Of a stretch of DNA of 64,000 bases, positions 1 to 64,000 are shown in pieces. Under the pieces are notes generated by a model. The model was not told the origin of the DNA and made no database searches. It saw only the letters and a program-made list of their open reading frames with translations. Where the stretch lies: assembly GCA_951406725.2 (NCBI GenBank), contig OX597817.1, forward strand, positions 76,136,001-76,200,000. Direction: 5' to 3'. Made by a program: the position numbers and the translations under genes. How positions within the stretch are numbered: position 1 is the stretch's first letter; the number at the start of each line of letters is the position of its first letter. This stretch comes from Octopus vulgaris. Lineage: Eukaryota.

Positions 1-379
1 AAAATTCAAATTAACTGATAAACTTTATCAGTAATACACTTTAGTAAACCTGATAATTAAGGTGACATTAAAAAGTGAAACCCTAAAATCTTCTCTTTGA
101 TATTCACGAATTCATCCTATCAGTTTTATCCCTTCAATACGGAAGGAAACCAAGCACATTAAGAGCTTTTGTTTTCACAGCTGGTAAAAAAACTGCAGCT
201 AAAGATATACCAGTTCAATGCACCTATTCCATTGTACATGATGAACATCATGAAAATGGTTTCACCATAACATCTGCCCTCCACGCGGGATTACGAAGAT
301 ACGAAATAGAATCAGCGTAATGACCCTTTCCGTCTTTTGTTATTGACAGTTTTAAGAGTCTTTCCGTAGGACATTAGTA

Positions 380-2395
380 AAGATCAAATTAACTAAATGT
401 GAACACGCAAAGTGTAATGTGAATGCTCAACCAACTCATGTTCTTTTTTAAATCGTAGATATAGGTATCAAATGACATGGCTTCAACGAGAGGATGCAAA
501 AATGATCTCAACTTATTTTGCTATACATACGGCAAGTTCACACCAAAAGCCAACGGGAAACCGATATCTGGCTTTTAAAAGAAAGCCTATCGTGCTTACT
601 TTCACGTCGAGCTTGGTGATCAGGACAATTCATGGGCTCCTCACATTGTTTGCAAGACATGTTTGGAACACACGAGACAGTGGACTTCAGGTACCCAAAA
701 ATCGCTGAGATTCGCTATTCATATGATCCAAAGAACCACTCTGACATATGTTACTTCTGCTCAGTCAGTAATAGGGGACTGAACCAAAAGAAACGCAAAT
801 CTATCGAAACAGCGAAAACGATCCTGACTATATTCTCGAAACCGTGCCACAGCTGTTTAACCAAAATGAGCTGAATAATTTGGTTCGGGACTTAAATCTG
901 AGCAAAGAATCAGCAGAAATTTTGGCCTCAACGAAAAACACCTGTTAGCAAAAGGCACAAAGGTAACATTCTATCAAAATAGGGATGCGGAATTTGTACC
1001 ATTCTTTAATGAGAACATGGATCTTGTTCATTGTAATAACGTTAAGAGCGTTCTACTTCGACTAGGTGTCCACAAATACGATCCTGATGAATGGAGGATG
1101 TTCATTGATAGTTCAAAGTGTAGTTTGAAAAGTGTTTTGCTCCATAATACCAACATGTATTCACCAATACCTATAGGTCATTCAACAACACTGAAAGAAA
1201 AACATGATGCCATCAAACAGGTTATGGAACAGATTGACTACACCAAACATAAATGAGTGTTATGTGTCGATTTGAAAATGGTAAATTTCCTACTTGGTCA
1301 ACAAAGTGGCTACACGAAATTGCCATGTTTGTTTTGTGTATGTGGGACAGTTGAGCGAAAGAAGAGCATTGGAAATGGAAAGATTGGCCATCCTCCCGAG
1401 AGTTGAAGGACAGTGAATAGAACGTTATTAGCACAGTGCTAGTTCCGAAAGAAAAAATCATCTTCCCTCCCTTGCATATGAAATTGAGATTAATGAAGCA
1501 GTATGTAAAATCACTCGACAAAGAATGTAAATGTTTTGAGCATATATGTAAATCATTTCCAGGACTTAGCACCGAAAACCTCAAAGCAGGTGTGTTTGAT
1601 GGTTCTGAAATCAGGAAACTCATTAAGAATGATGAGTTTGTAAATTCAATGAATGACTTGGAATTACACACTTGGACATCGTTTGTTGACGTGGTGAAAA
1701 CTTCTTAGGCAATCACCGGGCCGAAAACTACAAGGAGTTAATGGAAAAGCTGTTGAAAAGACTACAGAAAAAAATATGAGTATTAAGGTTCATTTTTTAC
1801 ATAGCTATCAAGATAAATTTTCGGATTATTGCGGGGATGTGAGTGATGACCAAGGAGAACGATTCCATCAGGATATCAAAACAATGGAAGAGTGCTACCA
1901 GGGACGGTGAGACAAACGAATGATAGCTGAGTACTGCTGGAGTATCAAAAGGGACTTACATAACATTGAACATGACAGACAATCAAGAAAGAGAAAATTT
2001 TTACCATAGTTCTTATGTTCACGAAGGTTTTATTTCTGCTGTCAGTTTATTTAATGATTTGATGAAAATACTTGTTGGTCTTGGTATATTCAGTCGTGTC
2101 ATTTTTAAAGACTTAGGGTCTGATTGTTTATTCAAAAAGAGTATTTCTCAATAAGCAGACCAATATTTGTTGGTTTATATACGAATTGAGAGGTTTCTAC
2201 GATTTTACTTTGAGAAATATTGCCATGGATCAATAACAAATGCTTTTCATTCCAAAAATGAGGCATTTCTGTACAGCAAAAACGGTAGCTAACCAAGAAA
2301 AGTGAGGTCATTTTCAAATTTAGCGCCCTCAAAATAGCTAAAAAGATGTTAGGTGTCTCGACACCATTTCAAAAAAAAATTTTGGTTGACCAGTG
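380..2395 (+). mobile_element. Decayed DDE-type DNA transposon (poorly classified family) with frameshifted transposase; right terminus present
   Basis: Successive frames give NHSDICYFC, WRMFIDSSKCSLKSVLLHN, LGQQSGYTK, PPLHMKLRLMKQYVKSL, KAGVFDGSEIRKL, MSIKVHFLHS and VSDDQGERFHQDIKTMEECYQGR, a motif series typical of a widespread invertebrate transposase. Ends TTGACCAGTG followed by TA. Confidence 0.8.
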
Positions 2396-4191
2396 TAATT
2401 CTTCCTGCAGTAGGCTGTGTAGTACTTGACAGAAAAACACACAATTACCCACAAGCAAATGGAATAGATTGGTTGGAAATGAGATGGTAGATTTTAATTG
2501 GAAACGACCGACAATGTGACTTATTGATAGTCATTACAAACTCTATCAAAATGGAAACAGTAATCGTGTAAAAATATATAGTAAAGTAGTAGCACACCAC
2601 CTCCATTTGACTCTTGGTGCAATGAACTGTTTTGAATAATGTGCACTTTCTGTAGTAATTATGCTTTCAATTAAACGTTTATTTAAATGAAGGTTTCGAA
2701 TTCATTTCCAATTTATTGTCCATTAGACTCATTTAAGTTTTGTAATAGCATTAGAACACATCCCTTCACCGAGGCCAAATTAGTTTGAGGCACTCCATCA
2801 AAGTTTCAGTTGTTTAGAAACTCCAATAGATAATTGCTCAGACAAATTATAATCAGCACAAAAATCAAGGATTTTGTGATCGACTTCCCTCAAATATATT
2901 AATGATTTCAGCTTCGTATAATTTTGCAAAATTCTTGATGTGACCGTGTGTGTTGAAACAGATTTTGTTGCCTCGGGAATTATACCAATAATAATCACAA
3001 TCACTGGTTACATTTTGCTTATTCACTACTCGTCAGTTGGTTAGATAACTAACTAACCAACCGACTGTTGATTAATCATTCAGTTAATAAATCACTCAGC
3101 ACAACTGATCAATTGATAAACCGAATGATTAGTAAAACAAGCAATTGGTTGTGTGACTAAATAGCTAACCAATTGATAAAAAATTAAGAAGTGAAATTTA
3201 ACCACTACGTGTGCTTATTATTGACAAAATACTCTTCCTGAGATACAACGAAATATTCATTATTTTCTTATTTACCGATTTATCACATCATCATTGGTGA
3301 GGAAAGGTATCGTTCAGATTGTGAAGTATGCAAATTACTATAAGCTGCAAAAACTTAATTCACCGTATCACGTACATTCAGTAAAACCTTAAGTTTAGAT
3401 TTGGTTTGAGTTTCCAGCTCTTTCTTCTCTTCACCACCACCACAAAGTAAAAAAAACACTCCAGTGACTAATGTTCTCTTCTCAAATAAATATCATGTCT
3501 TTCTCAAAATGAACAAGAGACGCAACTATCTTCATGGTAGCAGTTTATTTCATTTTCTTTAAGAAATAATTGTAAAAAAGTCGCCTGGAAACATCATTCT
3601 TTTGCCATCAAACGGTAAAGCATTTTGCAAAAGCCACAAACTGTGCGATCATCAGCTTCAGGCACACACATACACACACATATACACACACACACAAACA
3701 CAAACACACATGCATACACACAAACGGATATAGACACGCATATAACCCACATTTTGCCCAAATTATTTAATTATCGTCGTCTTTTATGTGTAAAAGAGAC
3801 TCGCACCCGAAATATTATAGAATCATTAAACAATCTATGTAAAGGAATTAAATATCTTTTTGCTTTCATTTATTAAGATCGCATTATATATTTTTCCTAA
3901 CTTATAACTTGTATTATTCACAGGATTCTTCAAACACACACATACATACTGTCATCTGAAATTCGTTAGATGAAGAGATACGCACACTTCATTGTGTGCT
4001 TCGATGGTTCAATTAAAACACCAGCTCCATCACATATTTACAAAGGTTGGAAACTCTTTTAACTCAAGAAGTCGTGACACTTTGCTAACGACTGGTTTGA
4101 ACTTTCTAAAAAAGTTAAACAAAGCTCAATGATAAACATACATAAATACAGGCATACAGGCGTACCCCAACACTACTTACATACACACACA

Positions 4192-4581
4192 TCTTTTATC
4201 TTTAATCTTTTGCCTTGATTCAGTCATTAGACTGCTGCCATGCTGGGGCACCACCTTGAATTTAAATCGAACGAATCGATCCCGGTATTTATCGTTTTTG
4301 TAAAGCCTGGTACTTATGCAATATCACCCTTTTGCCGAACCGCTAAGTTATGAGGATATAAACACACCAATACCGGTTGTTAAGCGGTGGTGACAGAAAA
4401 CACATACACAACGACACACACACACACACGAATAGATATATAAATATGACGCTCTGTTTCCAATTTCCATCTACCAAATAAATCTACAAAACTTGGGTAG
4501 CCAAAGTGTCACGCAGTGGGACTGAACACGGAACCATATAACTGGGAAGCAAGCTTCTTACAACAGAACTACGCTGGCGCA
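4192..4581 (-). mobile_element. tRNA-derived SINE family A, diverged copy
   Basis: Reverse complement matches the copies at 26490 and 55996 (GGTTCCGGGTTCAGTCCCACTGCGTG head, GTAACTTAGCGGTTCGGCAAAA body, CAGCATGGC..CAGTC..ATGACTGAA tail). Confidence 0.85.
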
Positions 4582-4867
4582 CATCATCTCAATATTTTAA
4601 ACCACAATCACTAATTGTTTTTACCAGTTAATTGCTAGCATCAATACTTCAAGAATAATCGCTGTGGGAGAAAATTGTAGGACACACATTTGAATGAGCT
4701 GTAATGCCAATAAATTTTGCTGGACAATGGAAGCAGTTCCAGTAATCTTGGTAATCTGAATCCATTTTGATTCAGGCTTTGTCGTTGGTTATTGCAAATG
4801 TCTGGAAATGATTCAAAATTTCTGATGTATACAATATAGTTAACCAAGTGTTGCGTTTATGATAAGA

Positions 4868-6029
4868 CTAGCAGCATAGCCCGGCGTTGCCCGGGTATGT
4901 AAGAGCCCCTAGTAGGCAACGACTAATCCCAATCTAGTCCTTTCCCTCTAGGGAACGAAGGCGCATGTGTAGGTTGAAGTGTCTTCTCTTCACTCCCAAA
5001 TAACTATCAAACAGCTATCGATAATTCAACCCAACCAATTCCTACCAGGAAGAAATTACATTTGAGACTTTACCCCCAACACCACCACTTCTGCTAATAG
5101 CTGCTGCAGCCGCAAGTTATTCGAATACTTTTTTTGTTTAAACTTTCTTTATAACTACCACCCCAAACGTTTTACCTTAAATTTTTGACGTACCCTAAGG
5201 GTCCTCGAACGCTACTTGCAAACTCTTGGTTTATTATAAACCGCTTTTGTCGTGTGCACCAAAATACTTTTTCCATTCGTTTGTTCAGTTTGGTCACTTT
5301 TGACTTTTTCGTTGTTGTCACTCACATTGCTGCCCGCTTTTTTGCCAATTTTGTACATTTTTATACATTTTGGGATACTTACCCCACGTGTTCCGAGAGT
5401 TAAAAAGGTCGAGTTGCGTCCCTTAGACAGTCTGTGGTTTGTGTTTAATACACAAATCGGTTTGCTATGTGTGCCACATATGATTTAATTAACCGATTTT
5501 TTCCAGTAATAAAGTTTCCTATTGGAATAAAAAGGGTCATATAGCTCATTGGAGCAGACATGATGCTCACTGTGAATTTTTAAAAAAATTCCTGCCAATT
5601 TGTGAAAAATATTGTCGAAAATATGTCATCGTGAATTTGAACGCGATTTCCCAAAATGGCATGATTTTATCGATTTTTTCTGATGGTAAGGTATTGCATG
5701 GAAGACTAACGTCAGAAATAAGTTTCTTAGGGTAACATTAAGCTTCACCATGAGTTTGGTGAAAATCGATTGCAAGTTGCGAAAACTACAACAGAAAATG
5801 TGTTGCATATAAAAAGCTTAGATTCTCGACCCCATGTCGAATTTATCGATTTTTTCAGAATGGGGGAACTTTTCAAAATTTTTGCTGCGTTAGTTTTGAA
5901 TTATGACATTGGGCTATGTGTGTGTCAAGTTTCATCAGAATCGGTTGAAAGCCGTGGTCAGGGTGAGGGTACAACCTGACAGACACACAGACACACAGAC
6001 AGACAAACTGCCGTTTATATATAGAGAGA
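4868..6029 (-). mobile_element. Non-autonomous Helitron
   Basis: Minus strand begins A|TCTCTCTATATATAA followed by a (GTCT/GTGT) microsatellite, and ends with hairpin CCCGGGCAACGCCGGG then CTAG|T. These are Helitron TC...CTRR ends in an AT target. Confidence 0.85.
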
Positions 6030-6385
6030 TGTCCTTTTCATTACAAATATGTAGCACCAATAAAACTCATCATCTTTAGGCTCTTGTGCGAAAAGACAAG
6101 CGATGATTTTGAAAGATTTCTAATCGATCTTAGGATTCCCACAGCGACAATTTTGAACTAAATTTACCTTGAACATAAGCTTCAGAACAGATAGCAAATT
6201 CACAGGTATCATTCATGCCACTGTCAGGTGACTCAACATTAAGACTGCTTTCAAATGTTTGGCATTGGCTACTCATTAGAGGCAGTTCTCAGACCTTGAT
6301 CTAAGCATGATCAAGATTGAGATACTTAAATCATATGTTGATGATAGCTTTCAGAATCTTAGGGGGTGATCTTGTAGCTGCATTA

Positions 6386-6491
<106 letters not shown>

Positions 6492-6546
6492 CATACATAC
6501 ATACATATATGTATAAATAAATAGATATATATATATGTATATATAT

Positions 6547-7116
6547 ATAATAGAAATATTAAAATAACTAAGTCTCTCTAAAAGAGAACAGCGGCAGCGT
6601 TCCCGGAAAATAATAGTTATCGCCATACTAATATGGCATTCTTATAAAAATAAGAAAAAAGCTGTCCGCTTAGTAGCTCCATGAGGCCATCGCCTTAAGT
6701 TAGCTATTTGATACACAAACTGTATCCATATAACCTTCGAACAAGGGAGGTCAGTCGCTCCACACTACTTGACCGGCAGCTACAGACGCGTTTCGGGGTA
6801 TTGCCCCTTTTCAATGCAGCGTAGCCAGCCAGTAGGTGTCGCTTCCGACAATCTCTGTTCGATGGTTTTATTTACCTAGTTTCGGTGGAATACATCCACT
6901 TGTTTTCAATAATAGAAATATTAAAATAACTAAGTCTCTCTAAAAGAGAACAGCGGCAGCGTAGTAGTGTGGAGCGACTGACCTCCCTTGTTCGAAGGTT
7001 ATATGGATACAGTTTGTGTATCAAATAGCTAACTTAAGGCGATGGCCTCATGGAGCTAAGCGGACAGCTTTTTTCTTATTTTTATAAGAATGCCATATTA
7101 GTATGGCGATAACTAT

Positions 7117-7118
<2 letters not shown>
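6547..7118 (-). mobile_element. Short PLE-derived / retrozyme-like element in (TA)n: 362-bp unit plus 54-bp repeat plus 156-bp inverted segment
   Basis: 6547-6600 is directly repeated at 6909-6962; 6963-7118 is the reverse complement of 6611-6769; HHR motif inside; TA tracts on both sides. Confidence 0.8.
6779..6820 (-). ncRNA. Minimal type I hammerhead ribozyme, U3-A8 core variant
   Basis: GCUGCA UUGAAAA GGGG caaua CCCC GAAA CGCG UC/ UGUAGC: stems I and II pair, stem III is palindromic. Confidence 0.75.
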
Positions 7119-7200
<82 letters not shown>

Positions 7201-7202
<2 letters not shown>

Positions 7203-7348
7203 AACTAAATGTAGCGGTTCTACAGAGGACAGTGTTACTGTTCTTTTAGCCCCAGGAAAACATCTTTTCCAGCTGGCCAACGACACACTGTCTTGGGGTT
7301 AAAAGCAGCAGTAACACTGTTTTCTCTAGGACCGCCAACTTTTAGTTG
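7201..7348. repeat. Imperfect inverted repeat (about 57-bp arms) made of a PLE-like 3' end fragment
   Basis: 7202-7257 pairs with 7291-7348; the sequence resembles the terminal part of the 35-kb HHR element. Confidence 0.75.
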
Positions 7349-7480
7349 CCAAATATATTTTACGATTCCGCACTGTTACTGTTTATCTCTCGCTCAGAGA
7401 TTTAATATAACTTATCTTTTTCTCTCTCTCTTTTTCTGTCTGTCTCTCTCTCTTTCTCTCTCTCACTCTCTCTCTCTCTC

Positions 7481-7525
<45 letters not shown>

Positions 7526-7669
7526 GCACACACAAATATCAGTTATAGACAGAAAGATAGAGGGAGTGAGTTCGCACGAGAGTTTGTATGTGTGTGTGGG
7601 AGTAAGAGACAGAGAGAGAGAGAGGTGGGAGAGTGGGAGGAGAAAGGGAGAGAAAGGAAGAATCTAGGC

Positions 7670-7837
7670 CAGTGGTTCCCAAATTGTTGTTCGTAAAGGT
7701 CGTACTGAGGGTTCGTGAACTAAATTCAAAATTTCATATTTATATATATACTTAAGGATCAACATATTAAAATGGGTCCGTGGGAAAATTCATTTAATCA
7801 AAAGGTGTCCTTGGTAGTGTAAAGGTTGGGACCACTT
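7670..7837. mobile_element. hAT (Charlie-like) MITE
   Basis: Termini CAGTGGTTCCCAA / TTGGGACCACTT with 8-bp target duplication ATCTAGGC / ATCTAGAC (NTCTAGAN type). Confidence 0.8.
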
Positions 7838-9087
7838 ATCTAGACACAAGACTTATGCTAATAAAAACAGACTGAAGGTCATGTTTGATATTGTTAATCT
7901 ACAAGATAACAATGCAGACTATCCTGTAGTATGATAGAGATATAATTATGATGCTGCTGGCCGTTGGAGGCGAGCGTGGAATAGTAGTGTGTCAGGTGGT
8001 TGAGTGTCTGATAGGGATGTATAGAATAGAGTGGTGTGAATACAATGCTGAAAATGGAATTTATATAATTAGGAGATAAGCGAGAGGAAATGGTATTTAG
8101 GTGTAGGAATAAAGAGAGAGAAAAAAGATCAGAACGGGAGGTGGAGTTCAGAAAGATCTGTCCATCTATATCTATCTATCTATCTATCTATCTATCAATC
8201 TATCTATCTATCTATCTATCTATATATATATATATATATACAGAGAAAGAGAGGAGGGGAGATAGAGGAAGGGGAGAGAGAGAGGAAGAAAGAAAAAGAG
8301 AAAAAGAGAGAAAGAGAGAGAGAGAGAGGAATAATGAGGCAAAATTTCTTGTTAAAGGTTTGTTAGAATGTAAGAGTTCGTCAAGACAAGACCATAAGTC
8401 GTAACAAGAAAACGAGGATGAAATCCTTCGAGCTAGAGAAAGAAGAAAGAAATGCTGCGTGGGATTGAACAAAGAAGAAAAAAGAGTGAAAACGAGAATG
8501 AAGAAGTACATGTGTGAAGAAGAATGCTTATATGAAGAAGCGAATAATTAATAGTAAATATACCAAAAGGAAACAAAGAAAAATAATAAAATGAGAGAAA
8601 AGAATAATTTCAGAAGCAAAATATTTCTCAGTAGCTACAGATGAAATTCTATCGATCTTTTCACCTAGAATAAATACGATAATAGTGTGCAAGAAATAGA
8701 CTGTTATTGACTTAATTACTGTTTAAACCAGCCAAAATATTCTGTTCTTTATTTAGTTGTTGGTATAACATGAAATGCTCTCAAACGAAGTACGAAAGCA
8801 TAGCATGCAGAATTAGCGAACTAATAAAAAGTGATGGGAGTGACTAGTGTTAAATCTTGCAGAACTGAACTGAAAATCCCCAAATAACTCACGGTTAATC
8901 AGCTTCCCTTTTGGATGGAGAAGAATCGCAAATTATGGAAATAGCTTTGGCTTGATTCCGTTTCTCATTTTTCAGTTATGATAAGATCATCATAATGCTA
9001 TATGTGACGGAAAACATAAATAAATTATATTGCATCTATCTATCTATAAACATATTACACACAAACACATATTATGTATGTATATAT

Positions 9088-9149
<62 letters not shown>

Positions 9150-9154
<5 letters not shown>

Positions 9155-9216
9155 TCGAAACCTATATCTTACGACCGTGAGTGCAATGCTCTGACCACTT
9201 AGCCATGCGTCTTCAC
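9150..9216 (-). mobile_element. SINE family C head fragment
   Basis: Matches the tRNA-like heads at 30250-30322 and 40180-40249. Confidence 0.65.
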
Positions 9217-9314
9217 AAATATAACTATACATATAATTTAATCATCTCTGTTTAGAACCACAATAATGATCAAAACTGTATTTCGACGTCATTTATAATC
9301 CTTTCTGTCATAGG

Positions 9315-9515
9315 CAACAGGCCCGAAATTTTGAAGATGGCTCTTAGTCGATTGAATCTCTCCCTCCCCAGTATTTGATTGGTACTTATTTTACATACAC
9401 CGAAACGATGAAAAGCACAGCCGACCTCGGTAGCATCCGAACTCAGAACTAAAGAGAGAAGAAATAATGCTAAGCATTTTCTCAGCATCCTAATGATTCT
9501 CTTAGATCGTCGCTT
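9315..9515 (-). mobile_element. SINE family B, old diverged copy
   Basis: Degenerate match to 10141-10373 (GGTACTTATTTT...GAAA.GATGAAA.G...CGACCTCGG). Confidence 0.7.
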
Positions 9516-10140
9516 TTCTTACCTTTATTATACAATTCGCTCAGTTCCTAATTCGAGTGAACACAATGTAGGAGACTTACACGCTCGTTCGACCTGCTAA
9601 AATTGTGAACAAAATTTCCCATAAATCACAAACGCTGAGCCAATCCCGGCTGTTATAGTGTTCGTGATAGGCCTGCTCATTGGCTACTGATCAATAGGTA
9701 AACAATTATACAAACATCAATAGCAATCTAGTCTCACAGAATTACACATTGTATCATTTAGTTAATTTTCTCTAATACATACTGAACATTAATGTATTCG
9801 ATGCTGGGAACGCCTTATCCATTTAATTGCAATGGTAGTATTATCTGAGGCAATAGATGTTTAATTCTAATGTTGATGCTGTATCATGTGTTAACGTGAA
9901 GAAAGAAAACGATTTCTAATGAGTTTCTCATTGACAAATTGGAGTAGTTATATTGGGTCATCCCATAAATAATGCAGTTTTTTATACTTTATTTTTCAAA
10001 TTTAAGGTAAACAAAATTTTTTTTAATCTAAAATATACTCGCCTTCATTTTCTGCAATATTATTCCATCTATCTGGTATACTTGCAAGGCCCCTCTTCCA
10101 AAATTCACTTGTCCGTGACGAAAAATACTAATCCAGTACT

Positions 10141-10373
10141 TATTTATTTACTACCCACAAGGGGCTAAACACAGAGAGGACAAACAAGGACAGACACACG
10201 GATTAAGTCGATTATATCGACCCCAGTGCTTAACTAGTACTTATTTAATCGACCCCGAAAGGATGAAAGGCAAAGTCGACCTCGGTGGAATTTGAACTTA
10301 GAACGTAAAGACAGACGAAATACCACTAGGCATTTTGCCATGCGTGGTAACGTTTCTGCCAGCTCGCCGCCTT
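10141..10373 (-). mobile_element. SINE family B (Nin/Deu-domain-like core), full length
   Basis: Core CCGAGGTCGACTTTGCCTTTCATCCTTTCGGGGTCGAT recurs many times in the window; target duplication AATCCAGTACT on both sides. Confidence 0.9.
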
Positions 10374-10417
10374 AATAATAATCCAGTACTGTTCTGACCT
10401 CGTCTACAGAATTCATA

Positions 10418-10825
10418 TTACTTGTTTCAGTCATTTGACTGCGGCCATGCTGGAGCACCGTCTTTAGTTGAGCAAATCGATCCCAGGACTTATTCTATGT
10501 AAACCTAGTACTTATTCTATCGGTCTCTTTTGCCGAACCGCTAGGTTACGGGAACGTAAACACACCAACGTCGATTGTCAAGCGATGTCGCGGGGACAAA
10601 CACACACACAAACAAATACACACACATACATATACATATATATATATATATATATACATATACGACGGGATTCTTCCAGTTTCTGTCTACCAAATCCACT
10701 CACAAGGCTTTGGTTGGCCCGAGACTATAGTAGAGGACACTTGCCCAAGGTGCCATGCAGTGGGACTGAACCCGGGACCATGTGGTTGATAAGCAGGCTA
10801 CTTACCACACAGCCCCTTCTGTGCA
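10418..10825 (-). mobile_element. SINE family A, full length
   Basis: High similarity to 26490-26955 and 55996-56372, with an internal (TA/CA) microsatellite. Confidence 0.92.
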
Positions 10826-11984
10826 TAAATATAATCAGATGGGGCAATGTCCAGCGAATATGGTGAGTGAGGCATCGTTTCCAATTCAAACTGCTCCAGC
10901 CTTTGTAATGTCATCCTCGCTGTACGTGGCCGAGCATTATCCTGATGGAAGAAAACCTTTTGTCTTGAAACCAAAGGTAGTCTTTTTTTCTTCTAGCGCT
11001 GACTTAAGCTTCTCAAGCTGCTCGCAGTATTTCCCCTTTGTTATCTTTTGGTGTGGATTTAAAAGTTCAAAGCGGACTAAATCTTTCACATCCCATCAAA
11101 CAGATAACAACACCATACATGGTTGAAAACATTCATTAACCTGAGGTGCCGGTGTTTTCCTTCTCCCTACCCACTGAATTCGGCGCTTGACATTTTTTTG
11201 AAAATCCACTTCATATTACCAGTCAGAATTCGGTCCCCAAAAAGGTACATTCGTGAGACATGACAGCAAAAGGGAGCACTCATTCACTCTGTGTACGCAA
11301 TTGTGCTCGGAAAATTTTGTGAGGAACACATTGACCCAATTTTCTGACCTTCCTGATGGTACGCAACTGTCGATAAATGGTTGAATGAACAAATCCAAGC
11401 TTTTCTGCTTGTTCCACAGCAGTGACGACGGGATTTTGTTTCACCAGGGTTTGCAAGATGTACTCGTCGAACTCTACAGATCTTTCTGGACGAGGCTCGG
11501 ATTTTCTGGAACTACCGTTGACACTGGCTTAGGCTTATTGTCCGATCTCCATATACTGCATTAATATTCCTCGCACTTTCCGATGTGCTGTTGCTTTATT
11601 GAACTCATTAAGCAAAACATGCCAAATATGCTCCTTTACCACTTTCATTATACCTTTGAAAAAATAACTGTTAAAATCGAACTGCACCCTGCGAAACTTG
11701 CACTGGGAATAAGTACATGGTAAACTAACTACCTGCTTTTATAGCAAGTTGATGCAAGTAATTTATCCTATCCCCCTGCGACGTTTAGTTCATGCAATTG
11801 AAAAAACCGCATTATTTATGAGATGGCACAATATATTCATTGAAGCGTGTGCACATAAAGCACAATCTTTAGATATGCATTGAGTGATTGGATGGATTCA
11901 ATAATCCGAATACTAAATCAAGACCTTATTTTGCATAAATATGGGTAATCGTAGCAAGGAATTCAAGATATGTGTGTGTGTGTA

Positions 11985-12380
11985 AGTTCAAATAAAGGTT
12001 ACAAACCTCATTACGAAATAATAAAATCCAATGAATATACTGGTTTGTTACCTATTACAAGAAGTATTGAATATTACAAATAATATTCAACTGTAAGTAA
12101 CTGGATAAACCGGGGTTCATTTCTATTTTTAAGAAAATAAGAAAATAGAGAGATAATTAAATTAATAATTACTTTTTAATTATAGAATAGGACATATTTT
12201 CTGACAGCTGTTTCGATTCAAGGCTTTTAGAAATTAATTAGTATAATATTATACTAATTAATTTTACTAATTAGTTTCTAAAAGTCTTGAATCGAAACAC
12301 CTGTCAGTGACGATGTCCTATTTTATAAATAATAAATAATTATTAATTCAATTATCTCTCTATTTTCTTATTTTCTTAAA
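11985..12380 (-). mobile_element. PLE-like terminal-repeat fragment with about 120-bp fold-back palindrome and half hammerhead
   Basis: 12128-12250 is the reverse complement of 12251-12380; arms carry GAAACAGCTGTC / GAAACACCTGTC; microsatellites flank it. Confidence 0.65.
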
Positions 12381-12392
12381 TATATATATATA

Positions 12393-13610
12393 TTGGGACG
12401 ACCTTTGTTGTTAGGTTTGTGGATTTTGGGGAGGAAGTAAATAGTAGGAGTGCGAGGGGTGCAGACAATGAGGTTGGAGGTGGTGGGGCAGACGGGAGGA
12501 GATGAGGTCATGGATATTGGAGGACACAGTATGTTGGTAGCTGGCCGTGGAGTCAGAGGGCAGAGGGTAGTAGAAGGAAGTATCTTGAAGTCGGCAGAGA
12601 GCTTCTGCCTTGTAGAGGTCCACGCGCCACACCACCACGGCTCCACCCTTGTTGGCTGGTGTTATGATAATGTCAGTGCGGCGTCGGAGACATTGAAGCG
12701 CCGAGAATTCGGCTGGGAGGATGTTCAGATGACGTGGACGGCTGGAAAGGTTAAACCGGTCCTCATCGCGCTGGCAAGCGCTTGCAGATAGATCGACTGC
12801 TTGGAACTGGCTAGGATCTGGCGTCCACAGGGTTGGTCGGTGGCCTAGGTCGGTGAAGCAGTCCTCCTCATTAGATGCAGGTGGAGTGTCGCGGAAAAAC
12901 GTACACAACCTAACACGGTGCACAAAGCTATGGATATCGGCACGAGTCCGAAATTCCTTGCTGGATGAAGTGAGGGGGATGAAGCGCAGATCCCTACTGA
13001 GGAGGGAACGCTCCGCCTCAGACAAGTGAATATCTGCAGGGATGGTAACAACAGACTGAAGTGGAGAAGGGGTGGATGGGATAGAAGTAGGAGGGGTGGT
13101 GGGGATGGTGGAAGGCTGGGGGTATGTGAGTGGCGGGTGGAGGGACGGAGGTTGGGTGAGGATCGGGGAGCGTATCAGGGAGGGAGAGGGGTAGTGGAGG
13201 AGTTGGGGTAGTGGCATCGGGTGTGATGGAATGGAGGAGTTAGTGGAGTTCACGTTGTTTGGTGTGAGAGAGAAATTGATGAAAGAGCTGATTTAAATGA
13301 ATTATGTAACGTAACGTAGTATTTGCATGGGAGGGCGACTGAGAGGAGAAGAAGACGGAAAAAGCAAGAGGGAGAACACTGTCGATGGTGTATATTTTGG
13401 AGAGATTAGAGCGAATGGTGGCACGCATAAGGCGGTAGGATGTAGTACGGGGTAATGGTAGGATGGTTGTAGCAGAGTGGAGAGTGGGGTGGAAATGGAG
13501 GCGGAAACCTTTAGGAATGAGGCGGTGATGTAAGCAGCGACTGAGAAACGAAATGTGGCTACAGAAAAGAGTTTTCTTTTAATTAGTAGGGAGATGTTAA
13601 TAGAAAGCTG
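12393..13610 (-). pseudogene. N-terminal part of a Penelope-like reverse transcriptase, frameshifted and truncated
   Basis: SHISFLSRCLHHRLIPKGFRL, Pro/Ser/Thr linker, LSEAERSLLSRDLRFIP, DIIITPANKGGAVVVW and IYFLPKIHKPNNKGRP match the PLE RT motifs IKPADKGGAVVV and YxLPKIHK...RPI. Confidence 0.9.
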
Positions 13611-13845
13611 AAAGCATCAGAAAGGAAGTGTACAAAGGTGTGAGGTAATGTTGTCAATAAAACCCAATGGTATCAGGTTGTACTGAGTAAGTGCTATGGA
13701 CAGACCATAGTTAAGCTCCAGGTTCGGTGATTATGTGAATAAGGAGTCCAACGTAGGTCATATATTAGCATGTGTATATATGAATTTTTTTTCACAATGA
13801 GATAAAAATCCAAAGCTGTGAAGATTTTAGAACACTTATAAATAG

Positions 13846-13893
13846 GTCTTACAGCTGTTTCCGGGATATTTTTTATATCCCTTCATCGGAGAC
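13846..13893 (-). ncRNA. Minimal type I hammerhead ribozyme, U4C variant, in the PLE terminal repeat
   Basis: GUCU CCGAUGA aGGGAUAU aaaaa AUAUCCCg GAAA CAGCUG UA/ AGAC. Confidence 0.8.
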
Positions 13894-14944
13894 GGTAAGA
13901 GAAAATGGTTAAGCAATAGTTAATTTAGATAAGATATGAAATAGAGAGTGAAGTGGAGGAATAAAAATAGAGGTGAGATATGTAGGGATATTGCTTCTGT
14001 AGATCCATTATTTAGGCAGAATGGTATACGAATAAAATTGCAATGCCTTGTGAGTAAATTCCAATAGTATTTAAAATTGGTCATTCCAAGTATAGAGTTT
14101 GTTCACAGTGTTATTGAATCGAGAGTTTTATTTAATGTGACCTAAAAGTAAGGAATGTATTTGTAGGGTCAAATTGAAAATAGGAAGAGAGGAATAAAGA
14201 AAAGAAAAAAGGAAAAAAGAAAAAGAAAAAAGAAAAAGAAAAAAGAAAAAAAGGAAAACGAAAAAAAAAAGAAAAAGGAAAAGAATAAAAAGAGAAATGA
14301 AAAAAGAAAAAAAGAAAAGCAAGGGGAGAGAAAATAAAGAGATGAAGAAAGAGAAAGTGTTCTAGTTAGTGGTCAATCAAGATAAATTGATAGTAGGTAT
14401 GGGGAGGTGAGGGTGATAGAGAGAGAAAGATTTTACCGTGTAAAAATATGATAGGGTAAATAGTAAAGAAGTGTCAGATAGAAGGAATGGGAGATGATAG
14501 ACACAAAGAGAGAGAGGTATAATAGTGTAAAAGGTAAAAGAATGTCAGGTGTGTAGTGATAGAACCTAAGTGATGAGGCAGAGAGAGGGGTGTAGTGGTA
14601 GTAATATGGTGGAATGAAGAATTTAGGAATATAGGTATGGTTGGTTGGACAGGTCAGTGCTTAGTAGTAGAAGAAAATATATTATGTGAAGATGTATAAA
14701 GATGCATATATTAAACATGTATATATATATTTATACAGATATTTATAAATATCAACATCTACACATAAAACTCGTACTCGTACACATAAAACTCGTACAT
14801 ATATATATGTACATGTGTACACCCTTATATACGTGTATCTGTATGTATTACAACCCTGCACACGCAGGTATATATACCTTGTATACAGACATACATTCCC
14901 ACATACACACATACATACTCATATGCACGCATATACACACGACT

Positions 14945-15262
14945 ATAATTAAATGGTTGTGATATTCGAGTATATTCTTACTTTTACCATTTTTGTGTGA
15001 GTATGAAGAGAGTGTTGCCATTTCCAACTCCAGACCAACCAGCATAGAGCTGACCATTGCAAAATACTGCTGCATGAGGTGAAGTCCAACAATTTTCAGT
15101 GGCTGTCTTTGACTTTTGTTGATATTACAAAACTATCACTTACTGAAAATTGAAGGCTCTTGAATTCAAAGGGTGTGTCTGTTGGATTCAGTGAAATTAT
15201 TGGAATAAACACATTTTCTTCCTTTCCTTGGCCATTGAGGATTGTTTTCTCAAAAGACGTAT
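14945..15262 (-). pseudogene. Helitron RepHel PIF1-like helicase C-terminal fragment
   Basis: ILNGQGKEENVFIPIISLNPTDTPFEFKSLQFSV resembles the VFIPRIPLxPTDxPFEFKRLQFPV motif; frameshifted downstream. Confidence 0.8.
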
Positions 15263-15308
15263 ATATGTTGATTGAATTTAAGAATACACACACACACACG
15301 CGCGCGCG

Positions 15309-15372
<64 letters not shown>

Positions 15373-15377
<5 letters not shown>

Positions 15378-15600
15378 GTTGTATACTGTCAATCTAACAC
15401 GAACGTGACAGTAGGGTGTTTAGCCCTAGGAAGCATCGACGCCTCCTGATGGCTTTGACACATTTTTCCTGTGTCCTTATATACATTTACGAAGGGGAGA
15501 CAAACACCCCCGGCCGCCCGGGCTGCATCTAGGGACACGTGTTTCAGGATGATTGTCCTTCGTCATCCTAGACTAGCAGACACCGGTCAGCTGGTGATAT
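15373..15600 (-). mobile_element. Short HHR-bearing PLE-like terminal-repeat element abutting (TA)n
   Basis: Contains an HHR and the 3' motif shared with the 6.7, 7.2, 35 and 37.4-kb elements. Confidence 0.65.
15528..15572 (-). ncRNA. Minimal type I hammerhead motif with C3A substitution
   Basis: UCUAGG AUGACGA AGGA caauca UCCU GAAA CACGUG UC/ CCUAGA: perfect stems I and II, palindromic stem III. Confidence 0.72.
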
Positions 15601-15969
15601 ATAAAAATATTCTGTCTCTCAACACCTCAAATACAAAATTCGCCAATGTAAAACACTCCACTGAAGACGGAAGTAGTGTTATCCGGTAATGGAAGGTAGT
15701 AACTATCATTATTCCGGACCACCATGCCCCCCCCCCCAGAAACAGCAGTTGGACTCGTAAAATTCTACTCATTTAACACCTTATCTCATTTATATTGCCT
15801 AAGTCAGACTATTCTATATCCATACACATGGGCATTTTGCCATTAAATATATACAAACACGTGCACACACATACGCGTGCATACATACATACATACATAC
15901 AAACATGTACATATTCATACATACATATATATGTGTATATAAATGTGTGTGTGTATATATATATATGTT

Positions 15970-16027
<58 letters not shown>

Positions 16028-16154
16028 AAGATTCTTTGAAGTGGTGTACAGATTTAATCCATTAATTACCGGAATTTGGGATAATTATTTACTAAGCTCT
16101 TTTATCTCGTTCCAGAGAGACTTGATAAATCTTTGAATCGAGATAAAAGCGCTA

Positions 16155-16359
16155 AATAACAATAGACAAAAAAAATTATAAGTTGTTTTAGTTTTTTTCA
16201 ACTGGTTTAGAACAATTTGGCACCGCTGAATCCGAAAATGACATTTGTTTCTCTCGACCAGGCCAAGTTTCTATGCTAAATTGATTTTTTTAAAATCCGA
16301 TCTTGTAAGTAAATTGATTACATTTTTCTGACATTATCAGTTGAGTTTTGTTAATATGT

Positions 16360-16431
<72 letters not shown>

Positions 16432-17335
16432 ATGCGTTTGCGTGTGTGTGTCATACTTTGGATGTTATTCATCAAATTGATTACATTTTTCTGACATTAT
16501 CGGTTGAGTTTTGTTAATATTTCTCATCCGAAATATGTTCTTAAGATAAAAAATTGTTTTCTAACACAATTTATTAATTAAATTTTACAAACTTCAATTA
16601 GTGTAAATTGAATATTAGACATTGATAAAGTTAAGTACATGTAAATTAAACATTATATCAACTTTGTTAAAAATTCAGGGCTTGAAATTAGGTTTAGTCG
16701 AACCTCTAGAATGCTGAGTGGCAGGAACGCCTCTTCAGAGTCCAACAATAATCTGCCATCACGACTGCATCCCAACGTCCCTGATACCTGGCCTCCATCT
16801 CTTTGATGTCCTTAGGGAATCTCTTCCCCTGCCCGTCGCTCATTGATCCCAGGTTCTTAGGAAGCCGATCCATATGTGAGAAATAATTAATGCATTTTGA
16901 TACTCATGTTGCATCCGACATTTCTTCTGAAAACAGTTTGCATACTTGAGACAACTTCTGCACAGTAGTTTCTCGCCTTGTTGTTGCCAAGAAAGTTCTT
17001 TACGACCAGAACAAAACCCTTCCAATCTTCCAGTTCCATTTCTTTCATTGAGCTTTCAAACTCAAGCTCTCTGATGAGCTTACGAATTTGAGGACCCTCA
17101 AATATACCAGCTTTCAACTTCTCAGTGGTCAATCCTGGAAAAGCCTGGCACAAGTAAGTGAAGCAACCACTGTTCTTGTCATGAGCTTTCGTGAACTTCT
17201 TGATCAAACCGAACTTGATGCACAGTGGGGGGGAACAGTATTCTGTCTCTGTCCACCAGATGGTTGTTTATGAAGTTCTTAGCTCTGCCTGCAATGCACA
17301 AATTTCTCCCTTCTCCTTGTAATGCTGAGCAGTGT
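16155..17335 (-). mobile_element. Second decayed DDE transposon of the same protein family as 380-2395 (3' half)
   Basis: LVDRDRILFPPLCIKFGLIKKFTKA, AFPGLTTEKLKAGIFEGPQIRKL, KNFLGNNKARNY, MSIKMH and YQGRWDAVVMADYCWTL. Confidence 0.8.
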
Positions 17336-17347
17336 CCCTACTATCCT

Positions 17348-17424
<77 letters not shown>

Positions 17425-18329
17425 TCACTTCATTGATTCACGTTCATGTTGATACTTGAATTTGAAATTGTAAAAAAAACATTTTTGTTAGGTATCTGAC
17501 AGTAAACAACTCACAGTAAGATATCTGTAATCTCTTATAAGTTCATTTACCGGTTAATTAAAGAAAGGAACATACGGTTTCATCTTTGTACTTGGACATG
17601 GCTGTGTGTTTGGTTAATAGATTCACTCTGCATCTATATTCAATCCCATTCCATTGTGTGGTTTGTTGAGCAAGTAAAGAGTAAAAGCATCATCATGCGA
17701 TGATTTGGTTTCACACAAACACCAAGTTTTGGGGAACCTTTAGCAGACTCCACTCTGTTGTAAGTACTCAATCCGTGTCTCCAATAAGCGGATATATTCT
17801 TTTATTCACATTTATTTTACCAAGACTAATTATGGACAACCTACATTCTGCGAGCCGCATGAGACTCTTTACTTAACTTCCATTATGCTACACGTAATTT
17901 CATGTGCAAAATAGCCTTTTTCCGGGTCATATCGCAAAACGGATAGGTTGAATCACATACAATAATTAAATACGATGCTTATTAAATTTTTTCTTCGTTG
18001 TGTAATTTGATTTATGACGGGCTATATACCATTCAGCTTACTGCTCCAAAAAGTTTTCGCATGCTTCATGAAGAGGAAAGGGAAGATCATCCGAGGCCAA
18101 CCACGTCATGTGGTTAATTAACAGTTTCATTTTATCTTGTTGCAAGTGGGCAAATGCTAGGAAAAACCTGTGCAGAAAGACAAATCCAGAAGGCTGACAT
18201 TTTGAGAAAAAAGGGTCGAGCACAGTAGTATGAAATTTTGGATACACATACGAAAACATACACGCACGCGCGCGCGCGTGTATGTGTCTCTGCACACTTA
18301 TACTTAATGGTTTTTGCCTTCTTATCTCT

Positions 18330-19225
18330 GAATAACAATAAATAACCAACATCTGGTCGAGCTTGCTCGGATATTTTTAATCCGTCGAGGCCATCCATCG
18401 CAGTCCTGCATTAGTTGAATGAGCTCTTCGTGGAGTCATCCAGTGTTGCTGGTGAGGTGATTTACATACGGTGTGTCCGGACGACCTACGTCGCTGCTGT
18501 AAACAAGCAGATCAGACAGTAACCTGGCGAGCAGTAAAAGATATTATTGGACGCCAAATCATCAAGTCAAAATTCTAAGCTAAAAATCCATAATCCACAA
18601 GAACGCTTTAAAAAGTGAAGGGATCATTTTCAAAATTCACTTGGGAATATACCCCCCAGTTTTTGATATTGATGTAACATCAATTATTGACCACGACCTT
18701 GACATCATAATTGGCGATTTCACCGTCGACGATTTGAAAGAAGTCCATAAAAGCACCAAAAACCGAAAGACTGCTGGAAAGGATAACATACCATTTGAAG
18801 TCTTGAAAACAGAATAACTGAATGTTATTCTGTTAGGCTTCGGCAATGCAGTCAACAATGGAAGCAACATTGGCAAATGTATAGAAGGTTGTATGCGCCA
18901 ATTTCAAAAAAACAAACGACGATTCGGGACTTAAAAATAACTTCAGTAGCATCATTCTTTCGACCCTCGTTGGCAAAATTTATAATTCAGTTCTACTTAG
19001 AAATCGAAGAAGATTTTAGAAGAAATCAAATTGGACAAATACTTACAGTTCGTCGTCTATTGGAATGAGTAAAATCCAGAAGTAGTTATAATTTTATTGT
19101 TTGTTGATTTCTCAAAGGCCTCTGACTCCATCCACAATGGTAAACTGGAGAAAATACTACTGGCTGATGGAATCTCTAAGGAAAGAACAGCAGTAATTGT
19201 GATGCTCTATAACAAAGGCGAATCA
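18330..19225. mobile_element. RTE-like LINE remnant: 3' end on minus (18330-18495) joined to an RT segment on plus (about 18500-19225)
   Basis: Plus: FTVDDLKEVHKSTKNRKTAGKDNIPFEVLK, GQILTVRRLLE, LFVDFSKASDSIH. Minus: GRP...ELIQLMQDCDGW...RASST C-terminus. Confidence 0.75.
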
Positions 19226-19293
19226 ATGAATAAATAAATTAAATTAGAATGACATCCATCGTGTGTAATTCTTTAGAGTATATCTTCCCTCAT

Positions 19294-19514
19294 ATACGGG
19301 GAGATACTGAAAAGTTCCTGGCTTTGGGTAAGAGAAAATGCGGGAAGATGAGTTAATTGTGATTTTATTTAACATATTCCCCTCTCAGATTCACACACTT
19401 ATTGCAGCAGCCCCTCAGTTTTTCTAAACCCTGTAAAAGGACACGTAAGTTTGGGTCTCCGACAAGGCAATCCGCGATACCCTTATAGCCAAGAACTTTT
19501 CAACACTCACTTGA
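19294..19514. mobile_element. Mariner-type MITE
   Basis: Imperfect TIRs (CTGAAAAGTTCCTGGCT / AGCCAAGAACTTTTCA); related copy in opposite orientation at 38910-39133. Confidence 0.75.
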
Positions 19515-20691
19515 ATATATTCAAGCAAATTTTACAAAATCTGTATTCAAATCGACATAAACCTTACAAAATTAATATCTAATATGCATTTCACAATTTT
19601 ATTTATGTAACATAACTTAAGAATACTAATTACTAATAATATATAGTAAGTGAAACTGTCGACTACGCACGTCTTTTCTATACATTTTTACCCACCAATT
19701 CAGAAAAATTTAATTTATTATCTCCCTGGGGGAAAGTGTCGTTGCTGTTGTTGTTTATGCTATTATGACATGGATTTGACGCGCAGAAGTTTCTAATTGT
19801 GGTGTGATGACAGCAGTGACGAAAAAGACGTCAAAAATTTAATGTGAATGCAATATTTATAAATCATGAACAGAATATAACATGTTAACAAGTGAATTCT
19901 AAATAAAATCATTGATGCTGTTACAAGAAAGCAGCTGAAAAATATTTACAGTTATATACATTATTGTTCACCTTATAAAAATACGTCAAGTTGCTGAATA
20001 TATCTCGCAATGGAAACAAAAATCGGAAGTGTGTTATGATGGAAGGCATCCAAATACGACAAAGAAAGTAATTATAAATTTAAAATTAAACTGGTGATCC
20101 CCTGCATTGTGTAGGGAATTTGGAAGAAATTTTCGGTGTGTTATTAGCATGAAGTTAGCATTGAAGCAGTTGGCGTTTAAGTTCTATGTAGAATTACAAT
20201 GAAGAAGATATTTTTAGTTGTAAGTATTCATAAATACACGTCTCCAAACTGAAAATACATATGAATTTGTTCATACTATGAAAGTCAATAAAAATGACGT
20301 AGATACTTACAAAAATGTATTAAATATAACACAATTCAGTGAATAGCAAAATAAATACTAAACAGATTCTCCGCCTTCTTCTAAAACTTGTAGAATCATT
20401 CCTTATTTTAAAATTAATTCCTTTTTGTAAGCTTTAAGAAAGTTATACCTACTCCATATCATTAATGTGGAGGCATTTAAATTTTGATAAACTACTACAT
20501 GGTCGACTTTATTTTTGTGTTAAGGTCTTAGTCAACGAGAGGGGGGGTCACCATGACTGATAGGGTAAATGGAAGATTCATTATCAGACTGGACATCTGA
20601 TCTGAATGCTTGCATCCAAGTGAACGTCGTTAAAGGTATCTAAGGGCCATTGGGAGAGATTAAGGATTAAGTTTGTCGCTTGAGAACTATG

Positions 20692-20725
<34 letters not shown>

Positions 20726-21201
20726 TGTACGTATATATGCTGGCGCATACATATAGAAAATAAATATCAATGAAGAAACATATAAACGGTGATATTAGTT
20801 TCATGTTACAAAGGAGGGATTGCTGTTTTGGAAGTTAATCCTTTCTCAGAAAATAAGAATGAAAGAGAGAGAAAGCAATATAGTCAATGTACAAAAAAGC
20901 GGGGAAGTGAAGGGTTAGAAACCAAATGAGAGTGGTGTTCTTTGAAGAGAGCTAAGACATGAGGAAGTAATGGGTATATAGATTCATGCGTTTGACGATA
21001 TCTATGTCTAGAATCGCGCATAAAGGACAGTAGTAGTGGTGGCTAAAGTGGTTGTGGTGTTATTGGTGTTTGTGTGTGTAGTTTTCAATTGGAATGTGTG
21101 AAAGCGTTATATAAAGTGGTGAAAGCGTGTCTGAGTGTAGGGAATTAACGGTATTGATGAAGCATATGATATAGCAATAGTAATGTAGAAAGTGCTATAC
21201 A

Positions 21202-21242
<41 letters not shown>

Positions 21243-21689
21243 GTACTACAAAAAATGAGGGGCGGGGAAAACTTTTTCATGAATGCGGCTGTGGAACAAA
21301 GAAGTAGCGTTTAAACAGAACTTCTAAGATGAGAGAAAGATCTGTGAATTCCGTGATAAGAAGGAATATGAAGAAATTGCTATAGAATCCATAAAGTTGT
21401 TAAAGAGCCCGGAGAAATTGGTAATGTTTCCAGAAGAAAGAAAGAGTATTATATATATATATATATATATATAAATAAACTACATGAAAATTTTATAATG
21501 TAAGGAGGTGAAATAACTTAGATCAGAAAAGTGAAATACCAGACCTCTTTAGGAGCATGGCGGAAGGAGAATAGGAAAATGATAAAGAAAGGTGAGAGAG
21601 GAGTAAATATAGCCTGTTATAGAAGAAAATATTCGCACACATATATGTTTATAAACGCATATATGTAATTTGTATACATATACACACAC

Positions 21690-21742
<53 letters not shown>

Positions 21743-23231
21743 ATTACAAGCTCAGATGTACACACACGTATAAGCATAATCTCAAACATACACACAGCTA
21801 CTAGCAAACATATATTACCACATACATACGTAGACATAAATGCATATATAAAAATTTAAAAATTATGTTTAAGGTCATTGCAATAATAGGAATATGAAAA
21901 AAAGAGTATGGGAAAAAAACTTTTATAAAGAATATATACAATACGTTTCTATGAAATATTTAAAAGTGTGGATGGCATGACGGCGACAATATCGGAAATG
22001 ATCTTAACGTTTCAATGGTATTGTATCTAATAATTCACATTGCTGTGTAGCAAAAATAATATGCACATTTATAAGTGTCATTATTGATTAATTTTCCCAG
22101 TGTTCATGTAATATTTTCAATTTAGAGAAGGTCATAATCGTACGTCATATATAAACCATGTGAATTAGTGCTTTGACAGGAAGTGGTTTAACTTAAAGAG
22201 AATGTGAGTGAGAAGAGAATGGGAAGAGAGAATCGATATGATAATTATGTATTTTTGAAACACTCGACCTAATAGAAAATAATTACTTTTCTTCAAATTA
22301 CCATCTAATATCTTGAAAGATTAAAAACACAGTAGAAAATATATAGTGTTAGATGCAGAAAAGTGAATATAAAATTGCCATGATCGGATTGATCAGTTTT
22401 GAACTGATAGACAACGCCAATATCACTAACGAAATAAGTGATTAATTATTAAGGTTGAAGACTAATACTCTTTATAATAGTAATTCGTTGTTTGCTTTTT
22501 AAATATGGTTAAAAAGATTTTCAATTTGTAATGCTTGCTTTTTTTTAAATAGCGTTCATATAACATTGATGCTATTCACAATGAATAAGAACCGAACGTT
22601 TAAACGCAGCTTATATTCCTTAATAAATTGCTTTTACTTTGGTGGTTTTGTGTTGCTCGGGAGTCGAATCCAACCAGTTATATGTATAGAATATATTATA
22701 ATTACGTAGGTATATTCCTGGTGGTTAATTTTATTTCATACCATTTTAAAGTACATTAATTATACTAACAGTTTTGGCACTGTCATAACTGTAAATTTCG
22801 GAAAGAGAGGTATTGAACATTTTGCTCCCTAGCTGTTGTTAAGTAAATATTACACTCAGGTTCATATATTACAATGCTACTGATTTATAACCCCGACTGA
22901 TATCTTGAGTAAAAAATATTATCTGTATACATTTCAACAACACAAGACAATACATATCCTTATGTTATCGCAACGACATGTACAGAGAATCAAACATAAA
23001 GATCACGATTGTTGCTGAATAGTCATTGTATACGATCATATTATTTTACTCTTTTAAATACAAAAATACAATTGGCACATCATAAATGCAAAATGCTGAA
23101 GAGAGCTAGTTGATCTCATGCCTGTTCCACCCTTAGTCACCCGACTTGCTTCCCTCTTTCACTCGGGCCACCCATATTTCATTCTCTTCTCAAAGATCGT
23201 TCTAAACTCCATGTTCATTCTTTCATTTTCC

Positions 23232-23393
23232 CAGGCATGGCTGAGTAGTCAAGAAGTTCGCAATGCAACCACATAATTTCAACACCATTCCCAATAAACA
23301 ATACCTGAGGCAAGAGTTCTCTACTACAGCCACAGGCGACCAATGCCTTGTGAGTGAAGTTGAAGTTGGTGGACGGAAATTATGCGGAAACCC
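23232..23393 (+). mobile_element. SINE family A-related old 5' half
   Basis: GGCATGGCTGAGTAGTCAAGAAGTT...CGACCAATGCCTTGTGAGTG...GACGGAAA matches the family A head and body. Confidence 0.65.
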
Positions 23394-23467
<74 letters not shown>

Positions 23468-24877
23468 ATGTATATATATATGTGTATATATATATGTATA
23501 TATATATATGTGTGTGTGTCTTAATCTCGATGATAGATTGTTTACATCTCGATAACTTGCCGGTTTGGCAAGAAGAGATCGATAGAATAATACTAGACAT
23601 AAAACAGACTTAATTACTTGAGTCGATTTTCTTGCCTAATAGCCATCAAACAGGTGCTCCAACAAGGCCGCAGTCAACGACTGAAACAAGTAAGAGATAA
23701 GCATAAACTTAGGGAATTCTCTTATAGTCCGTATTTTCTGCACTAGGGCCGCATCCAGTGGCTTTACAGTCTTCAAATTGTAATTCATTGCTGTATTATT
23801 TGTTAAATTTATGTTGGTAGCAATAATTCCGCAATAGCGGATTTTTGACAATCTGTATATTGTAGAAGGCCATGAAACATTTTAGCTAATGGTACTTTTT
23901 ATCTTATATATTTGGGCCATCTTTTTGATTGAGAACAATAATAGCAATTAACATCCATTTCGACTGACCAATTATTCTCTCCACAATACTTTTATATTGC
24001 CATCAAATATCTGCCGTAAAAAAGTAAGATTTTAGTGAAAATAACTGTCATAAGATCTTCTTGTTTCTTGGTTTCTTGTTCAATACATTTTCCAGAAATC
24101 TGTCATTTCCTACGCTTTCTACTTGTTTAATATGTTTTCTGTAATTCTGTTTTAGGTTTTCCATTTATCCAGTTTGTTTGTTAAACATAGAGAATTTGTT
24201 CTCTATATAGAATAGCAGCGGCATTCAACTTGTTTTCCCGATGAGAAAGTATTTTACAGCATTTGTGATGTTTACGTTGAAGCTATGATAAGCCGATTTA
24301 TATTCCTTAACGAAAAGTCTATCCATAATTTTGCATTTATAGTATGTCGTCTTGTAGGGTAGTCTTTTAATGTAGTCGTAAGTTCTGGTTACATGTTATG
24401 TAGTTAGTAATTATTTAAACATTTGAAATGTTCTTTCTTCAAACTACTTTTCCAATATACATTTTAAAATTTATTTCTGAAGTTTTCTGGACGCATTATT
24501 TATAATGCCTTCCATAATCGTTAGAATTTGTGGAATGCTTGTTCCTATCAAAAAATATCTTGTTCTTTGTTCGTCAACTTACAGATCAACCATTGCCTCG
24601 TAAGTTTTGCTTGTCAAGATTATGTTGTTCCAACTCATTGTAATAAGTTAGCAACGAGTCATTTCTGTGAATGTACGTATGCATATATGCTCATGTATCT
24701 GAATGTATGCATGCGTGCTTGAGAGTTATACTTGCACACGTACACATATACACACACACACACACACTCACACGCACATACATACATACATACACACATA
24801 CATACATACATACATAGCCTAATAAGTAATCTCTATATCTATGCTAGGCCGTCTGTCAGTCAGTGTACATATATGTT

Positions 24878-24951
<74 letters not shown>

Positions 24952-24962
24952 TACATATGTGC

Positions 24963-24998
<36 letters not shown>

Positions 24999-25000
<2 letters not shown>

Positions 25001-25163
25001 CCGTAGGAGTGGCTGTGTGGTAAGTAGCTTACTTACCAAACACATGGTTCCGGGTTCAGTCCCACTGCGTGGCACCTTGGGTGAGTGTCTTCTACTTTAG
25101 CATCGGGCTGACCAAAGCCTTGTTAGTGGATTTGGTAGACGCAAACTGAAAGAAGCCCGTCGT

Positions 25164-25195
<32 letters not shown>

Positions 25196-25347
25196 ATGTG
25201 TGTGTATATGTTTGCGTGTCTGTGTCTGTCCCCCAACATCGCTTGACAACCGATGCTGTTGTGTTTACGTCCCCGTAACTTAGCGGTTCTGCAAAAGGTG
25301 GTGCTCCATCATGGCCACAGTCAAATGACTGAATCAAAGTAAAAGAG
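24999..25347 (+). mobile_element. SINE family A with internal deletion near the 3' end
   Basis: Alignment by eye to 26490-26955. Confidence 0.9.
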
Positions 25348-26437
25348 TTATATATATATATGAATGTATTTCAATTTATACATGTACACATATAAATCAA
25401 TATTATATATCTGTATTCATGTTATTTTTAAAATCCATCCAATTGCATTGATCACGTGTGATTTTTTTAAATCATCAAACTGTATTGATAAATATGGAAA
25501 ACAGATTCATTTAATCAATATTCCAATCACATACGTATATGATCAATACTTATGCGCATGTGGATTGCTTCTGTATTCTTTACTTTATAAACTGCGTTGT
25601 TACATTCTTTTAGTTTCTTGTAGTCTTTTATACTTTTACTCATTTTCCCCATTTATCTGCAGCCATATTGAAGCATCGTTTTGAAGGGTTTAGTCGGATA
25701 ATTTGCTGCTGTAATTATTTCCTTTAAATATGGCGCTCATTCTATAGATCTCTTTTGATAAAAGTACATAAAACTTATGTTTCGAAGATGACCTTTTCCA
25801 TGTATTAAAATGACGTACAAACACTCAGTACACTGCTTCTTATAGCAGGAACAGCAGAAAAACAAATGAAGTTGACATCCACTTGTCATTCAATTAATTC
25901 ATAAATATATACATTGGTACTTATTTTATCGACCCCGAAATGAAGAAAGGCAAAACTTCTTCAAAGTAGGTTTCAAATTTACTGCTGAAAGTTAGCCGAA
26001 AAATATTTATATATATTTGGGTCTCTCCTGAAATGATCATGTTTTTAATTGCAATGTTTTTAAAATTATTACTCTAAAATGTTTACTACTGAAAGCAATC
26101 CCTTGTGCCATACCTCTTCATAAATAATTCTATTTAAACTTCAATTACAGTAGGTGTTTTTTTAAATAGTATTTCATCATTCCACAAAGTAGTTGATATT
26201 CTGAATGCAAGTAAAACTTTGGTAAAAAAGAAACGTGATTAGAAAACAAAAGGTATTAGGAAATTATATTTTACGTTATCATTTGAATACTAAGAACAGA
26301 GATACATTCGCGACCTCACCATGGTAGCATTGTACTGTAAACACATGTTGAAACACAACTACCTGGGTGATTTCCCCATAGTTTGTGCAATATATATATG
26401 TATGTATGTATGTATGTATATATATACATGCATACAA

Positions 26438-26480
<43 letters not shown>

Positions 26481-26489
26481 AATATACAT

Positions 26490-26693
26490 AGGCACAGGAG
26501 TGGCTGTGTGGGTAGGCGCAGGAGTTGCTGTGTGGTAAGTAGTTTGCTTACGAACCACATGGTTCCGGGTTCAGTCCCACTGCGTGGTACCTTGGGCAAG
26601 CGTATTCTACTATGGCCTCGGGCCAACCAAAGCCTTGTGAGTAGATTTGGTAGACGGAAACTGAAAGAAGCCCGTCGTATATATGTATATATA

Positions 26694-26729
<36 letters not shown>

Positions 26730-26955
26730 TGTATGTGCGTATTTGTGTGTCTGTGTTTGTCGCCCCCAACATCGCTTGACAACCGATGCTGGTGTGTTTA
26801 CGTCCCTGTAACTTAGCAGTTCGGCAAAAAAGAGACCGATAAAATAAGTACTAGGCTTACAAAGAATAAGTCCTGGGGTCGATTTGATCGACTAAAGGCG
26901 GTGCTCCCACATGGCCGCAGTCACATGATTGAAACAAGTAAAAGAGTAAAAGAGT
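26490..26955 (+). mobile_element. SINE family A, full length, with duplicated first 24 nt and (GTAAAAGA)n tail
   Basis: tRNA-like head with A/B-box-like TGGCTGTGTGG and GGTTCAGTCCC; more than ten homologous copies in the window. Confidence 0.93.
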
Positions 26956-27000
26956 ATACATGTATATGTTTAATGTATCTATGTATAAGAATATATATAA

Positions 27001-27068
27001 CTAGCAGTAATGCCTGTCGTTGATCGGGTAATTACTTTTACTCTTTCTCGGAAGTCACATTCAATTTG

Positions 27069-27139
<71 letters not shown>

Positions 27140-28871
27140 CCTCATGCATGTATGTATTTTATAAGAAAGCAGTGTGGGATAAGTAAAGGAGAAAAGAGAT
27201 CAATTTCATACACGAACTTTGTTTGTTATATGTCGATAATAAGTGAGTTTTATGTGTTATTTTTATTTCAATACAGTAATGGCAATTATATAATACACAA
27301 TGTTTTGGTCAGTACGGAGCTCTAAAGAAAACGAATTGCCCAACGCGCTGCACTGGGGGACTGAACCCAAGGTGACATGGTTAGAAAGCAAGCTTCTCGA
27401 CCTTACAGCCTATAAAGGAGACATACATTTTGGATAATATACTCCTTGGTACAATATGCTTAACAAAAAGATGGAATGTTTACGGCAAGAAGACCTTTGA
27501 TTTTAATAATTACTCGAACAATGCAATAACTAACAACGTTAAACCACACATAATGTTCCAGAATTAAAGATATGTTTCAATGAAAATCATGAAATTTAAA
27601 AAAAAAACTGCCAGAATTTCATGTTTATTACCAGAACAAATAGATTATAAATCTTACGTCAACCTTTTATTGAAAATTTTCAACATGTCTGTATCCCTGC
27701 AGACTTCAAACCTCTTCTAAGTGTTGTGAAACACATTTTGAAGCATTTCAGGTGTTAGCTCCTGCACTGCTAACTGAATGCGTTCTTTAAGCTCATCTAA
27801 ACGATTGCTCCATCTTGGGGATGGAGGTAAAGAATATGATTGCTGCCAAATTGAAAACAAGCTCTCATGGACAAAAAAGAGGGGTCCAACAGGAATGAAA
27901 ATAAAATAATAAACAAAATGTATACACTTTTAACACATATTAAACATGATAAACATATATAAAAGTGTGTTTTAAAAAATGCATCTGATTTCACTCAAAT
28001 CATCATTAATTCTGGGAAACTCTGTATTTACTCGTCCAAATAAACGGGGGAGAGGACACGGTGGGAGGACTAATTGCAGGTGGCGAGCGTAGCTTCCGGA
28101 AGTGGTCACGCGGTCAAACTCAAATGGCTGTAGGTCACAACAGTAGTTTGATTTTTTTTGTATGAACATCTTGCATTATATATTTCAGATATGGATAACA
28201 TAGACAGCAGATACGCTGCTGGGCCATGCTGCGTTGTGCAGAATTGGAAATGTGAAACATCGAAAGGCACTTCTGGAGAATGAAGGAATGGGTTTGTTGT
28301 GCCTTTACCCAGCCGCATACACACGCACATGACCCGGTGGTGGTCGGGATAGTAACATGACGCCAACAAATATTTTAATGTTCTTTTCATTTCCTCTGCC
28401 AAACTGGACAAAAAGGTTGTCGTGAAAAATTATACACTACTTCTAACGCATAAGTAGCGTCAATATTTTATCGTCGGAAACTGGCCTGAAACAAAGATAA
28501 AACCCAGTGCAGTATATTCAGATCTGATTAATCTGCGTTTTGGTGGGGGCGGAGAGTGGGTATAGTTAGCGTCGGAGATTGGTTTTAGTCAACAGCAAGT
28601 CGAGGAGCTTGATTAATGTTTGTTGGAAATTTGGAGGAAAGTGACTGGATACACTTCAAGTTATGGATCTTAATGCTGCGGAAATTTGGTTTATCTGCTC
28701 CTGGGCCCGCATTAGGCCTGAAGTTTTAAAGTGGTTTACGGCCCATGACACTCTATGAACCCTATGTAATGCATGTGTAAAATTTCATTGAAATCAGTTG
28801 GGTGGATCTCGAGTTTTAACGACATGACAAACACACAGACAGACACACATCCTTTGTTTCATTTATATAGA
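27001..28871 (-). mobile_element. Probable non-autonomous Helitron with nested SINE and Tc1-like fragments
   Basis: Left end A|CTAGCAGTAATGCCTGTCGTTGATCGGGTA and right end ACAGACACAC...TTTATATAGA|T both resemble the ends of 4868-6029. Confidence 0.6.
27411..27800 (-). mobile_element. Tc1/mariner-superfamily 3' fragment
   Basis: Minus strand ELKERIQLAVQELTPEMLQNVFHN*KRFEVC-like C-terminus. Confidence 0.6.
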
Positions 28872-28925
28872 TTACGCATATACACATATACATACATACA
28901 TAATACATATATACATGCGTATATA

Positions 28926-28970
<45 letters not shown>

Positions 28971-29099
28971 CGTGTAGATATACGTATATATATATACGTG
29001 TAGATATACGTATATATATATATATATATATACGTGTATATATACGTATATATATATACATATATATATATAAACACACTCACACATGCACACAATTTG

Positions 29100-29390
29100 A
29101 TTCAAATTCGTTGGTGTTCTTGAGTTTCAAGCGTGATGCTAGTCGTCACGTATTTTGAATCTGAATGACAGTAGTTGATTGTTTAAAGTAAAGTGGGCTG
29201 CGAGTGGACGAGGAAGGTCACGCCGTGTCGTGGTTTAATGTTGGTATATGGGTAACACTGAGTTGGAAAACACCGCATAGCGAACAGGAAGTTGACCACG
29301 TGGAGGACAGGAAATAGAGCACATGACGATTAGGAATCAGTCAGGTGGTTGGTTGGGGACTGGGAAAGGGTGGCATGTGCATGTATGTAG
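29100..29390 (-). pseudogene. Possible PLE GIY-YIG endonuclease remnant
   Basis: Degenerate SCSLCG and PLAAHFTLN motifs; heavily decayed. Confidence 0.35.
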
Positions 29391-29837
29391 TTCTATATCT
29401 GGGTGAGCAGACGCACTCCTATAATTTACGTGCATGTCGATATTGATGTGAGTGTGCGCATCTGTAAATGTGCGCACTTGCGCACGTCTGCACACACAAA
29501 CACACACACACACATATTTTAACATCTTTTCTACATTTTTCTACATGTTTATGGTATATTTATATATATAATGAAATTTTTTCGTTGTTATTTTCATATT
29601 CTTACCACTTGCTCTGGCTGATTTTAATGAATAGGATGAATTTTTATTGGAAATTATTTTCTCTCTTTTTGGATTCCTCAAAAAGTTTGAATTGTTCTAT
29701 TTGAACTTATTTTTTCTCAAATATATATATATAAAGTTAATCCAAACATGAAAACACAAATAGAAAACATAACAACGCGAGGACGTGGAAGACATATAGT
29801 GTTATTGGACGCTCAGGAAAGGAAAAAAGGAGGAGGA

Positions 29838-29870
29838 TTCAACGTTTCGAGCAGAGCTCTTCGACAGAAA
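29838..29870 (-). ncRNA. Very small hammerhead-like motif, A6U variant, in a roughly 220-bp element between TA tracts
   Basis: UUU CUGUCGA aGAGC ucu GCUC GAAA CG UU/ GAA. Confidence 0.55.
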
Positions 29871-29942
29871 CATAGAATAAGGAAAGATCCAAGGAAGGGA
29901 AGACGGAGGAAAAAATCGCCAAAGATACACACGCGGTCACAT

Positions 29943-30000
<58 letters not shown>

Positions 30001-30007
<7 letters not shown>

Positions 30008-30322
30008 ATCACGTGACCGACCAGACCATCAGATGTTGTTACACATCGCAGGTCACAATGCGTTCGCATTATTTTAGCCTTTGAATGACGCCACCCCGCT
30101 GGCTAAACGAGCAGGCCAACAGAAGAAGAAAGAGTGGGAGAAAGGGTGATGAAAGAGTACAGCAGGGATCCCCACCCCCTGCAGGAGCGTCGTGGACCTT
30201 TAAGTTGTTTTCGCTCAATAAACACTTACAATAAACACTTACAACGCCCGGTCTGGGATTTGAAACCGCGATCCTACGACCGCGAGTCCGCTGCCCTAAC
30301 CACTGGTCAATTGCGTCTTCAC
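30001..30322 (-). mobile_element. tRNA(Arg)-like SINE family C, full length, ending in (TA)n
   Basis: Head CAGTGGTTAGGGCAGCGGAC-TCG-CGGTCGTAGG...GGTTTCAAATCCC; body and tail match 45669-45912. Confidence 0.85.
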
Positions 30323-30377
30323 ACAGACACACACATATATATGTATATATATATATGTATATATATGAATATATATG

Positions 30378-30410
<33 letters not shown>

Positions 30411-30415
30411 GGCTT

Positions 30416-30467
30416 ATATGTTAAATGAGGCATGATTGCCCTTACTGCCGAAACAGCTGTCAGATAT
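30416..30467 (+). ncRNA. Degenerate hammerhead remnant
   Basis: AUAUGU UAAAUGA GGCA...UGCC GAAA CAGCUG UC AGAUAU; the CUGA box is decayed. Confidence 0.45.
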
Positions 30468-30645
30468 GATATAATTACATATTATATTTTATATTTTATA
30501 TTTCTATTTCCTTGTCTAATTATATTTACAATATATTATGTATAATGCCTTTACTGTTTTGTAATGGTGTAATAAAGTATTGATTGGGTATCATCTGTTG
30601 GTTGATGTTTGATTGATTTAAGTATGTTTCTCCATTTTCTAATTT

Positions 30646-30680
<35 letters not shown>

Positions 30681-30682
<2 letters not shown>

Positions 30683-31267
30683 TACTATTAAAAGGGATGT
30701 AGCCTTTTTCTCTACAGAAAAAAACTCCATCAGGAATTGTGGCAGTATATTAAAAGAACCTTTACGGTTAAAATTATCAATATGTCATAAGCAAGGGCTA
30801 AAGAAAGTTTTCTAAAGCCAATATACTGAAATCCACATTTAATCTACATGCTACAGAAAGTTGAACTGAAATGCGGGCAACTCTACCTTTGGAACATTTA
30901 AATTTCGTTATCTTAATATTGAATCAATTTCGGAATCAACACTATAAGTGTTTGTTCGTCTTCAGTTAAGCTTACGAGAGAATATAAGTGAGATACTCAC
31001 ACGTGCCCCTGGAAAACAGCGGAGCGAATAACACGAGCACATCTGAGTAACCCCGTTATATCCAAAAATAAAAGTTCGTAGGTTAAGTCTCAGAACAACC
31101 TGTTGACTTGCCGCCGCTACATATTGTAGTGGTTACAAGTCCCCCTGCAGCAAGCAGTAATTAGTTTACTACTATTAAAAGGGATGTAACCTTTTTCTCT
31201 ACAGAGAAAAAACTCCATCAGGAATTGTGGCAGTATATTAAAAGAACCTTTACGGTTAAAATTATCA

Positions 31268-31271
<4 letters not shown>
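30681..31271 (-). mobile_element. 590-bp element with 103-bp terminal direct repeats inserted in (TA)n, with a degenerate HHR at about 30920-30969
   Basis: 30681-30783 is nearly identical to 31168-31271; the minus strand has CUGAAGA-hairpin-GAAA. Confidence 0.7.
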
Positions 31272-31340
<69 letters not shown>

Positions 31341-31350
31341 TTATTATTAT

Positions 31351-31398
<48 letters not shown>

Positions 31399-31600
31399 TA
31401 AATATATTATATAAAAGGGCTTAGTATAAATTACTTTGCCGCATACTGAACTCATTAGAAATAGCAGCTAAAAAACTTTTTTATATTTCTATACTTATCT
31501 CTCTCATATATAGTGTTTGCTTAATTCAACTCATTTGGGGTAGGACATTAAAAAATCAAATGCTGTATATAAATATATATATATATATATATATACATAT

Positions 31601-31656
<56 letters not shown>

Positions 31657-32184
31657 CGTTTACCAGGTCCACTCAAACTCAAAATGATTTTATTTGCCCG
31701 GAGCAATAGTGGAAATCATTTACCCAAGAAACCATGTGGTTTCGAATGAAACTTCTTACCACATAGCCACGTCTAATGCTAATCAAAACATTTTAACATA
31801 ATCCAGTACTTCTGTTTGCCTTTGATATATAGCTTTATAATTTATCAAACTGTCGTCCGAATCAGTAAAGATGAACGTGAAGTCGAAAAGATAGCAATAG
31901 GCTTTGTTCAACTGCTTCACTCCGGAACGTATGCTGACAAAGACCAGCGTTCGATAAGAATGTCTAAGCCAGCGATTATAATTGATGCGGGTTGTTTACT
32001 TGACTTGCAATGATTCAAAAGTCCTGCTTTTCTCTTTCCTCTGCAGTTATTCGGTATGAAAGGTTTAGATAATTTCTACTATCAATCATTTTGTCTGCTT
32101 TTGCTTACAAAGTTCGAAATATGTTCGAATTTATATGGGGTTATAAATTGCTTTCTAAATTGGAAAAGCTCTTAAAACCAAATT

Positions 32185-32276
<92 letters not shown>

Positions 32277-32682
32277 ATTGGCTGTACGCCTCTCCACGCG
32301 CCAGAGAGATAGACGCCAAAGCCGCTATACACCATCTTTAAAAAATCCGAAAAACAAAACATGTGTTGTATTCTCGCAAAAGAATGATAACCGTGTACAA
32401 GATCCTGTTTCAAGCTGAAAGTGCTTTTAAAGCACTTGATGCGTAATCACAAGGATGTGTGTTCGAGTCTCAGGGCTGGCCGCCGACAGATTCTTCTAAA
32501 AAATAAGGATGTTTCTCCTGTTTATGCTATATTATTAGCATAGTCTTGCGTTTGAGGATAAAATTATTTCATTATCTGCATGTTTCAATACATCTCAATG
32601 CTTCTAAATCAAACTTTGTTGACTTTCAACATAATATATATATATATATATATAAATATAAATATAAATATAAATATATATG

Positions 32683-32734
<52 letters not shown>

Positions 32735-32841
32735 TAAATATGTATATATATACATACATACATACATATATATTCATATACTTTGATACTTTGATAGGTT
32801 TCGGGCATTATTGGCCCAGGCCATGTCTAACCTAATAGCAC

Positions 32842-32908
<67 letters not shown>

Positions 32909-33033
32909 CATATATATATATATGTATGTTTATATATATATATTTTATATATATATACGTATATATATGTATATATATATATATATACATATATATACGT
33001 ATATATACATATTTATATATACATACGTATTTA

Positions 33034-33085
<52 letters not shown>

Positions 33086-33097
33086 TATAAACTTAGA

Positions 33098-33888
33098 TAA
33101 ACTTAGATATGTTTCAACCAAAGATTGGTCAAGGTCATGTTTAACTTAATAGCACAACCTAATAGGATTATGTAAACACTTTTAAAGTCAAGTTTTTGTT
33201 ATTATGGGCCATTGAAATAGAGAGTTTTATCCAGGCGTGGGCGGTTTATCTGATATTCCTTGAAGAAAATTTCCAGACTCCATTTAAAGGTGATGTGTTC
33301 CTTTTCCTCTTTGATCAGTTTTGGGACAATGTTAAACAGAGCACGGCCTGTTGAGGAAAAGAAATTGTGTCGCAGTGTACCTATGTGTTGTGATCGTGAT
33401 GTGGGTAGCGGACGAACCTTGGATGAACCTTGAAGCTAATGTTCAGGTCGTTTGGGCAATGTCGGTAGTATATTCTCCTCATTGTGTGTATGATGTACCG
33501 CTCGCGGTGGCGCTAGAGAGAGTAGAGTTTCAAGGCTTTAAGGCGGACCCAGTAATCGTGATCAGTCATGCCCTTAATATGTTTTAGTGAATGCCCTCTG
33601 GGGTGATTCAATTTTCGAGATGTTTTGCTTTGTATGGGGAGACCACACGGGGTTAGCGGTATTCGAGATGTGGCCGTACAAAGGAGGAGAAATGTGGAAT
33701 GATGACACATTGTTCTCTGGACCGCAAGATTCTTAAGATACAGGAGCTCATCCAAAGTGCCATATTGTTGATGTGGGCTCTGAGATTGTTGTCTATAATT
33801 ACTTCTAGGTCTCTGATATTATTAGATGCTGTGAACGGTTCCCCAGAAGGAAGTGAGTGTGGCTGTTTTAGTATGGTTTAGTTGCATT
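33098..33888 (-). mobile_element. 5'-truncated CR1/L2-group LINE 3' part with short tandem tail; a second 3' tip lies at about 32780-32842
   Basis: IRDLEVIIDNNL, FVRPHLEY, DYWVRLKALKLYSL*RHRERY and FFSSTGRALFNIVPK; tail (TATCTAAGTT)2. Confidence 0.82.
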
Positions 33889-34205
<317 letters not shown>

Positions 34206-34323
34206 CTTGTGTACTTTTTTTTTTCTCACAGTTGTAGCTGGAACAAGGAAGACGTGTTCTTGTCCGTCTTCTATCCAATCTTTATTTACGCGTTCGCCAC
34301 CACAACCTCATTTATTTTTAGCA

Positions 34324-34655
34324 TCTCCTCCATTTATATAATTATGAACGAATTATAAAGCTGAAATGCGAAAAAGTTGTTTGGTTTCTTGGTTATTTGT
34401 CTCATTTCGGGATGGGAACGGTTTAAAGGGCGGTAGAAGGGGTCGAATTGGTGCCAAAATTTGCACTGAGGGGTAAAATGGGGTGGCAATGGTGTGAGGA
34501 GGGTTGCAAGTCGCTCGGGCCTACCGTTTGGTTGCCATGGTGAGGAATATGGGAAAGGCAAAGAAGACGAAGAAAAGAAGAAAGGGAAAGGAGACCACAC
34601 GCACAAAGCAACACTTCCACCAAAACCCGAGCGAAGCACGGATCAGAATAGCTAG
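34324..34655 (+). mobile_element. Possible short non-autonomous Helitron
   Basis: Ends CCCGAGCGAAGCACGGATCAGAATAGCTAG|T (degenerate hairpin plus CTAG); the 5' end is uncertain. Confidence 0.5.
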
Positions 34656-34673
34656 TCAATCTATAAAAGTACA

Positions 34674-34835
34674 TTTGTGTGTGTGTGTTTGTCCCTCGGC
34701 TATCGCTTGACTACCGATGTTGGTCTGTTTACGTCACCGAAACATAACGGTTCGGAGAAAGAAATCGATAGAATAATTACTAGGCTTAAAGCATGGCCGT
34801 AGTCAAATGACTGAAACAAGCAAAATAATAAAAGA
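34674..34835 (+). mobile_element. SINE family A 3' half
   Basis: Matches 26750-26950. Confidence 0.8.
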
Positions 34836-34941
34836 ATATACATATATATGAATCTATGTGCATAAATATGCGTATGTATGTATATACATATAGATACACA
34901 CATATATGCATATATATACGTATATTTTTATGTATATGCTA

Positions 34942-34997
<56 letters not shown>

Positions 34998-35157
34998 TAT
35001 TTGCCACCTAAATGTGGCTAATCCTTAAGGGTCGATGCTTCTGTAGCTTGTAGCTCCAAGAAGACATCTCTTCCAGTTGGCTATTGACACACTATCTGTG
35101 CCCTATCAGTATTCGCAAAGGAAAGTCATCCTTCCGATCGCAAGCCTGACGTGATAT

Positions 35158-35200
35158 ACACGGACCCGATTTTCTGGGTATTGACCCCTCATCAGCGTGT
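35158..35200 (-). ncRNA. Minimal type I hammerhead ribozyme, canonical core
   Basis: ACACG CUGAUGA gGGGU caau ACCCa GAAA AUCGGG UC/ CGUGU. Confidence 0.8.
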
Positions 35201-35583
35201 GACAACCACCGGTTGGCGATAAAATCTTTATTATGATCAAACTGATCGTACATAGACAAGGACATTACGAGACAAACAAATACAAAAATGTTAAATGAGT
35301 TCGAATGAGCGTTAAGTTAAAAATTTACTTGAAATATATTTTATGTAGCGATTAATTTTTACCTTTAACTAGAACTTTAAAAAAAAGCGAAAACAAAGAA
35401 AGCGAATAAAAGTTCAAAAAGATCGAACCCGGTAGCCTATAAGACCCAGCAACTTTCTTTTCCTTTCATCAAGGATTAAGCCTCAGGGAGACATCTCCTC
35501 CAGCTGGCTATTAACACACTATCTGTGCCCTGTCAGTATTTGCAAAGGGAAGTCATCGTTCCCATCTCCAGCCTGACGTGACA

Positions 35584-35628
35584 CACACGGACCCGAGTTT
35601 CTGGGTATTGACCCGTCATCAGCTTGTG
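35584..35628 (-). ncRNA. Minimal type I hammerhead ribozyme, canonical core (second tandem copy)
   Basis: CACAAG CUGAUGA cGGGU caau ACCCa GAAA CUCGGG UC/ CGUGUG. Confidence 0.8.
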
Positions 35629-35654
35629 ACAACCAACGATTGGCGATGCTTATT

Positions 35655-36052
35655 GTTTTAGTTTCTTATCTGTTTCACTCATTTTGACTACGGCCATGCT
35701 GGAGTACCAACTTTAGTCGAACAAATCGATCCCAAGACTTATTCTTTGTAAACCTAGTACTCATTCTATCGGAGATGTAAACAAACCAACATCGGTTCTC
35801 AAGCGATGGTGGGGGACAAACATACAAACAGGCACACACACACATATGCACACACACAAATATACATATATGACGGGCTTTAAGTTTCCGTATTCTACTC
35901 ACAAGTTTTTGGTCGTGCCGATGCTATAGTAGAAGACACTTACCCAAGGTGACATTCAGTGGGCCTGAACCCGGAACCATGTGGTTGGAACCATGTGGTT
36001 GGAACCATGTCGTTGGTAAGCAAGCTACTCACCACACAGCCACGCCTGCGCC
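35655..36052 (-). mobile_element. SINE family A with an internal 14-bp triplication (GGAACCATGTGGTT)
   Basis: Reverse-complement match to 26490-26955. Confidence 0.9.
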
Positions 36053-36137
36053 TATATATATTTATATGTGTGTGTGTGTATATATATATATATATGTTTG
36101 TGTGTATGTGAATGTGCATGTATGTATATAATGTATA

Positions 36138-36236
<99 letters not shown>

Positions 36237-36757
36237 ATATATGCTCAATGACAAGGTGTTGAGATCAGATTTGAAAAATGAAAAGATGGGAGTTATTTGT
36301 TATATTCTAGGGACTATATTCATCTTTAAACTAAAGGCACTGCTGCAAAGCCATATGAATTTATCATTACAAAGGAGATGTGAGAGGAGAACTAATAGAA
36401 TGGTTGTTTGTCACACAATTATAGCTCGGCGAGTGTTTAAGCTTGCCACCTATGGTCATATTAATTTCATTTATCCTTCTTCAATTTAAACATAAAATAT
36501 AAATTCTTAACTTCACTTTCTGTTAACACTATAATAAATAAAACAACAATTTCTTTGTAAAACTTAGAAATACAATTGACGTTTTTATCTAGATTTACAG
36601 TTGCAAATACGATAAGTGTTGGGACATAAAAATGCCTCTATTAATTGAATGATGTGTCTTTCACGTATCATTTTAAACAGTTCTCTAAAATCGAGCGTTC
36701 TGTCTACTATCATTGTTCGTAGCAAAACAACAATGAATGTATATATCAACTAAATAT

Positions 36758-36841
<84 letters not shown>

Positions 36842-36936
36842 TTAGAGACAAAACCACTATTTTGCAAATCAAACAAAGAAAGACTTAATCCAATACATAC
36901 AAAAATTTTAATATAAATTAAATAAAATTATATTCG

Positions 36937-36982
36937 CCACTACAATTATTTCATGTCTCTTCTCAGGACATTCATCAGGTGG
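36937..36982 (-). ncRNA. Minimal type I hammerhead ribozyme, canonical (left arm)
   Basis: CCAC CUGAUGA AUGUC cugagaaga GACAU GAAA UAAUUG UA/ GUGG. Confidence 0.85.
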
Positions 36983-37061
36983 ATTTCAGATCTTCTATTC
37001 TATTTTAAGTTATGAAGTTATGAAGACTTCATAACTTAAAATAGTATAGAAGATCTGAAAT

Positions 37062-37107
37062 CCACCTGATGAATGTCCTTAGAAGAGACATGAAATAATT
37101 GTAGTGG
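37062..37107 (+). ncRNA. Minimal type I hammerhead ribozyme, canonical (right arm)
   Basis: CCAC CUGAUGA AUGUC cuuagaaga GACAU GAAA UAAUUG UA/ GUGG. Confidence 0.85.
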
Positions 37108-37287
37108 CGAATATAATTTTATTTAATTTATATTAAAATTTTTTTATGTATTGGATTAAGTCTTTCTTTGTTTGATTTGCAAAATAGTGGTTTTGTCTCT
37201 AATTAATATTATATAATATTTTGCTATAAAATTGGATTCAATCCTAAATCTGATTTTCCCTGTAAATTTGGATTTATTCCCTAATAT

Positions 37288-37361
<74 letters not shown>

Positions 37362-37364
37362 AAT

Positions 37365-37612
37365 TAGTTGTAAAATCTCTAGAAGAGATCAGACTAGTAA
37401 CTATATTAACAAGTAACATTAATCGCTACATAGAAGTGGCTGTTCTATGTTACTACTTGTTTAACCCCAGGTAGGTCTTCCGCCAGCTGGTTATCGGTGC
37501 GGTGCTGCACTCTGTATATACATATATATTGATAGTAATATGTTGATGTGGCGATTAACTTTGCTTGTTAGTATAGTTACTATCCTGATCGCTTCTTGAG
37601 AATTTACAACTA
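37365..37612. repeat. Diverged 67-bp inverted repeat beside (TA)n, enclosing the shared PLE-like 3' motif
   Basis: 37365-37431 vs 37546-37612, about 10 mismatches. Confidence 0.7.
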
Positions 37613-38283
37613 GCTATTTTGCTTGTTGCAAATCAGTGACTGATGGTCACTTTGTTTACGAAATAATGCTGGCTAGGGCGGACCCTGTCAACCACTCTGG
37701 CGACCATGTACTTGCGGCTGAAGATGATCCAACAGTTCCAAATTAAATTAGTCTCGCGATCCTACTGTCTGCTAGAGGATGGTAGGGGTTCGCTCCCGCT
37801 GCTAGCAAGCATCATCTTTGAACACTTTTTCACTGTTCTCGGCCGGTTAACGGCTAGGCGTTCAGTTGAGTAGACACTGGCATTGATTCAACGACATTTG
37901 AAGTTTTGTCTAGGTGAATCTAGCCGCTGAGAACTAATCAAATTTACTTTAACAAATGTAATTTGGAAAATTCGAAACCTAGGTCCTAAGTTATCCACAT
38001 CTGGGTTGTACATTTATTTAATGTTCTTCCTACAAGTAAAATGAAAGTTTTTATGTTCGCCGCTCGCAAACAATTTTGACAGTATATTTATGTAGTGAAG
38101 CTTTACTATAGCGTCGTATATCATCGATTGCTATTTCGAGGAAATATTGGTGCTTTGTTGTACCACTATCCTATATATATATATTTATATATATTAATTT
38201 GTATTTATATATAGATACACACACATGCATGCGCACAGATATGTGTATGTGTGTGTAATACACACACACACACACACACACAT

Positions 38284-38373
<90 letters not shown>

Positions 38374-38442
38374 GTGTGTACGTTGCACCACTGAACTCAA
38401 CAAATATTTTTTCATTCTCTCTCTATTTCTTTCCTGTTGTTC

Positions 38443-38478
38443 CTTTTTGTCGAAGAGCGTAGGCTTGAAATGTAAAAG
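38443..38478 (+). ncRNA. Very small hammerhead-like motif, A6U variant, decayed
   Basis: CUUU UUGUCGA aGAGC guag GCUU GAAA UG UA/ AAAG; same design as 29838-29870. Confidence 0.5.
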
Positions 38479-38909
38479 ACTTTTCAATTTTTCCGGACCG
38501 TCAAACTAATACACTTGCTTGTTGTTCCTACACCTGTCTTCGCTTGTGTTTTTTCTAGAAATTTGAACCACATATATATATGTATATGCGAGCGCGCGTG
38601 TGTATTCGCATATATTCATATCATTATAGCTACCGGGAGGTTACACTTCTGTTGTCATATACAAATTGTACATTCAGCCGATATATACATTCATTGTTTT
38701 TGTTGTGTTGCAACGAACAATGATAATGGAGAGTCTGTTCGATTTTAGAGGACTGTTTGAAATGATACGTGAATGACACATCATTCATTTATACAGGCTT
38801 TTTGATGTCTCAACCCTTAACGTATATAATACTACTTACAACAGCAAATCTAGGTGAATGCATGAATTGTAGTTCTATGTTTTATAAAGGAATTGTTGGT
38901 GTATTTATT

Positions 38910-39133
38910 ATACGAGGTGGTTCTGAAAAGTTCCTGGCTTTAAGGGTATTGGGAAAGGTCTTTTCGGAGGCTCAACCTTCTGTCTCCTTTTACTGGGTTT
39001 AGAGAAATTGAAGGACCTCTGCAATATGTGTGTGAATCTGAGAGGCGGATATGTTGAATAAAGTCATAATTAACTGATCGTTCTGTATTTTTGTTAACCC
39101 CCAAACCAGGAGCTTTTCATCGCCCTCTCGTAT
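38910..39133. mobile_element. Mariner-type MITE (homologue of 19294-19514)
   Basis: TACGAGGTGGTTCTGAAAAGTTCCTGG ... CCAGGAGCTTTTCATCGCCCTCTCGTA. Confidence 0.78.
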
Positions 39134-39759
39134 TGGTAACTCAGTCTAAAGTAGAGTGAAGATTAAGTTGGAAGAAGACAAATGAGCGTAATATGACTAT
39201 AAGTGGCAAACTTAGTTACTTGCCCAGTATAAGTACACCCCTCGGTTCCTTATAAGAGCTTTTATGAGCCTTCCGTTTATTTCAACCCAAAACCTGTATC
39301 TCACAAGCCTGGTTTTTTATAAATACTTTACTCCCTCTCTCCAACAGTACTGGAATTTGCGCTCATGACCTGTAACTGTTCATGATCATACACACACACG
39401 CACATGTATGTACGTATGTATGTATGTATGTATGTATGTATGTATGTATGTATGTATGTATGTATGTATGGATGGATGGATGGATGGATGGATGGATGGA
39501 TGGATGGATGTTTGTATGTATGTATGTATGTATGTATGTATGTATGTATGTATGTATGTATGTATGCATGCATGTGTGTATATATATATGTAAGTGTATA
39601 TATGTAAGTAAAATAAATTAGTTGTTAATACAAATTCGGTGAGTGTTGCGTTTCATTACTTTACAACTTAGATACAACAATAAAAACACTGGAAATAAAG
39701 CTATCAATTAAATTAATAAATGGATATTGAATGTAAGATACAATTTCTTCTTTGAGTAT

Positions 39760-39950
39760 TTGTGTGTCTGTGTTTATCCTCCCACCATAACATGATAACC
39801 GATATTGGTGTGTTTAAGTTCCCGAAATCTAGCGGTTCGGCAAAACAGACAGATAGAATAAGTACTAGACTTACAAAGAATAAGTTCTGGGGTCTGTGTT
39901 CGACTAAAGGTGGTGCTCCGGCATGGCCTGTAAAACAAGCAAAGAGGGAG
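39760..39950 (+). mobile_element. SINE family A 3' half
   Basis: Matches 26745-26945. Confidence 0.8.
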
Positions 39951-39961
39951 GTAATAATAAA

Positions 39962-40249
39962 AACTTTATCTTGTTTGTTCCTTCTCGATCCATGCTTGAC
40001 TCATAGGGGCCGGTATATCGTAAAGGTTCCCCACCTGAACGGAACGCCAGCCTGCTAGATGCAGGAGGAAAGAGTGAGCGAAAGTTGTGGCGAAAGAGTC
40101 AGCAGAAGTTCGCCACTACCTTCTGACTGAGCCGCTTGGAGCATAGGTGTTTCGCTCATAAACACACATATCGCCCGGTCTGACATTCGAACCCACAATC
40201 CCTCGACTGCGAGTTCTGCTGCTCTAACCACTAGGCTACGTACCTCCAC
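39962..40249 (-). mobile_element. SINE family C variant with a different 3' tail
   Basis: Head TAGTGGTTAGAGCAGCAGAAC-TCG-CAGTCG...GGTTCGAATG and body shared with 30001-30322; tail unrelated. Confidence 0.8.
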
Positions 40250-40260
40250 ATAAGAAAAAC

Positions 40261-40400
40261 TATTTTTGATTTTATATGTTGTCAGATATAGATTCAGCTT
40301 CTGTGGATAAAAAGACTCCAGGAGATGTACTTATTAACTAATCGCTTGGAGTCTTTTTATCCACAGAATCTATATCTGGCAAAATTTGAAATTAAAAATA
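40261..40400. repeat. Inverted repeat with arms of about 58 bp
   Basis: 40261-40322 pairs with 40345-40400. Confidence 0.85.
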
Positions 40401-40892
40401 TTAATTTTTATATTATATGGAGGCACATGCCTGATTTTGTAAAGAATGAGTATTTTTATTTATTTATTTTCATAGTTAATCTATTTACGTGGAAAAATAA
40501 AGATCAAGTTTTCCATCTAGTATGAAGAGAAAAAAAATTATAGTTTCCTTGAATGAATTTATTCTGGGATTAAAGAATTAAATGTTAACTAAATTATCTT
40601 TAGGCGTTTAAGCGATATATCTAATATATACTCTAATCATTCAGTTTCTAAGTATCAATTTTAAATTCTAGTTACGTTTACCTGTCGGCTTAGGTCAACT
40701 TTAAACAGGTATCTTCTAACGTATATTTAAATTCAAATTATGAATTAGAAGCAGGTTAATGATATTAAAAAAACCCGCAGCTTCTGGCGTTTAACGCACA
40801 TTCGTGAAAAGTCAAATCTCCTGCCGTTTAGCAACACATATACTGATATTTGGTACTGATAATGTATATAAATATATAATTATTGATTACAG

Positions 40893-41092
40893 ATTTTGAC
40901 ACAAGGCCAGCAATTTCAGGAGAGAGGTAATTCAATTACATCAACACCAGTATTCAGCTGGCACTTATTTTATCAACTCCGAAAGGACGAAAGGCAAAGT
41001 TAACATCGGTGGAATTTGAACTGAGAACGTAGCGGCAGACAAAATACCGCTACCCATTTAACCCGGCGTGCTAACGATTTAGTTAGCTCGCA
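40893..41092 (-). mobile_element. SINE family B, older subfamily
   Basis: Core match; flanked by duplicated TATAATTATTGAT. Confidence 0.82.
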
Positions 41093-41146
41093 TGCGTTAT
41101 ATGAATATGTATAATTATTGATAGAATCTATTATTTATTCGATTAA

Positions 41147-41552
41147 AGGCGGCGAGCTGGCAGAAAATTTAGCACGCCGGGCGAAATGCTTAGCAGTATT
41201 TCATCTGTCGCTACGTTCAAAGTTCAAATTCCGCCGAGGTCGACTTTGCCTTTCATCCTTTCGGGGTCGATAAATTAAGTCCCAGTTACGCACTGGGGTC
41301 GATGTAATCGGCTTAATCCATTTGTCTGTCCTTGTTTGTCCCTTCTCTTTGTTGCCCCTTGTGGGCAGTAAGGAAATAAGGATCGTTAGCACGCTGCGCG
41401 AAGTGCTTAGCGGTATTTCAACTTTGTCTTTCATCCTTTCGGGGTCGATTAAATAAGTGCGAACTACGCACTGGGTTCGATGTAATCGATTTAATCCCTG
41501 TCCTTGTTTGTCCCTTCTATGTTTAACCCCTTGTTGGCAATAAAGAAATAAA
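41147..41552 (+). mobile_element. SINE family B, head-to-tail partial dimer
   Basis: A full copy then a deleted second copy, both enclosed by duplicated TTATTCGATTAAA. Confidence 0.88.
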
Positions 41553-41899
41553 TACTTATTCGATTAAAAGGAAGCTATAACAGCTTATTAGTGTTAAAGT
41601 ATCGTACAACACGCGATAAACATTATAAGGTTTGCTCAAATCTTTAGAGTTTAGTCTTTAGAGTTTAAATAATTATTATTGGAATCAATAAAGTTAATAT
41701 ATAATAAAAGTTAATATATAATAAAACCTCTATAGTAGAAGACATCTATTAACTTATACCGTATGACGATTTAGTAAGTTCAACTATATCTTTTAAAAAG
41801 TCGATAAATATCATAAGTTAAAACAATATGTCAAATACATAATTATTTCAAAAGGTTTTACACACACACATATATATGTGAACAATAAATTAAATCTAA

Positions 41900-42700
41900 A
41901 ATCTTTCATTTGTATTTCAAAATGTCAAATCTAATGCCTTTCTTTTTCATCTTTACAGAGTAAACATTGAAAATTGTATTTGCGTCAGATAATCGTAGTT
42001 ATGAATTAGAATTCTCTTCGTAGTATATTCTCTTCTTCATAACTGTCAAATATAAGAGATCTTCTTTTTAGTAGACCCTGACATTCCCAAGATACAAGTC
42101 AATATGTAAATTGTTTTTTCCGCTAAATTTTTTAAATTTCCATTTATATTGAAGGCATTTAGTTATCCTACTCTCCGCAGCTGTCAATCATTTTTATTTA
42201 ATCTGATCTTCTATATTTTGTCTGTCAGTTGTATATTATCTAGCTCACTTCTGAGTAACCTGTGGCCCAGGGGCAATATGAAGGATTTTTCTTGCTCTTT
42301 ATCTATCATACTTAATTCCATGAATATCCCTGTATAATAAGCTTGTTAATCATATTTTGCTTGTCTTCACTTCATTCTTTTTTCATTTTCCCACAGTTTC
42401 TTTCAAATGAAGTTTGCTGTAGCTCGTATCACGGGAAAATAGTTATTGAATGCTACAGTAATCTCCCTTATTTTTATTGATTTACTTTTATTATTGAGTG
42501 TATTAAAAGCATAGATTTTAAAAATTATTAATATTAATAATCCATTTTATTTATCAATATCTGTTGAATTGTTAATAAATGTTTTAGTAAAAGAAAAGTA
42601 TTCATCAATATTTTTAGTTAAGTTTACCCGAAGATTTTGAATTTGCTAAGCGTTGTAAATCTTTAAAATTTGATAAAAGTGCATAGTAATGTGCTTCAGG
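41900..42700 (-). pseudogene. Possible highly decayed LINE RT remnant
   Basis: Only traces (APGP, GLLKRRS) are readable. Confidence 0.3.
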
Positions 42701-43099
42701 CAGTGTAACATGTAAATGATATAAATAAAAAAAATTAGCAATCCCGGTGTGAAGTTAAGCTAAATATATTAGTGTCTGCTGATGTCAATAAATGCACAGA
42801 AAGGAAATAAGTTGTATTATCTTACCAAGGTTGTTTGATGCTTCCATAATATTTCGGGAAAGATTTCTTTCATCAAATACAAGAAAAAATCCAAGACTTA
42901 GAAGAAAAGTGTTGTTACTGTGAGGCTATTCTGGGACTTCGATAAACCTAATCCATGACTTGACGAAGAAATGAGAAAATCTCAGGAGAAGTGCCCAAAA
43001 GATTTCTTCATTGTTGCTGTAAAAAATAACACACCGATGAGTCTTATATGTTTTGAATCCTTTTCTAACTTCAAAGATTTACCATCAAGCATCATCAAA

Positions 43100-44890
43100 T
43101 TTTTAAACATTCTGGATATTAAATATTCAAAGAAACTATTAGAAGGCTTAAAATCGAAACGCTTAAGAAACAGATCGGTAATCTAAATATCTTCTCTAAA
43201 AGGTTCTCAGAATTTTAGAAATTACGCACACAAGCTATGTTGTTCGAAACAATGTAGCCAAGCGATCTAAAAATTGTTTTGATGGTAAACTTGTTAAAGA
43301 AAACTTTAAATTGAAGTTTTCGTTTAAGTTGAAATTTATAGCGTTATCACGTGAATTTGCAATAAGACGCTTATTGGTATTTCCAAAACTTTGGTGAAAG
43401 TGAAAGTTCAACATATTTGAAAACTAACTTGTCTCGAAGAAATTGCAGTAGGTTATGCTAACAGAACAATCATTGCTGAACACCAGAAAGAAAAAATGTT
43501 TAATTTCCCTTGGCTATCGATGAAAGTACTGATATGTCAGATTCAGTTCAACTTGCAGATTTTATGCGTGGTGTTGATAAAGATTTTAACGTTACAACAG
43601 AAATGATTTGTATTTAAACAATGAAAGATATAGTGAGGGAAACAATAGTCATGAAGAAAGAAAGAAAGCCATAACGAACTTGTATATCCCTTTAAAAGGC
43701 CGTCAGTATATCAAATGAAAGTGCCGCTGGCTCAGAGATAAATTGTCTTTTTACATTAATATCAGAATGAACTTCTCTAGATTTAACGGAACACATCTTT
43801 GCAACATTTCATTTCATTGCTTTAATGTGCCAAGACGGTAAACTTAAAATCTAATGCATGTCGTTATTTCAAATTTCAATTTCATAAAAACTCGAGAACT
43901 TAATTATAACCATTTTCATCAATTTTCAGAAAATCCTGGATCCAAACATGACGATATGATATACTTTTGTGCTCTTCGTTGCTTGAGCAAAGGAAAGATG
44001 CTTCCACATTTTTATAGAATCAGAGACATATGCAGTTTCCTGAGAAGGAAGGTTAATTTGCCCCCAACACAAGACCAGCACGTTCGAAAGAGGTGATAAA
44101 TCAATTGCACCGACTCCAGAGCTCGACAAGTACTTATTTTATCAACCCCGCAACGATGAACGGCAAAATCCAATTAGAACTCAGAATGTAAAGACGGGCG
44201 AAATACTGCTAAACATTTTGTCTAGCATGCTAATGATTCTGCCAGTTCATCGGCTTCCAATTTCAAAAATACTCCTCGATGTTTTACCCATTTAAACAAT
44301 CTTTATTCAGAATTGTAAGAAAATCAATCAATTCATGAAAAATATTCTCAACTGAGCCTTTTGAAATATAAATTCAATTTGAATGAATCAACTCAAAACT
44401 GGCGATATTTTCTATTTACCTATCACCACGAGAAGGCTGATTGATTAAAAAAAACTTATCTCTAGATTTGATGATTGCAAAGTTATAAATGGCGATTCTC
44501 ATATTTTTGTTATATCCAGTATCATAATTCATTGTTTCTATTTTATTATCAGGATGAAAAGATGGCACGAAAAGTGTTACAAATGGAAATAAAAGATCAT
44601 CAGTGTTGAACTTCGGCAAAAATATCAAGGTAAATCTTTGTTGGTCTTTATTCAAGTGTTCCTAATGAATCTGCATCAAATATCTCTGATTCCTCTGCAG
44701 ATATGGCACCATGTGCACTACTACTTATAAATATGAATTACATTTTTGTCAAATAAAAGTAATGAAGTGAAAAACAGGAATCAATTAAAAAATAATCATT
44801 TCGAAGGCAATTTACGAGTTGCAACGTCTAAATTGTATAGCTAATATTGTAAATCTTGTAAATAAATTTCCAACGTCATGTTTCTCACTT
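43100..44890 (+). pseudogene. hAT (Charlie/SPIN/GTF2IRD2-like) transposase remnant, interrupted by a family B SINE at about 44060-44256
   Basis: FPLAIDESTDMSDSVQLADFMRGVDKDFNVTTE and DMIYFCALRCLSKGKML match the conserved DESTD and YxxVRWLSRG motifs. Confidence 0.75.
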
Positions 44891-44959
44891 AAGTTCATAA
44901 GAAATTTCGTGGTACTTCTTGTTATACAAATAATAAAATATATAAATTAAATATTGTTT

Positions 44960-45125
44960 CTGGTTTAGGAATACAGCAAGCAATTCTTAAGGGGAGAGGG
45001 TTAATTGATTACATCGATCCCAGTGTTTTATTTTATCAATCTGGCGGAGATGAAAAGCAACGTTAACCTTGGTGGGATTTGAACTCAGAACGTAAAAAGC
45101 CGAACAAAAAATACTACAAGACAAT
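44960..45125 (-). mobile_element. SINE family B, old copy
   Basis: Degenerate core match. Confidence 0.65.
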
Positions 45126-45637
45126 GACATCGACGCCCACTCTACTAATCCACAGTTTATAATAAATAAATAAATAAATAAATAAATAAAGAAAGAAAGA
45201 TAGAAAGAAATGTGGCTGTGTACCTTCTCTGAATTTTGTATCAGCTATTAATCCTACTGGATTTCCGTTAGTGACCTTAATTTTGCGTTTTAGAAACTAG
45301 TTCTACCTTTAATCAATTAAACTATCTTTAAACAATTGAAGCTAGTTTCTGGTTTTACGCCCAAAATAGTCAGACTAAATCTCATATATTAATTAAATAC
45401 GAATTTAATGTTTTTTCTTCTTCTTGTAATAGTGTCACCCAGTATATGATGAATAATATCTCATGCGCTTTAACTCTTAAAGTAAGAGATTCAGTTTTTG
45501 TATATATTACGTCATCTAGAAATCAAAATTTAGGATATAATTGTGGTCTTGAAATTACTTAAGCAAATATTTCCAAACTCTAAGCAGCATTCGGCAAATA
45601 GGGCTACAACTGAAATACACATACGCTATATATCTAT

Positions 45638-45668
<31 letters not shown>

Positions 45669-45671
<3 letters not shown>

Positions 45672-45912
45672 CGGGCATTGTGAGTGTTTATTGAGCGAAA
45701 ACACCTAAAAGTTCCACGAGGCTCCGGCAGGGGGGTGGGGGTGGCGAACCATGCTGTACTCTTTCGCCACAACTTTCACTCATTCTTCTGTTGGCCAGCT
45801 CGCTTAGCCAGCCGGGTAGCGTCATTTGAAGGCTAAAACAATGCTAAGCGCATTGTGACCAGCGATGTGTAGCAACATCTGATAGCCTGGTCGGTCACGG
45901 CCATCACGGTGA
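45669..45912 (+). mobile_element. SINE family C, 5'-truncated, inside (TA)n
   Basis: Reverse-complement match to 30001-30255; ends CACGGTGA(TA)n. Confidence 0.85.
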
Positions 45913-45930
45913 TATATATATATATATATA

Positions 45931-46031
<101 letters not shown>

Positions 46032-46494
46032 GGGCACCATATCAAGCGGCGTCAAAAATTTAACAACTTCTTAACACAGTCTTGTATTGAAATACTTTGT
46101 GCTCTTACTACCCGTTATTGATATCCGCACAGAATAACCGTAATCTAATTGAATATCAAGATATTAAGTTACGTACTCATTAGACTCTGTTTTTGTCATG
46201 TTTCAATTTAAAATAAATACAGATATCTTAAAATTATAGATGAACAGACCTAAAATGATCTGACATAATTAACATTCAGTTCGACCATAATGGTCTTCAT
46301 ATTAACTATATATGTTAGATGTATGGAATTCAAGTATAATAGATATGGACATCTTACCATTTAGTTTTGAACAAATTTATTTGTACTTTATAGCGCATGT
46401 TTATACAGGACGTCAATAGCAGTAAATTCTCGTTTTACTTTCTTTTAATTCAGACTGCAGTTGATTTCATGTGTATTTATAAAGATTTCTGTTG

Positions 46495-46720
46495 CTTCTT
46501 TTATTCTTTCACATGTTTCAGCCAGAGAAATGAGGACTTGCTGACGCACTGTTTTGAATTTTGTTATCAAAGAAATCGCCCACAGTACTTGTTTTTTTTT
46601 TTAAAGGCTTGTAGTTATTCTATTGGTCTCTTTTGCCAAACCGCTAGGTATGAGGACGTAAAGAAAACAACGCTTGTAGACAACGCTTATTGTTAAGTGG
46701 TGTGGGTCAAATAGAAAGAC
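46495..46720 (-). mobile_element. SINE family A 3' half, diverged
   Basis: TATTCTATTGGTCTCTTTTGCCAAACCGCTAGGTATGAGGACGTAAA match. Confidence 0.7.
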
Positions 46721-46724
46721 ACGC

Positions 46725-46826
<102 letters not shown>

Positions 46827-46859
46827 ATGAAAAAAACAAATAAATAAAATAAAGAAATA

Positions 46860-46914
<55 letters not shown>

Positions 46915-47844
46915 ATATCTATCTATATATCTATCTATATATCTATCTATCTATCTACCTGTATGTCTGTCTGTCTGTCTAAAGACGGGGGTTTCACACA
47001 GGTTCTGTGTACGAAACTAACTTACAATACAGTAATCGATCAGGGGATGAACTCGAAAGTGGCTGTGAAGCGAATTACACAGCTACATCTGCACATAAAC
47101 ACCGTTAAAAATATATATCTGAAATTGTTTTCTTTTAAAAGGCACTAAACTCAGCTGCTAATGATGTTTTCTCCAATCTTAGGTTTTCACCAACTATTTG
47201 GGATCTTAGGGTTTATATTTTGAATGTAGTTTATAATCTTTACTTGCATCAACTAAAATTCTTGAAAATAACTTCTATTATATCCAATATCATAATATAT
47301 CGTATTTATTTAATCATTTATATCCTCTATTTAGGGTTCACATATACTAAAACATCAGAATGAGATCAGATGTGACGAGAAAAAGTATGAAGTAAGCGGT
47401 ATAGAGAGTAATAGAGATAAGAATAATAACTAAATGAAGAGTGAAGTAGAGTAAGGATGGGAGGTAAATGAAACATAATTGAGAGAAGGAGAGAGAGAGG
47501 GAGAGGGGCAGAGAGAAAGAGAGACAGATAGACAGAGAGAAAGAAAGAGAGAAAGAGAGAGAAGCCTGAATCTTAGGAGAAGTTTTAAACAAGGATGGAG
47601 AAAGAAAAGTTAGATGGTGGAGCCAAACTTTTGACTCCATAGTGCCTTTTTTCTCATTCGCTATGTTTTTGAAGTGCATATTAGTAAAAGAAATGATGAC
47701 ATAATCAAATGGAAGCTCTGTGTTCCAGCATCACTTTTAGGTACTATTTTAAGGTGAATTAGTTCCTGTGGCCAGTTTAGTATACTTGAAGTGTGAATTC
47801 TGTAGGCTATCGTTGTTTATGACATATATTCACTTGTGTGTATG

Positions 47845-48200
47845 TGTGTGTTAGTTCCTTCTGATGTCACATGTAGCATGGGGCAACGAGAGTTTTCCAT
47901 CCAGCCCTGTTTAAAACCCTATTATGAACCTGATTTCAGACAAGGTGTATATCAGCCAAATCTTATGCCATAGTTCTCAACCAGATCTTAACAGGTTTTT
48001 CATGTTGCCTATTGCTCCCATCTCCAGTTGTCCCTGAAGAGAAGTTCTCATTGATCTTTTTCTGGGCGTGCTTAACACACAGACAAGTATCTTCTGTCTC
48101 ACAGCCCTTTCAATTACTTCTTGATTTGTGTCGTCTTTGCGATACGAAATTCTTAGTATGATCCTAAGGTAAAGTCTGTGGGAGTTTTCAAATGTTTATG
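47845..48200 (-). mobile_element. Possible RTE-like LINE 3' end remnant
   Basis: Weak C-terminal resemblance, ending at a (CA)-rich tail. Confidence 0.35.
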
Positions 48201-48599
48201 TATTAACCATATTGTTTCCAGTAGTAATTAACTTTTAAGATTTACTCATGAGTAAAGCTAATTTTGGTCTTTTCTCGCAAGCATAAAATGCCCTCAACAA
48301 GGCTATAGAAGTTTACAGACGGGCAACTTACCGTCCTGCGTTTGTATTTTGTCGGGCATCGTATCTTGTGTATCATTTTTACCGTTGATATAACCTTGCT
48401 ACATTTGTATATTATTTGTTCTTTACAAAGATGAGTGGTGAAATGTAAACTGTCACAAAAAGAAGGAAAAGGATGCGCAGTCATTCAAGATTGCAAAATC
48501 TTGAATACAAGGATTGGCTTCAACAAAATGAAAATGATAAAGAAAGTAGCTATTTTAAATCTAGAAACGTTACTCTGAGAAATGCAAATAGATCCATGC

Positions 48600-50450
48600 A
48601 TCTGAAATAAAAAATCTTTCAAACATAAGAAATGTTTTTATGTGGCCAAATCTAGTGTTGATATTTGTCAATTCATTGCCAAAAAGTCACGAGAGGCTGA
48701 ACAAAGAGCCAAAAGGGAACTGCTTATTGTTGGCTTAACTTTTCAAACGGTGATCATCTTCTGGCGAAGATTTCCGAACAAAGAAAAAGTGATAGAAAGT
48801 CATCTACAAAAAGAAAATTTCCGTATCTTATTCGAGATGGAATAGCCTTTCATGAAAAATAGTGATAGCTTATATCTGTATGATACGAAATTTTTTTTAC
48901 CGTAGTTAATAAATGTGCATATATTTCAGTTGCCAAATTTTTCGTTGTTCTATAAGTTGCAAGATACTTTCATTTGCATAAACATGACGTAACAGACGTG
49001 TCGTTAGATACTGTAGTCGTTGAAAGTTGTAGTGCACGTGAACACTGTGTATACTCAGCTAATTTTTATGAAAATTAATGACTCTTGGATTTTAAAAATT
49101 GTCAAAACTATTTTGCATGAAAGAAATATTCCTCTAGAAAATATTAGATTCCCAAGTTATAATTATTCTTCCATCATAATCACTAAAAGTGGATTCTATT
49201 ATTGGATTATATCAACTGTTTTCATTACAGGATGTATCATTCTTTCGCTCTTCGTGCTGACCATGCTGTTAGGATTTTTGAAGGATTTAACACAGTTTGC
49301 CGCAGCGGCAAATGACAACAGAAGTTTACACTTATTACAGAAATTATCCTGACTACTCATTAAATACCTAACTCATGGAACAAGGTAGCTTTTCCGGGAA
49401 ATAGTTATTGCAATAATCATAGAATAATTTGAAGGTTTGTCTCTATATTTTTAAAGTGAATAGTCAAACCTGATGTTGCGTAAAGAATACGGGGTTAAAC
49501 AACTCCAGATTCAAGCATATACTAGTTTTACTTAAATGAGTGCTACAGAGGCAAAGAATTTGTTGAATTACGATCTAAGCAGTTCAGGATACGTCGTCTG
49601 TATTTAATGAAATCAGGAAAATGCAAAAATCTCTTGAACTTATTAATTAAAGATGAATTGCTGAAGAACATTTAATTAACAGAAATTGAGCCAAGTTATT
49701 GAAGTTATTACAAAACTATTACTTATCTCGGAAGCAAGGCAGCAATACATTTAATTAGGAAATTTGTTGATAATAAAATCTGTGTTAGAAGAGACTAATT
49801 GTTTAAATTGGAATTCTTAGAGAACTTTGTTTCGGGATATGAAAAATTTTCTTTTCAGTGAAAAATTGGAAAGACTCAAAACTAGATTATTAATGTAATG
49901 TACATCATTCCGCTATGATTTCCAGTCTGTCATTCCCGAAGCTGTTCATTTCCCGACTGTTGAGTCAAAAATCAGACTAAATGATCTTGATGAGTAGGGA
50001 AAATATTGTTTAGCAGCAAACGATTTTTCTATCTCCACAGAAAATATTCCTGAATATTGGCACAAGATAAATGACATAAAAGAAGAACTTCATTATTAAA
50101 AAGACATGATTTCTTAACCAATTTTATGACTTATTTAACTATCTCACCAAAGACAACAAGAGGCTTTGAAAGAACATTATCTTCAATAGTCTGAGTCAAA
50201 AAGGGGAAGCACCAATTCTTTAAAAGCAGATACTGTAAAAGTTAAGTTACTTGCAGGGTGATTTATTGCTAGAAATGCTCTGGAATGCATTTTATACAAG
50301 AACTTTGGAAGACATAATCAAGGAATTTGGAAGAAAATGCCATGAGCAAAAGCTACTTGGAAAAAATGTATAAAAAGACAAACGCGTCAATACGTTTGAT
50401 CTTTTACGAGGAACTGAAGACAACGTGGAATAGTTATTGCATTCTATTAT
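48600..50450 (+). pseudogene. Highly decayed hAT-like transposase
   Basis: Traces in the expected order: DVTDVS (DETTDVS), GC..HSFAL.A.HA, WHKIN, GFERTLSSI (ERxFS dimerisation motif). Confidence 0.5.
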
Positions 50451-50623
50451 ATAATACTAAGAAACCATTATTATTTCTGTTTAGACACGATGTTTTTATT
50501 ATCTAAGATTTTTGAGTTTGTTTGCCAATTCTTCTAATTCTGGTTTAGAATTTTTTTTTTCGGAAAATCACATTAGACCCCCTGCAATAGAAATGTTCAG
50601 ATGTTAAACTAGATACATTGTTT

Positions 50624-50697
<74 letters not shown>

Positions 50698-51219
50698 TCT
50701 GCTGCATCTGCTGCTGTTGATAATAATAATTGTTCTGGTGTAGTACCAGACAGTGGCTCTCATGGCTTTTGGTCTTAAATGATTGAAAGTGTTATCATGT
50801 ACATTGTTTTGTCTCGGTTTAAAAGATAGGCTGCATCAAATATTCCGCTCAATACCACAGATTTGCTTGTCAGTAGTTTGACTATAACCAGTTGAGCATA
50901 TCCCTTATTGGCTGGCAATATCTGCATCTCTGATCACGAGTAGAGGTTGTGGAGAAGCATCATAACCATATGTTGAGAGGAATTCTTTAGAGTTTGGATA
51001 ATTCACCTAGCGAAGCATGGGCGTTTTGTCCAACATCCTTAAGCAACCCTTATTCAGGGTTGGGCTATTAATCTTCATAGGCGATCACATATGGTTGTGA
51101 TGCATGTACCTGGTGTACCGTTGTCAGAGGGGTTGTAATGATAGGTATATACTGGTCTTCGTATATTTTACCTTAGTGTCGCTTTGATAGCATTCACTGC
51201 TCTCTCACTCACTCACTCG

Positions 51220-51296
<77 letters not shown>

Positions 51297-51297
51297 T

Positions 51298-51440
51298 TCC
51301 AAAGATAGAGGGGACAAACGAGGACAGACCAACGGATTAAGACGATTACATCGATTCCAGTGCGTAACTGGTACTTTATTTATTGACCCCGAAATGATGA
51401 AAGGCAAAGTCGACCTGGGTGGAATTTGAACTCAGAACTT
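51298..51440 (-). mobile_element. SINE family B fragment next to (ATA)n
   Basis: Core match to 10141-10373. Confidence 0.8.
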
Positions 51441-52464
51441 TGAACTTGACAAAGACAGACTTACTGTTGAAATATCGTTCAACGAATAAAATATCTAGTA
51501 CAATTGAATTGCGCTCTTCGTCTTGACTGTTTCGTGGATTCTGCAGCGTACACCAAATGGGAATCTTTATATGTTCCAAATTCCGTATAAATCATAACAT
51601 TTCTGTTATGATTTCTAATGGAATTCACTTCACTCACGTTGTTGCACAATGAACAGGGCTTACCTCTTTTACGGCTGTTCTTTAAGGTACTGCGTGCAGA
51701 TACTCAAATGATCCCTAAAGAGACAAACTAGTAATACTTTATTTAGCACATATTTATATCACTTTGCTTGCCTTCCTTCGCTTCGTTTCATGCTCTTGCT
51801 TGATAAGGCTGGAGTCATTTCAGGTTAGTGGTCCCAAAGACGTTAACATGCAGAACCAGTCAGGTCCACCAATGCTCTCCGTTGCTGACGGTCCAATATC
51901 AACCCCTCTGCATCCTACATATTTATATAATATTTTTATACTAACCACTTATATTTTCTCCTTATTCAAACATTGTGTGTGCGTATGTGTGTATGTATGT
52001 ATGTATGTATGTATGTATGTGTGTGTGCATGTATGTGTGTGGATGTGTGTATGAGTGTTTGTATGTATAATTGTAAGGGTGCAAATTTGATAAATAGATG
52101 ACACAATATCTTTGACATTTCAAAAATTCAAACTGGACGGATGTTTCAATAACCTACACATTATAGCGATAATAATAACAATTATACAGGACTTGGAATG
52201 TGAGTATACATACATACACGATTACATACGTGCAAATATATATGTGTGCGTGTATAAATATATGTGTATACACACACACATATATATAAAACTTCTCTTG
52301 CTTTCTTTCTGCTATGTCCACTTACAAGTCTATGGTCGGCCCGAAGACATTTCTCCAAGATACTATTCAGTGAAACTGAATTGTAAATCTTAAACATACA
52401 GTCATGCGTCCACCTCTCATATGTATATGTGCATGTATATATATATATGTGCTTACGTGTGTGT

Positions 52465-52755
52465 TGGCGCATGGCCTTATGATTAGTATGTTGCTCTCAC
52501 GATTGCCAAATGGTAGGTTTGATTCTCAGACGGACGGCGCGTTGTTGAGCAAAATACTGGATTTCATGTTCTTCTGCGATCATTTCGACATCTGATGTGT
52601 GGCACACTTGTACATCTGTACAGGCAATAACGATTTAATAGAGAGTGTGAGCTAATGTACAGCACATCCATTTGGCAACTATAAACAAATCATTTGTGTA
52701 GGGCGTTCAGCAAAAGCTGAACTCTCAAACATCATTTTCGTTGTGAGATTCCATC
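52465..52755 (+). mobile_element. SINE family C-related element with a third tail type
   Basis: GGCGCATGGCCTTATGATTAG...GGTTTGATTCTCAGACGG...TTGAGCAAAATAC head similar to family C. Confidence 0.6.
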
Positions 52756-52765
52756 TATATATATA

Positions 52766-53877
52766 CGAAGCAAGTTAAAAATTATCCGCACTTTCACCAT
52801 AACATCTTCATTATTGTCACACTGCCTTCTGCGCATGACTGATTATATTTGGCACTACTGTGGTCACGCGACCGAAGTTTGAGCCTGATCACGCCATTTT
52901 TTTTTCTGACTTTGCAATTTAAACACGGCCGCTTCGTTAGCAATGTACACCAAAGAAGAACAAAGAGCAGAGATCCTATTCGTCTGGTCAGGTGTGTTTG
53001 GTGCTGATATTCATTGGGGACAGTGCACTACCACGTAGAAGTGTGTATGAGAGGATTGAGAAGTTTAAAAGTGGCTGGACAAGCGTGACGCACGAAGAAA
53101 GAGCAGGACGCCCGTCAACCTCTACCACTGACGAGAAGATTCAGCAAGTTCGGGAGATGATAACGATGAACCAGCGTTTTATCATAGATGAGGTAGCTCG
53201 TTATTCGCAGATTAGTCATGGTTCAGCAAATCAAATCATCCACGATGAGCTCGGCTTCCATAAAGTCTGTGTAACATGAGTGCCAAAAGAGCTTACTGCG
53301 GAGCACAAGCGCAAACGTCTTGAAGTCTACCAACGTTTATTCGATTGCTACAACAATGAGGGCGAATAGTCACAGGAGATGAAACGTAGGTCCATCATTA
53401 TGAGACAGAATCCAAAAGACAGTATGGAATGGAAACATCCTGGTTCGCCAGCAATTCGCACCCAACGCCGAAGTCTATTGTCAAATAAAGTTTTGTTGTT
53501 GCATGACAATGCGCGCCCACACACGGTCGCCCAGACCGTTGAAACCATTAACCGTTTGGGTTTTGAAATGCTGAAACACCCTGCCAACAGCCCAGATCTC
53601 GCCCCTTTCGACTATCATATCTTTGGACCGCTCAAAGATGGTGTAGGATGTGGTCAATTTCCTACGGATGACGATATGAAGGAAGCGGTGCATAAATGGT
53701 TGCCGACCAACCGAAAACCTTCTTCCTGGAGGAAATACGCAAGCTTATGGTCCGTTGGACCAAGTGCACCGAAAAGGAAGGAGACTATAAAGAAAAATGA
53801 CGTATTTGTTTATCCACCTGCTTTTGTGTAAATACACTTAAAAAACAAGAGTACGTATGATTTTTTACTCACCCTCG
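52766..53877 (+). mobile_element. Mariner (DD34D-type) transposon, decayed, with internal deletion
   Basis: SVYERIEKFKSG...ERAGRPSTS, IVTGDET, LLLHDNARPH and HPANSPDLAPFDYHIFGPLK; imperfect TIRs. Confidence 0.92.
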
Positions 53878-54703
53878 TGTATATGTGTGTGTATGTAAGT
53901 TGTTAGTAATCACTTTGTAAATGTTCCTTGTTGATGTAGTATAGAGCAATTTAGTTACATAACTATGATACAGAATAAATTTAGTAACATAACTATGATA
54001 CAGAATAAACGTTCAAGTTTTGAAAACACATAAAGATAATGTTTAATTCACTTAATTAGATCCATAATTCCCGATCAAGTTCTATAAAAACCGGCTATCA
54101 TTTGTTTCGTCTTGATGATAAATAAAAAGTTTGATCTATATAACTAGGAAATTATATCATAGTCAGGATTTACAACCATACTGCTTTAGAAGTATTTCGC
54201 CAAGAGTCCCTTTATCTATAATGCCAAAGAAATTTTTAAAAATATAGTTTCAGTTATTGAACTCACTTTCATTTTCGCAAATAGCGTTATTATCATAATC
54301 TATATAATAAAAATAGTTATATTATCGTAATCCATATAATAACAACTAAACATATTCTATAATCTATAATGAATATTCTCCTCTTATGATACTTTCCTCT
54401 ACCATTCATTCATAATACTATTAGTTAACAGTATTAGATTATAGTTTATTAGATTATAGTTTATTAAATTATATTCATTTTCTTTTTGACAACGATAATG
54501 TTTAGTATGAGATAATTGTTAATTTAGTAAGCTAATGTATAATATTCAAGTTGTTTGTTTTCTTAAATAATGCTTTCTTCGATATTTTGATTGGTTGCGC
54601 TTAAATATAATCTAAAAGATATATTCAATTTAGCTATCACTTCCTTCTGCGCTTAATTCTAAATACGACTAGCTAGCAACACGCTAATATTAAAGAAAAT
54701 GAA

Positions 54704-54739
<36 letters not shown>

Positions 54740-55167
54740 CAATCTTTGCAAAATTGCAGACATGATAACTTGCATTGTCTCAGATAATCGTTTATTTATA
54801 AACAAGTGTTTATTTTTCTAATAGAATATTCTCTTTTTAATAAAATTAGGATATGGTATATAATTTCTTTTGCAAACCTTGGCCGTCTCAAAATATCTTG
54901 ATGTAACGAAATATAATTAATCTTCTATAGATTATAACTCAATTTTGCCACTTATATTGACATCGAAGTCTTCTTTATTCTCTGTATCTGTCAATCAAAT
55001 TAGATTCTGAGTCGATACAAATAGTTTTGAAAATATGTAGCTCTACTGTTTCTCTTTAATTGTTTGATATAAACTTTCGATCATATTGTACTTTTATGTA
55101 TAAACCTGAATATCTCTTGTCTTTTCGTTAATTAGGCCTGTAAAAAATACGTTGTCAATCGTCTGTC

Positions 55168-55206
<39 letters not shown>

Positions 55207-55995
55207 TATGTATGCATATATGCATATATTTATATATTATTTATATTATTTTATGATCGAACGGCACGCATCCTTTTCCAAGTAAGTTTTATCTTAATAA
55301 TTACGATGCGCATTCTTCTATCGCTACTATTTCTTCTCTGTCTATCTCTCTCCCTCACTTGTTCTTCATCCTTTCTGGTTTTCTCTCTCTCCCTTCCCAA
55401 TTCTTCTCCACTCCTCTTCACCATTCCCGCTCCCTCACTCTTCCTTCCTGACTCTCTCATCGCTGACACGTGACGAAAGGGAATCTATCTTTCTGCCCAT
55501 TTCTTTCCTAAAGACAACACGTGCTTATACCTGTCTCCTCTCATAAGCTCATCTTCCTGGCGTTCATAATAATTTTTCTATCGTGTTGGCTTAACAGCCT
55601 TCACCGTTTGTTTTTACTGTCTTGTTCTCACTGTCCTGTTCTTGTTACCACTTTCACCCCCGCAAAAATTGCTTTGCGGGAAGGACTGTTTCAACGAAGT
55701 CGCTATGTGTCCTTGCCTTCGGGAAGCGGAGTAGATAAAACAGGGCCAACTGATGAAGGCGAATATTGTTTACGTTGCATGTCTCGTTTCTGTGTTTGCT
55801 TTTTGTTGTTCGAAAAAAAGTTCGTTTCCTATGTTTTTGTTTTTGTGTTTTCGTTTCTCAATGTGTTCAACGTTTTTTTTATGTCCTGTACCCATATATG
55901 CATGTATATATAGATATATATGTAGGTATGTATATATATATGTATGTATATATGCATATATTTATATATTATATTATATTATGTTATATTATAAT

Positions 55996-56166
55996 AGGCG
56001 CAGGATGGCTGTGTGGTAAGTAGCTTGCTAACCAACCACATGGTTCCGGGTTCAGTCCCACTGCGTGGCATCTTGGGCAAGTGTCTTCTGCTATAGCCTC
56101 GGGCCGACCAATGCCTTGTGAGTGGATATGGTAGACGGAAACTGAAAGAAGCCTGTCGTATATATG

Positions 56167-56198
<32 letters not shown>

Positions 56199-56372
56199 CT
56201 GGTGTGTTTACATCCCCGTCACTTAGCGGTTCGGCAAAAAGAAACCGATAGAATAAGTACTGGGTTTACAAAGAATAAGTCCCGGGGTTGATTTGCTCGA
56301 CTAAAAAAAAGGCGGTGCTCCAACATGGCCGCAGTCAAATGACTGAAATAAGTAAAAGAAAAGAAAGAAGAA
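55996..56372 (+). mobile_element. SINE family A, young copy
   Basis: High similarity to 26514-26955. Confidence 0.92.
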
Positions 56373-56555
56373 TATATATGTTAGTATGTATAAAATTCAG
56401 AATGCGTGTCTGCTTGTCTGCCTGTATGTGTGCATCACTAAAACTCGAGAAATACCCAAACGATTTCATTCATATTTTACACATGCTTTACTTAGGGTCT
56501 ATGCTGTGTCATTGGCCAAAAAGACTTTCAACTTCTTGCGTAGAGCGAGCCCGAG

Positions 56556-56808
56556 CATTATATCATGGCACGTAGGATATATGTTTCGTGAGTGGGGGGA
56601 TCCGTTCTGCTCTAAGACCTGTATGCCTAAGGCACAGATGTTGTTGATCCATCACTTGCGGGTGGGGGGGGTTAGAGATACACCCCCCACACACACACCC
56701 GTCTGAGTGGAACAGGAAATAGTGATGGCTATGGAGTAACTCCTTACTTCTCCAAACGTTCTATACTCTTGAGTTAGATCTTCATAAAGACACGCATTTA
56801 AATGCCTT

Positions 56809-56847
<39 letters not shown>

Positions 56848-56911
56848 AAGGAAAAGAAATTCAAACGATGAAGTAATATATATGTATATATATAGATAGA
56901 TATATGTATGC

Positions 56912-56957
<46 letters not shown>

Positions 56958-57431
56958 GCATACATATATATGTATGTATAAATATGTATGTGTGTATATA
57001 TATATTGAGCGAAAAGTGGAGCAATCTCTTTATTGCTGTGATTGATGAAAAGGAAACATCATAGGACTAGAAAAGGAAAACGGATGGAATACAAAGGATG
57101 AGGAAACAGAAAGAATAGAACTGATCGGAGTGTTAGCGGTTGATTATGAGTAATGTTTTTCGATAAATCAGTGAGCTGTTTTCTCAGATTACAGGTCTCA
57201 ATTATTTATGTCCAGTAACTGTTTAAGGTAAATGTAGTGTAGCGTGGGGTGTAGTTATAGCAGCAAATGTTCAGCACTGAAATAATGTGTGGGAAGTGTT
57301 ATTACTGTAGTTAATATTAGGTCCCTAGTCAGATCTATGTCAACAACCGAGCCCTGACAAACCTGTCTTTTTGTGTATCTAGGATTACTTCATCGTTTGA
57401 ACTTCTTTTCCTTGTTGAGAGAGAGAGAGAA

Positions 57432-57471
<40 letters not shown>

Positions 57472-57724
57472 GATCAAGGCATTTAAATGCGTCTCTTTAT
57501 GAAGATCTAACTCAAGAGTATAGAACGTTTGGAGAAGTAAGGAGTTACTCCATAGCCATCACTATTTCCTGTTCCACTCAGACGGGTGTGTGTGGGGGGT
57601 GTATCTCTAACCCCCCCACCCCAAGTGATGGATCAACAACATCTGTGCCTTAGGCATACAGGTCTTAGAGCAGAACCGATCCCCCCACTCACGAAACATG
57701 TATCCTACGTGCCATGATATAATG
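56556..57724. repeat. Long inverted repeat: arms of about 320-340 bp (56556-56877 and 57384-57724) with a spacer of about 500 bp
   Basis: Arms are near-identical reverse complements, including the (CT)n/(AG)n tract. Confidence 0.93.
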
Positions 57725-58254
57725 TGAACCAGTATAATTCGGGATATGATTTAGCGGAATGTTTGGCAATTAATTCTAACAAGTCAGACGACCATGTAGA
57801 ATATTACATGGCAGGTCGGGCGCACTCATGTTAGAAATTCTAGTTCAAAGCTAAATTAGTATCTGAGAAGAGCTAGATGTATCGCTCGAAGGTAAACTGC
57901 CTGTGTCAAACCACGCTCACACATAATAAAAACAATAACTTTTATACAACCATTATGATGTTTACATTATTGAGACCCTACACATTTAATTTGATTATTT
58001 ACGGAAAATTCTCACTGTACAAGTGCTTTATCAGTAGTTTGATAAACCTAAAACGTGTCAATAAATTTCTATAGCACTATCTTTCGTGTTATATCGATAA
58101 CGTCGAAAACGTATCTATTCTGTATTCTGTAATTGTTATCGATACATACTTTATACACTAAATTGAATTTTTGTTCTTTCCTTGCAACATTATTGCATTT
58201 TTCTCGAAAACATACGCGGAAAAATACTGACTCTCGAATACTAATATATATGTA

Positions 58255-59516
58255 CATAGTGGGTGCGTAAAATATTTGAGGACATATTTATGTTTACAAA
58301 AAAAAAACAGCTATACAATAGTAGATAATAACTATATTTAACAAATAATGCTATGAGGATAAAAACAAACCTCCTTTTCTATAATGTTATTCAATAAAGT
58401 CACCTTCAGCTTCCCGTCAACTGAGTTCTAAATCATCTACATGCTTGAATCAAGTGGTCTTGGTTCATTTTGGACATTATTCTGACTATGGCAACTTTCA
58501 AAGATTCTTTGGTGTTACGGGTGTGTTCATTGACTTCTCTCTCAACAACGATCCACATGTAATAGTCCATTGGAAAGAGATCTGGAGGATTAGGAGGTCA
58601 AATGTTGCGGGTTATATGATCATGAACATTTTCAGCCATCCATTCCTGTGTTACTAGAGTCATATGTGATAGTGCAGAGTCTTACTGAAATACATGTGGC
58701 CTTCCATTGCATACACTGACTATCCAGGGCTTAACAATTATTTTCAGGACCTCAATGTAGGCGGCAGAGTTAACTCTAAAGCCTTGTGGAAAGACGTAAG
58801 GAGGCATCACGTGTCCTTCATTGCTGACAGCCCCTAAAACCATGACAGTTGCAGGAAACTTTGTATGCATAAAACTTGGATCTTCAGAAGTGTCTGCACA
58901 TAAACACATGTAATTTTTTCTGTTAACTTTTTGATCTTGGTCGAAGTTTTTCTCGTTTGACTAAAACCAAATCAAACCTTCTGTTGTATTTTTTAGTTTT
59001 TTTAAGAGCCTTTTAGATCTAATGTAGTGATTTTCTTTTGCTTTTTCTAACAAACTGATATTTCTTCATCAAATAAGATTTACATGTGATGTCTTCGTGA
59101 ACAACATTTCTGACAGTTCTTTTTGACACATAGAGATCTTTTGAAGTTGACCTTATTAACTTTCTGGGATTGTAATCAATGGTCCGTTGAACTTGCTGGA
59201 TAAATTCAGGTGTTCGGAGGATTTCAGAGCGTCTAGAATGATTTTTATACTTTGATACTTGTGATACGTTTCTACCTTCAGTCTCTAACTCTTTACAAAC
59301 TTTGTAGACGAAAGATCTGGCAATTTTTAAATATTGAGATATTTCTAAATCTCTACGCTAAGCCTTTATAACTGCGATAACAGCAAGCCTCTTCATTTCT
59401 TGAGTAAGCTGAGGGTCTGCCATTATTACTTTTTGAAACAAGGATTATATAGAGTTAGCAAAAAATGTAGCACTGACCCAAAAAGGTATGTCCTCAAATA
59501 CCTTGCACACCGTTTA
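58255..59516 (-). mobile_element. maT/DD37D-like Tc1-mariner transposon, decayed
   Basis: TIR core TATTTGAGGACATA / TATGTCCTCAAATA; EKNFDQDQKVNRKN, HTKFPATVMVLGAVSNEG, HVFQ*DSALSH and PPNPPDLFPMDYYMW. Confidence 0.88.
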
Positions 59517-60689
59517 TATACATGCATACATAAATACATACATACATACGCACACACACACGCACACACACACACACACATACACACACACACACACACA
59601 CTCACACACTCGCACGCATGCACACACACACATACACACACACATATATATATATAGTTGAAACATTTCTTTATAAGTATAAATATACCATAAACAAGTA
59701 ATGAAGAAAAAGATGTTGAATCAAAATTAGATTTAATACAAAATTGGATTCAATACATAGACACGTTTAGAAATATGTAAGTAAAAATTATAATCATAGT
59801 AATTCTAATTAAATTTATGCATTGTCATTCTAATCAGTGTGAGGAATTTTTGGAAGAACATCAAAAAGTTTCATAAAATAAAATAAAATAAAATAAAATA
59901 AGATACAATAAGGGAGAATACAGATGGGGTAATGAGGAAAAATCGGATATTTACAAACAAGTTGTAAAAGGGTAATAATCATAATAATAATCATAACAAT
60001 AATAATAATAGTAAGAGAGACGAATAAGAAAAAATGTATATATTATATTTATTTATAATCTAATGCCCTTCAGACTTGTCCACAGTAATTTTTTACATTT
60101 ACATATATATGCGTGTGTTTGAACATACATACACACACACGTGTATACATGCACTCGAACACACACACACACACACATACCTAACACATTTACATACACA
60201 GCCAGACACTCCGAAACGTCACAGGTAAAAATTAAATGATAGACTTGAGGATTTATGAGGATTCTCTAAAATACAATTTTGAAACTTGGAGCTTGAAGCT
60301 TATCAGTTATAAAGTTCTACACAAGATTGTATACGACTTATTGAAGAATCCGAAGACATGCCATTGCAACACTGAAAACCTCGAAACATCAAATTAATTC
60401 ACCAGTCAAATTTATGCAATCGACTTGCTCTTGCACTAATAATTGCTAGGTTTGTACCAAAATTAGAAAGAATATTATTTTCGGTGTAGAATATTGTAAA
60501 AGTAGGGCTATATACGACTTAATGCTATGAAAATCTGCGATAACAAAATCTCCGACATATCACGTCTACGAATGACGCACCTACTTCATATAAACAGATG
60601 TAAAGAAAGAATTACGGATAATATTTTACCTGTTTATAAGGCAACATCCAGCTTAAATGCTTCATGGCATTTTGTTTGTCTTTATGTAC

Positions 60690-60835
60690 TGATTTCAAAT
60701 TCCGCCGAAGTCGATTTTCCGTTTCATGGTTTCGGAGTTGATAAAATAAGTAACACTCGAGTACTGGGGCCAATGTAAAGGACTTACCCATTCCCACCCC
60801 ATGTAATTGCTGGCCTTGTGCCACAATTTGAAGGC
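60690..60835 (+). mobile_element. SINE family B, old copy
   Basis: TTCAAATTCCGCCGAAGTCGATTTT...GATAAAATAAGTA match. Confidence 0.7.
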
Positions 60836-61142
60836 AACTTTACCTCATGGAATATTTATCTTATCTTTCCTCATTATTACGTCGTCCATATTATTTTTCA
60901 AGTTCTTTTATGTCATATCGTTCGCCTTTATTAAATTTCTGTCTACTGCGACATAACATATCATTAAATAATAGTTAAATATATTATATTGTATTTTGTT
61001 GTTTGAGGTAGTGCTGAACTTCTATGCACTGATTTACGTCAATTTCATTTATTCTAAAAGCATTTTTTCGGTCACAGACAAAAGCAGCAGTTGCAGTAAA
61101 TTCTCTCTTCTAATAACAAATAACTGTTTTTTTTATTAATTC

Positions 61143-61179
<37 letters not shown>

Positions 61180-61323
61180 ACTCACACACACACACATAAA
61201 CACAGACGCCCATGTATATGTATGCATATATATGTATGCGTATGTGCATATATGCATATATTTATACACAAAACATACATACATGTGTATATATATGTAT
61301 GTATTTCTCTCTCTCTCACTTTA

Positions 61324-61367
<44 letters not shown>

Positions 61368-61481
61368 CATACATATTTATGTATATATATACACATACAT
61401 ATATATATATATACATACATATTTATATGTATATAAATATGTACGTATATATATTGATATAATATTAATACATATATGTAT

Positions 61482-61539
<58 letters not shown>

Positions 61540-61664
61540 ACACATACATACATACTTATTTATATATATACACATACATATATGTATACATATATATATA
61601 TACATAAATATTCATGTACATTTTTATACATATTTATATGTATGTGTGTAGAGTAAGCTTATTC

Positions 61665-61727
<63 letters not shown>

Positions 61728-62357
61728 GTGTGCATGTTTGTGTGTAGAAAGTATCAATTTTGTTAGCTTGCTATAAATTGAATAGCTATAAAGATTTTAA
61801 TATGATCCAAAAGTAAATATGTATTTAGTTCAATATAAGGCCATGCCAGTGCTTTACTCACATTGCCAAGCAGATTCTAAAAGCAAGGGCTCTAGTTCAT
61901 TCAAGACCCGCGTTATTGTCGTTATGAGTATTGGAATTACGGTTTTAAGATTTTGGTTTCGATCCCAGGACAGAGAACACTTTGTTTTGGTGTGTAAGGC
62001 ATCTAACATTACACCAGTCTATTCAGGGAAAAATGGACACCAACTCAGAAATAGTCCAGCTCTCTATGCTCCATATTTCGCTGTCTGAAAGATCGGAGAA
62101 AAAGAAAGCGCCCTAGTTAGTTCGCGCAATTAGTGAAAGCTTGATAAATGTTGACAAGTCATATTTCTTCATGAATGACTACCGTGGTTCAGAGATCTAA
62201 TTCAGACTGCTTCAGTACCATCACATATAAAATGCAATTTAATCCGCAACTTTAATTCATTCAAACCATGAAAATACCAGCTTACTAATTTCTTATTTCT
62301 TAACTGTTTTATTTATTTATTATTTTTTTGTTTGCATTTCAATATCTTCTTTCATTA

Positions 62358-62990
62358 GGGCGGCGAGCTGGCAGTAACGTTAGCACTACGGGCGAAATGC
62401 TTAGCTGTATTTCGTCTGCCGCTACGGTTTGAGTACAAATTCCGCTGAGGTCGACTTTGCCTTTCATCCTTTCGGGTCGATTACATAAGAATAAGTACCA
62501 GTTACGCACTGGGGTCGATATAATCGACTTAATCCGTTTGTCTGTCCTTGTTTGTCCTCTCTGTGTGTAGCCCCTTGTGGGTAGTAAAGAAATAGGTATG
62601 TCGTCTGCCGTTACATTCTGAGTTCAAATTCCGCTGAGGTCGACTTTGCCTTTCATCCTTTCTGGGTCGATAAATTAAGTACCAGTTACGCATTGGGGTC
62701 GATGTAATCGACTTAATCTCTTTGTCTGTCCTTGTCTGTCCCCTCTATGTTTAGCCCCTTGTGGGCGATAAAAAAAGTAAGAATCGTTTCTGTGCCGGGA
62801 AACATGCTTAACGTCATTTCTTCTGAATTTACATTTTGAGTTCAAATACCGTCGGCGCTGATTTTGTCTCTCATCCCTTTGGGGTGGGTGTGTCAATAAA
62901 ATAAGTGCCACTTCAACAGTAAGGTCTAACTGATTGACTTATCTCTCCCTCAAAACTGCTAACCTTGTGCCAAAATTTGAAACCAATATT
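62358..62990 (+). mobile_element. SINE family B head-to-tail trimer
   Basis: Units at about 62358, 62598 and 62782; the second and third lack the 5' tip. Confidence 0.88.
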
Positions 62991-63021
62991 ATTTATCATT
63001 TTTCCCTAATATTTAAACATA

Positions 63022-63060
63022 TAGGCGCAGGAGTGGCTGTGTGGTAAGTAGCTTGCTAAC
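63022..63060 (+). mobile_element. SINE family A head, cut off by a larger insertion
   Basis: AGGCGCAGGAGTGGCTGTGTGGTAAGTAGCTTGCTAAC, then an abrupt switch to unrelated sequence. Confidence 0.85.
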
Positions 63061-64000
63061 TGCGCATGTGCGAGTCAGTGTTGTGTTTGCTACTGAAGCA
63101 GTGAAGATGTGCTTTTGAAGCCGTCTTGAATTGAAACTTTGGAAGCCCCATGTAAGGTGAGATTCTGTTTTCTGGGTCCAGTGGGAGTTTTTGTTGAGAA
63201 TTATTTTTTACATGCAGGAAGTCCTACTGGATTCAGAAATCTGATTCTGCCGACATGTGGCAGATATATTTTCTCGCTGAGAAAATTTTGGGGGGCGTAT
63301 CCGTCTCCGAATTGTGAAAATTGTATGGTGCTGTGAAGAACTACCAATTTTACACCAATTTTTGTGGAAGTTGTGCGATCCTGGTTCGATTTAGGCCGGG
63401 AGTACCAAATGGCCAAAAGGATTTTGCTGTGTTTTTGACTTTCTTTTTAACTTTATTTGACTTTCTTTTCAACTTTATTTGACTCTCTCCGTTTTTCATT
63501 GTGACATTCTTCGGATTTCCTTTTCTTCTCGTTTTTTAGTTTTATTCTAAATACATTTATTTAAAAAAAAAACAAAAAAAAAACATGGCAACAAAAGAAA
63601 CCACCGCTTTGGAATGGGAGGTCGTCCCACCAAAGCAGTGGATTGAAAGTCTTGAGAAGAGGACGGTGGTCCTACGAACCTATTCTAGGTCGCGTGGAGC
63701 CATTGCCCTCTTCGACAAGAATACTATAGAGAAAGAGTTGGGGGACTACCTGCCAACTATAAAATTTATTTCTCGGGGGAGCAAATTTGCAACGGTCTGG
63801 TTGCTGTTTGGTACCCCCGAGGAAGCTAGCAGATTTGCTAGCGAGCCACTGGAGGGAGAGGAAATTTTGTTCCTCCCCTCGTATTGTGGCAGAAAAGTGA
63901 AAAGAGCCTGGGTGTGTGGGCTGCCCCCGGGCACGGAGGCGGAATGGATCGAAAAGACCATCCGGCGAGGCCTGGGGGATAGCGGACCCAGACTGCTAAG
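63061..64000 (+). mobile_element. 5' end of a young non-LTR retrotransposon (possibly L1/Tx1 group); continues beyond the window
   Basis: Microsatellite-free leader of about 520 bp with a short 23-bp tandem repeat and an A-rich pre-ATG tract, then an uninterrupted GC-richer ORF. Confidence 0.65.
63585..64000 (+). CDS. Putative LINE ORF1 protein, N-terminal 138 aa, open at the window edge (absent from the ORF track)
   Basis: Manual translation MATKETTALEWEVVPPKQWIESLEKRTVVLRTY...ATVWLLFGTPEEASRFASEPL...RAWVCGLPPGTEAEWIEKTI with no stop; RRM-like pattern as in L1/Tx1 ORF1 (inference). Confidence 0.65.
   Translation, partial: MATKETTALEWEVVPPKQWIESLEKRTVVLRTYSRSRGAIALFDKNTIEKELGDYLPTIKFISRGSKFATVWLLFGTPEEASRFASEPLEGEEILFLPSYCGRKVKRAWVCGLPPGTEAEWIEKTIRRGLGDSGPRLL

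What the first reader, a model, noticed from the sequence alone, without database searches (positions are those of the whole stretch)
6547..7118. Over-unit-length 362-nt element with a compensatory U3-A8 hammerhead and a 5' inversion
Seen: the terminal 54 bp recur exactly 362 bp away, so the insert is about 1.15 units of a circularly permutable monomer. A 156-bp inverted copy follows. The core reads UUGAAAA instead of CUGANGA, changing both partners of the 3-8 tertiary pair. Known: the C3-G8 pair can be replaced by U3-A8 in natural hammerheads. Inference: the double change suggests selected activity, and the over-length copy is what reverse transcription around a circular or multimeric RNA would leave.
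Basis: partly seen in the sequence, partly recalled or inferred. Interest (0 to 1): 0.75.

Follow-up and report, generated by a model that had tools for sequence, protein, structure and literature searches.

The report
Penelope-dependent hammerhead retrozyme insertion
This is one copy of a 362-base non-coding repeat, found at more than a thousand places in this genome, that carries a variant (U3-A8) hammerhead ribozyme motif and sits as two inverted arms inside a TA microsatellite; it was likely copied in by the enzyme of a young Penelope-like retroelement, so it is a new member of a known kind of element.

Summary
Window 6547-7119 holds 416 nt (1.15 units of a 362-nt monomer) followed by a 157-nt inverted arm, flanked by (TA)n. 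The minus strand carries a minimal hammerhead: UUGAAAA core, 4-bp helix II, palindromic helix III ACGCGU, cleavage predicted at 6785/6784.

The variant is not private decay. Of 1354 family hammerheads in the genome, 1348 are U3-A8 and none is C3-G8. Subfamilies 15-20% apart keep the core. Only the free position N7 varies, and helices I and III change by compensatory pairs.

Of 56 insertions examined, 41 have two arms with the RNA-sense 3' ends outward; none has the reverse layout. Outer ends fall at two CUAUUAU boxes 63 nt apart, one of each in 31 of 32 cases. Of 95 arms, 53 exceed one unit, and 45 of 56 insertions abut (TA)n.

These are Penelope-like (PLE) insertion hallmarks. The genome holds a young PLE (781-aa RT/GIY-YIG ORF) that also lies in (TA)n. 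Its hammerhead is also U3-A8 (0 C3-G8 among 1478).

Verdict: an animal non-LTR retrozyme, likely PLE-mobilised. U3-A8 in PLE hammerheads was published in 2014. Self-cleavage, circular RNA and expression are untested; no RNA data were usable.

The parts
6547..6962 (-). Arm 1, 416 nt: one full 362-nt unit (6547-6908) plus the first 54 nt of the next. The RNA sense is the minus strand. The outer end at 6547 is the 'A box' end (ATAATAG on +, CUAUUAU-3' in the RNA sense).
6963..7119 (+). Arm 2, 157 nt, inverted: the reverse complement of unit positions 64-223 with one 3-nt deletion. The RNA sense is the + strand. The outer end at 7119 is the 'B box' end (CTATTAT at 7113-7119). It joins arm 1 directly at 6962/6963.
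6779..6820 (-). Minimal type I hammerhead motif: helix I GCUGCA/UGUAGC, core UUGAAAA (U3 = 6814, A8 = 6809), helix II GGGG/CCCC with loop CAAUA, then GAAAC-GC-GUC. The predicted cut is between 6785 and 6784. Helix III ACGCGU is palindromic and can form only between two copies.
6746..6853 (-). Approximate limits of the predicted long rod that extends helix I: about 27 pairs beyond the core helices, with compensatory changes between subfamilies.
6610..6616 (-). Internal B box (ATAATAG on +) inside arm 1. In other insertions this is the second preferred 3' end. It lies in a predicted 23-nt single-stranded stretch.
6873..6909 (-). Second hammerhead-like motif: UUGAAAAC-AAGUGGAUGUAUUCCACC-GAAAC-UAGGUA. 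It is conserved among subfamilies, but no canonical pair closes helix II, so its function is unknown.
6525..6546 (.). Left flank: an imperfect (TA)n run, the target microsatellite.
7120..7200 (.). Right flank: a (TA)n run, the target microsatellite.

Best explanation
The insert at 6547-7119 is one copy of a 362-nt non-coding repeat family with a U3-A8 hammerhead motif on its minus strand, and it was likely installed by target-primed reverse transcription from both 3' ends of a break in a (TA)n microsatellite, using the enzyme of a Penelope-like element (PLE). Shown directly: the family is dispersed at more than a thousand sites. Insertions consist of one or two arms whose RNA-sense 3' ends point outward. 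Outer ends lie at two CUAUUAU boxes 63 nt apart. Most arms are longer than one unit. Most targets are (TA)n, and 6-8-bp target duplications appear where the target is not pure TA. Subfamilies keep the hammerhead core and helices through compensatory change. A young PLE with an RT/GIY-YIG ORF, a U3-A8 hammerhead and (TA)n flanks is present in the same genome. Inferred: the hammerhead-sense RNA is transcribed as a multimer. Two hammerheads pair through the palindromic helix III and are predicted to cut after GUC. The monomer may then be ligated into a circle. The PLE enzyme would nick (TA)n, and each TA-rich 3' end would anneal to one AUUAU box. Reverse transcription would run round the multimeric or circular template, and the two cDNAs would be joined at a variable inner point. 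In the window copy this gives U1-362 plus U1-54, joined to inverted U223-64.
For: 1. Copies and tandem arrays. The unit search gave 156 matches at 99-100% identity from only 40 scored candidates of 1121, with arrays of up to about 5.5 units.
2. Architecture. Of 56 distinct insertions, 40 are '+-', 1 is '+-+-', 15 are single-arm and 0 are '-+'.
3. End rule. Of the 40 two-arm insertions, 31 are A+B, 1 is A+A, 0 are B+B and 8 have one odd end. If ends were chosen independently, at most 1 non-A+B case among 32 has p of about 8e-9 (my arithmetic).
4. Arm length. 53 of 95 arms exceed 362 nt.
5. Target. A (TA)n run of at least 10 nt abuts 45 of 56 insertions, against 9 of 112 control sites. Target duplications are AAAGATAA, AAATATAT and TCTGTA.
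6. Hammerhead constraint. The pattern with Y at position 3 and R at position 8 gave 1354 hits and 0 in the reversed control. Four are C3-A8, two of which are arm-junction artefacts; two are U3-G8; none is C3-G8. N7 is A, C, U or G by subfamily. Helix III is ACGCGU or ACAUGU, both palindromes.
7. Covariation. On 26 distinct segments, 96.3% of cells pair, against at most 48% when the partners are slid. Four pairs change on both sides.
8. Folding. The monomer folds at -125.4 kcal/mol, z = -6.65. Two hammerhead segments cofold with an intermolecular ACGCGU helix.
9. Partner. The PF01541 search gave 6136 first-look candidates, and at least 16 listed matches lie in a 781-aa open frame. Copies are about 98% alike, with a 456-nt pseudo-LTR. 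The ORF matches RVT_1 and GIY-YIG. The pseudo-LTR carries UUGAUAA-GGUU..AACU-GAAAC-AU-GUU and the element is flanked by (TA)n. There are 1478 such motifs and 0 with C3-G8.
10. Literature (passages read). Tandem plus inverted 5'-truncated copies, a tail at one end only and microsatellite bias are PLE hallmarks (PMC8557442). U3-A8 occurs in PLE hammerheads (PMC4209133).
Against: No hammerhead family of Rfam matches, even at E<=10. No run on record as RNA holds the element, and only contigs could be laid, so transcription, cleavage ends and circles are unseen. There is no sequence similarity between the unit and the PLE outside the roughly 20 shared hammerhead bases (blastn, nhmmer), and the 3' ends differ, so the partner assignment is circumstantial. 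PLE minimal hammerheads cut poorly in vitro (PMC4209133). Naiad PLEs spread without hammerheads (PMC8557442), so cleavage may not be needed for mobility. Inner ends do not pile up at the predicted cut: 28 of 95 lie in U190-238 and 12 in U239-287, a broad excess only. The 56 insertions are a sample chosen by similarity or by motif, not a census.
Confidence: 0.8

Rival explanations
1. The element and its mode of insertion are as above, but the hammerhead motif no longer cuts. It would be kept as a folded handle that the PLE enzyme recognises, or as part of the stable rod. Templates would be plain read-through multimeric transcripts, never circles.
For: PLE minimal hammerheads show low activity in vitro (PMC4209133). 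Naiads thrive without hammerheads (PMC8557442). Insertion ends lie 124-175 nt from the predicted cut, not at it. Genomic arrays of up to 5.5 units could supply multimeric transcripts. No Rfam match.
Against: The conservation pattern is the catalytic one. N7 is the only free core base, C17 is kept, 3-8 is kept as a pair, and the helix III palindrome is kept through a double change. A mere protein handle would not need exactly these constraints.
Confidence: 0.15
2. It is a satellite or minisatellite. Tandem units and inversions would arise at the DNA level by unequal crossing-over, replication slippage or fold-back, with the hammerhead a passive relic.
For: Tandem head-to-tail units are seen. 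A 2026 preprint discusses local amplification of retrozyme arrays (10.64898/2026.07.22.740005, Discussion passage).
Against: There are hundreds of dispersed short insertions on all large contigs with the same two end boxes. There are target duplications and a (TA)n preference. No '-+' layout occurs in 56 insertions. Identity between loci is 99-100%.
Confidence: 0.03
3. The element is mobilised by a reverse transcriptase other than the 781-aa PLE, for example a LINE or another PLE family.
For: The unit and the PLE share no 3'-end or body similarity. GIY-YIG hits L078-L083 look like other PLE families, and no hammerhead was found within their 1.5-kb flanks.
Against: The two-arm layout with a tail at one end and the microsatellite bias are PLE traits, not LINE traits (PMC8557442). 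The oldest unit subfamily shares U3, U7, A8 and the helix III ACAUGU with the PLE hammerhead.
Confidence: 0.1

Closest known systems
Animal non-LTR retrozymes (Cervera & de la Pena 2020, PMC7229834; passages read)
   Same: Short (170-400 nt) non-coding, low-GC tandem repeats. Each unit has a type I hammerhead, the units are strongly self-paired, and they co-exist with autonomous PLEs. PLEs are proposed as the mobilisers, through multimeric or circular RNA.
   Different: The hammerhead here is the PLE-type minimal form (2-bp helix III, palindromic) with a U3-A8 core, not the classical CUGANGA. Here the genomic footprints tie the family to PLE-style integration: two inverted arms, two fixed end boxes and (TA)n targets. 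In the passages I searched for 'inverted', 'microsatellite' and 'TSD', such footprints were not described for retrozymes. Circular RNA is shown there and untested here.
Minimal hammerheads of Penelope-like elements, including the U3-A8 variant of Schistosoma mansoni Cercyon (Cervera & de la Pena 2014, PMC4209133; passages read)
   Same: A minimal type I hammerhead with a very short palindromic helix III, expected to act as a dimer. The natural U3-A8 covariation occurs in about 1300 S. mansoni motifs.
   Different: Those motifs sit in pseudo-LTRs of ORF-bearing PLEs or as scattered single motifs of high heterogeneity. Here the motif is in an ORF-less 362-nt tandem unit that is nearly uniform (99-100%).
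PLE insertion architecture (Craig et al. 2021, PMC8557442; passages read)
   Same: Partial tandems, an inverted 5'-truncated copy at the 5' end, an extension ('tail') at only one end, and a bias for microsatellites including (TA)n.
   Different: The tail here is 63 nt rather than 30-40 bp, and it is bounded by two copies of the same heptamer. (TA)n bias was reported there for Naiads, which have an N-terminal endonuclease and no hammerhead. The candidate partner here has a C-terminal GIY-YIG domain and a hammerhead.

Membership tests
Hammerhead ribozyme (type I, minimal/dimeric PLE type) | Conserved core: CUGANGA ... GAAA ... UH, cut after H17 | tested here: inconclusive
   All core bases are present except C3 and G8, which are U and A. 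This is the isosteric pair reported in natural PLE hammerheads (PMC4209133). U3-A8 occurs in 1348 of 1354 family motifs. H17 is C.
Hammerhead ribozyme (type I, minimal/dimeric PLE type) | Match to a curated covariance model (Rfam hammerhead families) | tested here: not met
   No hammerhead family matched at gathering score or at E<=10 over 6300-7400. RF00163 does find 6 canonical hammerheads elsewhere in the genome.
Hammerhead ribozyme (type I, minimal/dimeric PLE type) | Helices I and II supported by covariation | tested here: met
   proximal helix I is 98.7% paired, with AU, GU and GC types at one pair. The extended helix I has two pairs that switch AU/GC (13:13 and 15:11). Helix II is 100% paired (GC or GU). 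Slid controls pair at 48% or less. Caveat: these are few independent events among related copies.
Hammerhead ribozyme (type I, minimal/dimeric PLE type) | Helix III, here formed between two copies through a palindrome | tested here: met
   ACGCGU and ACAUGU are both palindromes, and the central pair changes on both sides (GC 22, AU 3, GU 1). The cofold of two segments forms the 6-bp intermolecular helix.
Hammerhead ribozyme (type I, minimal/dimeric PLE type) | Site-specific self-cleavage | not testable with these tools
   Only contigs were available, with no raw RNA reads.
Animal non-LTR retrozyme | Non-coding tandem units of about 170-400 nt, each with a hammerhead, and low GC | tested here: met
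   The unit is 362 nt, in arrays of up to about 5.5 units. GC is 42%, and no stop-free stretch exceeds 55 aa in a trimer.
Animal non-LTR retrozyme | Expressed as linear and circular RNA of unit length | not testable with these tools
   No listed run is on record as RNA. Contigs that 'go back 362' occur in 8 of 8 runs, but they cannot tell tandem DNA from circles.
Animal non-LTR retrozyme | Co-existence with autonomous PLEs that carry hammerheads | tested here: met
PLE-mobilised insertion | Partial tandem plus an inverted 5'-truncated copy | tested here: met
   41 of 56 insertions have it, and none has the reverse layout. The window copy shows it.
PLE-mobilised insertion | Extension (tail) at one end only | tested here: met
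   31 of 32 insertions with two canonical ends combine one A end (with the 63-nt tail) and one B end.
PLE-mobilised insertion | Microsatellite target bias | tested here: met
   45 of 56 insertions against 9 of 112 control sites.
Autonomous Penelope-like element | Own RT plus GIY-YIG ORF | tested here: not met
   The unit has no ORF, and no PLE lies in the window. The element is non-autonomous.

The most novel reading that the evidence does not exclude
The near-absolute 'one A end, one B end' rule means that the two 3' ends of a single (TA)n break prime on one and the same template RNA. They would do so at two accessible CUAUUAU boxes 63 nt apart, perhaps held by a dimeric PLE enzyme. This would explain in one step the two unexplained PLE hallmarks, the one-sided 'tail' and the inverted 5' arm. 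It would also make this uniform 362-nt family a natural reporter for the PLE integration mechanism, with a U3-A8 hammerhead that works in vivo.
Probability: 0.3. Interest if true: 0.7.

Novelty: new member of a known kind. Interest (0 to 1): 0.45.

Why it matters
The kind of element is known, and the U3-A8 core has been in print since 2014. The value lies in the quality of this family as evidence.

- **The core.** It is young, uniform and abundant, and it has older subfamilies. Together they show the catalytic signature of a hammerhead with U3-A8: only N7 is free, and the helices and the dimer palindrome are kept by compensatory change.
- **The integration footprints.** The insertions carry the full set of PLE integration footprints. 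That is direct genomic support for the proposal that animal retrozymes are moved by PLEs.
- **The end rule.** The strict A/B pairing is a concrete, testable clue to how PLEs make tails and inverted arms. That mechanism is still described as unresolved in the PLE paper I read (PMC8557442).

Tried and rejected
- **Rfam.** Nothing at gathering score for the whole window, and no hammerhead at E<=10 over 6300-7400. The listed weak hits are AT-repeat or hairpin noise.
- **RNA evidence.** No RNA holder is listed. Both read-laying runs returned contigs only: no starts or ends, no strand information, and 'goes back 362' joints that cannot separate tandem DNA from circles.
- **Unit versus PLE similarity.** blastn of the unit against the PLE and an nhmmer profile of 33 units against 15 PLE or GIY-YIG loci found no shared sequence in PLE bodies. 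The one hit (L091 1796-1928, E = 6e-6) lies outside the PLE copy.
- **Snap-back model.** A simple fold-back origin of the inverted arm is rejected because the inner ends of the two arms differ (for example 54 and 223 in the window).
- **Run-off at the cut.** cDNA run-off exactly at the hammerhead cut is not seen; there is only a broad excess of inner ends in U181-240.
- **Second motif.** I did not accept the second UUGAAAA...GAAAC motif (6873-6909) as a ribozyme, because helix II lacks a canonical closing pair.
- **Earlier findings.** The look-up returned nothing for this genome.
- **Literature.** One paper search was rejected for term format and not repeated, so the biochemical rescue of C3/G8 double mutants is recalled, not read. 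Supplements of the cited papers were not opened. They may hold retrozyme or PLE families from this animal group.

Full report
**What is in the window.**
Positions 6547-6600 recur exactly at 6909-6962, 362 nt away. Positions 6963-7119 are the reverse complement of 6610-6769, apart from one 3-nt indel. I call the unit U (6547-6908, + strand). The layout is then U1-362, U1-54, and directly joined to it, inverted U223-64. Both flanks are (TA)n runs.

The hammerhead lies on the minus strand at 6820-6779. It consists of:
- helix I, GCUGCA/UGUAGC;
- the core UUGAAAA (+ strand TTTTCAA, 6808-6814);
- helix II, GGGG-CAAUA-CCCC;
- then GAAAC-GC-GUC, with the cut predicted between 6785 and 6784.

Helix III alone would be 2 bp with a 2-nt loop. 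However, ACGCGU is a palindrome, so two copies can form a 6-bp helix, and this appears in a cofold. No Rfam hammerhead model matches.

**The family.**
The own genome (2.8 Gb, 227 contigs) gave 1121 first-look candidates for U. The 40 that were scored yielded 156 matches, mostly 99-100% identical, often in tandem. A motif with Y at position 3 and R at position 8 found 1354 sites, against 0 for the reversed control.
- Four sites are C3-A8. Two of these are artefacts where an arm junction abuts the core.
- Two sites are U3-G8.
- None is C3-G8, which leaves 1348 U3-A8.

Subfamilies about 95%, 85% and 80% identical to U keep the roughly 362-nt length and the architecture. Across them N7 is A, C, U or G. 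Helix III is ACGCGU or ACAUGU.

For the covariation count I used 26 of the 36 distinct hammerhead segments. I dropped 10 whose 5' side is replaced or interrupted by an arm junction: L009:2065, L011:2407, L037, L044, L053, L069:1465, L070, L072, L075 and L076. On the 26 segments, 96.3% of cells pair, against at most 48% in slid controls. Four pairs change on both sides. These are few events among related copies, so this is support, not proof.

The sense monomer folds at -125.4 kcal/mol, z = -6.65 against dinucleotide-preserving shuffles. GC is 42%, and no frame stays open beyond 55 aa.

**How copies are inserted.**
I found 56 distinct insertions in the fetched loci. The loci had been chosen either by similarity to U or by the motif, so this is a sample.
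- Layout: 40 are '+-' in U orientation, 1 is '+-+-', 15 are single-arm and none is '-+'. The RNA-sense 3' ends therefore always point outward. That is what priming from the two 3' ends of a break would give.
- Outer ends: they fall at U1-10 (the A box) or U58-68 (the B box). Both begin ATAATAG, which is CUAUUAU-3' in the RNA.
- End rule: of the 40 two-arm insertions, 31 pair one A end with one B end, 1 is A+A, none is B+B, and 8 have one odd end.
- Inner ends: they are spread round the unit, with a roughly two-fold excess at U181-240. That is the 3' base of the rod holding the hammerhead, which suggests a reverse-transcriptase pause site (inference).
- Length: 53 of 95 arms exceed one unit, up to 2000 nt.
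- Target: (TA)n abuts 45 of 56 insertions, against 9 of 112 control sites. Where the target is not pure TA, duplications of 6-8 bp are visible.

**The likely partner.**
A GIY-YIG search gave 6136 first-look candidates, and at least 16 listed matches lie in an identical 781-aa open frame. Three fetched copies are about 98% alike. One of them (L090) has 456-nt pseudo-LTRs at 99.3% identity. Its ORF matches RVT_1 and GIY-YIG, and it is flanked by (TA)n on both sides. Its pseudo-LTR carries UUGAUAA-GGUU..AACU-GAAAC-AU-GUU, that is, U3-A8 with helix III ACAUGU. The genome holds 1478 such motifs. Of the first 100 listed, 98 are U3-A8, and the C3-G8 version has 0 hits. The oldest unit subfamily shares U3, U7, A8 and ACAUGU with it. 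Beyond the hammerhead there is no detectable similarity, so the link is circumstantial.

**Comparison with what is known.**
- Animal non-LTR retrozymes are tandem 170-400-nt hammerhead units expressed as circular RNAs, with PLEs proposed as the mobilisers (PMC7229834, passages; preprint 10.64898/2026.07.22.740005, abstract and passages).
- The U3-A8 covariation in PLE minimal hammerheads, their presumed dimeric action and their weak in vitro activity are published (PMC4209133, passages).
- Tandem/inverted insertions, a one-sided tail and microsatellite bias are PLE hallmarks whose mechanism is called unresolved (PMC8557442, passages).
- That C3/G8 double mutants retain activity in engineered ribozymes is recalled, not read here.

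**Verdict.**
The observation and the interpretation stand. The element is a new member of a known kind. Two points are new relative to the passages I read. First, a retrozyme carries the PLE-type U3-A8 minimal hammerhead. Second, its copies show a strict two-box end rule in (TA)n targets. Transcription, cleavage and circularisation remain untested.

Noticed in passing
L090 (G000:C16:20833500-20842500), element about 1430-6672: A young autonomous Penelope-like element. It has a 781-aa RT/GIY-YIG ORF (3245-5587), 456-nt pseudo-LTRs and a U3-A8 hammerhead at about 1779 and 6566, and it is inserted in (TA)n. Many intact copies exist genome-wide.
   Followed up: partly
window 7201-7345: An imperfect palindrome of about 145 nt with arms of about 55 nt, MITE-like, immediately right of the (TA)n run. 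It accounts for the weak miRNA-precursor-like Rfam hits.
   Followed up: no
window 6873-6909 (minus strand): A second hammerhead-like string, UUGAAAAC...GAAAC-UAGGUA, spans the unit junction next to the A box. It is strongly conserved among subfamilies but lacks a canonical helix II closing pair.
   Followed up: partly
L009 (G000:C22:33390514-33393875), insertion 1501-2384: This is the only A+A insertion, and its flanks beyond the (TA)n are inverted duplicates of each other. It could be a fold-back event or an insertion in a pre-existing palindrome.
   Followed up: no
window 6673: The window copy has a private G. Every other genomic copy, and every contig laid from the 8 runs, has T.
   Followed up: yes
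runs X1-X20: Runs under seven coded organism labels hold 83-97% of the unit's sampled 31-mers. Near-identical copies therefore exist beyond the assembled individual. How the labels relate is unknown.
   Followed up: partly
L031-L036: Six canonical (C3-G8) type I hammerheads above the RF00163 cut-off lie elsewhere in the genome. Three have a large helix II insertion and a palindromic helix III (ACGAUCGU), suggesting other retrozyme or PLE families.
   Followed up: no
one search hit list: The nearest relatives of the PLE protein (58% identity or less) are mostly unnamed. The few named ones are filed under bivalve gill-symbiont MAGs, which probably reflects host DNA in those bins.
   Followed up: no
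L091 1796-1928: A weak match (nhmmer E = 6e-6) to unit profile positions 110-240, upstream of a PLE copy. It may be an older retrozyme relative.
   Followed up: no
window 6388-6491: A long (TCTA)n microsatellite directly left of the TA-rich target. The whole neighbourhood (6380-7530) is a patchwork of microsatellites.
   Followed up: no
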